DNA of 63,094 bases, counting the filler, from Dimorphilus gyrociliatus (Eukaryota; Animalia; Annelida): NCBI GenBank assembly GCA_904063045.1. It is 4 parts of 4 records of this genome, joined end to end, with 100 filler letters (N's around TTAATTAATTAA, not from the genome) between each part and the next. Parts side by side here need not be neighbours in the genome. Positions count along the whole stretch, not along the records: positions 40,892 to 56,568 come from CAJFCJ010000228.1; 3 more parts are not named here. One strand, given 5' to 3'. A model generated the notes under the pieces. It searched no databases. It worked only from the letters and a program-made list of their open reading frames with translations, and had not been told where the DNA came from. Below, piece after piece: positions 1-63,094 of this stretch (its first letter is position 1; each line of letters begins with the position of its first letter). Made by a program: the position numbers and the translations under genes.

Positions 1-919
1 AAAGGTTAGTGCTGTAACACCAAAATTATGTAATTTCCATAAATCTTTATTAATAATATGAATAATGATTAAATTAAAATTTAAAATTAAACCTGCAAAT
101 TGGTTGCAGCTTGATATAACTGTTAAATAAATGTTGTCGAACACCATCTACAAAGATTTTTTCATTCTTTGAAAAAAAAGGAAATTTTCTTTGATCGATG
201 GTGCGTTAAAAAATTATTCTTTTGAATTATTGATGAATATCAATGGACATTGTTGTTCCATTAGATTACAGATGTTTTACTTTGTTAACATTCACCTACT
301 GTAAAATTACTTGATACAGAGAGAAATCTTTTGCTTATTTGTATCGTTGTATAGTTCGTTATTCCATTTACAGTAGATTTACAAACACATTACTTTTTAA
401 TATCTATGTAAACAGTTCTACAGTTAAGCGTCTGAAAGCTTCATAAAGTGTCTATTCATAGAAATATTTTAATAACTAATTCATGCAACTTTCACCTAGT
501 AATTTTAAAATTTTTTCCAAATGACAAAATGTCTTTGTCAATATTTTCTTCTATTGTAGAAATATTGCGAATAAGTAACACATGTACTTTTCTACCAGTT
601 TTCAATTTCTATTTTTTGAAATAACGTACCATCATTACAAGATAAATTTTAAAGTTATGACTATGATGTTTTATCAGTAAAATCCTATTTTTTGGGGACA
701 TTTTCTATAAATAAGAGAACAAGTATTTTCATAAATGGGTAGGTTTAAAAAAAGGGTTAGATTGTCCTAACTGAACTACTGTAAAGTTCGTATTGAACAT
801 ATTCTATATCTTATCTAAGAAAAAGCAATATACAAAGACAATTAATTTTTTTTAAAAGTTATTCAAGTTTTAATGACAAATTGTAATTTTTTTTGTTTTT
901 ATTGAGTATATATTAAGAA

Positions 920-2574
920 TAAAGTGGACGACAGGTATGTTGGAACACTTCAAATTTTTATAGGCCAAAAATCTTTTTCGTGATGAAAAAAGATTATTTT
1001 TTTTATTTTTTTAGTGTTTAATAATAGGTTAAACTTGCAATTTTATATAAATTTCTTTAAAACAGCAATTAGGTATGTTTTTACATATTTTTTTTTATAG
1101 AAATTACCATAGTTTTCTGATTTTTTTTTCTTATTTGGCTGCACAACATATTTATTGGAACAATGTTCAATAGTTAAATTTTTGGTCTACTTTTGTATGT
1201 GCCCACCCTCTCTTTCTATACATTTGCTTATTCTAAGGCCCATTCCCCCATATAAGCCTGGCAACAAGAGTGGATTTCTGTTGATAACCTTGTAGGAGCA
1301 TTTCTTAACCTTTTCCCACAGTTCATCCTCTGTCTCAAACTGTGGACCATCATAGACCATTGTCTTGGTCAGATGCCACATGTTCTCTATTGGACTTAGA
1401 TCAGGGCTCCTTGCTGGCCAATCTATGGGCTTGATATTATAAAAATTTATTTTAAAGGCCCTTTTTGTTTTTCTTGCAGTGTGACAGCCAGCATTGTCTT
1501 GCTGGAAGATGTACTGCCTGCCCATTTTTGCCTCAATTTCTTCTATGACAGGCAGAACATCTTCCACAATGAAGGAGCTATAGTTTTCAGCATTCAGCTT
1601 GCTCCTTATCCTCCAGACTTCAAATATGCCGTCAGAGGTTATCAACCCCCACACCAATACTCCACCTCTCCCCATAATTTTTGTGACTGAAGTCCTTTTC
1701 GCTGTTACTGGTCCAAGTCCTAAAATTGTCAGGTCCACTTAGCGAAAACCTAGCCTCATCAGTAAAAATAACCCTAGACCAGTCTAGATTTTCACTAAAA
1801 ACTTTGAGGCAATACGATTTTCTGCATTTACAGTCTTTGAAGGTGAGATCAGTTCTTTGTCTGACTCTTTTATATTTGAAATTTTGTCTTTTCAGCTCCC
1901 TCTGTATTGTTCTTATGCTTACATCTACTTCTAATTCTTTTAATATATTTGCTGCTGTCACTCTTTGCTTGTTATCTTTCAGTTTCTTTAAAATTCTTTT
2001 CATCTTCACTATCTCTCTGTCAGAAAGCTTCTTTGAACCTCCCCTATTGTCTTGTTCAGGCTTCTTATACTAATTGATGATGGTGCCATTCCTAAAACTC
2101 TTGCTGTTGCCCTTAATTTGCCTATTTCACTATATTTCTTGATTACCAAATCCCTTATATCTTGACTCCAAACCATAATTAAAAAACTACAATATAAATT
2201 ATGTACAGTAATTTTTAATATTCAATAACCAATTAACTTAACTTAAAACAGGAAAAAAGTTGAAAATTTTTTGTTTGAGACATCTATTTGAATGTCAAAT
2301 AGATTAAATTGATGTCAACTCAATGTTCCAATAAACATGTCGCGCGGCCAAATAAAGAAAAAACTTATGAAAATTATTAAAAATTTTTGCTAATAATGTT
2401 CACAAAATATTATCATTTTCTTAAATTTTTTTCAATATTATGTCAATTTAACTCTTTTTCTATATAAATTTAGACAACAAATACTAATTTGCAGAGGACA
2501 AACAATTTTAACCATTAATTAAAAATTGGCCTATCAAAATTTACGGTGTCCATATATACATGTCGTCCACTTTA
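920..2574 (-). mobile_element. Tc1/Tc3-like DNA transposon with outer and inner inverted repeats; transposase inactivated
   Basis: TIR taaagtggacgaca at 920 and tgtcgtccacttta at 2561-2574 followed by TA; inner inverted pair near 1131-1165 and 2323-2356 (ttatttggc..acat.tttattggaaca); encloses transposase fragments. Confidence 0.9.
1187..2176 (-). pseudogene. Frameshifted Tc1-family DDE transposase
   Basis: Three frames: MVWSQDIRDL (ATG 2176), ORF 1632-2009 with VIFTDEARFSLSGPD, ORF 1187-1738 with FQQDNAGCH and WPARSPDLSPIEN; frameshifts near 2070 and 1735. Confidence 0.9.
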
Positions 2575-3193
2575 TACAGTAAAATATAAATGATTACTCA
2601 ATCATTTTTTAGTTGATATATATCTTCTTTGTAACATTTTTCTTACAAATTTTCCAAATGAAAAAATATCTTTCTTTCCATTTAAATCATCCAGAAGAGT
2701 GAATTTAAGTGGAATTATAAAAAGTTCAAAATAATCTGGTTTCAATTCCTGTAATTTTTTTTTAATCCAAAATGTAAATAAGGGTTAGTTCAATAATAAA
2801 CAAATTTTTTTTTACCAAAAGTAGTATATTCATTTCATCAAATTCGCCATTGAATGAAAATTTATTGTCATGATAATGTTGAATTGCCAGAAGACATGTT
2901 CTCATATAAATAAAAAATTTTTGAACATCTTTAAACAATTCTTCTTTTGAACTAAATTTATTTAGAAAACTATGCAATTTTGTACACTTTGTAAATCTTT
3001 GATGCAATATGTCAACAAAGTGAAGAGCTATATTTATAATTTATGGAATAATTTGAGTGTTTTTTTTTTTCAAGTTGACATTTATTTAAAAAACCTTCAT
3101 TCCTTACTGAAGAAGCAACACTTTTTATAAGAAATTTTCTACATTTTTTAAAATAGGAAATTTTAAAATGTCATTTAATGATTTATTTTATTT

Positions 3194-6100
3194 TTACTTT
3201 CTCTTTAGCTGTCTTCTTTTCTTATCTTTCCAAAAAGAGGAAAATTCACCGAATGCATGAAATATTGGATTTAAAACTGAATTTATTGGAATAAACATAA
3301 TTACAATAAAAGTGTAAACATCATTACTCATTTGTACATTTGAAAAGACAGACCAAATTCCTGAAGAAAGAAAACCATTTTATGTTTTCTATTAAATATT
3401 TGGATTTTTATAAAAAATTTGAAAAAAATACCTAACACAGAAATTGGACACCAAATAATTATATTTGATGAAATAATGAAATAAATTGAAAGGGAAATAT
3501 TTTTAGTTTTTCCAAAAGTTTTTTTGCTATCTCTAACTGTTTTCAAAATCAAAATATAAAGAAAAGTATTTGCTAGACAGGATAGAAAGACAAAAACACC
3601 AAAAACAATAAATGAATAATAAGATATTCTTTGTTTTTCAGTTCTTATTTGTAATTTAAAGCAAATGGGAGATTTATCAAAAAAATCCTACAAGAAAAGA
3701 ATGCTATTTTTAGTTTGATAATTGAAGAATTCAAATATTTATTTAAATATTACAAACATCAAAGTAATATATAGGAAATATAGCCAAAATAGTACAGAAT
3801 AAAAATGAAAAGAGTGTTGCTAATATTGAGAATTTTTTGGAGAATTGTCCACTTACAAGGGAGTTTATTGCATAAAATTTTTCATAACTTATCAACAATA
3901 GGCTAACTGATGAAAATAATAATGAAAAGTTCATTAAACTTCCAATAAGTTTACAAAGATTTCCAGAAGTCCAATTGTGTTGGTGTTCAAAAAATACATC
4001 TCTAAAATAGATATCAGCTGATCCTAAAACAATCAAACAAACTGGAATTAATATGTCACTAATTGATAATGATACATAAAAAATATGTGATATTCTTCTA
4101 AATTTAGCAATTCTAAAGAAAATTGAAAAAATATTTCCAATAAAACCAAAAGTACCAAATAGCCATATTATAATTTTTAACAGTATTGAAGCTAATAAAT
4201 CTGAACATGTATTGAAAATTGATTGCATTGGTGTACAATTTATAATAGATTTTTGATATTTCCATACAAAACAGCATAATAGAAAAAAATCACTTTTAAC
4301 ATTTTCTATAAAATTTAAATATTTAACAATAGTTTTACTTTCATTAATTGGATATTTTGACAATGATATATCAATCATTTTTAGAGAATTTTCTAAAAAT
4401 AACTCCATTTCTATATATTTTATATAGCAATTTATCATTTTTAAAACATTCAACTTTGCCAAATGACCAAAAAATGAATGTTCAAGCGAATTTATCTTTG
4501 TATATGAAAAATCTAAATAGATTATATTAGGAAGAAATTTACTATTAATGACTTTTTTTAATGGATTTCTTGATAAATCTAGATATTGTAGAAGAAATAA
4601 TTTCAATTCAATTACATTTTCCATACTCTTTATATTGTTTTGTTGTAAATTCAAATGAACTAGATTTTGGACATGAAAATTCTCTAGAAATTTTCCTATA
4701 TTACAATTTTGTATTGTTAAATGGATGAGATAATAAGATATCAACTTTCCATGAATTTTTTGAAAATTATATAAAGCCATTCTTTTATATATTTTTGTAA
4801 TGTTGGTTAGATGGAAAAATGTTTGCATTTTTGGTGAACAAGAAATATTATAGGCTTGTAAACATATACAATTGTTTAGACAAGGTTGATTTAATTGTTG
4901 AGAACAGAATAATTCATCATTCCCCAATTTACAATTCTTAATTCCATTGCAAACTTCAGTTAGATTAATGTATAGATCTTGATTTTTGCACTTGAAAAAA
5001 CCTTCTGGTTTGTAATTGTCTAAAGAAAAATGAATGCCATTGATTACTATTTAAAAAATAGGCCAAAAAAAAGTTAGTGGTATGAAACACGTCTTTTGGC
5101 ACTGCATATATACAGTATAATGTATATTTTAATATTTACTGCAATTTTCTTCATCTTCATTAGCCCAACAATGATTAATTCCATCGCAAACCTGTTTAAT
5201 TGATATACAATATTTCATTGTTGAACACAGGAAATAACCTTTAAGACAAGATTTTCTATTACAATGACCAATATTTGAAAATGGTCTGTGAGTCTTTGTT
5301 ATAAGATCTCCCATAGAGTTATAATCTAATTGGCAGAACTGATTACTGTTAATTGCAATTCTGTTAAAAAAAAAACATTAAATAGAAAATACTCGTGTTT
5401 TTCAAAAATATCGATAAAAGTGAAATTTTATACTTTTTAATAAAATCTTTAGTTAGTGTTTTTACACAGAATAAAGACTGTTCATCAGATCCATCAAGGC
5501 AGTTGTATACCATATCACATTTTGAATTTGAATTTTGACATTTTCCATCACAAAATATTTGGTATTTTTCATTACAAGCTGTTTTTTCCATTTCTGTAAA
5601 TAAATTAGAATAATTAGCATAATGACTATTCTTTTTTTTTGATAAACTGTTTTACAAAAAACCAAAAGAGGAGAAAAAAATGGCAAATTACTTTCTATGA
5701 TGAGAGATCTATTAAGTTTTACATTATATTTTAAACATTTTTCATCGCTATCATCCAAACAGTTGATTTCGTTGTCGCATATTTGATCAATGTAAATACA
5801 TTGGCCAGTTTCGCATTGTCTATGATTCGAATAATTATTTTTTAAACTAATCGAAGTTTAATATGATAATTTTTTAACAACCTGTCACTTGGATCGCAAT
5901 CTTCTCTATCTAAATACAAAATATTGAGCTGTTATTGTAATAAAAGACAAAAAATGCGGTATTACAGCAAAAGAGCTCATCGGATTTATCTGGACAATCA
6001 TTATTGAAATCACAGACCAGTTGATACGCAATTTGTATATTTGAATCTATACATTGAAATTTAGAGATTGTTGAACAATTTTGCTCATCTTCCCCAGACA

Positions 6101-9077
6101 AACAATCCAGGTTGCCATCACAAACTTGAATGAGACTAATACATAGAAAATCCTTTGAACATTGAAAAGTTGAAAAACCGCAATCAATTGGTATTTTAAT
6201 AAAAGAGTTGAAAATTTTTGTTCTTTTAATGAAAAAAAATTAAAAAATATTATATTAATATTATACTAATTCTAGAATTGAAATATCACTTTGTCAGTTC
6301 AATTGCAGTATTTTTCATATCTTAAAAAGTTGAAATAATCAAAAAATTGATTTCAAGTTAAAAAAGACAAAATAGTATTTTACTTGGATAATTTTGGCAA
6401 AATAATACGTTTGATAATTTATGCATACAGGAAACTGGTTGTCGAAAATAATACTCAACTTTTTGAAATTCAATATTAGTACTATCTTTAACATATTGGA
6501 AACAGTCATTCTCTAATGCAAACATTTTCTTATAGAAAAATGTTAAAAAGGAATTAACTGTCTGATTTGTGCTGAAAAATATCAAATTCTGTGGGAAAAA
6601 GGTTTTTAAATATATATATATTTAAATAAAAAGAATAAATAGTCTTTGCAGAGAACATTTTTTAAAAAAAAATTGGATAAAAAAATTTCTGGTAAACCAC
6701 TTGAACTCGTTTTCATAATTAGATTTGTCTTCTTTTTTAAACCTTCGAACGAAGATTCAAATATAATTTTTTAATTTTTATTTCATTTTTTTTTTACTTG
6801 TTGGAATTTTCAAAAACTTTTCTTCAGAATCACTGTGAAGTTGGTTTTTATGAGTAATGTCAAATAAATAGAATTGCAGTAACAAAAGATAATCAAATAT
6901 TTGAAAAGGATAATTTAACGGCTCATCGAATAGAGTAAAATTTTTACTGTTGCATATCATTTCCATTTCCATGTAAGATATTTTGGATTTTGAATAAAAT
7001 AGATAATAGCAAGTAGTAACAATTTGAATACCATCTTTACAGCCTGATTAAAAAAAAAATTTAGCCTTGGAGTGAGAAGAAAAATATTTTACATTGCATT
7101 TGAATTTTCTAACTTTACCTGATGTATTTTCTTTTGTGCATTGAATTTTAAAATATCTGTAAGTTTCTTCTATTTCGTCACTCGCACTTTGGTGTAAAAT
7201 AAATAAATTAATGAATATACATATATATATATATATATATATTTTTGAATTTTTCTCTTTCCATATCTAAAGGAGTGTGATATGAAGGATATTATCTTTT
7301 AAAGAGAAAATATATGCTTTTTTGCTTTAAATCTCAGAGATATAGATTGTTTTTTTTTTGTTATGTGATAGGCCTATTAGTGGAGAGGAGTAAGCATCAG
7401 TTGTGTTGAAAAATTTCAATATTTCACATTCACTTTTTATACATTACAAAGGAAAGAAGGCTTAGAACAATTAATGATATGTTCACTAAATACTAAGACA
7501 TTAATAAAACACAATATTCTATCAATTGAATGTAAAAATAACAAGAAAATATCCTCAATAATTTAAATATGAAAAGAGAAAACATTAACAATAAAGTGTA
7601 ACAATGACTTTCATTGGCTGGTGGTGTATTAAATATTTACTAACATATTCCTTAAATCCGACTGGAACCACTCTAAAATTTTACATTCCTTCAACTTTTC
7701 ATTTGATTGATTACATTTTAAATCTACAATATTTTCATGTCGAAAATATACTAATGAAATATTATTGATTATTCGAAGAAATCCAGAAGAAAATCCAAAA
7801 TGTTCACAGATTAACTTTATTTCAAATTGTTGAATTGTTACAGTTGAAATTCCATACCAGTTATTTGAAAAGAAAACTTGCAAAAAGCCAGAATATTCTT
7901 CTAAATTCTGTTGTTTGATCTCACTCGATGAAAAGAGCGAATAATTTTCATCGAATAACCTAAAACTATAATCTGAAATTTTTATTTCTAAAAGTTAGAA
8001 TAAACTTTGTTTGAATGTTCTCATAAAAAAACCTGAAATGTTTTTTGGTCTTTCTTCGCAAGGAACATTAAAATACATTTTATGATATGAAAAACTAGTC
8101 ATGTAACAAGCAAAGGAATCTTGATTATCAACTTTAGTACACATTGACAAGAGGGAATGATTTCTTGCCTCTGGCTATTTTTTTTTAAAAAAAAATTTCT
8201 GTTTCATTTTTACTATTGGAAACTTTTTTTCAGACAACAATAGGATAATATAACCTTAACTATAAGCTTTATTGTAGGAGTATAAAAAGCACAATAATCA
8301 AATTTCTAGGTGGATAAGATTGCAAATTTTTAATTTTAAAAAAAAAGAATTCAACTGTTACAAACCTTATAAGAAGAGAGAAAAGTGTCATACAAAAGTG
8401 GCTTAGGGAACAAAGACAATGTTCTACACACGTGATTTGCAATAAGTTCTTTTGACGGTCCCATATATATCTGAGCTATAGTGGTATATGGAAATTTGAG
8501 TGGTTTTGATGTTTTTGAATAATCAGTAGAGTGTATGGTGAAATTTAAATGCATTTCTGAAGAAATGTTTGAAAGAATTACTTAAAGCTTCCACTATTTC
8601 TAAAGAAATTGAAAAATTAATTCAAAATTCCCTCTAAAATATGTAATCTTCAATAGCCTTTTTTTAAAATTAAATGCAGAGTTTTCCCCTTTTTTTATAT
8701 TCAAAAATCTCCAAAATTTTTAAAAAGTGTTTGGCCTTCTCAAGAATAATCTTACCTGACACCTTTCCAAATGAGCATAACACCGTTGATCTCCGAGAAT
8801 TTATTAACGTATCGCCAATAATTGGTAAGTTTTTCTTAAAATATGGTATTGTTATTAATCTATATGGAACTCTTGCTTCACCAAATCTGTAGTAGTGAGC
8901 ACTTTCACAAATCTTATCAGTATAATTCATTGAGGAAATTGCGTAATTTTGTCTTTGGAAACGGACAATCGCTGGAAAGCTTTTTGTTTTTTTTTCAACT
9001 CTTCCAAGAAATATGACTGGAAATGTGAATAGGAGAAAAATAACTGAATTATTTTTCAAAATATTTTTATCAGACAT
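3194..9077 (-). CDS. Multi-exon GRL101-like LDLa + LRR rhodopsin-type GPCR (LGR type C-like) with an SRCR-like segment; 5' end uncertain
   Basis: Several LDLa repeats (CDGINHCWANEDEENC, CDFNNDCPDKSDE, CDMVYNCLDGSDE, CNGIKNCKLGNDE); LRRs LVHLNLQQNNI, LQYLDLSRNPL; hinge CSDLL then TM1 IIIWLFGTFGFIGN; TM6 IIWCPISVLG; TM7 INSVLNPIFH; stop TAA 3194-3196; SRCR-like exon 7629-7883; hydrophobic N-terminal exon at 9077. Confidence 0.85.
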
Positions 9078-10449
9078 AGGCCTATTTTTTTGTAGTTTTT
9101 TAAATCAGGGGATATTTTCAACAAATCAATATTTTTTAAATGACTAGAAAATGCAAACCTGGTGACATGACTTTAAAGCATTTTATACATGTACAATCCA
9201 ATTTTTCCACAAAATGTTCTTTATCAGATAATATTTTTTTAAATTTAAAATCGATTTTCAAATATTTATATCCAATCGTTGCTAGATATTTTTTTTTTGG
9301 TGTTTTTTATTAGATAAAGAATGGTTAATTAATTTAAAGTTTATAATAGTTACTTAATGAACATTGACATGAGAATGATTGAGAACCATAAGAATCATAT
9401 TCTAAATTCCAACAAATATCCAGATATACCTTTTCAAGACATCTAGAATGTTTAAATGGAGATGTAACATTTACTTTTGTATTAAATTTATTCAACTTGG
9501 CAACAATATAATTTAAATGTTCTTGAACAATATTCAATTCTATCATAAATTCCATATTACAACTGGTCAGATAAAGATTTATAACAATGATAGGATATTT
9601 TAAAATTATTATATTATTCATAATTTTGAAAGAAAAAATACAAAGAAAAATTCAAAAAATGTGTCTACTTTGGTAGTATTTCTAGAAAATATTGAACCAG
9701 GAATAAAGATATATTTTCTATCTATTTAACATGTTTTAAAAAAAAAAACAATGGTAATATACTCATAATTGGTGTCATGTTTCTAGTAATATAGTACTAT
9801 AGCTGCTACTGAATCTCTAGCTATTGATTTGCAGTAAGGGTTAGGGGTAATCAGTATAGGCCGTTATGTCATAGTGATGATCTAAGTGAGGACAGATAAT
9901 TCTCACTCTTTCCAATATGATTTTTTGTGCTTGATATGTTGATTTGATATTGATTGTCAGGATCTGGTTGTTAGAATGTTTGTAAGAGGAATTGGGGTGT
10001 TGAGGAAAATCATTCTTGGGAACAAATGAAAGTTTGTATTAGTATCTCATAGGGAGAAAATGTATTTTTGAAATCATAAAAGCATAGAATGAGCTAATTT
10101 GAAGGAATACCAATAATTACAACTATTGACACATAAATTAAAAATGACTTGAAAAATTTAAATTTAAATCAACAGCTTTGGAAAAAGTAGTGTCATTATC
10201 CATTTTATAACAAAGTTATATAAATGACTAAGATATTAAAACAAAGCTATGTGTACACATCATCTGCATAAATTCAAAAGGATTTTTTATAATATAATCT
10301 TATATTGGATATGTTTTTTTTTGATGATAAAGATGAAAAAAATAGATATGATTAAACAAAAGATTCATCTGAATGCTACTATAAAGTTAGCTCAATGGGG
10401 ATTTCAATAACAAATTTGTTTATACATTCAGAGAAATTTATAGCAACAA

Positions 10450-10550
10450 AATGCAAAATTGGTGAATATTTATGCCATACAAATGATTTTTGTATATAAA
10501 TTGAACAAGCTTGTGATGGAATTAATCACTGTTACTTGGGCAATGATGAA
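10450..10550 (+). pseudogene. LDLa exon remnant of a GRL101-like paralog
   Basis: Translates KCKIGEYLCHTNDFCI*IEQACDGINHCYLGNDE with TAA at 10497-10499; resembles the minus-strand exon at 5129-5314. Confidence 0.7.
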
Positions 10551-10818
10551 ATTTGATTGTGGTTTGTAATTGAACAATAAAATAATGGAACCAGTGTATT
10601 TATTTAAATATTGCTTTTTTTAGATAATTTCATAAAAAACAAACATAAAAAAATTAATAATCATATTAAAAAATGTTGAATGAAAATTTGATTTTATAAA
10701 ATATTTTTTCACAAAGTTTATTACTGTTTAGAGGTGACCTTGGTCGATGCAAATGCTGATTTATATATTTAAGGTGTCTTCTTAAGAAGAATGAATAGAG
10801 AATTTCGAAAAAAAAAAT

Positions 10819-11200
10819 TTAATCAAATAATACTAGATAACCTACTGTATTGTTAAAATATAGAGGAATACTGAATGTTCTTCCACTAGATGTTACATAA
10901 ATGTATTGATTTTGCCTATATTTTCTTTTCTCCAAAACTGAAAGAATACAAAATTTTGTTGTTTTTAAAATCTTTTCTTTTTTCATAAAAAAAACTCCAA
11001 AATTTTTACTTTGAAAACCAAATGGATTGAGGTGGAAAATGATTAGTGGACAAACATCACCACAAGGCAAATTACAAAAATATTTTTCATATTTATCTGA
11101 ATTTGGTGGAGAAAAGAGAAAAAGTTTGGTTTCTGTGGCATAATAATCTTATTTCTTCAATTCCATCTGACATAATTGTTTTAAAACTGATATAAGTATG
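10819..11200 (-). other. Possible coding exon(s), unknown product; may be a 5' part or paralog of the LGR gene
   Basis: Open frame ...DGIEEIRLYATETKLFLFSPPNSDKYEKYFCNLPCGDVCPLI; no family motif recognised. Confidence 0.25.
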
Positions 11201-11278
11201 CAAATTTTCATTGTTAAAGTCACCATTTTTTCTTTAATTTCATTGTGAGGGAAAATCTATCAATGAAACCAATATTTT

Positions 11279-11487
11279 GGATACGACAGAAAACATCCCC
11301 AAATTCACAGTTTAACCCTAACCCTAACCTAGCCCTTGTCTTCTCCCTAACCTTTTTGATTGCTTCTAACCCTTAGATGGAACCCCCCCCCCTAACTATA
11401 AATCAAAAGCTACTTTACTCCTAACTATTTTTCAGTCCAAAAGGTTGCTTTGAAAAATCTCATTTGGGGACGTTTTCTGTCAGCCCC
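11279..11487. mobile_element. Mutator-type MITE with 9-bp TSD and internal telomere-like repeats
   Basis: TIRs ggatacgacagaaaacatccccaa / ttggggacgttttctgtcagcccc; perfect direct repeat caatatttt at 11270-11278 and 11488-11496; ccctaaccctaacc inside. Confidence 0.85.
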
Positions 11488-12194
11488 CAATATTTTCTTG
11501 ATGCAATGAGGATAATTATGGCTATGCTAAACAAAAAATTGTTTAGATTTTGATTTAAACCTAAAAAAATGTTACCTATTCATATGGCAAAAAAATTTTT
11601 GGTATGATAGGAGTAGCAAAAGTAATCTCTATATACTGGCCAATGCAAGTACTTCTGAAACACTCAAATGCCCATTCATCAGTATAAATTCTACCAAAGG
11701 CTCCAGTACATTGAAAAGCAGTTTGTATTGGTGAGATCCAAAGGCTTTATAGGCCTTAGTGTTATAATATATAGCAGACAGGCAAACAAACAAGCAAACA
11801 AACCTAACACCAACAACAATAACAACTAAAAAAAACATAACTCTTAATGTTTTCTAGATCAATTTCAAGTGTTTCTGGTGAAAAAGTAATTGTTTTAATA
11901 GGAGAATATGTATTGAGTAAATGAGTTTCTAGTTCTGAACAAGCAAGTTTAAACAATCAGCTATTTGTTAGAGAACTGAACTGCCTAGCTAGAGAAATGT
12001 ATTTCCTTTCATACATTTGCCAAAGCTTCGGTTCAATAGGTCAAAGGATTACAAAGTTGAAATCTGACAGTCTCATAATTCTTGTGTAACAAAAATATGA
12101 AAGACTGTTATATAATCAGACAGAATCTATTTCAAAAACTCAGGATGTGATGTAAACTGAAAAAGTGATTGCAAATACATCTGAAATTAAACAT

Positions 12195-13073
12195 TTAAAA
12201 GTTTATTATTTTATAATGACAAACTTTCATATTCTCATTTGCATCTTCAAATGCCTTGATATAGACTCTTTGACAATATTGCATTTCACAACTGCAAAAA
12301 TATTTACAAGTGGAACTATCATCTCCAGATATTAGAGAGCAACCCAGAAAAGATCCTTGAAACAGTGGATCAACTTGCATAATTAAAGGAACATATACTA
12401 AATCCCCAGCAGGTGGCATTCCTTTCAAATTATCTATACACTTTTTGAAATTATGTCCAAAAACCTCAATTTCAAAAGTCATATTAGAATGATCAACAGA
12501 TGGCCATGGTATTCTTAAACTAAATTCCATAGCTAGAGTAACATCAACACAAGTTCCATCAGCTTCACTGTCAGTAATACGTATTAACTTTGTATCTTTC
12601 TGCCTAAATGTGTCTTTAAACACTGGTCCATTAAAACAGCTATTTATATTATTTGATACTTTTAGAGCAGGCGAAACAATATCACAATCAGAAGTTTCTT
12701 TTGTTGAACATCGATTCATTCGATTATCAAATGTATAAATGAAATATTCACAAGTAGTCTCAGATATGCATTTGTCTTTACAAGCAATTAAATCAAATTC
12801 AGTACATTCATCAGAACTGCCACAGTTGGTAGTGTAACATGTCACATCTTGAAATGCAGATCTTTCATAAGAAGCAACATTCTCACTAATGGTATTGGAT
12901 ACTTTGCAATTTTCAGTTGTAAGAATGCAAGCAGTTGTTTCAGAATTGTAGGTAAAACATCTACAGTTGGATTTTGACAGACATCTTTTGGAGCATTCCT
13001 CCAAACTGATACCAATATCAACATCCAAATATGTAGTGAATTGTTCTATTTGAATATGATGTAAAGCGTTCAT
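12195..13073 (-). CDS. Tandem PAN/apple-domain protein with Cys-rich C-terminal domain of unknown family; 5' exon not identified
   Basis: SLEECSKRCLSKSNCRCFTYNSETTACIL and ACKDKCISETTCEYFIY match the PAN C-x3-C-x5-C-x2-F/Y pattern; 292-aa open frame; paralog at 33086-33923. Confidence 0.8.
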   Translation of the reverse strand: MNALHHIQIEQFTTYLDVDIGISLEECSKRCLSKSNCRCFTYNSETTACILTTENCKVSNTISENVASYERSAFQDVTCYTTNCGSSDECTEFDLIACKDKCISETTCEYFIYTFDNRMNRCSTKETSDCDIVSPALKVSNNINSCFNGPVFKDTFRQKDTKLIRITDSEADGTCVDVTLAMEFSLRIPWPSVDHSNMTFEIEVFGHNFKKCIDNLKGMPPAGDLVYVPLIMQVDPLFQGSFLGCSLISGDDSSTCKYFCSCEMQYCQRVYIKAFEDANENMKVCHYKIINF

Positions 13074-13589
13074 TATATTTTATAGGAATTTCTGCTTCTT
13101 TAGACTTGTTGGCTTGAAAGGTTGTATTCTCTTTAAGAATTCTTTCTATCAACATTTCACTGAGTGATGGATAGGTATCATGGATAAATTTAAGATCTTG
13201 AACTAGGTTTTGAAAGTTATTCTTGTTTAGATTGTCATTGTTTATCTCACAGTATTCAGGAGTGTCAATATCTTCTGACATCAGCAGTAAGCAATCATGC
13301 ATTAGTCAAAATCTTGTATGAAATTGAAGATATTTTTTACAATCTGTTTCTCCAATATCATATAAAGTTAAGATTGGAAAAATGTTTTGACAAATACCCT
13401 TAAAGGTTCTTTTGTTAAAGAGACAGGCCTATTTGTGAATAAATAAATAATTAAGTCAATAGTAATGTGCACTTCAGTTCGATATAAATGCTCTTTTAGA
13501 GAACCGTAGACTTAACTCAATACAATTTAATATGAATAATTAACAATAGCATTGTTCGCTAGGTATGCACAATTCTATTATACATATAT

Positions 13590-13765
13590 GTGGCAATGCA
13601 TGTGTGCACGTGACCATATCAAATTCTTACAAACAAATGTAATGAATTTAGCATTAATTATAGAACTACGTTAGTCTTACTTTAATCACTTAAGAACATT
13701 TATTTAGCTAAAGAGTATCAAAAGGTCAAACTCAACTATTGTTGACTTTTGGACCAGTTCCAATT
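13590..13765. repeat. Dispersed ~180-bp repeat shared with 61275-61450 (inverted)
   Basis: aaattcttacaaa...aaaaggtcaaact..ac..tgttgacttttggaccag is present at both sites in opposite orientation. Confidence 0.7.
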
Positions 13766-14330
13766 TCTCAATGGTTGGATTAAATGTTACCAAAATTGTT
13801 ACATCTTACAAAAGAAGCTAATTCTCAAAACTTATCCAATAGAAACAATTAAAGCCCGAACCATTTTTAGAACATTCAATTGTGTCAAACATTACTTTGC
13901 ATTGTTGGGAATTTCAAACAATTAAACTCTTAGAAAAGTATATAAACCCTAAAAATTCAACAGTAGATAGCTTAGTTTTCTAACCTCTTGCTTAGAGCCT
14001 ACTGTAAAGGAAACATGGAATTCCTTCAAATCTGTTTTTACCTTAACATCTACTATTAAAATTCTCTCTTCTGTTGTGATTTTGGCAAATCAAGAGCAGT
14101 ACAACATCACATGTTTATTTAGGTTAAAGAAAACAAGAATCAAAAAACAAACTAAATGAATTTTTGTAAAAATTGAATCTTCATTTTTAATATTTGAGGT
14201 TTAGACATTAAAATGTCTGATAATAGTAAAAAGATCAAAGTAACAATAGGAATGTGGAAAGAGTGAAGAATAAGATAAAATCATTGAAACTCGAAAGTTT
14301 TTCGTTCCTCCTTAACAGAAGAGTTTAACA

Positions 14331-15211
14331 TTAAGCCAATTTTTTTTCCATTCTATAACATCCCTAAAAATAATATTAGTCTATAAAGATATACATTTAA
14401 ATGTATATAGCTACTAACCATTTCTCCAAACATGAATATCCTTCTACTATAATAGACAGTAGATGTAATATAACCCCAATTTTCGTACAACCGTTTAGCT
14501 CCATCATTTTGCAGAGCAACAATTAAAAATATTTTCTAAAAAAACAAATACAAAGAAATTGAAAAAATTAACGTTGAATTAAAATTTAATAAATTAACAT
14601 TAAATCCTCTTCTCTTCGCTTCTCTATCGGCTGAATTTAAGAGAATTTTACCAATTCCTTTACCTCTACACTCTGGATCAACAGCTAAAATATTAAGTAG
14701 ACATTCATTCTCTTTCATTTTAGACAAATAATCCAACATTCCGCAGGAGAGGAAAGCTATAAATAAAGATCTAAATGACAATTTAGCATTGTAATTGCCA
14801 TATTTCATTGGTGAAACGCTGGATTTTTTATAATAGAAAAATTTTTTAAATACACACACAAGAGAATAAATTTAAAAATAAAGACACACACTTTGGATAT
14901 TTCATTTGACAAATTCCAACAACTTTGCCATTTTCCTCTGCAACTAATGTGTTTGGAATTACTGTTGAATCAGCTCTAAAATCATGAATGAATAATTTTC
15001 TAACTTTATCCATTTCATCTTCTTTAAATGTATATTTCCATTTAGCAGGTAAACCAAGTAGAAATAAATCAACAATTCTCTCATTATCGCTATCATTTGC
15101 TTGTCTTATTGTTATATTAGGATTATTTATAATTTTATTGGGTGATTTCAATTCACAATTCTTATCAATATCCAATTTTGCCACCCTGAGAAACAATTTA
15201 AAAAACCACAT
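14331..15211 (-). CDS. GNAT-family N-acetyltransferase, four exons
   Basis: ITIRQANDSD, LVAEENGKVVG, acetyl-CoA motif LNILAVDPECRGKGIGKILL, NDGAKRLYENWGY, C-terminal YRMEKKLA*; three short GT-AG introns restore one frame; ATG 15211, TAA 14331-14333. Confidence 0.88.
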
Positions 15212-15461
15212 TTTGCACAAAGCTTAATATTTGTGATAGAAACACATTCAGAATGCTATTGATTTTCTTTAGGCCAGTAAAATCAATACTATTAGTCAGC
15301 CTAATAATTTTACGAGTGTCACCAAGTTATTTTTTTTTTTATGAAATTATTATCAACTCTTATCAGTTCCTTAAATATTAAATACTAGCGTGTTTACTAA
15401 CTAAATGATGTATGTAAAAAGGGTCATACAAATTTCAAAAACTATAAAAGTCGATATTACT

Positions 15462-15667
15462 GGATTGGGGTGCGAACATACCCATGGCGGATTGAAGCCT
15501 ACCTTAATATATCTGAAATTGAGTGTAATATCTGTGTTTTTTATATTTCCTAACCCTAAATTGGAACCCCTCTAACAATAAATTCATCCAAATATTCAAA
15601 CTAACCTTTTCCTAAAATGTTTTCAGGGTTGGAAATATTTGCTAACAGGTATGTTTGCACCCAACCC
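15462..15667. mobile_element. Mutator-type MITE
   Basis: TIRs ggattggggtgcgaacatacc / ggtatgtttgcacccaaccc; flanking direct repeat (c/t)gatattact; cctaaccctaa inside. Confidence 0.8.
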
Positions 15668-16089
15668 TGATATTACTATATATACTATCAGTTTTATATT
15701 TTGAATAAATATTGCATTGAATTTCCTGCAAAGCCATTTTGTAATCCTAAAGATTGATTTTGTTAATTGTACAATCATAATCTAGGCCTAATTGAAAAGA
15801 GGAATGATTAACAGTATTTAGTATTGAAAAGGGATAGAGCTGGATTGAAATTAGCCAATAGTTTTATTTTTATATATAAAAAATAGAATAAAAATTTAAA
15901 AAATATTGAATATTGTTTGGCAGTTGTACACATACATTCATCAGCTATATTCTACAATAGAGAAGTAGTATTGAACCAGTATTGTACTATGCAGATAGCA
16001 CTGATAAAGATAAGCAGTAGTGACCTAGTTTCGCATAGGGCAGTGCATACACATTACGCAGCAATAAAACCTATTAAATTATATAAAGA

Positions 16090-16590
16090 ATATTTGCTAT
16101 TTGCAACCTAGCAAATGTTTCATCTCCTGTGACAATTTTTGACAAAAAATCCTTTCCTTCTTCACCATATTTTTCTAGGAGTTCTGTAGACCTCTCTACC
16201 CTTTTGTCTTTCTGATACCAATCAAATTGGTAGGGAATCCATCTTGAGACAATCTTTCTCATCCCAAGACTGGAAATTAAATCTTCAACAGCAGCATGAC
16301 CTATTTTCAACATTTGAGATATCTCAGCCTGGCTTATTTTCCTATTATCTCTGATTAGAGCAATAACTCTCTCCCTATTTTCATTGTTACTGGCTGTTCT
16401 TGGGCGTCCCTTCCTATCATCATCAAGTATATTTGTTCTTCCTCCTTTAAATTCTCTAACCCACCTTCTTACTGAACTTTCATCAAGTGTTTTTTTACCA
16501 AAAAAAACTTTTAGTTGCTTGTGAATATTGATTGCAGTAACTTGCTGTGATGCAAGAAATTGAATAATTACTCTCTGCTTTATACAGTCA
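16090..16590 (-). pseudogene. Truncated mariner transposase (HTH region to first catalytic Asp)
   Basis: SVRRWVREFKGGRTNILDDDRKGRP, MRKIVSRWIP and IVTGDETF are typical of mariner; homology ends right after GDET. Confidence 0.8.
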
Positions 16591-16715
16591 TCTATACTGT
16601 GCCACCACTAAAGTCACAATAACTTTTCATTCAGGGATCACAAGTTGTGAAAGTTTCTTAGTGATAGTGCATTAATGAATTCACTTTCTATTAATAATGA
16701 TAATATAGGCCTACA

Positions 16716-16950
16716 ATGCACCATTTTTTACCAACTCAATCTGAAAATTTATGTCGTAGATTGAAACAATTGATTTCAGAATACAAAGATGGAATTGGTC
16801 CAATTAAAGAGCTTATACAAAATGCTGATGATGCTAGAGCAACAACAGTCAAAATTCTGTTAGATGAAAGATCTTCATCGGTTGAAGATGAAAGTAAATA
16901 TTTCATTGGTCCATCCATTTGGGTCTACAATGATGGATTATTCTGTGAAA
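16716..16950 (+). pseudogene. Sacsin-like HATPase (SRR) N-terminal fragment
   Basis: LCRRLKQLISEYKDG..IKELIQNADDARAT.VKILLDER and GPSIWVYNDGLF match the sacsin repeat start; downstream sequence degenerates and runs into a convergent GPCR. Confidence 0.75.
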
Positions 16951-17166
16951 GTGTTAAAAATATCGATATTGATAGAGTAGGAATGTTTTTGAAACTTTTT
17001 TGTAAAGAGATGAAAATACTTAAATCATTGCAAGTAATTTGTTTAAAAGTATGGATAAACATTAAATAAACATTGTTTATTAGTATTGAAAAACAATGAT
17101 AAAAATTTCACAGTCTCTCTCCTCTCTCTCTCTCTCTTTCAGTCTTATCAACAAGCAAAAAACTGA

Positions 17167-18114
17167 TTAGCTATTTATCGATTGAATAGGCGATACAGTG
17201 TGTTGAAATTTGAAGAAACTCTTTAATGATAATTTAATTTCCTTATTACAAAGAATAGTTATAATAGGATTATTCACTGCTTGTAATAAAGTTATATAAC
17301 TTGCTGAATTTGTTAACTTCAACATAAGAACATCATTGGTAGTTATTGAAATGTAAATAAAAATTGAGACGATTATCCAAAGAAAAACCATCATAAATAA
17401 TTGTATTAAAGTTGCTTTTGATGATTTCGAAATATTTTTTATCTTTTGAGTTTGTAATTTAATATCTTTTGCGTGTTTTTTAGCAATTTTTAAAATTTGA
17501 ATATGTAATATTAACGCTCCCAGAATTAGAGATAGAAAATATCCAAGATATACAAAATAATATTCTGCATCGATGGAGAAATATCCTTGACATGTTTGCC
17601 TTTTTCCATAACCCAATAATGAAATATAACTTGGAAATGAACATATCAAAATGGAGAATAAAATGGCGGAAACTATGATTAATACTAATCTATTAGGACT
17701 AAAATACCTTTGAAAATGAAATGGATATTTTATCATTATATATCTATATAAAAAATTTAGGAATAGAAAACACTGAGCTATTGTATATGGAATTACAATG
17801 CTCAATTGAGCCAAAATACAGAGAAAAGGATGGAAAGTATCAGGAACGAACGATCTACCAAGAAATATAATTGTACTATACCAAATTGTTGTTATTAAAT
17901 CGCATATTGTCACTGCTGGCATAAAAATTACAACTGTCTCTCTAATAATTTTAAATTTTCCATAAATAAACAATACAAGACAATTGAAAAATAATCCTCC
18001 TATGCAAATTAAAATTTGTAGTGCTAAATTAAATTTTCTCTCCCAATCTTCATATTCAATTGTCAACTGTTGAGCTGGTTGAGGAGATGTAACAGTTTCA
18101 TTTGAGCTGTTCAT
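17167..18114 (-). CDS. Single-exon orphan rhodopsin-class GPCR
   Basis: Seven hydrophobic segments; N-terminal N-glycosylation sites; TM1 GLFFN, TM2 ICDL, TM3 YRY(IMIKYPF), TM7 NNPII; ATG 18114. Confidence 0.85.
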   Translation of the reverse strand: MNSSNETVTSPQPAQQLTIEYEDWERKFNLALQILICIGGLFFNCLVLFIYGKFKIIRETVVIFMPAVTICDLITTIWYSTIIFLGRSFVPDTFHPFLCILAQLSIVIPYTIAQCFLFLNFLYRYIMIKYPFHFQRYFSPNRLVLIIVSAILFSILICSFPSYISLLGYGKRQTCQGYFSIDAEYYFVYLGYFLSLILGALILHIQILKIAKKHAKDIKLQTQKIKNISKSSKATLIQLFMMVFLWIIVSIFIYISITTNDVLMLKLTNSASYITLLQAVNNPIITILCNKEIKLSLKSFFKFQHTVSPIQSINS

Positions 18115-20040
18115 ATTCAATACAAATCTGTAGCCTGTGTTGAATGGTTTTTCAGCAATATCTGATTGTTTTTTACTGTCTTATTCATTAAATAAAGTTT
18201 ATAGTTAATGAATAAAATATAGAGGAGATTATATGATTAATTCATGTTTTAATTGGGAAAAAAACGATTAGACTATATAAATATTATTACATTTATTATA
18301 TTTCTTGTTGGTTTAACTATTACTCTTCCTGGTTCATTGCCTTAAAGGATTATTAGGGTTAGCAGGAATGGATGGATTAACTCATTCTATCATTATGCTT
18401 ATAAAACATTTATACCAAAGTCATCATTTGAAAAAAAACTCTATTTATACAACAAATGGAATTTTTCAATATACTAAATGATTAACTTTTGTAATATTAC
18501 AGAATTGAGGAATAAAACTGGTAGGAATCTTTTTTTCTCTCTCAATTATAAATTATCAAAAGAGAGAGAGAGAGATTTAATAAAAAATTCAAAAGATTTT
18601 GTGTATCTTCTATCTGGAAGACAACAACTATATTACAGAAATTGGTAATGATGTGGAACAGAATAAAGAGATAAAAACTGTAGACCCCAAGTTGTTAAGT
18701 TTTAAATTGAGGTGTTTCAACTGTGGGCCAAGTATTTTCAAGGTTTGTTGAAAGATGTTTAATTACACCACATTGGAAAAAATCATTTTCTATGGTTGAT
18801 TATCTCGTAACTTAAATCCATTTCAATTGTTTTTATAGGAGTTTTGATCTAATGCATCTAAATTGGCAGTATACTTTAATCAACAACTCTACATTACATT
18901 ATATTGCATAACTAATAATATCTAATCATTACTTATTAAAATTGCAGTAGAATAGATAATCAGAAGGCACAGTTTTAAAAGGAATATGTTGTTTATAAAA
19001 TAAAGTGTATGTTGTGTTACAATTTTGGTTTTCACTTGGTAATTTTAATACATTTTTCGAACTATCAGAATTTTTTATGCTAATTTTTTGTATTTTCATT
19101 TTTAGGAACTTTGATTGAAGATATTCATGTTAAAAGGCATCATTAAAAAACTCTTAACTATTTCGGTTTACTTTCATTTCTTACTTTTTCAAAATTTGCT
19201 TTAAAATAGACTTTAATATTTCTATAAATTAAACAAATCAGATATAAAAATATACAATTGTAGTTTGGTTGTTGTTAAAAAATTTTTGATTTTGGATTAT
19301 GAAGATCTGAGTGAAATTGTTGATCTCTTGTCATTTCCATGGAAGAAAGTGTTTTTTTGGATTATGTAGAAAAACACACTAATTCAAAAAAGTTAATTTA
19401 TTAAAAAAGATATTTTAGAAAGAAAGTTTAGAGAAATCTTTTTACTTTTCATCAACAGTGCCATCTACAGGATACCTTTTAATTTAAATTTAAAAAGCCA
19501 ATAATGATTCTCTATACCATTGATGGATACAGCAAAAACTATACATATTACAAAGAACAGTGTAATTGACACATTACTGCTGAATAGTGAATGAAATCTA
19601 AATTTAGAACTAAAGCATAATTGTTATTTTATTCAACTGCTTTTAGTTTAAACTTAAAAAAGTTTTGGTAAGTCTATAAAAGGAATTGCATTTCCCCAGT
19701 TTGGAGACAAATGTAAGTAAACAAAATCACAAACATTACTTGAAATTAGTATGAAAAATTTGAAGACAAAAATCTTTGAGGAAATAAACAGAATATTCTT
19801 TGTCTTTTGCTAGAGTCTGACAATGCATTAAGATATTTTGAAAGAGACTATGTGTACTTTCCTGTAAGGTTGTAGGTAATTACTGGTCCAAATAGAACCC
19901 AACCAGGAGTAAGCCACTTAGAAGAGAGATGTAGAATTGATGAAGGATGAATATAGAACCAAAATGTAAGAATAATATAACTGTATTCTAAAGTAATACT
20001 AGACCTGTTCACTAAGGCAGTTGATTCAGGACTGAATGCC

Positions 20041-20575
20041 TGTTAGTACCTACGCCCTGCTTTTATACAATTCCTTATCAGTTGTTTATGCCTTGGCTGT
20101 CAACAACAAGGGTCTAAACCCAGATAAGGATTGTTCACAACAAACAGGGTCAAGGGTTATCATATTATGCAATAGTGATGTAAACAACAACTTTGTGTAG
20201 GTTACCCCTCAAGGGTCAATTCTTACATCATATTCATGTAAATAAACACTTGTTGTTGTTGTCAACATGTTTGTTATGTAACATCTTATCCTTTGCCTAT
20301 AAAAGGGGTTGATTCTGGTAGTTCGGTGCCATCTACCCTAGAGGCAACATCTACTTCAACACTTCCACCATTTGTAAGTATCTATTATAAAATATCTATA
20401 AACTATAGTTCATAAGTGTACACTATGATAGCTTATATGAATACACTTATTAAATATATTGAGTTTGATATTGAATAGCTTTTAGATAGAATTCAATGCC
20501 TACTGTCCTATGTAAGATTGTTTCTTGTCCAATTCAAATAGTTGGTCTGTATTTATGCCTTCATAAATCAAAACA
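20041..20575 (+). mobile_element. Putative solo LTR, BEL/Pao-like
   Basis: TGTTAG...AAAACA termini, ctataaaagg TATA near 20297, gtaagta motif, GC higher than flanks; TSD not clean. Confidence 0.4.
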
Positions 20576-20775
20576 TTCCATAAAATAAATTTTCTACATT
20601 ATAAATTGCTTTTCATTAGAAAAATGTCATATACTAAATTTAGAAAACAGCATTACTTGACTCAATTTCTTCAAAGTCTTATTTCAGCCAATTCTAACAT
20701 AAAATGTTAAATACTTACAAAAGCCTTTTGTTAATCCTAAAATGAAAATTGTAAATGTTACATTTACTTTGAATG

Positions 20776-22364
20776 TTAATCAATTCTTTTGAAAAAGTAG
20801 TGAGTTATTTTCAAAGGTTTTAAAATATCATTTACATCAAGCAAAGACTTTTTATTTCTCTGTACAATACTTTCTTTCAAAAAATCATTGTCAACTTGAA
20901 CAGAAACTGTTTCACTGTTCAAACTATCTTCCCCAATTTGAACTGCTGAGAAGAATGTAAATTTTTTCTTGCCAATATCTCCAATCAGTCCACTCATTTC
21001 ATTGTAATCTTTAGGCACAAGCCTAAAGCCTACATCCAGGTGCATTTCGCCTAAAAAGTAATTAGACTTCTCAACAGCAATTGCAATTGATGACTTAAAT
21101 TCAGTGAAAATAATCTTTTTCCCATTTGCAATTTCACATTTCAATTGATTAGTCTACAAAATCATTTGCTTTGAGTTTTCATTCCATTGAATGGTATCTT
21201 TATGGCCAAGATCAATATCGTTTAATGATACTGTGACATTGGCAGATGGAGATTGCATGACAATTTGATGCATATAGCAATCATCTTTCAGTTGGCCAAA
21301 AATCTTTATTCTGCTGTGAGAAAATCCAGCAATATATATATAATCTCCCATTTGCCCAGTTACATCATAACATATTTGTTTAGTAGACATAGTTGATTTG
21401 TCAACAACATTTTGTGCAAAGTGTGGATCTCCTGTTGCAGATGCCCGGTGAAGGAGCATTGGCTGAAAAGTAAACTGGAATTTCATTGTGAAATGTTTTG
21501 CTACCAGCTACACAATTTGCAGATATGAAAAAGGACTCTTGAGAACCAGTTTTAGTAACTGTAAATGTCACTGGATCTTGATCAACTGCAACTGGTCCAA
21601 CAGTATCAACTGTAGCTATAGAAGCATCTGGTGGAGTTATGCTAAAATAGAGAAAAGTAGATGTATAATTGATGTTGAAATTGTAATTATTACCTGCATA
21701 CACCACCACCAGTATTACCAACTATTGAGACTTTAGTTGGTGAAGTTTGCTCAGTTGACATCTCAATATCTATACCATAGACCATAGGTAGATTATTACT
21801 ACCATGTTCTAATAAAACATTACAAATATCACAGAAAATTAAAAAAAATTTTGAAAAGGAATAATGATAATACATACGTTCTTGTGAATAAACATTTCCT
21901 CTAACCTGAAATTCAAGTGTAGTCCCTCCACTCTCACATGTATAAGAATAAGTTAGTGCATAATCTTCTGTTATTGGTGAAAACAGAGTGCCTTGCAAAG
22001 TGTGAGATACAAGGCCAGAATTTAATACTTTTAAGCTTTGTAATACAATGGTTCCATCTGGTTTTGTAAGTCTATAGCTGTAAAAGAAATTAAATTGATA
22101 GATTCCTGATTTGAATGTTAATGTAAAAAGGCACCTGCAAGTAGGTGATCCGACTTTTTTTCTGAAATAATGTTGTAAGAATCAGCATCTTCCAATATTA
22201 CAGCTGGAGATTCAACTACAAAACTAAAACTGTCTGAATGAACTGTAATTGCTGTAAATAAATAAAGACATATTAATTTGATTTCATATTAAAAATAATC
22301 TAAAAATCATACAACCAAAACTCAGAAAAAGAATAGCAAACTTAATTATTGTAAAAGCCTTCAT
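20776..22364 (-). CDS. Secreted multi-exon protein ending in an inter-alpha-trypsin-inhibitor heavy chain C-terminal-like domain; one apparent frameshift
   Basis: Signal exon MKAFTIIKFAILFLSFG|gt; ATGDPHF...ICYDVTG and GLIG recall the ITI_HC_C pattern; an extra T in tacttttcag near 21470 shifts the frame. Confidence 0.65.
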
Positions 22365-22778
22365 GATTTCTGGATAACTACAAAGAGTTGGGTGCTTTTT
22401 AAGGCTTTTTTAACAATAGACCAGGAGACAATTTGAAATAAACAGTCTATAAAATATTTCTATATTTTTCTCACCAAGCTACTTGAATAAACAGAATAGA
22501 CTATTTTATTCAAAAAATACCTTTCTTCTTCTATTGAATCACTGATATATTGAACATATTTAATTTCTAGTTCCAAACAAGCTAATTTTATAGGATTTAT
22601 TTACACTGCCATGTCCATTTGAGTCACATATCCACATATTTAGCAATAGAAATATTAAAAATTAGAAATTAATAAAAATCTCATAGGTAGGGGCAAAAAT
22701 TAGTTAACAAAAAAGAGTGTTGATGTAACACTAAGGCTTTTGAACAAAATTAAACCAAAAATATAACCAAAGTTGTAC

Positions 22779-22985
22779 AGGGTCAACAGAAAATGTCCAT
22801 AAATGAGAAATTTCAAGACTAGATTTTGGATTAAGAAATGGTTATGAAGAAGAAGACAGCAACTGATTTGTACTCAGGAGGGTCTCCTTTAAGGGTTAGG
22901 GGTAATGCAAAAAGTTAGATACCGCCAAGGGCTGGGTTAGGGTTAGGGTAAAAGCACTGATTTGTGGACACTTTCTGTCGCATCC
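22779..22985. mobile_element. Mutator-type MITE, same family as 11279-11487, inverted
   Basis: Ends gggtcaacagaaaatgtcc / ggacactttctgtcgcatcc; gggttagggttaggg at ~22934-22948; no clear TSD. Confidence 0.75.
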
Positions 22986-24339
22986 ATAATGCATTTAAGC
23001 AGATTATGAGCATTACTATGCTTCCAGTTGAAAAACTCGCTCAAGAAAGTATCTGCTACTAGAACATCTGAGGTTGAAAAAAATTGCTCAGCTTAAATGG
23101 AAGAATGTTTTAGATGGTCATAAAACTGCTGTTACGTTACCAAATAGGTGTATACTTGCTCTCACAAATTGTACTGTGTGGCCCTCCATTAAACAAATTA
23201 GAGATAGCCTCACAAAATAACTTGAGTAGGGGTGCAAAAGTACCTGGATGTGAATGTACCCCACTGGTTAATTGATTGGCATTATGACAGTTGATTGCCA
23301 TTATCATAATTATGTTTTTAAACCCATGTAAATCATTAGAAATGTCTTGAGTGAATTCAATCTCCAGCCTATTTCTTATTTTCATTTTTTTTCTAAACTT
23401 TAATTGACAGTAGTCTATGTATAAGGAGAACAGTCAAATGCAAAATCAGCATTATTTGCTCAACTTTTGGTGTACTTAGAACAAGTTTTACTTAATGCAA
23501 CAACTTGATTTTCTATGAAATATTATTTATTTCTTGACATCTATACTTGCAAGTTTTCTCTACCCAGCTTTTCTTATTCTCAGTTCTATTTGGAACTGTT
23601 GTTGTTGATGGATTTTTCATATACAATATTCGTGTTCATTCCTTAAGTAAGGGATATACTTAGATGCAAATGCATATCGATCTAGCAGAAGGTTTGGGTT
23701 TAGAAGGAAATTTAAAAGAAAAATAGATAGAAGCAAAAATTTTGCAATAATTTTAATTAATTTTTGATTTCTTAATGTAGCATTACAATATAGTTGTCAA
23801 CTTTTCAATAAAAAATGACTCTAAAGTGTTGTGTTTAATGGCTAAACTATTCTCTTCTACCAAAGAACTAACTGATTCCATTGAATATCTTTCTGTTGAT
23901 ATATATTTTAGTTAAACTTCTGGTTATGGAGGATTCCAATGAATTAATAAGGGAAGCAACTGTTGACTAGGAAGGATGGTAATGTACCTAGCCTTTACAA
24001 CATTTAATCAACTTTTTAGGACTGTCTACACTAGCTCCCCTAAATCCTGGCTTTACATTTCCTGGCAGAGGAATTAGTTGTAATACTTTTCTGACACATT
24101 TATCTAATTTTCAGTCTACAGTTGCTTGTTCAGACAATCCACACTAAAATATAAAATGGTAGACATTATTTTTTACTAATCTTCCACTGTATGGATGTAT
24201 ATTGTTAGTAGGAATCTTATGATTTTCATTTTAAAATTGTGCAAAGATTTTCCACAAAGGCTATTCCTATAACATTAAATTAAGAACAAAAGTAAGCTGT
24301 TGTTTGACTAGTGAACAATGTTCATGGATTGGAAATTTT

Positions 24340-25145
24340 TTGAAAAAATAATCCAAATTGAAAACGATAATTTTATCAAACAATGACGAATTAGGAAGTG
24401 GACTTATTGATATTTGTGAAAGACTTGAACAGAGTTAAGATATTTTAAAATTCAAAATTCAGGTTTGGATGCTGAACAAAGAAAACAATTGAAAATTTTT
24501 AATTCAACAGTGATCACAGACTAATAAAGAATTTATCTTATACAACTCTCCTACAAAATCAACAGTTGATATTTCAGTTCTCTAACTGTCAGATAGTTGT
24601 TTAGAACTAGAAGCTCATTTTACTCAATACATATTCTTTGAAGGAAATATTGGTGTTTTGTTGATTAATTTCTACTGAAATTACATTTATTAAGACTAAT
24701 TGTGGACAAACTTAAAAGAATGTACATTGTTCTGAGGAAACAGTAATTCTGGTTCCACAAAAACAGAAAACATGCACAAAATTATATAAATAAGGTAATT
24801 TTTGCAAAGGAGATAAATATCTCTTTTATCCAAAAAAAAAATTAAATATATCATTTTGTTAGGAATAGTGAAATTGGGAATATTTCAACAAATATAGATG
24901 GCGCTCGTCTAGCATTTACTAGTGAAACAGATACAATTGGAAATAGTTTGATTGGATCAATAAATGTATTTAAGTATTCTGGGCAGTATTCTTAACCAAT
25001 CTGCTACCCAAAATATACAATCAAAATGGAGGGTTAGCCACATCTGAAGATTATATTTTACATATCATCCTATTAAAAAATTCAAACAATAGATCAAAGT
25101 TTAAATGAAAATATTGGAAACGGAATTGATTGCATTGTTGAATAA
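24340..25145 (+). pseudogene. Two short remnants of the RI-like LRR repeat found in the TRIM-LRR gene
   Basis: LSNNDELGSGLIDICERLEQS (~24375-24435) and IQTIDQSLNENIGNGIDCIVE* (~25080-25145) resemble the repeat LSSNKCMGNGLLKICNGLEKS of 30022-32535. Confidence 0.55.
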
Positions 25146-26550
25146 CTTAGCAGTTATGTATTTAAAATAATTTGCCAAGATCTTATCAAAATTTTAATAT
25201 CTTTATTCTCTTTAATAAATAATTGAATTTTTTAAAAAACCATTTATTGAAAATTTCAATATAACATTAAGACAGTATCCTTATGCTGATAGTGGTGAAT
25301 TATGTGCTCAGAGAGGGGCAATTCCATTAAAATCACAAGGGACTACAATTAACTATGAATGTTTATATTGTCAATCAAATGCAACTGGTTCATTTTTAGA
25401 AATAAAAAAACACCAAATTGGTAAAGCATTGGCAATTTCAGGTATTAAAATTTATGGTAAATTTGTTAATAATCGAGGTAACTAAGAAATTGAAGATAAG
25501 AAAGCTCTCTCCTCTTTTATTCCATTTTACCTTTTTCTTTCTGCAGATTTTCAACTCTTAGATTTAAAAAAATTCAAATCTAATCAAAATATTAATCTCC
25601 TTACTGATAATGATTTTCGTACATTTCATATAATTTCTAAAAATATGAATTTTATTAAAATTTATTTTGGTAAAGTTGTAAAAGTGAAAAGTGTCCATTT
25701 AATAATTTCAAATAGTTAGTTTATAATTTTTCTGTTAAGCACAAATATTTTCTTAAGACAATAATAAAATGTTTTTTTTTTAAAAAAAAAAAGATTTAAA
25801 AGATACAACTGTTTACATATCTTGTGGAAATTCTTCTCAAACATTAACAAATTCCAATACAAAATACTCAGCAAAGACATACTTGGAAGGAGGCAAGGCA
25901 ACAGGAGACCGTATAGTTCATTCTATTGATTTCTTATTGGAAAAACTTTCAATAGTTGGTTGTTTTATAGTTATTTCTTTTGATAATAGGCAAGACATTC
26001 ATTTGAAATTATCAGAATTATACAGTTATGGAAAAATTATTGACTCTTTAGAATCTCTTACAAGTATGTTTTACCTAAAAAATAAAGTAACACAGCAAAA
26101 AATACTTTGTATTAATATTTCCTTTTTTTTTCTTTTAGCTAAAAGCAAGATAATGGAAAGAATAATTTATAAATCTTTTAATTATAGAAATGAATTAACT
26201 GACAATATCTATTTTGAAATCCAAATATCATTCAAAAAATTTGTTTAACCAGTAAAAATAAAATAAAACAATTACTTTTTCTCTACTTAAGTTTTTGTTT
26301 TTTCAATTAGAAATTAAATCAGAATACGAAATTGAATATAATTTCACATTTCTAACTCCAAACAATTTTAAATATTTCATTCAATTTCAAGAAATATTTG
26401 ATCAAAATTCTGGAACATTTTGTGTTCATTTAAATTTTAGTAATGATGTTTATAAAATTGAAATTATAGGTAAACATAATGATAATCTAACAGAAATTGA
26501 TCTTTTCTGGAAACAACCAGCTTGTAAGTATTGTTTGCCAATCTGTTGAA
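24850..26550 (+). CDS. Possible multi-exon gene with F5/8-type or F-type-lectin-like beta-sandwich domains
   Basis: Exon-like blocks after tttag acceptors; ELCAQRG..INYECLYC..GSFLEIKK..LAISGIKIYG resembles the domain end in the 36129-38172 gene; structure not resolved. Confidence 0.35.
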
Positions 26551-27504
26551 ATGTTTATCATTATCATAATCAATATTATCAATGGTTAAAAACAATTTTG
26601 AAATTTTGAAAATTACAAAAAACAAGCCAAAAACTTTATGGCATAACCAGAAAATAGTGCTTTTTATACACAAATTCACCTATTTCAATTACGACATTGA
26701 CAAGAGTACAGGAAGTAGATTGATGGAAACCATTGAAATTTTTGTCATTCTTTTACTATTAGAATCCAATAAATCCAATAAATGGTCAATGTCTTATAAA
26801 CAGACTAGTCTATATTATGGTCTTTGAATAGGATAAAGACACAAGGGCCAGTACAATGTATAGCATGTTCAATATTGAAAATTTTACAAACAAGTCAACG
26901 ATTTTGGCTCCATCTATTGGTGAAGAAAGTGAGTTTTTTTGTGTTCAAAATAACAAATTTAGCAAATCAAAGTAAAATGATTAAAAGGATGCTATTGTCT
27001 GAAGAGGGAAAAATGTCTAACCTGAGTTGAGTCTTGCAGTATAAATTACATTATTTAAATTTGAATCCTAAAATCATAGAGTAAATAACCAAAAATGGCA
27101 GCCTATATTTGTTATAGATTTTTTTAGCATTGTATTAAAATAATACTAGAACATTTCTTTTGACTTGTATTGAATTCTTTATTGTCTTGAACAAGGATGA
27201 TTATGAGAGATACACGACTGACTTAATGAAGGGAGATTTTCTCTCTTTATCTTCCTCTTCAAAGTATGAAGAAAATTCGAATTAAACTAATACAACTACA
27301 AAAGTTTCTATTTCTATTTAATTTATTGTCAATTAATAATTACAAATTTTTATTTATCTTAATAATTTCATTGAATTCGCTTATAAAAATGTCAAGGTCA
27401 TTGTATCTGTATTGAATTTTAGCAAAAGATTCGGTAACTACTTTTGGAAGTTCAAGGCTAAAGTGTCCAATTGCATATCCTAATTGTAGATATTTTTCAG
27501 TGCT

Positions 27505-27604
27505 NNNNNNNNNNNNNNNNNNNNNNNNNNNNNNNNNNNNNNNNNNNNTTAATTAATTAANNNNNNNNNNNNNNNNNNNNNNNNNNNNNNNNNNNNNNNN
27601 NNNN
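27505..27604. other. Artificial contig spacer
   Basis: N44 + TTAATTAATTAA (stops in all six frames) + N44; identical to the other two gaps. Confidence 0.97.
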
Positions 27605-27625
27605 TTTTCTTAAAATTTTGAACAG

Positions 27626-27802
27626 ATTGGAATGATGACAACAGTTGAGGCCTCAGGCATTCAGGGAAAATCTTGTCAATCTCAACAAGATTGTGCAGCT
27701 GATCCAGAAATGTCATGTGTATCTTGCAATAGCTATAACTTTGGTATCTGTTGGAAAGTTGATGGAAATAATTTTGATGAAGGATGTGGATATCATAATT
27801 AA
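27626..27802 (+). CDS. Terminal exon of a small six-Cys, probably secreted peptide
   Basis: After acceptor ttttgaacag: IGMMTTVEASGIQGKSCQSQQDCAADPEMSCVSCNSYNFGICWKVDGNNFDEGCGYHN*; 59 codons, GC higher than flanks; 5' exon lost in the gap. Confidence 0.65.
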   Translation: MGMMTTVEASGIQGKSCQSQQDCAADPEMSCVSCNSYNFGICWKVDGNNFDEGCGYHN

Positions 27803-28099
27803 TAAGTAAATGATTAGAAAGTACATATCTTCTGTACTTGAATCTTTCAACAATAGCTTTTTTTGTTGTTGACTTGAATCAATGAGAAAAAAATATTTTT
27901 CTTTTTAAAATAATGCATGTATATTTATATATATGTATAATTTTTATTCTAAACCTATTGTTTTAATAATTTAAATATAAATATCCTATTTGAATTTACA
28001 TTTGCTTTTCAATATCTTACAAAAATCTTCCTCAATTAAAATCTGTAGTCAAGGTAGAATTTTTAAGGGCTTCCTAAGGATTTTTAGGAAAATCTAAAG

Positions 28100-29600
28100 T
28101 AGCAGTTCCTAGCCTGGGTTAGGTATCTCCAATTACACCAAAAAATTCTCAAGAGAACCTGTTCTTCAGTTTTCCACAACTTTTCCAATATAAAAATTCG
28201 CAATACTTTGTAGTTGAAAAGTGCCTGGTTATATGGTCACTAGACTGACTTCTGAAAGGCTTAGTATATCCAAGAATAGGTACCACTTCAATCCCAGACT
28301 TTTTAGTTCACTACAGTGGCTTTAGATTTTGGGGTCATCTCTTCTTCATGATACAGAGATGTGTGGTAATTTTGATCACTTTTTTTGCATCTGAACTTTG
28401 ATGAACAGCTCTCATTCATATGTCCACCTTGTAGGCAATTTGGACAGTGGTTTAGAAATTTTACCAATCTTTATCGTACCTTTATGTTTGACTTTATAAA
28501 TATTGAACTATAGGTTAGGCACTGGTGTTTTTCAGTGCAAAGACACCTATAATTCTTGTTAGATGATGAGATCGTACCATCTTTGATCTTAGGCTCAGGT
28601 TTCAGGTAAGAGTGTTTTTCTCATTTGTATTGGGATTCAAGAGATTTTTGACTTATAGAAACATTGGGGTATTTGGTTATATTGATTTGTTTGTTTCACA
28701 AGCTATTGATTCTTGGATCAGAGTGATATGAAGAACCTTTATCCTTTCCTTGATTCTCACAAATTGGAACATTTAAAACATTCAAACTTCCACCATCTTG
28801 TTCTCCAACGGTTGGAAAATGTTCCATTTCTGGAATTTTGTCAGAATTGGACAGATTAGGCATAACAATAGAAGCTTTAGTTCTATTACAACTGATAAAT
28901 TCAATGAGTTGATCTATCTTTGTTTCCATTTTGCTGATATGGGCATTCAATTCTTTTTCTATTCTCCTCCAGTTTTGATTTGGAGAGTTGGTGCATTTTG
29001 CAACTATTTGAGTTTATTTCTTCCCCGGCATATTTAAACTTATACTGTTGTTTATTATTGCAGGTACTTTAAATTATTGTTGTCATTGAGTGGACTGATA
29101 CTTGATATGTTGGCTGAAACATAATTAACTGGGGCTTATTTCTTGGGTACCATTGTTATCTTCCCCAAGAAAAGAATTTTACAATCCTAAAGAGGTCTCT
29201 TCATCATTCAAGCTTCATTGCCCTGTTAGGCTTTTGCCCATTGTGAAAAATTCTTAGCTGCTGCCTCCAGTAGGAAGCTGGACTGTGCCTCAGTTCCAAT
29301 GTGACCTTACGCTATAATGAACAACTATTCATCATTTCATTTGCAGATATACCCAGGAAAGATAATTTATGTATTACTAAGCAATTAGAATTTTTTAATA
29401 TTTGGAGGTTTAGCTCAGTGGCTAAAGCATCTCTTTTACTCATAGATGATCAAAAGTTTGATTCTTTCAAACACTATTATCTTTATTTTCTTTTCCATTA
29501 TCAATTTTTCCCAATGATTTGTTTTGGAGCTCACCATAATGGATTCATTATTTTGGTCTCATTTCCATGGTATGATGGCCTAATTTTTAGAAATTAATCC
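28100..29600 (-). mobile_element. Degenerate BEL/Pao retrotransposon gag remnant
   Basis: CPNCLQGGHMNESCSSKFRCKKSDQNYHTSLYH at ~28340-28460 matches the Pao gag zinc-knuckle array; the rest has many stops and its limits are approximate. Confidence 0.6.
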
Positions 29601-30021
29601 AATTATCCAATTCAACCTAATTATATATCTCTTTTGGGCAAGCACAAAATAGTCTCATATTGAGAAAGACGTAGACTGACTCTGATGAAGAGAGAGCACT
29701 TATCTTTAACTTGAAAGAGTAATCACTGTGACGAATCTTTAGAATTAGCACTGCATAACTTTCTTAAGCGTTTTAAATATTCGTAATCTTGAAAAAATAA
29801 GTCAGTTGAACAAATTTCGCACTGTCCTACGCGAAACTAGGTGAATACCGCTTATCTCTCTATCAGTGCTATCTGCATAGTAAAATACTGGTTCAATACT
29901 ACTTGCCTATTGTAGAGTATAGCTGACGAATGTACAGATGTACTCGAATAAAAATAACAATGGATTACCAAAGATTTGTGACAGTATATTGAAATTGTGA
30001 AATAGTTAAAATATAGATATT

Positions 30022-32535
30022 TCATATATCAATTATACATTTTTTTAGCAGTTTTGAAACGTTTTTATATTTATTGATATCCACTTGGCAATCAGACAAT
30101 ATAATTTCTGTTAATGGACCAACTGAATTCTCAAATCCTTCACAAATAGTTATCCATCCATCTCCAAGGTTTTTATTTCCTTTTAAATTGATTCTTGTAC
30201 ATTCGGTAAAGTAGACAACATGACAGCCAATTTCATTGCAGATGTCTGTAGTTACATTGCAGTAGTCGATGGAAATATTTCTTAGCTTTGAATACGAGTT
30301 GACAAGACCTTGAAAAATACTTAATAATCCATTTTTTATATTCTGATTTCCACCTAAATAAATATCTTCAATTGCCGTAAAATTCAATAATAATTTTCCA
30401 AGTTGAGTAGCTACATTTTCGTCAATATTGCAAAGGTGAATGTCAATACTATTTAAAGTATTGCGGGATTTTTCCAGACCGTTGAAAATGTCTAATAGTC
30501 CACCTCCCATTTCTTTATTTTGGCCCAAGTCAATAGTTTCAATATAGCAGCAGTTGATTACGAGAGCTGCAATATCTTTACATAACTTTTCGGTAAGGAA
30601 GAGATTTCTAAAATAAATAAATTTTAAAGTATTTGCAGCATTCATAAATCCTTTAAAGTATTCTAAAATTCCTTTTCCAATATTGATATTTTCTGATAGC
30701 CATACAGTCTCCAGTTTGAAACAATGCTGCAAAGTATTGCCAATAATTTTGCAGTCGTCTTCGACTAAATTACAATTATAGAAATTAAGAATCTTTAACG
30801 TTTTGCCTTTGTCTTCCAGTCCATTACATATTCTGAATAATCCATTTTTAACATTTGGATTTTCTTTTAGTATAATTTCTTCAATTTCAAAACAACTGAT
30901 TAATAATTCTTCTATTTCTTCGCATTTTAACTCATCTATAGTACAATTTTCTAAACGAAGAATTTTTAATGTAGCAGACGACTTTTGTAATCCTTTACAG
31001 ATGCTTTTAAATCCTTTTCCCATGTTGGGATTTTTTCCTATATTTATACTTTTGATTTGACAACAATGACTCAAAAGATTTCCAATAGCAATTGTTGCTT
31101 TTTCATTTAAATTACAGTTGTAAAGACTCATTATTTTCAATGTAGCAGACGAATTTTTCAGACCTTGACATATTTCTAATAATCCATTTCCCATGTTTAA
31201 ACTTCCTCCCACATAAATTGTTTCAATAGCTGAACAACTCGAAAGCGCTTTTCCAAGTTTTGTGCTTGCATTTTCATTAAGATCACAGGATAAAAGATCT
31301 AAAACTTTTAGACTGGTATTCAAAGAAGTTTGTATAGAATTCAATATTTCCACCAATGCAGTTCCCATATTCGAATTGTGAGATAAATTTAAATGTTCAA
31401 TTTTTGAACATTTCCCTACGAGTTTTCCAACAGCTTTACACAATTTTTCATTCAGATTGCAAGATTCAAAATTTAAGTATTTCAACGAAGCGTTAGATTT
31501 TTCAAGACCATTACAAATTTTCAATAAACCATTTCCCATACATTTATTAGATGATAGATCAAACTGTTCAATTTTTGAACAGTCCTTTAATAGAATTTCG
31601 AAAATATCGCACATATTTTCATCTATACAACTATTTTGAAAATTAAGAATTTTCAACGTGTCGGATGAAGTCGAAAGATTTTGAAAAATTTCCGGCAGTC
31701 GTTGATTCGAAAGCCGAGTGTTAAATGATAAGTTAACGTGTTCAATTTTATTGTTTTCTTTTAAAGTTTGTAATACTGTTTCAAATTCCGTTTCGGTGTT
31801 ACATTTCCTCGAAAAATTTATGATCATTTCTTCCTTATTATTTCTCATGATTTCATTAATTTTATAATCAATTTTCAAATCATTCATAATTTCGAATTGA
31901 GTGTCAAATTTTGAAAAATCTTCTAAACACTTTTTAATATCAATTTCGTTAAAATTTTCCATAAAAAGTTGATTTAAATTTTGAAATCTTTTTTGAATTT
32001 TATCATTAATTTTAATTTTGATTTCATTAAAATGTTTATTAAGATTTTCTATACATTTTTCTTTAATTTCATCTATTTTTTTCCAAATTTCTCTATTCTT
32101 TATCAATTCATTTTCAACGGATTTCAATTTTAGTAAAGATAATTCTTGATCCTGTTTATTCATTGTTGTAATTTTGCATGATAGATGTTCTTCTTCAAAA
32201 CAGGAGGAACACAGATTTTTCATATTATGAGTTTTACAAAATAGGCTTGATTCTTTTTGGTGTTTTAAACAAATCTCTTCTTTCGATTTCAACTTTTGTA
32301 GGGAATTTATCAAGAAATTCCTTTTTAGATTACGGATATTATTGTCCTGTACAGGAAACGTTTCTTGGCACAGACAACAAGTAATTTTTCCATCTTCAAG
32401 GGGAAGTTTAGATAAGCATGATAAACAAAAAGTATGACTACAAGGTAATGATCTGGGATCTTGTTCCAGCCACGTTTCTAAGCAAATAGCGCAAGTTAAT
32501 TCCTCTTCGTTAATTGAAAATTTGAGGGAAGCCAT
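30022..32535 (-). CDS. Intronless RING-B-box-coiled-coil protein with long ribonuclease-inhibitor-type LRR array (TRIM-LRR), 837 aa
   Basis: C3HC4 RING CAIC..CSHTFCLSC..CCLC; B-box-like CLKH..LFCKTH..LCSSC..H; coiled coil; about ten ~57-aa LRR doublets (LKILNLYNCNLNE / IE.I.L..N..MG.GL..IC.GL). Confidence 0.9.
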   Translation of the reverse strand: MASLKFSINEEELTCAICLETWLEQDPRSLPCSHTFCLSCLSKLPLEDGKITCCLCQETFPVQDNNIRNLKRNFLINSLQKLKSKEEICLKHQKESSLFCKTHNMKNLCSSCFEEEHLSCKITTMNKQDQELSLLKLKSVENELIKNREIWKKIDEIKEKCIENLNKHFNEIKIKINDKIQKRFQNLNQLFMENFNEIDIKKCLEDFSKFDTQFEIMNDLKIDYKINEIMRNNKEEMIINFSRKCNTETEFETVLQTLKENNKIEHVNLSFNTRLSNQRLPEIFQNLSTSSDTLKILNFQNSCIDENMCDIFEILLKDCSKIEQFDLSSNKCMGNGLLKICNGLEKSNASLKYLNFESCNLNEKLCKAVGKLVGKCSKIEHLNLSHNSNMGTALVEILNSIQTSLNTSLKVLDLLSCDLNENASTKLGKALSSCSAIETIYVGGSLNMGNGLLEICQGLKNSSATLKIMSLYNCNLNEKATIAIGNLLSHCCQIKSINIGKNPNMGKGFKSICKGLQKSSATLKILRLENCTIDELKCEEIEELLISCFEIEEIILKENPNVKNGLFRICNGLEDKGKTLKILNFYNCNLVEDDCKIIGNTLQHCFKLETVWLSENINIGKGILEYFKGFMNAANTLKFIYFRNLFLTEKLCKDIAALVINCCYIETIDLGQNKEMGGGLLDIFNGLEKSRNTLNSIDIHLCNIDENVATQLGKLLLNFTAIEDIYLGGNQNIKNGLLSIFQGLVNSYSKLRNISIDYCNVTTDICNEIGCHVVYFTECTRINLKGNKNLGDGWITICEGFENSVGPLTEIILSDCQVDINKYKNVSKLLKKCIIDI

Positions 32536-32934
32536 CTTGTATCAGAGAGAGAGAGAGAGAGAGAGAGGCCAATACTGTGACTAATATAACCATACATTAA
32601 AATGGTTATAAATTGACAAAAACCTTAATAAAAAAATATTCATTATTTATTATCTATAGCTTTTTCAATGATAAGGGATAATTATATATTTGCACTCAAA
32701 AGTTGCATATTAATACGGTGGTTATAATTATTGGCCTATTACTATTTCATAAACGGATTAAAGTCCAACTAGGCTGCAGCTACGATTGGGACTAGCTAAA
32801 ACTGAGCTGTAATTTTTTTTTTCGTTTTTTGGGTGAGATTTGCGGGGTTGGGAAATGGGTTAGGAAGTATATTTAAACAATTGATTTGTAATTAAGCTGA
32901 GGGTTAGTAACAACAAACCGCTAAAATAGGGCTC

Positions 32935-32964
32935 AGGGTTAGGGTTAGAGTTAGGGTTAGGGTT
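32935..32964 (+). repeat. Interstitial (AGGGTT)5 telomere-like tract, probably within a MITE relic
   Basis: agggttagggttagagttagggttagggtt preceded by gggctc as in the 22779 MITE. Confidence 0.8.
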
Positions 32965-33085
32965 ATGGTAAAACCATTAAAACTGTAGCATTTATCAACA
33001 ACACAGGATTATTTGGCTATTAAACAATTTTCATCCTTAAAAAATTTTTATTAAAAGTTTGAAATTTTTAAAAAGTGTAAAGTTT

Positions 33086-33923
33086 TTAAATTTCTAAAAT
33101 TCTGTATTGACAAATTTCCATGTTTTGTTCTGCTAATTCAAATGCTTTTATATAAACAGCTTCGCAATAATTATTTTTACAAATACAATTAAATTTACAA
33201 TAATCCAAATTATTTCCGGAAATAAGTTTACAACCTAGAAAATTTCCGGTAAACATTTGATCAATTTGAGAATCGAGAGCTATATAAACTATTATTCCAC
33301 TGTTGGGATCGTAATTAGTGTTATCTCGGCATTTTTGTAAATTCTTTCCAATCACCTCAATTTGAAATTTCTTGTTTGCAGCAGTCACTAATGGCCACGG
33401 TATTCTTAGATTATATTCTGTTTTTACTGGATCACATGTTGCAGGAGATTTTGGGTCAGGAATTATTCCTGTATTTTGCATTATAGTATTGAAAGTTTCT
33501 TTTGTGAGTTTTCTTATTGAAATCTGATTTTAAATCGCAAGATAACGTTTCTAATGTCTTACATTTCTTTTGTAATGGTTCTGTTGCGTATACAAACATT
33601 TTACATGCATCTTCACTATCGCATTGGTCTTTACAATCCATAAATGTTGAATTATTGTGTTCTTCCGTAAAATTACAGGAAGTAGAGAAGCAAGTGACAT
33701 TTTGAAATGCAATTTTTTCGTAAGAAGATATATCGCCCACACTTCCTGTTGGTTTACAACCGTCGCTACTTAATATACAAAGATGATATTGAAATTCGTA
33801 TGTGAAACATAAGCAATTGCTTGCTGATTGACATTTGTCGGAACATTCCTTTAACGTGAAATGTCTAGTGGCATACACAACCGAAGCGGTAGATATACTC
33901 GGGATACACAAAGAGGGTACCAC
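33086..33923 (-). CDS. Second PAN-PAN plus unknown-domain gene; frame break near 33480 (frameshift or unrecognised intron)
   Basis: TLKECSDKCQSASNCLCFTY, DCKDQCDSEDACKMF; C-terminal YNLRIPWP...YCEAVYIKAFE aligns with 12195-13073; splice acceptor ctacccag upstream. Confidence 0.75.
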
Positions 33924-33939
33924 CTGGGTAGAAGAGCTA

Positions 33940-34700
33940 ATGGAAGATATTCAAATATTTAAGTCCAATTGATGATATGTTTCAAAATTATGATCCTCTC
34001 ATTATTCATATTTATATCCTCCTTTTTTATAAATTCATAAGGAATAAATGTCATATTCAGTTCAAATTTTTTATTATTGGGTACAATAGGCCTATTCTTT
34101 CTTCTATTCCAATTTGCTACTTCCTTACAATTACTGATATTTGGCAAGTTTGAATCCCTGGAAAACTTGACCAATGCGCTTTCAGCAAATTCTTTTGCTA
34201 GATTAATTTCTATCAGTTAAAGTAGCTTCTTTGATTTCTTTTCTTATGCGAATCCTTGTTTCTAAGTTTTTTATTGGTGAATGGTTACGTTGGTGTTTTC
34301 CAATTACAAAGTTTATTCCTTTTTGATTGATGCTTGCAGTACATTATCTCTTTTTACATCTGACAGAACAGGTTCATACAGTAGTTGTTTTTGTTCTAAA
34401 TTTTGTATTATAGGAATACTCTTTGAGTAAAAAAAGTAAATCTTTTCCTTTTTGACTTCCATTTGGCAGAATTTTAAAATGAAAATTATTAGAAGAATTT
34501 TCTTTAACAGATGTGTTTCACTTTCAAAAGATTCTTCCTCAATTTGTTCAGATGTCATATTTGAATTTGGAATTGTTTGAACACCATAGAATTGATATGT
34601 TTTACTGCACTTACTGCATTTTCCCTGCTTTATTCTGGTTCATCAACTCTCTTTATCATTACCCAACAGGTTCATTTAGATATTTTAAAACAACTTAAAC
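33940..34700 (-). pseudogene. MULE transposase N-terminal remnant
   Basis: LPNISNCKEVANWNRRKNRPIVPNNKKFELNMTFIP aligns with LPNIENLRRMVNFNRQKKRPNEPQSIVFELNMAFIP at 59207-59674; GKCSKC upstream. Confidence 0.7.
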
Positions 34701-36128
34701 TGAGTGGTGACTCTATTGATGAATCATAATAATTATTATATATATTTCAAAAAAACATAATACAAACCTTCGAAACATTTTATATGACAAAGGTGAAAGG
34801 AGAATGAACCTTTACCTTCAATTTACCTGCCAACAAAATTTGTGATTGCAAAGAGAACAACTGTCAATCACTAAATATGTTTTATAAAATATTGAGAAAA
34901 AGGAACTGCAAAATTATTACAAATGAGTTATTTTGTCATATTATTATTATGATTATTCATGTGGAATTTAGTATGTTGAAAAAAAATTCACAAAGTGTAC
35001 AAAATTGTTATGTTTATGCTATGGATAATTATGAATTAAATAGTCAGTCAGTTACGCTATCATAATGATTAATAAGAACAATAAAACCTTGAAAAATTAC
35101 TTCAAGTGAGTGAAAATAGGAAAGGAAGTTGACAGTTCATATCTTTTTTCCTAAAGATTTCTTCATGAATACCAGTTTATGTCAAAAAAAAAGTTGTTTC
35201 TAACAATTCTTTTATTATTAATAAAGTTTTCAGTGAGTTTATGGACGTTTTCTGCCAACCACCGGACTTTTTCTGTCAATGTACTTTATAGTATTGTAAT
35301 GTTGGAATTTCTGCTTCTTCAGAAAAGACATTTTTTCCTAACCCCAAAAATTCATTTCTGGTAATGTAAACATAACGCCTGTTTCTTTGTAGAATGTAAA
35401 AAAAGATCAGCTTTGAATAATCAGCAGTATTACCTTATTCTTGAAGGAAAATAAATAAACCATCTATTCCTATTAAAATATCATTGCAATAACAATTAAG
35501 TATTGGATTCTTATCAATAATCAATCTGGAATCTGAATGTTGAACTTTTACCAGTTTTTTCTCAGAAATATTGACATAGACACGCCACTATTGGTAATTG
35601 TTAAATTAATCATTATGGTACTTTGAAATTCAATGAATTTTTGAAGACAATTACCAATTGGAAAATTGATTTTCACCTCCTTTTAATAAAAAAAACAATC
35701 AATGCTCTTTCTAACTCATTTCCCTAGAATTGCTTCTATAGACATTTCTTATGAGCAATTTTTTTATTAATAAGCTTAATTTAGTAGATTGAACAAGTTA
35801 AAAAAATTAAAGGTTAATTATCCTGAACACCTCCTGAACAGTCAGCTGTCACCTCCAAGAAGCAATTTGAACTTTAATAATCAGCCTCAACAGCTCAACA
35901 ATAGCAGTTTTGTGTGTTTCGAGCCCTACCTAAACACCTAACCAAACCAAACCAATTATAATTTGGCTATTAGTTCTATTTTTCAATGAAAATTACCATT
36001 CAAGAATAAAAGATCAACATTTAAAAAACAATATTGTAATGTTACTGTGTTTGTTTTATAAAATATGCGTTTTTTAATGAGTTTGATTAATACAATAAAT
36101 AAATATGTAGATTTTTTTTTTGGAATAT

Positions 36129-38172
36129 TTAAAAATTTAAATCAGATAACTTACTATCAGAAAAGACATCAATTTCGGTAATTCTCTCAATTTCATTTGA
36201 ATCCAGTAGTATAGATGTCGCTTTAGTATTTAAATATTTAGTGCATAGAGTATGGCTTATTATAATTGTATTTTCCACTTGTATTGTAGTAGTATTAACA
36301 ATTATAGCTGATTCATATAGTTTAATATTAATGACTGCCATTGATGTCATATTTAACACTATAAACAAAAAAAATTTCTTGAAATATAACTACTAAAAGA
36401 AGAACACGTGACTTTGCCAGTTATGCAGGCAAACTTGACATTTACTAAGGAAAATTCAATTTTTATGATTTCACCAGGAAATAGGCTAACATAATTAGTA
36501 ATTCCTTGAAAATAGTAAATATCATCAGTTAGATGTGCTTTGATATCATTGGATTCTTTAGTAATTGCCTTAATTTCTTGTTTCATGTTCTTGTCTATAA
36601 GATAAAATAGGAGAAAAATATAAAAAATATGATTCAAATTTTAAAAACAATGACAGTTGACACCAATGTTTGGGTAGAAGGGAATAATAGTTTTATAAAA
36701 AATTTTGTGAAACTTACCACCACCACTCCTATCAGAATGACCATAAATTGTTATGCTACAAATATCTAATTGATAGACATTTTTTAAACCAGTCTTATCA
36801 AAAGAATTAATGAGCAAGTAACTTCCAGTTATGGATGAATTTGTAAAAAATTTATGTGTTGCATGAGAACGAGAAAAAGTTGAATTATAATCCTCAACAA
36901 GATAGTTTGCTTTAGGATTAAAAATAGTTTGAGGTGAATCACTGATAGATATGTAAATATTTTCAAATGTTTCAGGGACATCTGAAAAACAAAATTTTAA
37001 TTTATTTGTCATTTTTTCACTCTCTCTCTCTCTCTTTCTATTTCTTTACCATTCTTCTCTGAGGATAAAATGAAAACTCCAAAAACATCTACTTCCTTTT
37101 GGAAATTTATTCTAATAAAGAGGTCTGATTCTGAAGTTTGTTGAAATGCAGTTAAACATTCAGTGTTAATCAGATCACTTATGATGAAATCATTGTGAAA
37201 ACTTTTGAAATTTGATGACGTGATCACTTTATAATCTACAAAAGATGATAAAAAAGTCATCTGATTAAAGTAATGAGAGATATGCTAACCTCTCTCCTCA
37301 ATAAATTCCCCATAGACTTTTACATCACAAAGCGTTAGAATTGCATAGTTTTTCTGAGATATTTTTAGAAATGACCCAATGGAGTTGGATTGACAATTGA
37401 AACATTCCTAATCATTAAGAGTATTTCCTGCTTTTACAGGTGTAGTCTGAGTAGTTTTACAAATACTTTCCTGCTCATCATAAAGATTTTTCTGGACAGT
37501 TATATTAAAGTCAACTAAACGTCCAGCTAGATAGGAAAATGTTTGTTTTGTTTTAACATCTCTGTCTATCAATGTATTATATTGATTGGATGCAACAAAA
37601 AATGGCCCCAAGAGCATGGTTTTTCCCTAACCCTAAACCATCCCTTATGTACCCTAACCATTTCCATTTCTCCTGACCCTTAGATAGGACCCTCCTAACT
37701 ACAAATCAATTGATACCTTTTTCCTCCTAACCATTTCTCAACCCAAAAAATTGCCTTCAAATATCCAACTTGGGTCCAATTTTTGTTGATTCCATATTAG
37801 TTTACTTACAATTTGATTTTCTATTTAACTAACAAACTCTAGTTATGTTGTAATTATTTTTCAAGTCTGCCAACCACCAACCATAATCTGGACCTGCAGA
37901 TGTGTGACTACAGTGGAATTTTTGATTAAAATGGTCAGTGTGAATAGGATAGTCATTTGCTTTGTAAGCCCAGTGATCACCAGGGGTAGTACTTTGAAAA
38001 GCTGGACTATTCCTTATTAGATTGCCTTCCTCCTCATACTCTACACAGATAATTGATTCTGTGAAAAAAAATATACAAGTGTCTCTCACTGGTTGGTTAT
38101 CTTATACTAATGACAATAATATTCACCTGTCAGATAGAGTAAAATGAGATGAAGGTAGATGAAGTCTTTCAT
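36129..38172 (-). CDS. Secreted multi-exon protein with F-type lectin (FTP)/F5-8C-like domains; 3' end uncertain, may extend to ~35400
   Basis: Signal exon MKDFIYLHLILLYLT|gtgaat at 38172; GNLIRNSPAFQSTT..AYKAND..CSHTSAGPDYGWWLADLKNNYNITRV fits the FTP pattern; later LDICSITIYG. Confidence 0.65.
37588..37793. mobile_element. Mutator-type MITE in an intron of the F-type-lectin-like gene
   Basis: TIRs ggatgcaacaaaaaatggcccc / gggtccaatttttgttgattcc; near-TSD atattgatt / atattagtt; ccctaaccctaa inside. Confidence 0.75.
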
Positions 38173-38299
38173 TTGAATTATGTAAAACAAAATGATTCTT
38201 CACTCCAGAAGTAGATTTATCTAAAATGACTGTAACTACCAATAAGTAACAGCAACCTGCTTAATTAATACTGAAATATTTATGAAATAATGAATTTTT

Positions 38300-40791
38300 T
38301 ATTTGCAGTTATTTAGATTGGGGCAAGTTTTCAAAATTTCACAAAAATCTCCAAAAAACCCATCATTACATAAACATTTGCTTGGTTCTATACACTCTCC
38401 ATTTAATGAACAATCTCTCTCACATATAGCATTTGAACAAGATGCTCCATCCCATCCTTATTCACATAAACATACATCAAATCCTATGCAAGGTCCATGA
38501 TTTGAGCAATAGTTAACACTCTCAAAAATTTATTGCAAGCAAGTTGTCCCAGTATGTCCTATTTCACAGCTACATTTATCATGATCAATGCATATGCCAC
38601 CATTTGAGCAAACATTGAAACAAATTGCTTTTTCTGAACAATTACTTTTTGTCCAACCTTCTTCACATTCACAAATACCAGTTTTTATGCAAATTCCTCT
38701 TGATGAACAGTTCCCTTGACATATTGCTTTGGTATCGCATTTTGATCCTTCATAGCCTTTGAAACAGGAACAAAATCCTTCAGAGCAATTGCCATGGATA
38801 CATTCACCACATACACCATTCTCACAATAATCTCCAGACCATCCATCAATACATATACACACTTTATCCTTACACACTCCTCTATTTGAGCATTGACAAT
38901 GTTTAGATGTCAAGGTGGCTTGTTTTGCTATTGAAGGATCATCTGACATAACAACATCATAAACACATCTATTTTTATGATCTTGACTGATATCTTCAGC
39001 TGAACATAGCTGTGATGCGATATCAATTTTTGATTGGTCAATTTTGTCAAGATTATAAATAGGTTTATAACCAGTATCTGTGTATCTAGAGTCCATGATA
39101 TCATCTTTGTGAAAATTGGATAATTTTGGTGACCAAGAGTTAAATGTGCCACCATCTTTCCAAAAAGTATTTTTCATTCTCCATGATTCCACAAAGTCAA
39201 TGTGAGAAGTAAAATTTTCACCATTTGGACCTTTGAAGTCATCACTTTCAATGTCATTCATTAATCCAAAAATCCCAGAAGTTATATTAAACATTCCATT
39301 GTTTGCAATAATTGACAAACTTATAAACTGATTTTGCATTTTAGGGCTATGTGATGTTACAACTGTAATTGATGCTCCACTAATCATTTTTACAAGTGTC
39401 CTACTTGTTTTTGGGAAATTAGAGAAGTAGGTGAAATATCAAGATGAATTGTTCCATTATCAAATGTCATTGAATGATTATGACCTAAATTGGTAAGAAG
39501 AACACCATCTAACCTTACCAGAGGAAAGTCATTATATGCTACATTTGCTCTACTAGATATTGTTAAGATGGAAGATTTTCCTATTTTAATTGCAATTGCC
39601 ACAATAAATAATGTTGTTTTATGAGCAAAAAATCTGTATTGATATGAAATAACAGGTGAGATACAACCCCAAAATTGACCAATTCCAAAAAAGTCAAATG
39701 CTCTACCATCAAGGGTTTTTAAATGAGGATCATCCCATGTGTTTCTTGGTGCACGTATTTCACAGGCAGAACCAATCCACCATCTAAAACAAATACATCT
39801 GGATTGACAGTCATTCTCTGCTCTACAAATGCCATGACCATTACAGTTGGCAGGTTTACAAGCTGATTGCTCACTTTCCCTTTCTTTTCTACTGGTAAAC
39901 AAATACCATTAATTCCACACTGATTTCTACAAATACACTCTCCAGAATGTGATCTATTTGCTATCAAATTTTTAGAACATTTTGAGCAACTCTGACAATG
40001 ACATAATCCATTTACAAGTCGTGATATAGAACCATCAGGACAGACACAGGAACATCCATTCTCCTCATTAAGAATACCATTTGCTGATCCGTCAGGACAG
40101 CAAAAGCATTCTCCTGAATTGAATTTAAAGCTATTTTCTCTCTTTCCTTTATGACATTTACAAGGACACCTACATTAATTATTTTTCTTGTTGAGAGACC
40201 CATAGCTAATCCCATTGAACAAAATGAATTGTTTGTCAATGCAATTCTCACAAAATAGAATATTATTGTAATTAGAAAGAGATACTTTTCCATTAATTGC
40301 CATTTTATTGAAATTTGCACTAGCTGTATCAGGTCTATCATAGTTGCATATATTTTCATTAGCATATCCACTTTTGATTTCTAGTTCTTTGATTATTTTC
40401 ATATTTATATATTTCTATATTTGCTATTCTTACCAGCTGGCCAATTATTTACCAATTTCCAACCTCCATTTTTACTGAAGTATTTCTCTGTGTCTTTATT
40501 GATAACTTCTTCATTGTCCAAAGGACATTTTAGTAATACTGTTGCACTGAATGGAATATTTATTTTTCCATATCCATTTCCTGTCAACTTAAATTCACAT
40601 TTGTTTCTTTTCTTTTCTGTTCTTGTCCTAAAGCTTTCTCATTTTCTTTTATCATAAAATATAAAGTCAATGTTAGAATCACTGGAAAGTATACATTGTC
40701 TTGAATGAAACATTAATTTGTCTCTTGATTGAATAGATATTGGTCCTAATGAAAATTTTGTCAAATAGATTACACCAGGAATTTTTAATCC
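38300..40791 (-). pseudogene. vWD-domain plus tenascin-type EGF-repeat protein (VWDE-like), disrupted; 5' end in gap
   Basis: WDDPHLKTLDGRAFDFFGIGQF (vWD), CVYDV (C8-like), serial EGFs CSNRGVC..C.C..GW.G..C; in-frame TAA at ~40175, 38530 and 38460; frameshifts at ~40405, 39880 and 39395. Confidence 0.8.
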
Positions 40792-40891
40792 NNNNNNNNN
40801 NNNNNNNNNNNNNNNNNNNNNNNNNNNNNNNNNNNTTAATTAATTAANNNNNNNNNNNNNNNNNNNNNNNNNNNNNNNNNNNNNNNNNNNN
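40792..40891. other. Artificial contig spacer
   Basis: N44-TTAATTAATTAA-N44. Confidence 0.97.
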
Positions 40892-43725
40892 CTACTTATT
40901 CTTATTATATTGAAATTCGATCAACTCCAGAAAAAGGATCGAAAACGCCATCCGCTCTGACGATTAAGTTATATGAACAAGGGAGTGAAAAGTTTATTCG
41001 GGCAGTTCTCCCACAGATAAAACAGGAAATACCTATTGCAATTTTATTCAGAGCATTAGGATTTTTATCAGATAAAGAGATAGTTGATTTTTTAACACTT
41101 AATTCAGAAGATAATAATAGCACTGACACCGCAACAATTACACCACAGGACGAATATTTTACATTTATCAAACCAAGTATTAATGAAGGATCAACAGTAA
41201 ATGATCAAGAATCTGCTCTAGATTTTATAGGGAGAAGAGGCGCCCCTATAGGTGTAAATAAGGAAAAAAGGATAGCATTTGCTCGTTATATTTTACAAAA
41301 AGAATTTCTCCCTCATATTGGTACACGGGAATTTTGTGAAACAAGAAAAGCATATTTTCTAGGATACATGGTCCAAAAACTCTTAAATGTCGCAATGGAA
41401 AGGGAAGAAGTGGACGATAGAGATCACTATGGAAAGAAAAGAATGGATTTGGCAGGATCGCTTCTCGCTTCTTTATTTAAAACCCTTTTTAGAAAGTTAC
41501 AGCAAGAAGTCTCAAAGCATCTTCAAAGATGCATAGAATATAATCGTGAATTTTCAGTGGCTATTGCTCTTAAAACAAATATTATTACACAAGGATTTAA
41601 GTATGCACTTGCAACTGGAAACTGGGGAGAACAAGGAAAAGCAATGCAGTCAAAAAGTGGTGTAGCACAAGCCCTTAACAGATATAACATTGTTTCAACC
41701 CTTAGTCATTTAAGGAGAGTTAATACACCAATAGGAAGGGATGGTAAATTAGCAAAGCCTAGGCAGTTACATAATACTCACTGGGGAATGATTTGCCCTA
41801 GCGAAACACCGGAAGGACAAGCTTGTGGTTTAGTAAAAAACTTAAGTTTAATGGCTTATATCTCTGTCAAGTCATCATCGCAAAGCATTATACAATATTT
41901 AGAAGAATTGGGTATGGAAAACTTAGAAGAAACAAATATTAATAAGATTTCTCAAATGAGCAAGGTTTTTGTTAATGGTCACTGGGTAGGTGTACACTCT
42001 AGTCCAGATAAAGTAATTTTGTTTTTAAAAAGTCTTAGAAAAAGAGGTATATTAAGAAAGGATGTCAGTATTGTTAATGACAACAATAATAAAGAAATAA
42101 GAATATGGTGTGATGCAGGAAGGCCAACAAGACCACTTTTTGTTGTTAAAAATAATAACGAATTAATGATCAAAAAAGAACATTTAATAAAAATAGAGAG
42201 AAAAGAGTTAACCGTTGATGATCTTATCAGATTAGGAATTATAGAATATTTAGATGTAGAAGAAGAAGAATCTGTATTAATAGCACTTAATGTAGGCGAA
42301 CTGGGGAAAAAAGAAAATAGATATACCCATTGTGAGATTGATCCAACGTTAATACTTGGTATATCCGCATCAATAATCCCCTTCCCAGACCATAATCAAT
42401 CTCCTAGAAACACTTATCAATCAGCGATGTGCAAACAGGCTATGGGCGTTTTTTCTACTAATTTTATGATTAGAATGGACACTTTAAGTAACATATTATT
42501 TTATCCTCAAAAACCTCTAGTTACTACTAGAGCTATGAAATTTATGAAGTATGAAGAACTACCAACAGGAATGAATGCAATAGTAGCAATTGCATGCTAC
42601 ACAGGTTATAATCAAGAAGACAGTATTATTATGAATCAAAGTGCGATAGACCGAGGGCTTTTTAGGTCCTTCTTTTATAGAACTTATTCAGATCGTGAGA
42701 GTGAAAGATCCAATATAAGTGAAAAATTTAAGAGAGTCGATAAAACAGTTTATAGAAGAAAGAATCTAAACTATGAAAAGTTAGACGATGATGGAATAGT
42801 TCCACCAGGTGTAAGGGTATCAGGCGAGGACATTTTAATAGGGAAGGTCATTCCAATCAAGGACCCTGCTAGTGATGTAGAACGTTATATTGAAAAGGAC
42901 GCCTCAACAGCTATGAGAAAAACAGAAAATGGTGTTGTAGACACTGTTATTATAACCAGTAAGGATGGATTTAAGTTTGTTAAAGTTAAAGTTAGAAGCT
43001 GTAGAATTCCACAAATGGGAGATAAGTTCGCTAGTAGACATGGACAAAAAGGTACTATAGGTATCTGTTTAAGACAGGAAGATATGCCTTTTACTAAAGA
43101 AGGAATAATTCCCGACATTATAATTAATCCTCATGCTTTTCCGTCTAGAATGAGTATTGGCCATTTAATTGAATGTTTACTAGGAAAAGTTAGCTCACTA
43201 AGTGGAAATGAAGGTGATGCTACCCCATTTTCCGATTTAACTGTCGATCAAATTAGTAAAGAGCTCGAATCTTATAATTATGATCCTTATGGATATGAAG
43301 AGATGTTTAATGGAATGACAGGAAAAAAATGTAAAGCTAAAATTTTTATTGGACCAACTTATTACCAAAGGTTAAAACATATGGTTGAAGATAAAATACA
43401 CGCACGCTCTGAAGGACCTATACAAATACTAACAAGACAACCTTTAGAAGGAAGGTCTAGAGATGGTGGTCTAAGATTTGGAGAAATGGAGAGAGACTGC
43501 ATAATTTCTCATGGATTAGCACTTTTTTTAAAAGAAAGACTTTTGGATGTAAGTGATTCCTATGTTACATATGTTTGTAGTACTTGTGGTTTATTTTGTT
43601 TAACAGAGAGCTGTAAAGGTTGTAATAGCAGAACTGCTAAGAAAATACAAATTCCTTATGCATTTAAATTATGTTTACAAGAGATGATGGGTATGAATAT
43701 AGCACCTCGACTTTTTTTTGACTAA
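40892..43725 (+). CDS. RPB2: RNA polymerase II second-largest subunit, 5'-truncated by the contig edge, microsporidian type
   Basis: Frame open from the contig start (IPIAILFRALG, ALDFIGRRG) through RDHYGKKRMDLAG, CPSETPEG..GLVKNL, GDKFASRHGQKG, YQRLKHMV.DKIHAR, GGLRFGEMERDC; no introns; short Zn-binding tail and end MMGMNIAPRLFFD. Confidence 0.97.
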
Positions 43726-44041
43726 AATTATTTTATAGTAAAGATTTGTTATAATACATACATTCGTATAGTTGTTAAATGACAATTGATAAAATCATTG
43801 AATTATAAAAAAACAATAATATATAATTTGAAGCAATGTTTTTTTATTGTGTTTTTAATGGTTAAGCCTTAAAAATATAAAATTTTTATAAAATGCGCTG
43901 AAACTCAATCTCATGAAAAAGTTTGAAATAAAAACATTTTTAAATATTTTATATTTCAATTAACCTGTAAATATTTAGAAAACTGGCTTTTTCGTTTAAT
44001 TAGACTGTTACAGTATAAACATATTTTTTAAAGAATAAATC

Positions 44042-45148
44042 GGGGCTGGTTTGAAATTCTGCCTACCTTAGGGTAGGCAGAATTTCAAACCAAAGCACTT
44101 TTTTATTTTTATTTTATTGCCCCTTAATGAATAATTTTAATATGGATGATTTATATTTTAGAAATAATAGTGAACTAATTGACTTTTTTGTTGATAATCA
44201 TATTTTGTCGATCTCTAAAGATTGCATATGTGGTAATGATATGAAGCTTATCCCAGTTTCTTCTGTTACTGGTACAAAATTAATCTTTAGATGTAAAAAG
44301 AAAGGTTGTCAAAAAAGAAAAGGTTTAATATCTTTTAATATTGACTTTAGTAAGATGCTTCGAATATTATATCGCCTTATGTCGTCATCTACATATAGAG
44401 ATGTACAAAGGGAATATGATGTTTCTAAAAGTACTGTTTGGGCTATCAAAAAAGCCCTAGAAGGTGTATATCACAATCACCTTGAACAGTATCCTAAAGC
44501 TATTGGTGGACCTGGTGTTATTGTTCAAATAGATGAGACATGTATATGTAGAAAGAAAAAGATTTTACTACCAACAAGTACTCCTGATGATATAAAGGAC
44601 ACTGTTTGGGTAATAGGAGCCATGGAAGAATCTGGCCATCAAAATTTTATACTATGTAATATTCCAAATAGGAAAATCAATACACTTTCAAGCATTTTAG
44701 AAGGAAAGATAAGGGTAGGAAGTATATTAAGAAGTGATGGTCATCCATCTTATCCTGGTGTTGCTAGAAACTTGGGGCTTATACACCAGAAGGTTGATCA
44801 TGACAATGGATTTAAGTCTATTGATGGAGTACACACGAACAACATTGAGGCTCTTTGGTCAAACTTAAAAAGATGTCTTAGGAATGAAAATGGAGTTATG
44901 AGAAGTAATCTAGAACATTGGATAAAGACTTACACTTTCAAAAAAAGATATTTATTTAATGCAACAAATGAGGAATTTAATTCTATTTTTATTGAAATAT
45001 GTAAGAAATTTTTTAATAAATAATTTTTTAATAAATAATTTTTTAAAAAAAAAATTTAAAACATAGGTAGGTACATAGGTACCTACCTTAGGTCGAAAAG
45101 TACACAAGGGTACTACCTTATGGGTAGGCAGAATTTCAAACCAGCCCC
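44042..45148 (+). mobile_element. Merlin (IS1595/ISXO2-like) DNA transposon, apparently intact
   Basis: TIR ggggctggtttgaaattctgcctacc at both ends; 8-bp TSD aataaatc (44034-44041, 45149-45156). Confidence 0.93.
44127..45023 (+). CDS. Merlin DDE transposase, 298 aa
   Basis: Zn ribbon CICG..CKKKGC, HTH, VQIDET, LRSDGH, GVHTNNIEALW, YTFKKR. Confidence 0.92.
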   Translation: MNNFNMDDLYFRNNSELIDFFVDNHILSISKDCICGNDMKLIPVSSVTGTKLIFRCKKKGCQKRKGLISFNIDFSKMLRILYRLMSSSTYRDVQREYDVSKSTVWAIKKALEGVYHNHLEQYPKAIGGPGVIVQIDETCICRKKKILLPTSTPDDIKDTVWVIGAMEESGHQNFILCNIPNRKINTLSSILEGKIRVGSILRSDGHPSYPGVARNLGLIHQKVDHDNGFKSIDGVHTNNIEALWSNLKRCLRNENGVMRSNLEHWIKTYTFKKRYLFNATNEEFNSIFIEICKKFFNK

Positions 45149-47207
45149 AATAAATCTATAAGGTTTTATATCTAATCGATACTGTGAAGTCCAAAAAAAT
45201 AGAGTCTTTTTTTTTGGAAAGTGTAAATATAAAATAAAATTTTATAAGTAAAATGATTAATCAATAAACAAATAATCATTTATACAACCATTTCTTTTCT
45301 AAAAACGTTCTTTTATTTAAAAAATTTAACTTGATGTACGAATAATGTTTGAAAATTTTGATTTATAACTATAAAAAGTCTTTATCAAAGTTTAAAAAGT
45401 TTCAATTATTAAGGGGAAATGCTGTTTTTTAAGTTTAAATGTAATTTATCTTTTTAATAGTGATTTATTGAAATATTTGATATATAATAAGTATGAACAA
45501 CATGATAAAAATAATTTGTTTCCATTTTAAACATGTTAGCGAAAATATTGATATATATATGTGCAATATCTTGTAATTGTAATGGTAGAATAGTTATACT
45601 TAAAAAAAGTGTCTGGAACAGTATATAAAAAAGGTATAATTTACTCCCATAAATTTGCGCTCAAAAATTGTCTGATCAATAATTTTCTAACATAATAATG
45701 ACTCAATATATATCTGTTGCCAACCCCAATACATATGCTGGAGGTTCCACGCACTAAATAGTTGATAAAAACATTGAAACAGAGAATATTCTACTTACAG
45801 TTTTTTGATTGATTCTATAGAGAATATTTGTAGAATTGCTTAAAAAAAAGAGGTAAAATAAAAAAAGAAATAATCAAAATATGGGAACTTTATTAAACCA
45901 CGGATGATTAAAATGTACACACTAAGTCTTCACAAAACAATATTAACTATATAAAGATATTAAAAAGGAAACAACATTTTTTAGGCTGAATTACTAAAAA
46001 TTACCGTCAAAAACAGCTATAATAATGGACGTTATAGATTAAAATATGTTAGAATTTACCTGAATATTCAAAAAAAGAGCATTAGAAGTTCATGGTGTGA
46101 CAAGAAGTCTTATTTAAAATTAATTTGAATAGAATACCATTCTAATACTTTTATATTAAATTAAAAAGGTATACTTTAATCAAATCTCATAAACGTAGAG
46201 TATTCTTGACTATTTAAATTCACGTGAATTTATATAATTTATTTTATTTTTAGCAAAAGCTTTTTAAGATTTGACTTAAAAAATAGTCTCACATTCTTTA
46301 GACTCGTTGAATTTTAATATTATCTTTTTTCTGTGTTAGAAATACATTAAATAGTATAAAAAGCTTTAAAATAATTTGTTTTTAAAAAATCAAATAAAAT
46401 TTATATCTTAGTCAAGACCGCCAATTATTTAAATTTATTATTATTTTAAAGTATTTAAATGTGTATTTAAACATTATTATTAATTGGTATTTCAGCTTAA
46501 AAGCATATTCTATTGTTTTGTTGTAAAGTGAAGGTCTACTTGACTTTTTAAATAGCCTAAGTGACGATTTAAAGTCTAATGATTCAGCCCTGTAAAGAAA
46601 AATTCTATTAGCAATCCTCTATAAGTTCCTATTCTACCAGTAACACTCTAGCTCTCAATAAAATATTTAATATTTTAAATATTTCTATTATTCACATTTT
46701 AACTTCATCTGCATACCAAAATAACTATATTTATCCATCTGTAAACTTAAATCCCAATAAACAGTATTTCATTTAATTCTGATAATGAACACAGTCATTT
46801 GTATTAACTCCTCATAATTCTAGCTATAAAGGATTATATGAGTTATATGAGTATACAATATTTTGAAGAAATAAATCCATTAGATATGATTTTTTAGGAA
46901 TGCTTTAAATAAAAAAACTTCTATTAAAACATTTTTAAACAGTTAATAATACAATTAAATATAATCAAAAATCCCTTGCTATTTTTATACTAGTATATTT
47001 TCCACAGATTAGAAACATCTAATTTATCCATTCTAAATTCTAGTTTTGTACCTTTTATTCTATTTTTTATTTAGATACTTTATTGTACAACTTTGACCTT
47101 CTATTTTATGACCGTTTGATTTATAAATATTCAAAGCTTAATATTAATTTACGATATTTTTTGTTATGTTGGAAGTTTTGAATGATTTCAAAAGATTATG
47201 TTATATA

Positions 47208-48678
47208 CAGTGAGGGACAAAAAAATGGGACACCCTAAAAAATGAGTTTAAAAAAGGTATAGCTAAAATGTAAAATAGTGATGTGGTCTTGTATTAATTA
47301 AATAAAAAATTTTTATAATTCATTATTTTTAAGGTCATATTTTTGTTGGGATTTGATGGATTTTTTAAAAAACAGGGACAAAAAAAATGGGACACTTACT
47401 AAAAAATCCAATTTAATACTTAGTATGACCTCCTTTCATGTTAAATACAGCTTCTGCTCTTCTTGGCATACTATCTATAAGCTTTCTTATATATGCTAAT
47501 GGTATATTATTCCATATTTGGGTTATTTCCTCCTTTAATTGATTGATTGATTTTATGTGTATTTTTTCTAGCTTAGATTCTATAAACCCCCATACGTGTT
47601 CTATTGGGTTCAAATCCGGACTCTGGGCTGGCCATTCTAATAATTTAATGTTCTTTTCGGTGAAAAACTCCATTGTTAACTTTGATTTATGACATGGAGC
47701 GTTATCTTGTTGAAAGATATGGTCTTTTATCAGGCGTTTGGTTCTTTCTAATTCAAAAATATTTGATAATAGACTAATATACTTCATGGAGTTCATTGTT
47801 CCTTCAATGAAAGTTAACTCACCTACACCTTCATAGCTAATATAGCCCCACACCATTACACCTCCTCCACCAAATTTTACAGTCTTTACTGTATTTACAT
47901 CATGGTACTCAGAATTTATTTTTCTGTACACTATAACTCTTTTGTTGCTATTGGATAAGCAAAATTTGCTTTCATCACTATAAATTATTTTTCTAAAAAA
48001 ATCATCACTATTGAATAAAATCTTTTTCGAAAAATTTAGTCTTTGCAGTCTATGTAGACGAGATAAGAAAGGCTTTCTCCGTGCTATTCTAGCATGTATT
48101 CCTCTACTCTTTAAACATCGTATAACTGTTTTTTTTGATACTTGAATATTAGCTTTTTCCTCAAGCTTTCTTGCTAGTTGATTTCCTACTAGTCTCGGAT
48201 TTTCTTCTGATATTTTTTGTAAAACATCTATTTGGTCACTATCAAGCGATAGACGTCTACCAGAACCTTTTTTTCTAAATATATCTCCATTATCCTTGAT
48301 TTTTTTTACAATTCTTCCAATAGTAGATTTACTTATTTGCATTATCTCCGAGATTTTTCTGATGGAATACTTTGCTTTTCTTAATCCTAAAACCTCACCA
48401 ATCTCTATTTTACTAATATGTTTTGCCATAGGGGATAAGTTTTAAGGTATTTTATAAAAATTTTTAGCTCATTTTGTAACTTTTTAGTAAGTGTCCCATT
48501 TTTTTTGTCCCTGTTTTTTAAAAATCCATCAAATCCCAACAAAAATATGACCTTAAAAATAATGAATTATAAAAATTTTTTATTTAATTAATACAAGACC
48601 ACATCACTATTTTACATTTTAGCTATACCTTTTTTAAACTCATTTTTTAGGGTGTCCCATTTTTTTTGTCCCTCACTG
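47208..48678 (-). mobile_element. Intact Tc1 element with ~198-bp IR/DR-type terminal repeats and TA TSD
   Basis: TA|cagtgagggacaaaaaaatgggacac ... gtgtcccattttttttgtccctcactg|TA; the core gggacaaaaaaa(a)tgggacac occurs at both ends of each arm. Confidence 0.95.
47413..48429 (-). CDS. Tc1 transposase DD34E, 338 aa
   Basis: Paired-like HTH, GSGRR, ARRKP, IYSDES, KFGGGGVMVWG, FQQDNAPCH, WPAQSPDLNPIEH; 34 residues between the second D and E. Confidence 0.95.
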   Translation of the reverse strand: MAKHISKIEIGEVLGLRKAKYSIRKISEIMQISKSTIGRIVKKIKDNGDIFRKKGSGRRLSLDSDQIDVLQKISEENPRLVGNQLARKLEEKANIQVSKKTVIRCLKSRGIHARIARRKPFLSRLHRLQRLNFSKKILFNSDDFFRKIIYSDESKFCLSNSNKRVIVYRKINSEYHDVNTVKTVKFGGGGVMVWGYISYEGVGELTFIEGTMNSMKYISLLSNIFELERTKRLIKDHIFQQDNAPCHKSKLTMEFFTEKNIKLLEWPAQSPDLNPIEHVWGFIESKLEKIHIKSINQLKEEITQIWNNIPLAYIRKLIDSMPRRAEAVFNMKGGHTKY

Positions 48679-48761
48679 TATAACATGTAAAAAGTTAAAT
48701 AAAGAAATTAGATTGCAAGATTTTAGTAAAAAAAATACAGATAGAGAAGGTATTAACATAA

Positions 48762-49361
48762 TCAGCTCTTCTCATCCAGTTTTCTTAACTTTTTTTCTTC
48801 TTCAATTTTCCTTAACTCATATGAACATACATCAGCAAAGAATTTAAGCTTATAGAACCTATCATAGTCTTTTAGTTTCATATTTTCTTCAATTGCTTTT
48901 AGTTTTTGTCTTTGGTTCTGAAACCACACCTGAATCGTCCTTGCAGTTAATTTTAATCTTGAGGCCAGTACTTCCCTTTCTTCATTGCTTGGAAACATAT
49001 TATTATTAAAGTAAAGTCTTAAATGCCGATTTTGATAAGAATTCATCACTGTTCTTTTTCTTTTTGGTTGCTGCTTATTATGCTCACAGCTTTGTTTTTC
49101 TTCGCTATCTAGGTCTGGTAAATAGTTGTTTTTCAATGAATTTATCAAGCCAAAGTTTCTTGGGAATTTTTTTGTATACGAACTAATTTCTGATTTTGAA
49201 TTCTTTGAATCTTTGTTTTTTACATCAAAAGAAAGTTTATCTTGGCTTATAAACTTTATTTTTTTGCTAAATAGTGTTCTTTCTGCGACTTCCCGGCTTT
49301 TAGTTTCTTCTACTGATTTAGAATGTTCTGAACTAGCTTTTTGGTAATTTTTAGTGACCAT
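48762..49361 (-). CDS. Homeodomain transcription factor, 199 aa, intronless
   Basis: PKRKRTVMNSYQNRHLRLYF..NMFPSNEEREVLASRLKLTARTIQVWFQNQRQKLK. Confidence 0.9.
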   Translation of the reverse strand: MVTKNYQKASSEHSKSVEETKSREVAERTLFSKKIKFISQDKLSFDVKNKDSKNSKSEISSYTKKFPRNFGLINSLKNNYLPDLDSEEKQSCEHNKQQPKRKRTVMNSYQNRHLRLYFNNNMFPSNEEREVLASRLKLTARTIQVWFQNQRQKLKAIEENMKLKDYDRFYKLKFFADVCSYELRKIEEEKKLRKLDEKS

Positions 49362-50482
49362 CTGTGCTTTTTAGAAAATAATAAATTTATATTGTTTTTT
49401 GAGAATAATATGATAAGAAATATATAGCAATATAATAAATTAATTGCATTTTTTGAGTTAAACACCATATAATATTTATTTTAGCCAACTCTTTGATCAT
49501 AATTGCTTTTTTAATCAATGATTAAATGAAAGATTCCATATTAATATGGTCTTATTAGAAAAACATATTGTAAATAAATACTCATATTGAGTTTTTAAAC
49601 ATTAACTATACTTATAATATTCTATAAAATATATTAAATTTCAATACACAAGTCCTTGTTTGACTGTTTTATATCAATTATTAAAATCTATATTTCTATA
49701 AAAGAGCTTATATTCTATAATATGATAAAAACTTGGATTAGATTTGTTTGGTATATTGTTTACTAGATCTTTTTTTTGTTGGAAAGTGTAAATATATATT
49801 TTACTGGAATTTTTTTAATCAAAATAATAAATACTAGTTTGAGTATTATATATTCATTTTTAATACGGATTTTTGGACATAAAGACAGCTAGTTGAATAA
49901 ATAAATGAAAATAAACATAAAATAAAACATATATTCCCTTTATTTATTTATATAGAAAAATTAGAATATTTTCCACTTTGAGTAGATTGAAAATATACCG
50001 TTTTTGCTAATTTATAATTATCTGAAAAACACCCACTTATTTTTATAGTTTTCTATTTATAATATATTTTCAATTTTGGTTACTTTTTATAATAAGATTA
50101 TTTAAATAAAACATATCTCTCAAACCCAAAAGGTAAAAAAAAATAATCCTATTTAATCAGTTAATTATTTTAGCAATAAATATATACATTCCATAAAAAA
50201 ATAGAATACAAAACAATACTGTTCACTATATTCTTTACAAAAAAGGAAATTGCTTTCCCCCTGTTTAGGATACTTGGCTTTATGATAAATTACTATTTTG
50301 AGAAGGATACCATTTTTATATATTTAGTATGAAATTTCAATTTTTTTGTGTTGATTTATTCAAAAATTAAGTTATATAATATTTTAATATAAAGCTAAAG
50401 TAAACAATTAATAAGTTTCAATATTGACCGTTCTTAATAAATTTAGAATAGTTAATGGTAATTTAAGCATAATATCATTGTA

Positions 50483-51737
50483 TAGGTGGTTCGATCAGCT
50501 TGAGATCTTTTGCAACCAACTTGAGACAAAATAAATACAAATTTTAAACTTTCATCTTTTTTATTTCCCTCCAGATAACTATAAAGGTTTTTAGGTCATT
50601 TATATCCTATTATGGTAACAATAACATCAAACGATCAACTAAGGCTGTTTCTTCCGATGATAGAAAAAGGATCATAGTAAAAGTACTCGAAGGAATGTCG
50701 GCCAAGGCGATACCCGAATCGTTAAGCCTGAAATATAAAACCGTAAACCGATTAATAAAAAAATTTTAAAAACAGGAAATCTCATGAAAGGAAAACAAGG
50801 CGGGAATAGAAGATCTATTCTTACGGCCCAAGAAAAAGAACAACTAACAAGCTGGGTGGATGCCGATTGCTCTTTAACCCTAAAAAAGTTGGTAAAGGAG
50901 CGTGAATTGAAATTTGGCAAGTATCCATCAAAGAGTACTGTTGATAGGACATTACGCTAGTTTCATTTCACATTAAAACAAATAATACATATACCTTATG
51001 CTAGGATAACTGATAGCTGCAAGGAAAAACAAAAAGACTATGTTAGAAGTTATCGTGAGGTGGAATCAGAAAATGAAGATAAAAACTTCATTTTCATAGA
51101 TGAAGTGGGATTTGCTGTGGCCATAAGAACAAAAAAAGGAGAGCAAAAAGTGGCCAGTCACCTATGATGACGGTTCCTTCTACAAGAAGCAGAAATATTT
51201 CTATTGTTGCTGCCATGAATAAGTATGGCATGATTTATCAAAAGATTCATGAAAGATCTGTAAAAGGTGAAGATTTCAAAGAGTCTATTTTGAAAATTGA
51301 AGCAGCATGCCGAAGAAAAGGAGTTGAACCCCCTGTTTTTATAATGGATAATGCTCGAATTCATCATTACAGAGGACTTTGAGACGAAATAAACAGGATA
51401 AATATGACCATAAAATACCTTCCACCGTATTCACCGTTTTTAAATCCTATAGAGAACATTTTTTCAATTTGGAAGAATTTACTAAAAAAGGATAAGCCAG
51501 CGAGTGAATCACAGCTACGAAACTCTATAAAAGAGTTTTAAATAAAACACTACCAACAGATTGTAGCTCATTCTACAGGAAAATGATAGATATAGTAGTA
51601 AAAATAGAAAATAATGAAAGAATTCTTAATTAAAAAGGATAAGTTTTTGAAATATTATTATTTATCTATTAAATTTTATTTAAATTCGACGTATAAATAA
51701 AATTCTAATTTTATCTCAAGTTGATCGAAACCCCCTA
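50483..51737 (+). mobile_element. Decayed IS630-like/Tc1-superfamily DD34E element
   Basis: TIRs tataggtggttcgatcagcttgagat / atctcaagttgatcgaaaccccctata; fragments FIFIDEVGF, RNISIVAAM, FIMDNARIH, YLPPYSPFLNPIE with stops and frameshifts. Confidence 0.85.
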
Positions 51738-51749
51738 TATCCTACGAAA

Positions 51750-52700
51750 AAGTGCCCCATGATAAACTGCTTGGTAAGATCCCAGAGATGGAGGTCTTGG
51801 CATGCTACCGCGCATTTGTTAGCAGATTGTATAGAAGTGTGCAATTAAAAGTACAAATAGCCCTCTATATCAAATAGCTTCTACTATGTTGTGGATAGAG
51901 GCAAGCTTGCCCACACTCTTCTTCTATTACATCTCTATGTTATTGACGTTTTTTAGGAATAAGAGGTATAGAGGCAGATAGGCTTGACTGAAAGAGTATC
52001 TGGACTGTTATTAGAGGGCGTTGAGATATAGCATTCAACCTTATTAAGCTACAATAATGGTTTAGTACATGATAGGGAGCATCCCAGTCACCGGTAGATA
52101 TAAACATACACCATAGTGATCAGGCGACTTCGATGGTGCTGACCTATATCTATTTTGGTATTCATATATCCAAGGACCTGGGAGACGATATCCATCAGGA
52201 TAGAAGGGTGGAAGGGGATGTTTGGCACTACTTCAGTGTCAAACACTTCTGGGGAATCCTTCCTCTGGAATTTACCACAAGGTGTGAATACTCAGACGAG
52301 TACTCATTCCAATATTAACATATGGGGTAGAAACCATTTGAATGAACTCTATCCTATGCAGAAAGTTGTAAAGGATTATGAGCAAAAATGTATCACAAAA
52401 CTTCAACAAATTATCAATGTATAAAGGTTTATATATAGAGATGGTCGATGTGATCACTGCCAGTGTGCAAACCAGAGCCTAAATAAAGTAGAAATACCCA
52501 CGTAATTATATGAGTACCTTCATTGAACCCCTTAAAAGCAAAGAAATTAACATGGGCGACACATATAATCCGATGGCCCATAAGGTATGCGCCTACTGCG
52601 CTAGACAGTGAGGGAAGGCAAGCACCTTCTATTACCAAGCGGAGTCTAGAGAATAGGTAATTCGCTAGGCACTTTAACGGTATCTCAAGGATAAGATATA
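51750..52700 (+). pseudogene. Possible highly decayed non-LTR retrotransposon RT fragment
   Basis: EKVPHDKLLGKI near 51750 and a broken GGRG motif near 52210; higher GC than flanks; weak evidence. Confidence 0.3.
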
Positions 52701-53287
52701 GGTGAAAAATCGCTAAAATGTAAGTACATCATCGATATATAGAGGTACTGGATGCCATTCTCTACCCAAGCTTGCTGAAAATGAATTCCCTTTGTATTTT
52801 ATTGATCATGCTAGAACATTTATTTGATACTTCTATTTTTAATGTATATGTAATGAGTAAAAAATGTAGTCTATCTGCTTTTGTTCTACTGTCCTCGATA
52901 AAAAAAAAGAAATTAGATATAAATCTTTATCATAACAACACAGCGCCGTGCTTTTAGAACGAAGGCAAGGCTTTAATACTATATACATTATTTTACAAAA
53001 ACATCCAACATAAAGCACTAAGTAGTCTTTCGAACCAGTAGAGATAAAATTTTAGAATTCCGAGAATTCTTATTTCAAAAAACAGGAATAAGTGATATTT
53101 AGATGTTTTAGTTAATGTTTTATTTAACGATTCTATTTTTAGTCCCCTCTTAATAAGTTTAACCAATCCTTTTATTGAAATAAATAGAACTGTAGAACTC
53201 TTTAGAGATAAAAATTAAAATGATTACTCAATAGTTAAATACCATTTATTAAAACCCTCCGATTATTAAAAAAGTAGGAGATATTAT

Positions 53288-54385
53288 GGGCTGGTTTGAA
53301 ATTCTGCCTACCCATAAGGTAGTACCCTTGTGTACTTTTCGACCTAAGGTAGGTACCTATGTACCTACCTATGTTTTAAATTTTTTTTTAAAAAATTATT
53401 TATTAAAAATTATTTATTAAAAAATTTCTTACATATTTCAATAAAAATAGAATTAAATTCCTCATTTGTTGCATTAAATAAATATCTTTTTTTGAAAGTG
53501 TAAGTCTTTATCCAATGTTCTAGATTACTTCTCATAACTCCATTTTCATTCCTAAGACATCTTTTTAAGTTTGACCAAAGAGCCTCAATGTTGTTCGTGT
53601 GTACTCCATCAATAGACTTAAATCCATTGTCATGATCAACCTTCTGGTGTATAAGCCCCAAGTTTCTAGCAACACCAGGATAAGATGGATGACCATCACT
53701 TCTTAATATACTTCCTACCCTTATCTTTCCTTCTAAAATGCTTGAAAGTGTATTGATTTTCCTATTTGGAATATTACATAGTATAAAATTTTGATGGCCA
53801 GATTCTTCCATGGCTCCTATTACCCAAACAGTGTCCTTTATATCATCAGGAGTACTTGTTGGTAGTAAAATCTTTTTCTTTCTACATATACATGTCTCAT
53901 CTATTTGAACAATAACACCAGGTCCACCAATAGCTTTAGGATACTGTTCAAGGTGATTGTGATATACACCTTCTAGGGCTTTTTTGATAGCCCAAACAGT
54001 ACTTTTAGAAACATCATATTCCCTTTGTACATCTCTATATGTAGATGACGACATAAGGCGATATAATATTCGAAGCATCTTACTAAAGTCAATATTAAAA
54101 GATATTAAACCTTTTCTTTTTTGACAACCTTTCTTTTTACATCTAAAGATTAATTTTGTACCAGTAACAGAAGAAACTGGGATAAGCTTCATATCATTAC
54201 CACATATGCAATCTTTAGAGATCGACAAAATATGATTATCAACAAAAAAGTCAATTAGTTCACTATTATTTCTAAAATATAAATCATCCATATTAAAATT
54301 ATTCATTAAGGGGCAATAAAATAAAAATAAAAAAGTGCTTTGGTTTGAAATTCTGCCTACCCTAAGGTAGGCAGAATTTCAAACC
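53288..54385 (-). mobile_element. Second Merlin copy, inverted relative to the first; altered 5' terminus, no TSD
   Basis: gggctggtttgaaattctgcctacc at 53288; the other end lacks the terminal agcccc and forms a long palindrome. Confidence 0.9.
53410..54306 (-). CDS. Merlin transposase identical in protein sequence to 44127-45023
   Basis: ORF translations are identical (298 aa). Confidence 0.92.
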   Translation of the reverse strand: MNNFNMDDLYFRNNSELIDFFVDNHILSISKDCICGNDMKLIPVSSVTGTKLIFRCKKKGCQKRKGLISFNIDFSKMLRILYRLMSSSTYRDVQREYDVSKSTVWAIKKALEGVYHNHLEQYPKAIGGPGVIVQIDETCICRKKKILLPTSTPDDIKDTVWVIGAMEESGHQNFILCNIPNRKINTLSSILEGKIRVGSILRSDGHPSYPGVARNLGLIHQKVDHDNGFKSIDGVHTNNIEALWSNLKRCLRNENGVMRSNLEHWIKTYTFKKRYLFNATNEEFNSIFIEICKKFFNK

Positions 54386-54399
54386 AAAGCACTTTTTTA

Positions 54400-56534
54400 T
54401 TCTTCTTTTTCCGATTAAATTTCTTGCTATTTAATGTTGAAGCATAGCTTTCTAAGCTTCCATAAAAGTATTTCAATTTGCGAATATCCACATTGCAATC
54501 AGTTAAATCTACTTCTTTAATATACGGTAATTCAAAAATATATATGATTTCATCTGTTGTTAAAAAACTGTTACCAGCTATTTTAAGACTTTCGATGTTT
54601 CTTAATTTATTAATTGGTAACAATCCTCCTCTGGGTAGCTTTCTCTGTGATAAATCAAGTTCTACTAAATTAAAAAGCTTTAATATAGAGTCTAAATTTG
54701 ATTGATAAATAGAGTTCTTTCCTTTTACCCGTAATTTTTTTAGATTTTTAAGCTTATGAATATCAACTAATGAATTGATAGGTGGCTCACAAAAATCAAT
54801 ACTTAAACTTTGTAGATTAGTTAACTGTGAAATTGCATGATAATCTACATTTTTAAGTTTTTATTGCCAGATAAATTCAAATTTACTAAGCTTTGAAGCA
54901 TTCTGATATTTATTAAATCACCTGTGTTTATATCACAATACTTAGCTTTCAATTTTTTCAGATTTGATAATCTGAATATAGAGTCAAAGTCGTCTTCACC
55001 AATTTTCTTATTATCATTCAGATTAAGATATTCTAATTTATATAATGAATCAATATGTATAATGTCTCCAGTCTTTAAGGCACAATTTTCAATAATAAGT
55101 GTTTTTAAATTTATACATTTCATTATGCTATTTAAGTCTTCATCTCCTAAATTCTTTTGGTTAGATAAATTTAAATATCTAAGATTTTTCAATTTCTGAA
55201 TGTTTATTAAGTCTCCTTTTCGTAAAAGAGCCAGAGAGAGGTCTAAATACCTTAAAGAAGCTCCATTATTATGTGCACTGTAGATGTAAATACTTGATTG
55301 GTCCAAATGTGATTCTTTTGTAAAGAAAGGGATTGTTGCATTATCTTCATTTATTATAGAAACATACTTCATTATTATTAATGTCAGTTTTTTTAAATTC
55401 CCAATGCAGGTTAAAGCTTTATAATCCTTTTGATGTATTGTATATTTTACGGATATCTTTAACTCATCTAGCTTCTCCAGTATTTCAAGATTATCTTCTA
55501 TAACGCCTTCATCCATGGTTTGACACGTAATATCAAGCAATTTTAGGCTTTTAAGATCTCTTATAGTTTCTATAATGCCTTTAGTCAATACAAGAAGCTT
55601 AATTCTTAATGTTTTCAGTTCCTGCATTTGGCAAATATTCGTTAATTTATTAGTAGTGCGGGAAGAAAAGGGTAGAGATAATTTAACCAGTTTCTTACAT
55701 TGAATATTAAGAAGAACATCACAATCTGAATAACTTTCCCCCACTTCAAATCTTTCTAAATTTTCTAGGCTATTAATCAATGATAAAAATTCAGATTCAT
55801 ATTCATAAAGTAAAATCGTCCCAAATATAAGTGTCTTTAGGTTGGTCAGTGCATGAAGCCTGTGTAACTGATAGCCAGATAGTTTGATACAGAATAGGTC
55901 CAATATTCGAGTTCATTTAGATTAGAAATTGCATCTGCAAACTCACTTGGCAATGCGGAGTTAGCAAAGTCAAGGTATTTTAATCTCCTGAGTTTTGAGA
56001 TAGACAAAATTTCTGCCATATTCAAGGCATTTCTTTGGAGGCTTAAAGACTCTAAATTTACCAGTTTATCTATTTCAATCAATGCTCCTTGAGGAAGGAG
56101 CACTCTGATATATCTAATGATGATAAATTAACCAAATTTAATATACTTTTTAAACCATCTGGGTTAAGATTAAAGTTTTCTCTTAAAGAAAGATGTTTAA
56201 TATAACAAAACATTGAGAAATTAAAATTGCAGTGTAAATTTGAAAAACTATCGTTTAAATTTAAAAATTCAAGGCTGTAGATTTTGGATAATTTTTTCAA
56301 AACCTTTATATTTATATTGTAGCTTTTTTCCATGTGAAGTACTTTCAAGTTTTGCAAGCTATCTAAAGATATTAATTCATCGTTTTGAAACTTGTTATTG
56401 TTTAAATTTAAGTATTCTAGGTCTCTAAGATTCATAATTTTATCGTAATAAAACACTCGACTTTTCTTTACTTCTGGCTTAAAGTTTGTCTTAGATTTGT
56501 TAATTCGTTTTAATAGAGATCCCAATCGATTCAT
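54400..56534 (-). pseudogene. Large LRR-repeat protein gene with several single-base frameshifts
   Basis: LxxLxxLxLxxN repeats across ORFs 56079-56534, 55846-56103, 54845-55903 and 54357-54623; frame shifts near 56100, 55900, 54850 and 54660; 3' end abuts Merlin copy 2. Confidence 0.8.
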
Positions 56535-56568
56535 TGGTTTTTGATTTTATTAAGAAAGTTTTTTTGTG

Positions 56569-56668
56569 NNNNNNNNNNNNNNNNNNNNNNNNNNNNNNNN
56601 NNNNNNNNNNNNTTAATTAATTAANNNNNNNNNNNNNNNNNNNNNNNNNNNNNNNNNNNNNNNNNNNN
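56569..56668. other. Artificial contig spacer
   Basis: N44-TTAATTAATTAA-N44. Confidence 0.97.
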
Positions 56669-56942
56669 TTTTTTCTCCATTTTATCAGAATACAAAACTG
56701 AAAATTTTCTTCTAAGCAAAGACCAGGATTGAAATAGTTTTATATCTTCTGCAGACTTCAATACTAAAACCAGTTTAAAACCTGTTCAGAATTCATTTTC
56801 TTTTAAATATGCTTAAAGAATGGCGACAATAGTATTGAATCTTACCTCTTAAGGTTTTGAGCTGTTGTGTGTTCAACTATTGCATATTTTCCTTTTATTA
56901 TTTATACAATATAATATATAGTTTTCTAAAAATTCAAATTTT

Positions 56943-57480
56943 TTGCAATACTTTGGCATTTACTTACTATTTTTTTTTTTGACATTGTCAAGGTTAACAG
57001 CATCCATTATTGCTCTTGAAAGATATTCAGCAGTTGTTAACCGATTTGAAAAAATTTTTATATCAAAACATTTGTTTATTCTTTATGCTATTTGTTTCTA
57101 TTATTATATCAGTATTCCCATTCTACAATTATAATGTAAGACAAAACTGCAAACACTTAGGAAAATGTCTATTTTCAATATTTTTTCAAAGATAGGCCTA
57201 CAGACATTTTTTTGCTAGGAGGAAAACAGTATATATTATATACTTTTATTTTTTAAAAAGGTCAAAGATATCCATAGCCAATCACCTATGAGTGTAATGG
57301 TTTTTATCAGAAATTTTAAAGGCAAAGACTGGCTTTTTTCATTTATGCTTTTCATAATCTTTCAACCAATCATTCAATCTTTAACAATTTTTTTTGATAG
57401 CTAATAAGAAAAAGACTTCTGGTTGAGCATAATAATGAAAAGGCCATTATACTTCCAATAAATTTACACAATCTTCTTCA
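56943..57480 (+). pseudogene. Degenerate rhodopsin-class GPCR fragment
   Basis: LTASIIALERYSAVV (TM3 ERY) followed by hydrophobic, frame-broken segments. Confidence 0.5.
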
Positions 57481-57630
57481 TTGCTATAAAACAAAAGATT
57501 AATGTATTAATGGGGTGCAGGAGAAAATTGAATTGAAAATTGGTATAGACAATTAGGGTTAAATATTGATTTAAGCTTTTGAGATTATAAAAATTATTCA
57601 ATGATAGATCCGCCATTTTGTTGATGATTA

Positions 57631-57773
57631 CAGTTGTGACAAACCAGGAGTTCCTACAATTACAATACAACAAAGTACACAGTCACAGAAAAAAGACACC
57701 AAAATCAACATTTAAAACAATTTCTGTACTTTATTGCTTTGTAATTATAGGAACTTCTGGTTTGTCACAATTG
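57631..57773. mobile_element. Tc1/mariner-derived MITE
   Basis: TA|cagttgtgacaaaccaggagttcctacaattaca ... tgtaattataggaacttctggtttgtcacaattg|TA; arms about 50 bp. Confidence 0.8.
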
Positions 57774-58226
57774 TAATCGTCCTTTCAAAATCATTTACCA
57801 ATTTGCCAAAGTACTCAAACAAATAGAACCATTAAAGCTCGTCCACAAGTAGTCTTAACAAATGTAATTTCTGTAGAAATGACTCGTCATTGTACATTAA
57901 ATAAATTAATGAAAGTAGACAGGATTGGGGGATTCTATGAGAAGAATTCCCCTTCAGATATTTGAAATAGATTACAAATAAAGATTCTTGAGAATTGTTG
58001 TGTAAGAGACAACTGTAAGAATATAGAAAAGACCAAAAAAGGAATAGGAAAATGAATAACAATTATTATGGAATAAGTAGGCATAGATGTTAGTGAATGA
58101 GAAAAATGATAAGTATGGAATAAGAGAATAGAATAAGAAGAAGATTAAAAAATATATAAAATAAAGATTAAAATGGTAATATAGTGAGAATATAATAATT
58201 AATAATTAATATATGTTTATTAAAAT

Positions 58227-60710
58227 GGGGATTGGGAGAAAACGGCCCACTTTTGGGAGAAATGGCCTACTTTTGGGAGAAAACGGCCTACTTTTTGGAG
58301 ATAACGGCCCATAAATATATTAACCTGTGATTATTACAAACATTACATATCTTCTACATTTACCAGTTTTCTCTGGTATTACATCATATGAGCAGCCATG
58401 ACACAGGAAGTTATTAGTATTTCCTGTTTATTTAATTAAGGAGGATAATAGAAAATTGAAAGATTATCTTTGTATCATTTTATTGAAGAGAGAACTTTTA
58501 CAGGTAACATTTCTTTATGTGAATCATTAATAATTTGCTATTAATGTCATTAAAGTTTTTCTTTCTTTATAAAATATTTCAAAATTATATTTCTTTCCAT
58601 AACTTTTACTTCAACTTTCTAATCTTTAATCCTACTATTAGAAGATAACTGACATGCCATTAATTTGTTCAGGAAGATTTTTTGGAAGACAAAAAAGATT
58701 AAAATGTACAAATTGTAAAAATTTTCTCCATCAGAAATGTTTGAAAGGTAGACTTTCATTCATTCATGTTACATTTTCAAGTGAATATTTTTTTTCCTAT
58801 TTTTAGGTGCTGATAATGTATGTAAAGCTTACAAAACTTCTGAACAAGAAACATCAATTGTTGAGAAATGTCAATGTTGTAATAAAATACTTTTGGGTAA
58901 TCATTTGACTTTTTTTTATCTTTTTGTGATAATTATTTTTCAGATATCAAAGAGGGAAAATGTACAAATTGTACAATCATCTCTCACAGAAAATGCTTTG
59001 TTCAGCTAAAGAGAATTCCTCAAACTTCCAAAAATACAATTTTTGACAGAGTAGCATATGACATTGAAAGAGAAAATATCAATGAAATCATTGATATTGA
59101 AAATGAAGAAATAGACACTGATTTTCATATTGAAGACTGCAGAAATCATGCAAATAATATTGAAGAGGATTGAAGTTTAGTCTCAAATATTAAAGCTAAG
59201 AAAAGTTTGAGAGATATCTGTGAAACTGATAATAAGTCACCAGGGAGAGTTATTGCAGAGATTGTTCTGCTAAAACATGTTGAAGAAGCAAATAGTTTGC
59301 CAAACATAGAAAACTTAAGAAGAATGGTAAATTTCAACAGACAAAAGAAAAGACCAAATGAACCACAAAGCATTGTTTTTGAACTAAATATGGCTTTCAT
59401 TCCAGATGATATCCTGCAAAGAGATGTAACTGTAGGCAAACACAAAATTATAATTTTTGCTTCTAATCATCAACTGGCACTTTTAGGCAAAAGCAAGATA
59501 TGTTATATGGATGGAACATTTAAAATTGTTAAACCACCATTCATTCAACTTTTTTCTTTGCATTCATTTTTAAAATATGAAGGAGAAATGAAACAAGTGC
59601 CTTTAGCATTTGTATTAATGACATCAAAGAAAAAGAAAGCATATAAGATTGTATTTAAGGTACACCATTTTTAAATAAAAAACTTCATAAAACTTTATAA
59701 TATTTTTCAACAGGAAATTCAAAGTCTAATGAATGGATGGACACCAAAGAAATTTGTTGTTGATTTTGAAATGGGATTGTGGACAGCTCTAGATGCTATA
59801 TTCCCTCAAGTTTTCATTCAAGGGTGTTTTTCATTGGACACAAGCAGTTTTTTGTCAAATTAAAGTATTATTAGTAGAATTGTTAAAAAAAATATTTTCT
59901 CTACAAATTTCTGTTTTAGATGCTTGGGTATTCTTTGGACTATAATGACAATATGTCAAATAGGAAACTACTAACTACTAATAGTACCAGTTTTAAAGCA
60001 GTTTCAATGAATTTTCCTCAAAAGTAAACAATTTAAAAAAACAGGAAGTAGATGTAACTATAAAAGAAAACTGGTATAAAATGAATATTTTTCTTATACT
60101 TTTAAAATAGCTCAGCAATCTTTTATCAATTAATTTTAAAGTATTTTGTTGTAACTATTTCTTTTGGTTTTATGCTAAGAACATTCTTTCTATTAAAGAT
60201 GGGCACATTTGCTATTTCAACTGTGGACATTTTCCATTTCATCTGTGGGCGTTTTCCATATTTGTGTGGACGTTTTCCATATATTTGTGGACGTTTTCCA
60301 TTGTGGACATTTTCCATGACCCCCCCCCCTACTTTTTGCTATTTGTATTTTATAATCAAAGTAAATATTCAAATATTTCTTTCAGGTATATTTTATGCTT
60401 GGAATTTATAAAGTGGTTAATTATTTTATACTTTCACTTTCATTTAAAAATTCCAAAAATAAATTTTTCAAATCCATTTCTGATCACAGTGAGAAGTGAC
60501 TAATTTAAATACACTGTTGTTGGTTAACCCTAATAAAAGAGTATGAAAGAATCATATAAGAAATTCAATAGTTACAAAGAATATAAATTCAAAAAAGAAA
60601 AAAACAATCACACCACAATTTTGAAAAGCAGATTGAGAAGTAAATCACTTAGTGTAAATATGAAAATCTTCTATTGAAAGAAAAAGGNGGCTGTTTTCTC
60701 CCATACTCCC
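58227..60710 (+). mobile_element. Decayed MULE (Mutator) element with spliced transposase and Cys-rich N-terminal exons
   Basis: Left gggagaaaacggccc repeats and matching right end ggctgttttctcccatactccc; CYMDGTFK, VPLAFVLM, intron ~59660-59712, VVDFEMGL, frameshifted GCF.HWTQAV; KCTNC and KCQCC blocks upstream; no TSD found. Confidence 0.75.
60195..60330. repeat. Tandem gtggacgttttccat array ending in gacccccc; likely the end of another MULE-type element
   Basis: Five imperfect copies of tgtgg(a/g)c(g/a)ttttccat. Confidence 0.65.
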
Positions 60711-61084
60711 AAGAAACAGGGATACATTGAGTTAGGCACTATAAGGAGAGATGTTGACTGAGAGAGATAGAAGTATTGAGAGACAAATATAGAATGACAG
60801 TTATTCTGTCACTACTTGCCCTTCTTCCTCTCAAGACCAAATCAGTTTTCAACAAATTTGTTTTTAAAGCATCTCTTCACTATTTGAATAGACTGCCTGT
60901 AAAAATTCTTTCTGTTTTAGTTAAGCCTGTCATTTTAAAATTACAGCAAGGTGTATATAATATTGGGATTGTAACTAATATATTGAGGCTACTGAGATCT
61001 AAGATAATCTATGGAAGCACATGAAAAGACAGAAGCTCAATTTGGAAAATTGATTTAAAATATATTTTTCACATAGATATGTGT

Positions 61085-61200
61085 CACTTTGATACTAGAC
61101 AAAATGTCTCCTTTTTTGCATTTTTACCCTAACCCTAACCCAACAGTAGGCAAGGTAATTTCTACTTTTTTGTCCTTGACCTTCAGTTTGGCCATGTCAT
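61085..61200. mobile_element. Partial MITE relic with telomere-like repeat
   Basis: gatactagacaaaatgtctcc resembles the family TIR and is followed by ttttaccctaaccctaaccc. Confidence 0.45.
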
Positions 61201-61459
61201 GTCCTGACCCCATGTCACTTCACTAGTTCAACCAGCTCCTTTTAGTAGTTTATATTTAATTTTTTAATATATAAAAAAATTGGTCTGGTCCAAAAGTCAA
61301 CAGTGGTCAAGTTTGACCTTTTGTTCTTTTTGTCTGGCAGCTAAATTAATATTCATAAGTAGTTAAGTTAACACAAATGTAGCTCAATGATTAATACTAA
61401 GTTCATCGCATTCATTTGTAAGAATTTTATACATGCATGTTCACGCATGAATTTTTTTC

Positions 61460-61790
61460 TATATATGTAATATGGTATCAGGTGAAACCAAACCAGGGTT
61501 AAAAGCCAGAACAGAATGTCTACCAGGAGCTGTGACTATTGTAACTGTTGCATCAACATAATAGAGTCCCTCTAAATTTGTAACAAAATGATTCCTCAGT
61601 TTATCCCAAGCATTTGTTGTATCAAATCTAATATGGTCTAACATGACTGTTGAAAAACCATTAATTGAGCAGTTAAACACATGTTTTGGTGCAACTTCAA
61701 CACTAACTGCTGGTAGATTAGAATCTAATTTGAAGGTCAATAAATAAGTATCCATTTTAGGTGCAGAAAAAATGTCTCTATATGCACCAA
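61460..61790 (-). CDS. C1q-like domain fragment, upstream part displaced by a MULE insertion
   Basis: VMLDHIRFDTTNAWDKLRNHFVTNLEGLYYVDATVT recalls the C1q pattern F..V..N....YD..TG.F.....GLYYF. Confidence 0.4.
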
Positions 61791-61797
61791 AATTTGA

Positions 61798-63094
61798 GGG
61801 ATCCAGACAGTTGACCCCCTTCTGGACAGTTGACTCCCTTCCAGAAAGTTGACCCCCGGACAGTTGACCCCCGGACAGTTGACGCCCATCCAGACAGTTG
61901 ACCCCTGAACAGTTGACCCCCTTCCAGAAAGTTGACCCCCGGACAGTTGACTCCCGCACAGTTCACCCCTGGACAGTTGACCCCCTTCCAGAAAGTTGAC
62001 CCCCCTCTGGACAGTTGACCCCTAAGATGGTTAATTCTTAGACTGTTGAACATTTTGACTTGTAAAACTGTCAATCTCATGAAGTTATTGTGTACTTCAA
62101 TGAAAATCATCTTTTTTGAAAGAATTGAAAGTTGATAAGCTCTTACTTTTAATTAATGTTTGAAATATATTGTTAAAATTGTTAGATTTTTGGATAAAAA
62201 TGGCTTAGAAACCAAACTCTCATATCATAAATCATTGATCTTACAATGAAATTTGAAGAATAGACCAATAATAATAAAATAAACTAAAATAATTAATTTC
62301 ATATTCATCAAAATTTGTATTTCAAAAATTATGGAAAATACAAGTTGGAAATTTCTCTTAATACATCATCAGCTGTTTTATCAGCATTTGCAAATTATTC
62401 CCAAACTAAACATATTTTACCTTGCAATTCCTTGTATTTCACTTTCTGTATCCTACATATCTTTTTCTCTGACAACAACCTTTCATAAAGGGCAACAACC
62501 TTTGATTCATGATTTAACTTCAAAATTAAATTGTAAAAATTAATGCTTTGTCCACAGTGACTGTTTAGTCTATGATGCCAGGATTCTACATCATTGTTGG
62601 TTCTGATGGTCACTTGGTAGATTGACCAATTATTTATTTTCCAAATATTATTTCTAATAAAGATTCTTTCAAAATAATCCAAAAAAACGAGAAATAAATT
62701 TTTCTCAACAAGTTCTCCTTTAATAGTTTTGAATTGTCTTTTAATGATGTTAGCAGGTAAGAATTGTAAAGATATTATTTTTCTAAGCATTTCACCTCCC
62801 TAATTTTTTTCTTTATAATCTTTTACATATCCAAGATGCTTCAATAAATAAAACACTTTGGTAATTCTCAAATGACTATTTATACAATGAATACTTGTAT
62901 TTTCTTAAAAACTGCATTTTTAAAATGATAAACACATCCTAACCATTATATGAAATTTTCCTTGAAAATTAACTTTTTTACAATCAATACATCTAAACAA
63001 TATTAATATAAATAAACTGTCCATATGGGGGTCAACTGTTCATATGGGGGTCAACTGTTCATATGGGGGTCAACTGTTCATATGGGGGTCAACT
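61798..63094 (-). mobile_element. Internally deleted MULE bounded by inverted arrays of a gacagttgacccc motif; runs off the window
   Basis: Array on + at 61798-62022 and its reverse complement ggggtcaactgt from ~63013; between them GCVYHFKNAVLRKIQ (~62900-62945) and RTNNDVESWHHRLN (62395-62790). Confidence 0.8.

Follow-up and report, generated by a model that had tools for sequence, protein, structure and literature searches.

A transposon-rich piece of probable microsporidian origin in an animal genome assembly

The window, which is the whole stretch of DNA analyzed here, is 63,094 nucleotides long, and the present analysis concerns its 15.7 kb piece at positions 40892-56568. The piece encodes RPB2, a small homeobox protein, and a leucine-rich-repeat (LRR) protein, and the remainder includes Merlin and Tc1-like transposons and AT-rich spacer DNA (Table 1). 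RPB2, the homeobox gene, and both Merlin transposases are single uninterrupted open reading frames (ORFs), and no animal-like gene or intron was found in the 15.7 kb. Genes of Microsporidia are essentially without spliceosomal introns. The lack of introns on the piece fits membership in this group but is no proof of it. RPB2 is the sole conserved marker on the piece. The Rfam scan of the piece returned no rRNA and the tRNA scan no tRNA, and no polar-tube, spore-wall, or NTT ATP/ADP transporter gene is encoded within 40892-56568.

Table 1. Features of the piece at positions 40892-56568 of the window.
Feature	Position	Strand	Remarks
RPB2, second-largest subunit of RNA polymerase II	40894..43725	+	C-terminal 943 codons, intronless; N-terminal ~200 codons lost at the left edge of the piece
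Merlin DNA transposon copy 1, 1107 bp	44042..45148	+	transposase 44127-45023, 298 aa, intact
AT-rich spacer	45157..47205	.	~22% GC (45152-47203); no ORF of 45 aa or more
Tc1-like DNA transposon	47208..48678	-	transposase 47413-48429, 338 aa, intact
Small intronless homeobox gene, 199 aa	48762..49361	-	resembles microsporidian HD-3
Decayed Tc1/IS630-like remnant	50548..51630	+	transposase over three frames with stops
Higher-GC segment, GC 0.40	51700..52720	.	composition; deviates from the rest
Merlin DNA transposon copy 2	53288..54409	-	transposase 53410-54306, intact; 99% identical to copy 1 (pairwise alignment)
Leucine-rich-repeat gene, ~720 codons	54360..56534	-	Pfam LRR_14, LRR_8, LRR_4

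The first-pass annotation described an intronless RPB2, and frame 3 of the plus strand is indeed open from its first codon to the stop, with all seven of the seven Pfam Rpb2 domains. The strings quoted from this protein (DRDHYGKKRMDLAGSLLASLFKTLFRK and NIITQGFKYALATGNWG) and its ending (EMMGMNIAPRLFFD) are present in the translation. The shortened zinc tail was borne out by the alignment, in which fungi, Rozella, and Paramicrosporidium have six more residues in this loop. This deletion (CGLFCLxE------xCKGC) is common to the RPB2 of the piece, Vavraia, Pseudoloma, and P0004, and the CGLFCL motif is likewise found in Vavraia and Pseudoloma. The MGMNIAPR ending is the same as in Encephalitozoon, Vairimorpha, Vavraia, and Pseudoloma, whereas Spraguea and Astathelohania have MAMNIAPR.

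The RPB2 is microsporidian. Its best matches are all from Microsporidia, with 63-68% identity (Spraguea lophii with 1432 bits, Astathelohania, Encephalitozoon, and Vairimorpha). Fungal RPB2 proteins are 55-60% identical to it (1223-1257 bits), and the yeast and mammalian Rpb2 proteins score 1207 and ~1168 bits. Among the best 120 of 7418 matches, there is no metazoan RPB2 except one mislabelled fish entry. The domain set and the length class are the same as in Spraguea lophii, Astathelohania contejeani, Encephalitozoon cuniculi, and Vavraia culicis/Pseudoloma neurophilia, to which the protein is 64-68% identical. The identity to any relative is at most 68%, which is approximately the between-order distance of Microsporidia in the same alignment (Spraguea-Vavraia 68%, Encephalitozoon-Vairimorpha 80%). 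In the JGI metagenome contigs scanned with RPB2, only distant relatives were found, with 57% identity or less. The initial description of the protein as Encephalitozoon-type was too specific, as Spraguea and Astathelohania are no farther from it than Encephalitozoon; a specifically Encephalitozoon-like RPB2 was ruled out by the identity matrix and the trees.

In the maximum likelihood (ML) phylogeny, the RPB2 was placed inside crown Microsporidia with 100/100 support. The careful ML tree, with Rozella, Paramicrosporidium, and four fungi as outgroups, placed it above the Nematocida split (100/98), and a quick 63-row tree also placed it within Microsporidia. The fish-labelled entry, filed under a pipefish, nests with Pseudoloma. 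In the best trees, the RPB2 leans weakly toward the Vavraia/Trachipleistophora/Pseudoloma clade as its sister (SH-aLRT 91 in the 63-row tree, 76/93 in the ML tree), and an alternative grouping with a Nosema/Enterocytozoon-type clade was not rejected (p-AU 0.26). The crown backbone is a polytomy in the careful tree. The named RPB2 matches that were listed and used did not include Trachipleistophora, Glugea, Loma, Dictyocoela, Hamiltosporidium, Anncaliia, Edhazardia, metchnikovellids, or Amphiamblys. The terminal branch is 0.71-0.76 long, and the value of 0.71 is five times the median. This long isolated branch and a full-length identity of at most 66-68% among 5.8 billion protein clusters agree with the earlier suggestion of a possible new lineage. 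Judged from the RPB2 sequence, the piece would belong to a lineage of crown Microsporidia without close relatives among the sequenced genomes, and this lineage may lie nearest the Vavraia/Pseudoloma group.

The Merlin elements noted in the first pass are present as two IS1595/Merlin-type ORFs, which encode identical proteins in 1.1-kb copies. The transposase exceeds the gathering score of Pfam DDE_Tnp_IS1595, with an E of 3.9e-11. An IS1595/IS1016-like DDE transposase, terminal inverted repeats, and a target duplication, the last two seen in copy 1, place the element in the Merlin superfamily, whose target-site duplications are 8-9 bp in length. Copy 1 is bounded by terminal inverted repeats of 26 nt (GGGGCTGGTTTGAAATTCTGCCTACC), and the 8-bp target-site duplication on its two sides is perfect (AATAAATC, 44034-44041 and 45149-45156). 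At its left end, the terminal repeat recurs further in and in inverted orientation (44072-44092). The transposase-proximal end of copy 2 is rearranged: it has neither the outer GGGGC nor the target duplication, and a 44-nt palindrome is found there instead (54318-54361 / 54366-54409). The Merlin family is microsporidian: the only named relatives of the transposase are from Dictyocoela muelleri and Vairimorpha necatrix. The identity is 38-49% to the named microsporidian copies and 58% to one further protein. An exact look-up of the Merlin and homeobox proteins gave no contig on record, and for their best relatives without a name, the contig look-ups led to run accessions with no informative context.

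The Tc1-like element has nearly identical terminal inverted repeats of ~170-200 nt, which start with CAGTG, and TA at both flanks. Each terminal repeat contains two copies of GGGACAAAAAAA(A)TGGGACAC. The transposase matches Pfam DDE_3 (1.2e-18) and HTH_Tnp_Tc3_2 (1.6e-15), and the element combines the DDE_3 and HTH domains, long inverted repeats, and TA target of Tc1/mariner. In the Atlas, it falls among Tc1-like transposases and has generic Tc1 kin only. In the older remnant, Pfam HTH_SB, HTH_32, and DDE_3 are found on separate open pieces. The perfect target duplication of Merlin copy 1, the 99% identity of the two Merlin copies, and the nearly identical ends of the Tc1-like element indicate recent transposition inside this genome.

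Merlin and Tc1/mariner are the dominant superfamilies in the large genomes of Anncaliia algerae, Nosema bombycis, and Spraguea lophii (Parisot et al. 2014, PMC4202319). The Merlin elements of the piece resemble those of large-genome microsporidia in their IS1595-like DDE transposase, in the short terminal inverted repeats, and in the 8-bp length of the target duplication. Unlike the known microsporidian copies, they have the extra inner copy of the terminal repeat, which gives a 21-bp hairpin at one end. The TA target and CAGTG ends of the Tc1-like element are common to the Tc1/mariner elements of Anncaliia, Nosema, and Spraguea. A transposon-rich genome with kilobase-scale intergenic DNA had been proposed, and four transposon copies in 15.7 kb and a 2-kb ORF-free spacer are in line with it. 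The layout of genes, young and old transposons, and AT-rich spacers is typical of larger transposon-rich microsporidian genomes.

The homeobox gene is intronless, as had been noted, and its 199-aa ORF matches the Pfam Homeodomain with an E of 2.5e-16. It is 41% identical to HD-3 of Nosema bombycis CQ1 (EOB12984.1, 176 aa) over 99 residues reaching past the homeodomain, and both proteins have a single homeodomain in the C-terminal half. The N-terminal halves are unalignable, and the likeness to HD-3 is one of pairwise similarity. N. bombycis HD-3 is the one listed match extending well past the homeodomain and the only informative one, as the exhaustive search was swamped by multi-homeodomain animal proteins. 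One Logan protein is 65% identical over the homeodomain. The homeobox and LRR proteins gave no taxonomic signal in the Atlas. The LRR gene is split into four reading frames (56534-56082, 56127-55849, 55912-54848, and 54860-54360), the last of which extends into the end of Merlin copy 2. An LRR coding sequence had been reported and is present, whereas its tie to microsporidian LRR expansions is by analogy, because no relative better than E 8e-6 was found among 5.8 billion protein clusters. The gene appears to be lineage-specific and fast-evolving.

The GC content of the spacers across the piece is 18-27%, and GC3 is uniform over all ORFs (0.21-0.30). The segment of higher GC has no Pfam or Rfam match and may be a decayed mobile-element fragment. 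It was also considered as a non-LTR reverse-transcriptase remnant, a candidate without Pfam support. This segment and the LRR gene in four frames are two features at odds with a simple parasite-genome picture.

The RPB2 stretch is present in several marine-related datasets. The share of its words is 0.72-0.96 in four runs of organism A, 0.90 in organism B, and 0.27 in organism C, and it also occurs in one marine metatranscriptome and one marine sediment metagenome. One further organism A run has next to no RPB2 words. The homeobox stretch co-occurs in runs X1, X3, X4, and X9. The RPB2 contig of X1 is identical to the piece, that of X3 is one base off, and those of X6 and the RNA library X8 are ~98% identical; the X8 contig spans the 3' end of RPB2. 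The X1 and X3 contigs extend 557 and 442 nt beyond the left edge of the piece. A contig of 6.4-6.8 kb was also seen in X1 and X3, and it may stem from a diverged second copy or from another parasite. Two organism labels, from different studies and years, have near-identical RPB2 with 1 difference in 2.7 kb, and RPB2 of ~98% identity comes from a third label and from the marine metatranscriptome. Among the variants from three organism labels and the metatranscriptome, 20 of the 21 listed differences are synonymous, which indicates living lineages and not decaying inserts. Taken with the intact 943-codon frame, this proportion shows ongoing purifying selection. The parasite sequence recurs over 2017-2025 under the three organism labels, so study material probably exists.

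We consider the piece to be a nuclear genome fragment of a living microsporidian that was co-sequenced with the animal naming the assembly, with a probability of roughly 0.9. The first-pass annotation had read the piece as microsporidian and not of animal origin, and this is supported by the best RPB2 matches, the 100/100 placement in the tree, and the named Merlin kin. The microsporidian would be a cobiont and would most likely live as an intracellular parasite, either in the named animal or in something living with the animal. On the piece, its functional intronless RPB2, its small HD-3-like homeobox gene, and its fast-evolving LRR gene would be interspersed with cut-and-paste transposons that were recently active (the two Merlin copies and the Tc1-like element), older transposon debris, and very AT-rich spacers. 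We infer that the whole piece comes from one free-standing parasite genome, and the named animal is probably the host.

Microsporidian-like DNA in screened host assemblies has sometimes proved to be inserted (PMC12558613), and the piece could be such horizontally transferred DNA, integrated in the animal nuclear genome with no current infection. However, the RPB2 is intact and under purifying selection, and an animal would have no need of this polymerase subunit. The young transposons with intact transposases of microsporidian kinship, the 15.7 kb free of animal-like genes and introns, the near absence of RPB2 words from one run with the same species label, and the RNA-library contig over the RPB2 3' end also speak against integration, which we regard as very improbable. 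An origin from another AT-rich eukaryote, such as an early-diverging fungus or a protist, or from the animal's own RPB2 is practically negligible. RPB2 is so highly conserved that fungal identity still reaches 55-60%, and a branch of this length can mislead placement, but Rozella, Paramicrosporidium, and the four fungi all fall outside the fully supported microsporidian group. The best RPB2 matches without a true metazoan entry, the absence of introns, and the microsporidian Merlin kin argue in the same direction.

A real microsporidian that does not infect the named animal may also account for the piece, derived from some other member of the sample or culture (food, or a co-cultured or ingested invertebrate) or from cross-sample carry-over. 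The near-identical sequence under two organism labels from separate studies and years, the related sequence in bulk marine metatranscriptome and sediment samples, and the lack of any feature tying the piece to a host are compatible with such a source. The two labels may, however, represent one host or close relatives, and a persistently infected host lineage or culture would be expected to yield the occurrence in at least five organism A runs and under related labels over 2017-2025. We regard another source as unlikely, and it carries more weight than integration. For the co-sequenced microsporidian, a more specific picture is possible and is offered tentatively. It may represent a family-level or deeper marine lineage of Microsporidia without a sequenced genome, with a large transposon-rich genome and active Merlin and Tc1 elements, persistently infecting two or three related non-arthropod marine invertebrates and also detectable in open marine sediment and plankton data.

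The recovery of microsporidian genomes from host genome projects is an established practice (Darwin Tree of Life; PMC12558613, PMC10845963, PMC11016177), and all 40 of the 40 cobiont genomes recovered in these studies are from arthropod hosts. Like the Darwin Tree of Life cobionts, the present parasite was sequenced incidentally with a host and recognised through conserved markers. Unlike the arthropod-host cobionts, it appears in marine-related data, has no close sequenced relative, and is known here from 15.7 kb alone. A cobiont flag is advisable for the piece and presumably for many other contigs of the assembly, so that parasite genes and transposons are not annotated as animal. The RPB2 filed under a pipefish is an example of such mislabelling.

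Among sequenced microsporidia, parasites of arthropods, vertebrates, and nematodes are strongly overrepresented. At an order-like distance from all of these, a marine lineage would help settle the poorly supported backbone of crown Microsporidia. If the family-level marine lineage is real, its genome would close a gap in a phylogeny that rests almost entirely on parasites of those three host groups. A transposon-rich genome of this kind would also be informative for the debate over whether genomes expand or are reduced and over the exchange of transposons with hosts (PMC4202319).

The RPB2 frame is open from the very first codon of contig C (CAJFCJ010000228.1), and Rpb2 domains 1 to 7 (Pfam) are found within it in order. 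RPB2-region contigs of two public runs extend 557 and 442 nt to the left of the contig edge. The missing N-terminal ~200 codons are due to this edge and not to an intron. All the RPB2 strings that the first-pass annotation quoted for a microsporidian parasite are found in the translation, thus confirming that observation. We searched the protein against a collection of 5.8 billion protein clusters and obtained 7418 matches, the best of which were exclusively from Microsporidia: Spraguea lophii (the best match; 1432 bits, 66% identity), Astathelohania contejeani (1405 bits) and Encephalitozoon cuniculi (1392 bits), followed by Vairimorpha, Ordospora, Vavraia, Pseudoloma, and others. The first fungal matches appeared at ~1257 bits (55-57% identity). 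Against solved structures, yeast Rpb2 scored 1207 bits and mammalian Rpb2 ~1168 bits.

Features of contig C (window positions)
Feature	Position	Strand	Description
RPB2 (C-terminal four fifths)	40894-43725	+	one open frame, 943 codons, stop at 43725
Merlin copy 1	44042-45148	+	26-nt terminal inverted repeats; perfect 8-bp target-site duplication AATAAATC
Tc1-like element	47208-48678	-	TA flanks, CAGTG ends, intact 338-aa transposase
Second Tc1/IS630-like element	50548-51630	+	decayed, spread across three frames
Merlin copy 2	53288-54409	-	transposase-proximal end lacks outermost bases (GGGGC) and duplication
LRR coding sequence	54360-56534	-	~720 codons, ATG at 56534, four frames

In maximum-likelihood trees (63 rows, and a second, careful tree of 34 rows under LG+C20), the RPB2 of contig C lies inside Microsporidia with 100/100 support and in the clade above Nematocida with 100/98; Paramicrosporidium, Rozella, and fungi fall outside. 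Its terminal branch is long (0.71-0.76 versus a median of 0.12-0.15), and its top identity to any aligned sequence is 68%, which is the separation between different microsporidian orders in the same alignment. The Vavraia/Pseudoloma clade is the sister in the best trees (SH-aLRT 91 in the 63-row tree; 76/93 in the 34-row tree). When the protein is instead constrained to group with the Nosema/Enterocytozoon-type clade, the log-likelihood drops by just 6.6 units (p-AU 0.26), leaving the Vavraia/Pseudoloma sister relationship tentative. The zinc loop, CGLFCLTE------SCKGC in the alignment, has a 6-residue gap and a CGLFCL motif common to contig C, Vavraia, Pseudoloma, and the unnamed protein P0004. 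The loop is full-length in fungi, Rozella, Paramicrosporidium, Spraguea, and Astathelohania, and only two residues shorter in Encephalitozoon and Vairimorpha. The shortened Zn-binding tail, which had been likened to the Encephalitozoon type, is therefore real, but it marks some microsporidia only and is not specific to Encephalitozoon. As a rare change, the deletion agrees with the Vavraia/Pseudoloma placement. A relative from the cluster search, P0019, is labelled in UniRef and nr as a Doryrhamphus excisus (pipefish) 'LOW QUALITY PROTEIN'; it groups beside Pseudoloma neurophilia with 100% support in both trees and is one more microsporidian RPB2 filed under an animal.

The homeobox frame, both Merlin copies, and the LRR sequence reported by the first-pass annotation are each present. 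The homeobox protein (199 aa) is 41% identical to Nosema bombycis HD-3 (176 aa) over 99 residues, and the alignment continues beyond the homeodomain. The two 1.1-kb Merlin elements, in opposite orientation, are 99% identical and encode an identical intact 298-aa transposase of the IS1595/Merlin type. The 8-bp target-site duplication is a hallmark of Merlin. Both copies repeat the terminal sequence in inverted orientation 4 nt further in (44042-44092 in copy 1), and at the transposase-proximal end this gives a hairpin of 21 bp. In copy 2 the hairpin is extended to a 44-nt palindrome (54318-54409), which occupies the place of the outer GGGGC and of the target duplication; such a structure looks like the product of fold-back repair at a broken element end. 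Named relatives of the transposase are only microsporidian (Dictyocoela muelleri, 43-49%; Vairimorpha necatrix, 38-40%), and one unnamed protein reaches 58%. The intact Tc1-like element has long near-identical inverted repeats holding doubled binding-site-like motifs. This transposon content matches earlier descriptions of large microsporidian genomes, where Merlin and Tc1/mariner are the dominant DNA transposons (PMC4202319).

In contrast to RPB2 and three transposases, which are intact, the LRR gene is readable only with three frame switches (near 56100, 55900, and 54855), indicating either a pseudogene in a fast-evolving family or assembly indel errors. Its final frame ends (at 54360) within the terminus of Merlin copy 2, whose insertion may have cut the gene short. 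The LRR protein had no detectable relatives in the 5.8 billion clusters. The GC content of contig C is 29% overall, ~26-34% in coding regions and 18-27% in spacers; no ORF as long as 45 aa lies in one 2-kb spacer. GC3 is 0.21-0.30 in all ORFs, which fits one single genome. Scans of 40892-56568 found no rRNA or tRNA. A 1-kb segment (51700-52720) has 40% GC and no long ORF, gave no match in Pfam and Rfam searches, and could be a relic of foreign or mobile DNA.

We scored public sequencing runs by their share of words from the RPB2 stretch. The share was 0.72-0.96 in X1, X2, X4, and X5 (organism A, one study, 2020), 0.90 in X3 (organism B, 2017), 0.27 in X6 and X7 (organism C, 2019 and 2025), 0.27 and 0.15 in the marine metatranscriptomes X8 and X10, 0.19 in a marine sediment metagenome (X9), and 0.00 in X11 (organism A, another study, 2024). 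The homeobox stretch and spacer also occur in X3, X1, X4, another organism-A run, and the sediment metagenome; the two ends of contig C therefore travel together. Over the RPB2 stretch, contigs from X1 match contig C exactly, the one from X3 shows a single base difference in 2.7 kb, and X6 pieces show 97.8-98.4% identity. X6 also carries the Merlin family, in pieces listed at ~90-97%. A 1061-nt contig from X8, an RNA library, covers the last 990 nt of RPB2 and 74 nt downstream at 98.7% identity. It stops 74 nt past the stop codon (43726-43799), with a 4-nt deletion at 43754. This end is consistent with a short 3' untranslated region, which microsporidia usually have, although an RNA library can contain DNA. 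X1 and X3 each also contain one 6.4-6.8 kb contig, at least as deep as the RPB2 contigs, that meets the stretch at just two short collinear spots (41187-41204 and 44017-44037); the contacts could be fortuitous, or the contig could stem from a second, diverged copy or from another parasite.

Host genomes do contain insertions of microsporidian DNA (PMC12558613), and contig C could be one of these. However, 20 of the 21 differences listed within RPB2 are synonymous third-position changes, the pattern that purifying selection leaves among sister species or living strains. This bias would be absent from a dead insert, so the variants argue for living lineages. We keep the insert as a reading of low probability. 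A living parasite may also infect something else in the sample instead of the named animal. No annotated protein in the 5.8-billion-cluster collection closely matches this RPB2, which fits an unrecognised parasite, short of proof.

Microsporidian genomes are now routinely found inside host sequencing projects: one study obtained 40 from arthropod hosts (PMC12558613), and tools for recovering them from host data exist (PMC11016177). What is new here is the lineage, which by its RPB2 stands at an order-like distance from every sequenced microsporidian. The lineage is also marked by its association with marine data and by its young transposons.
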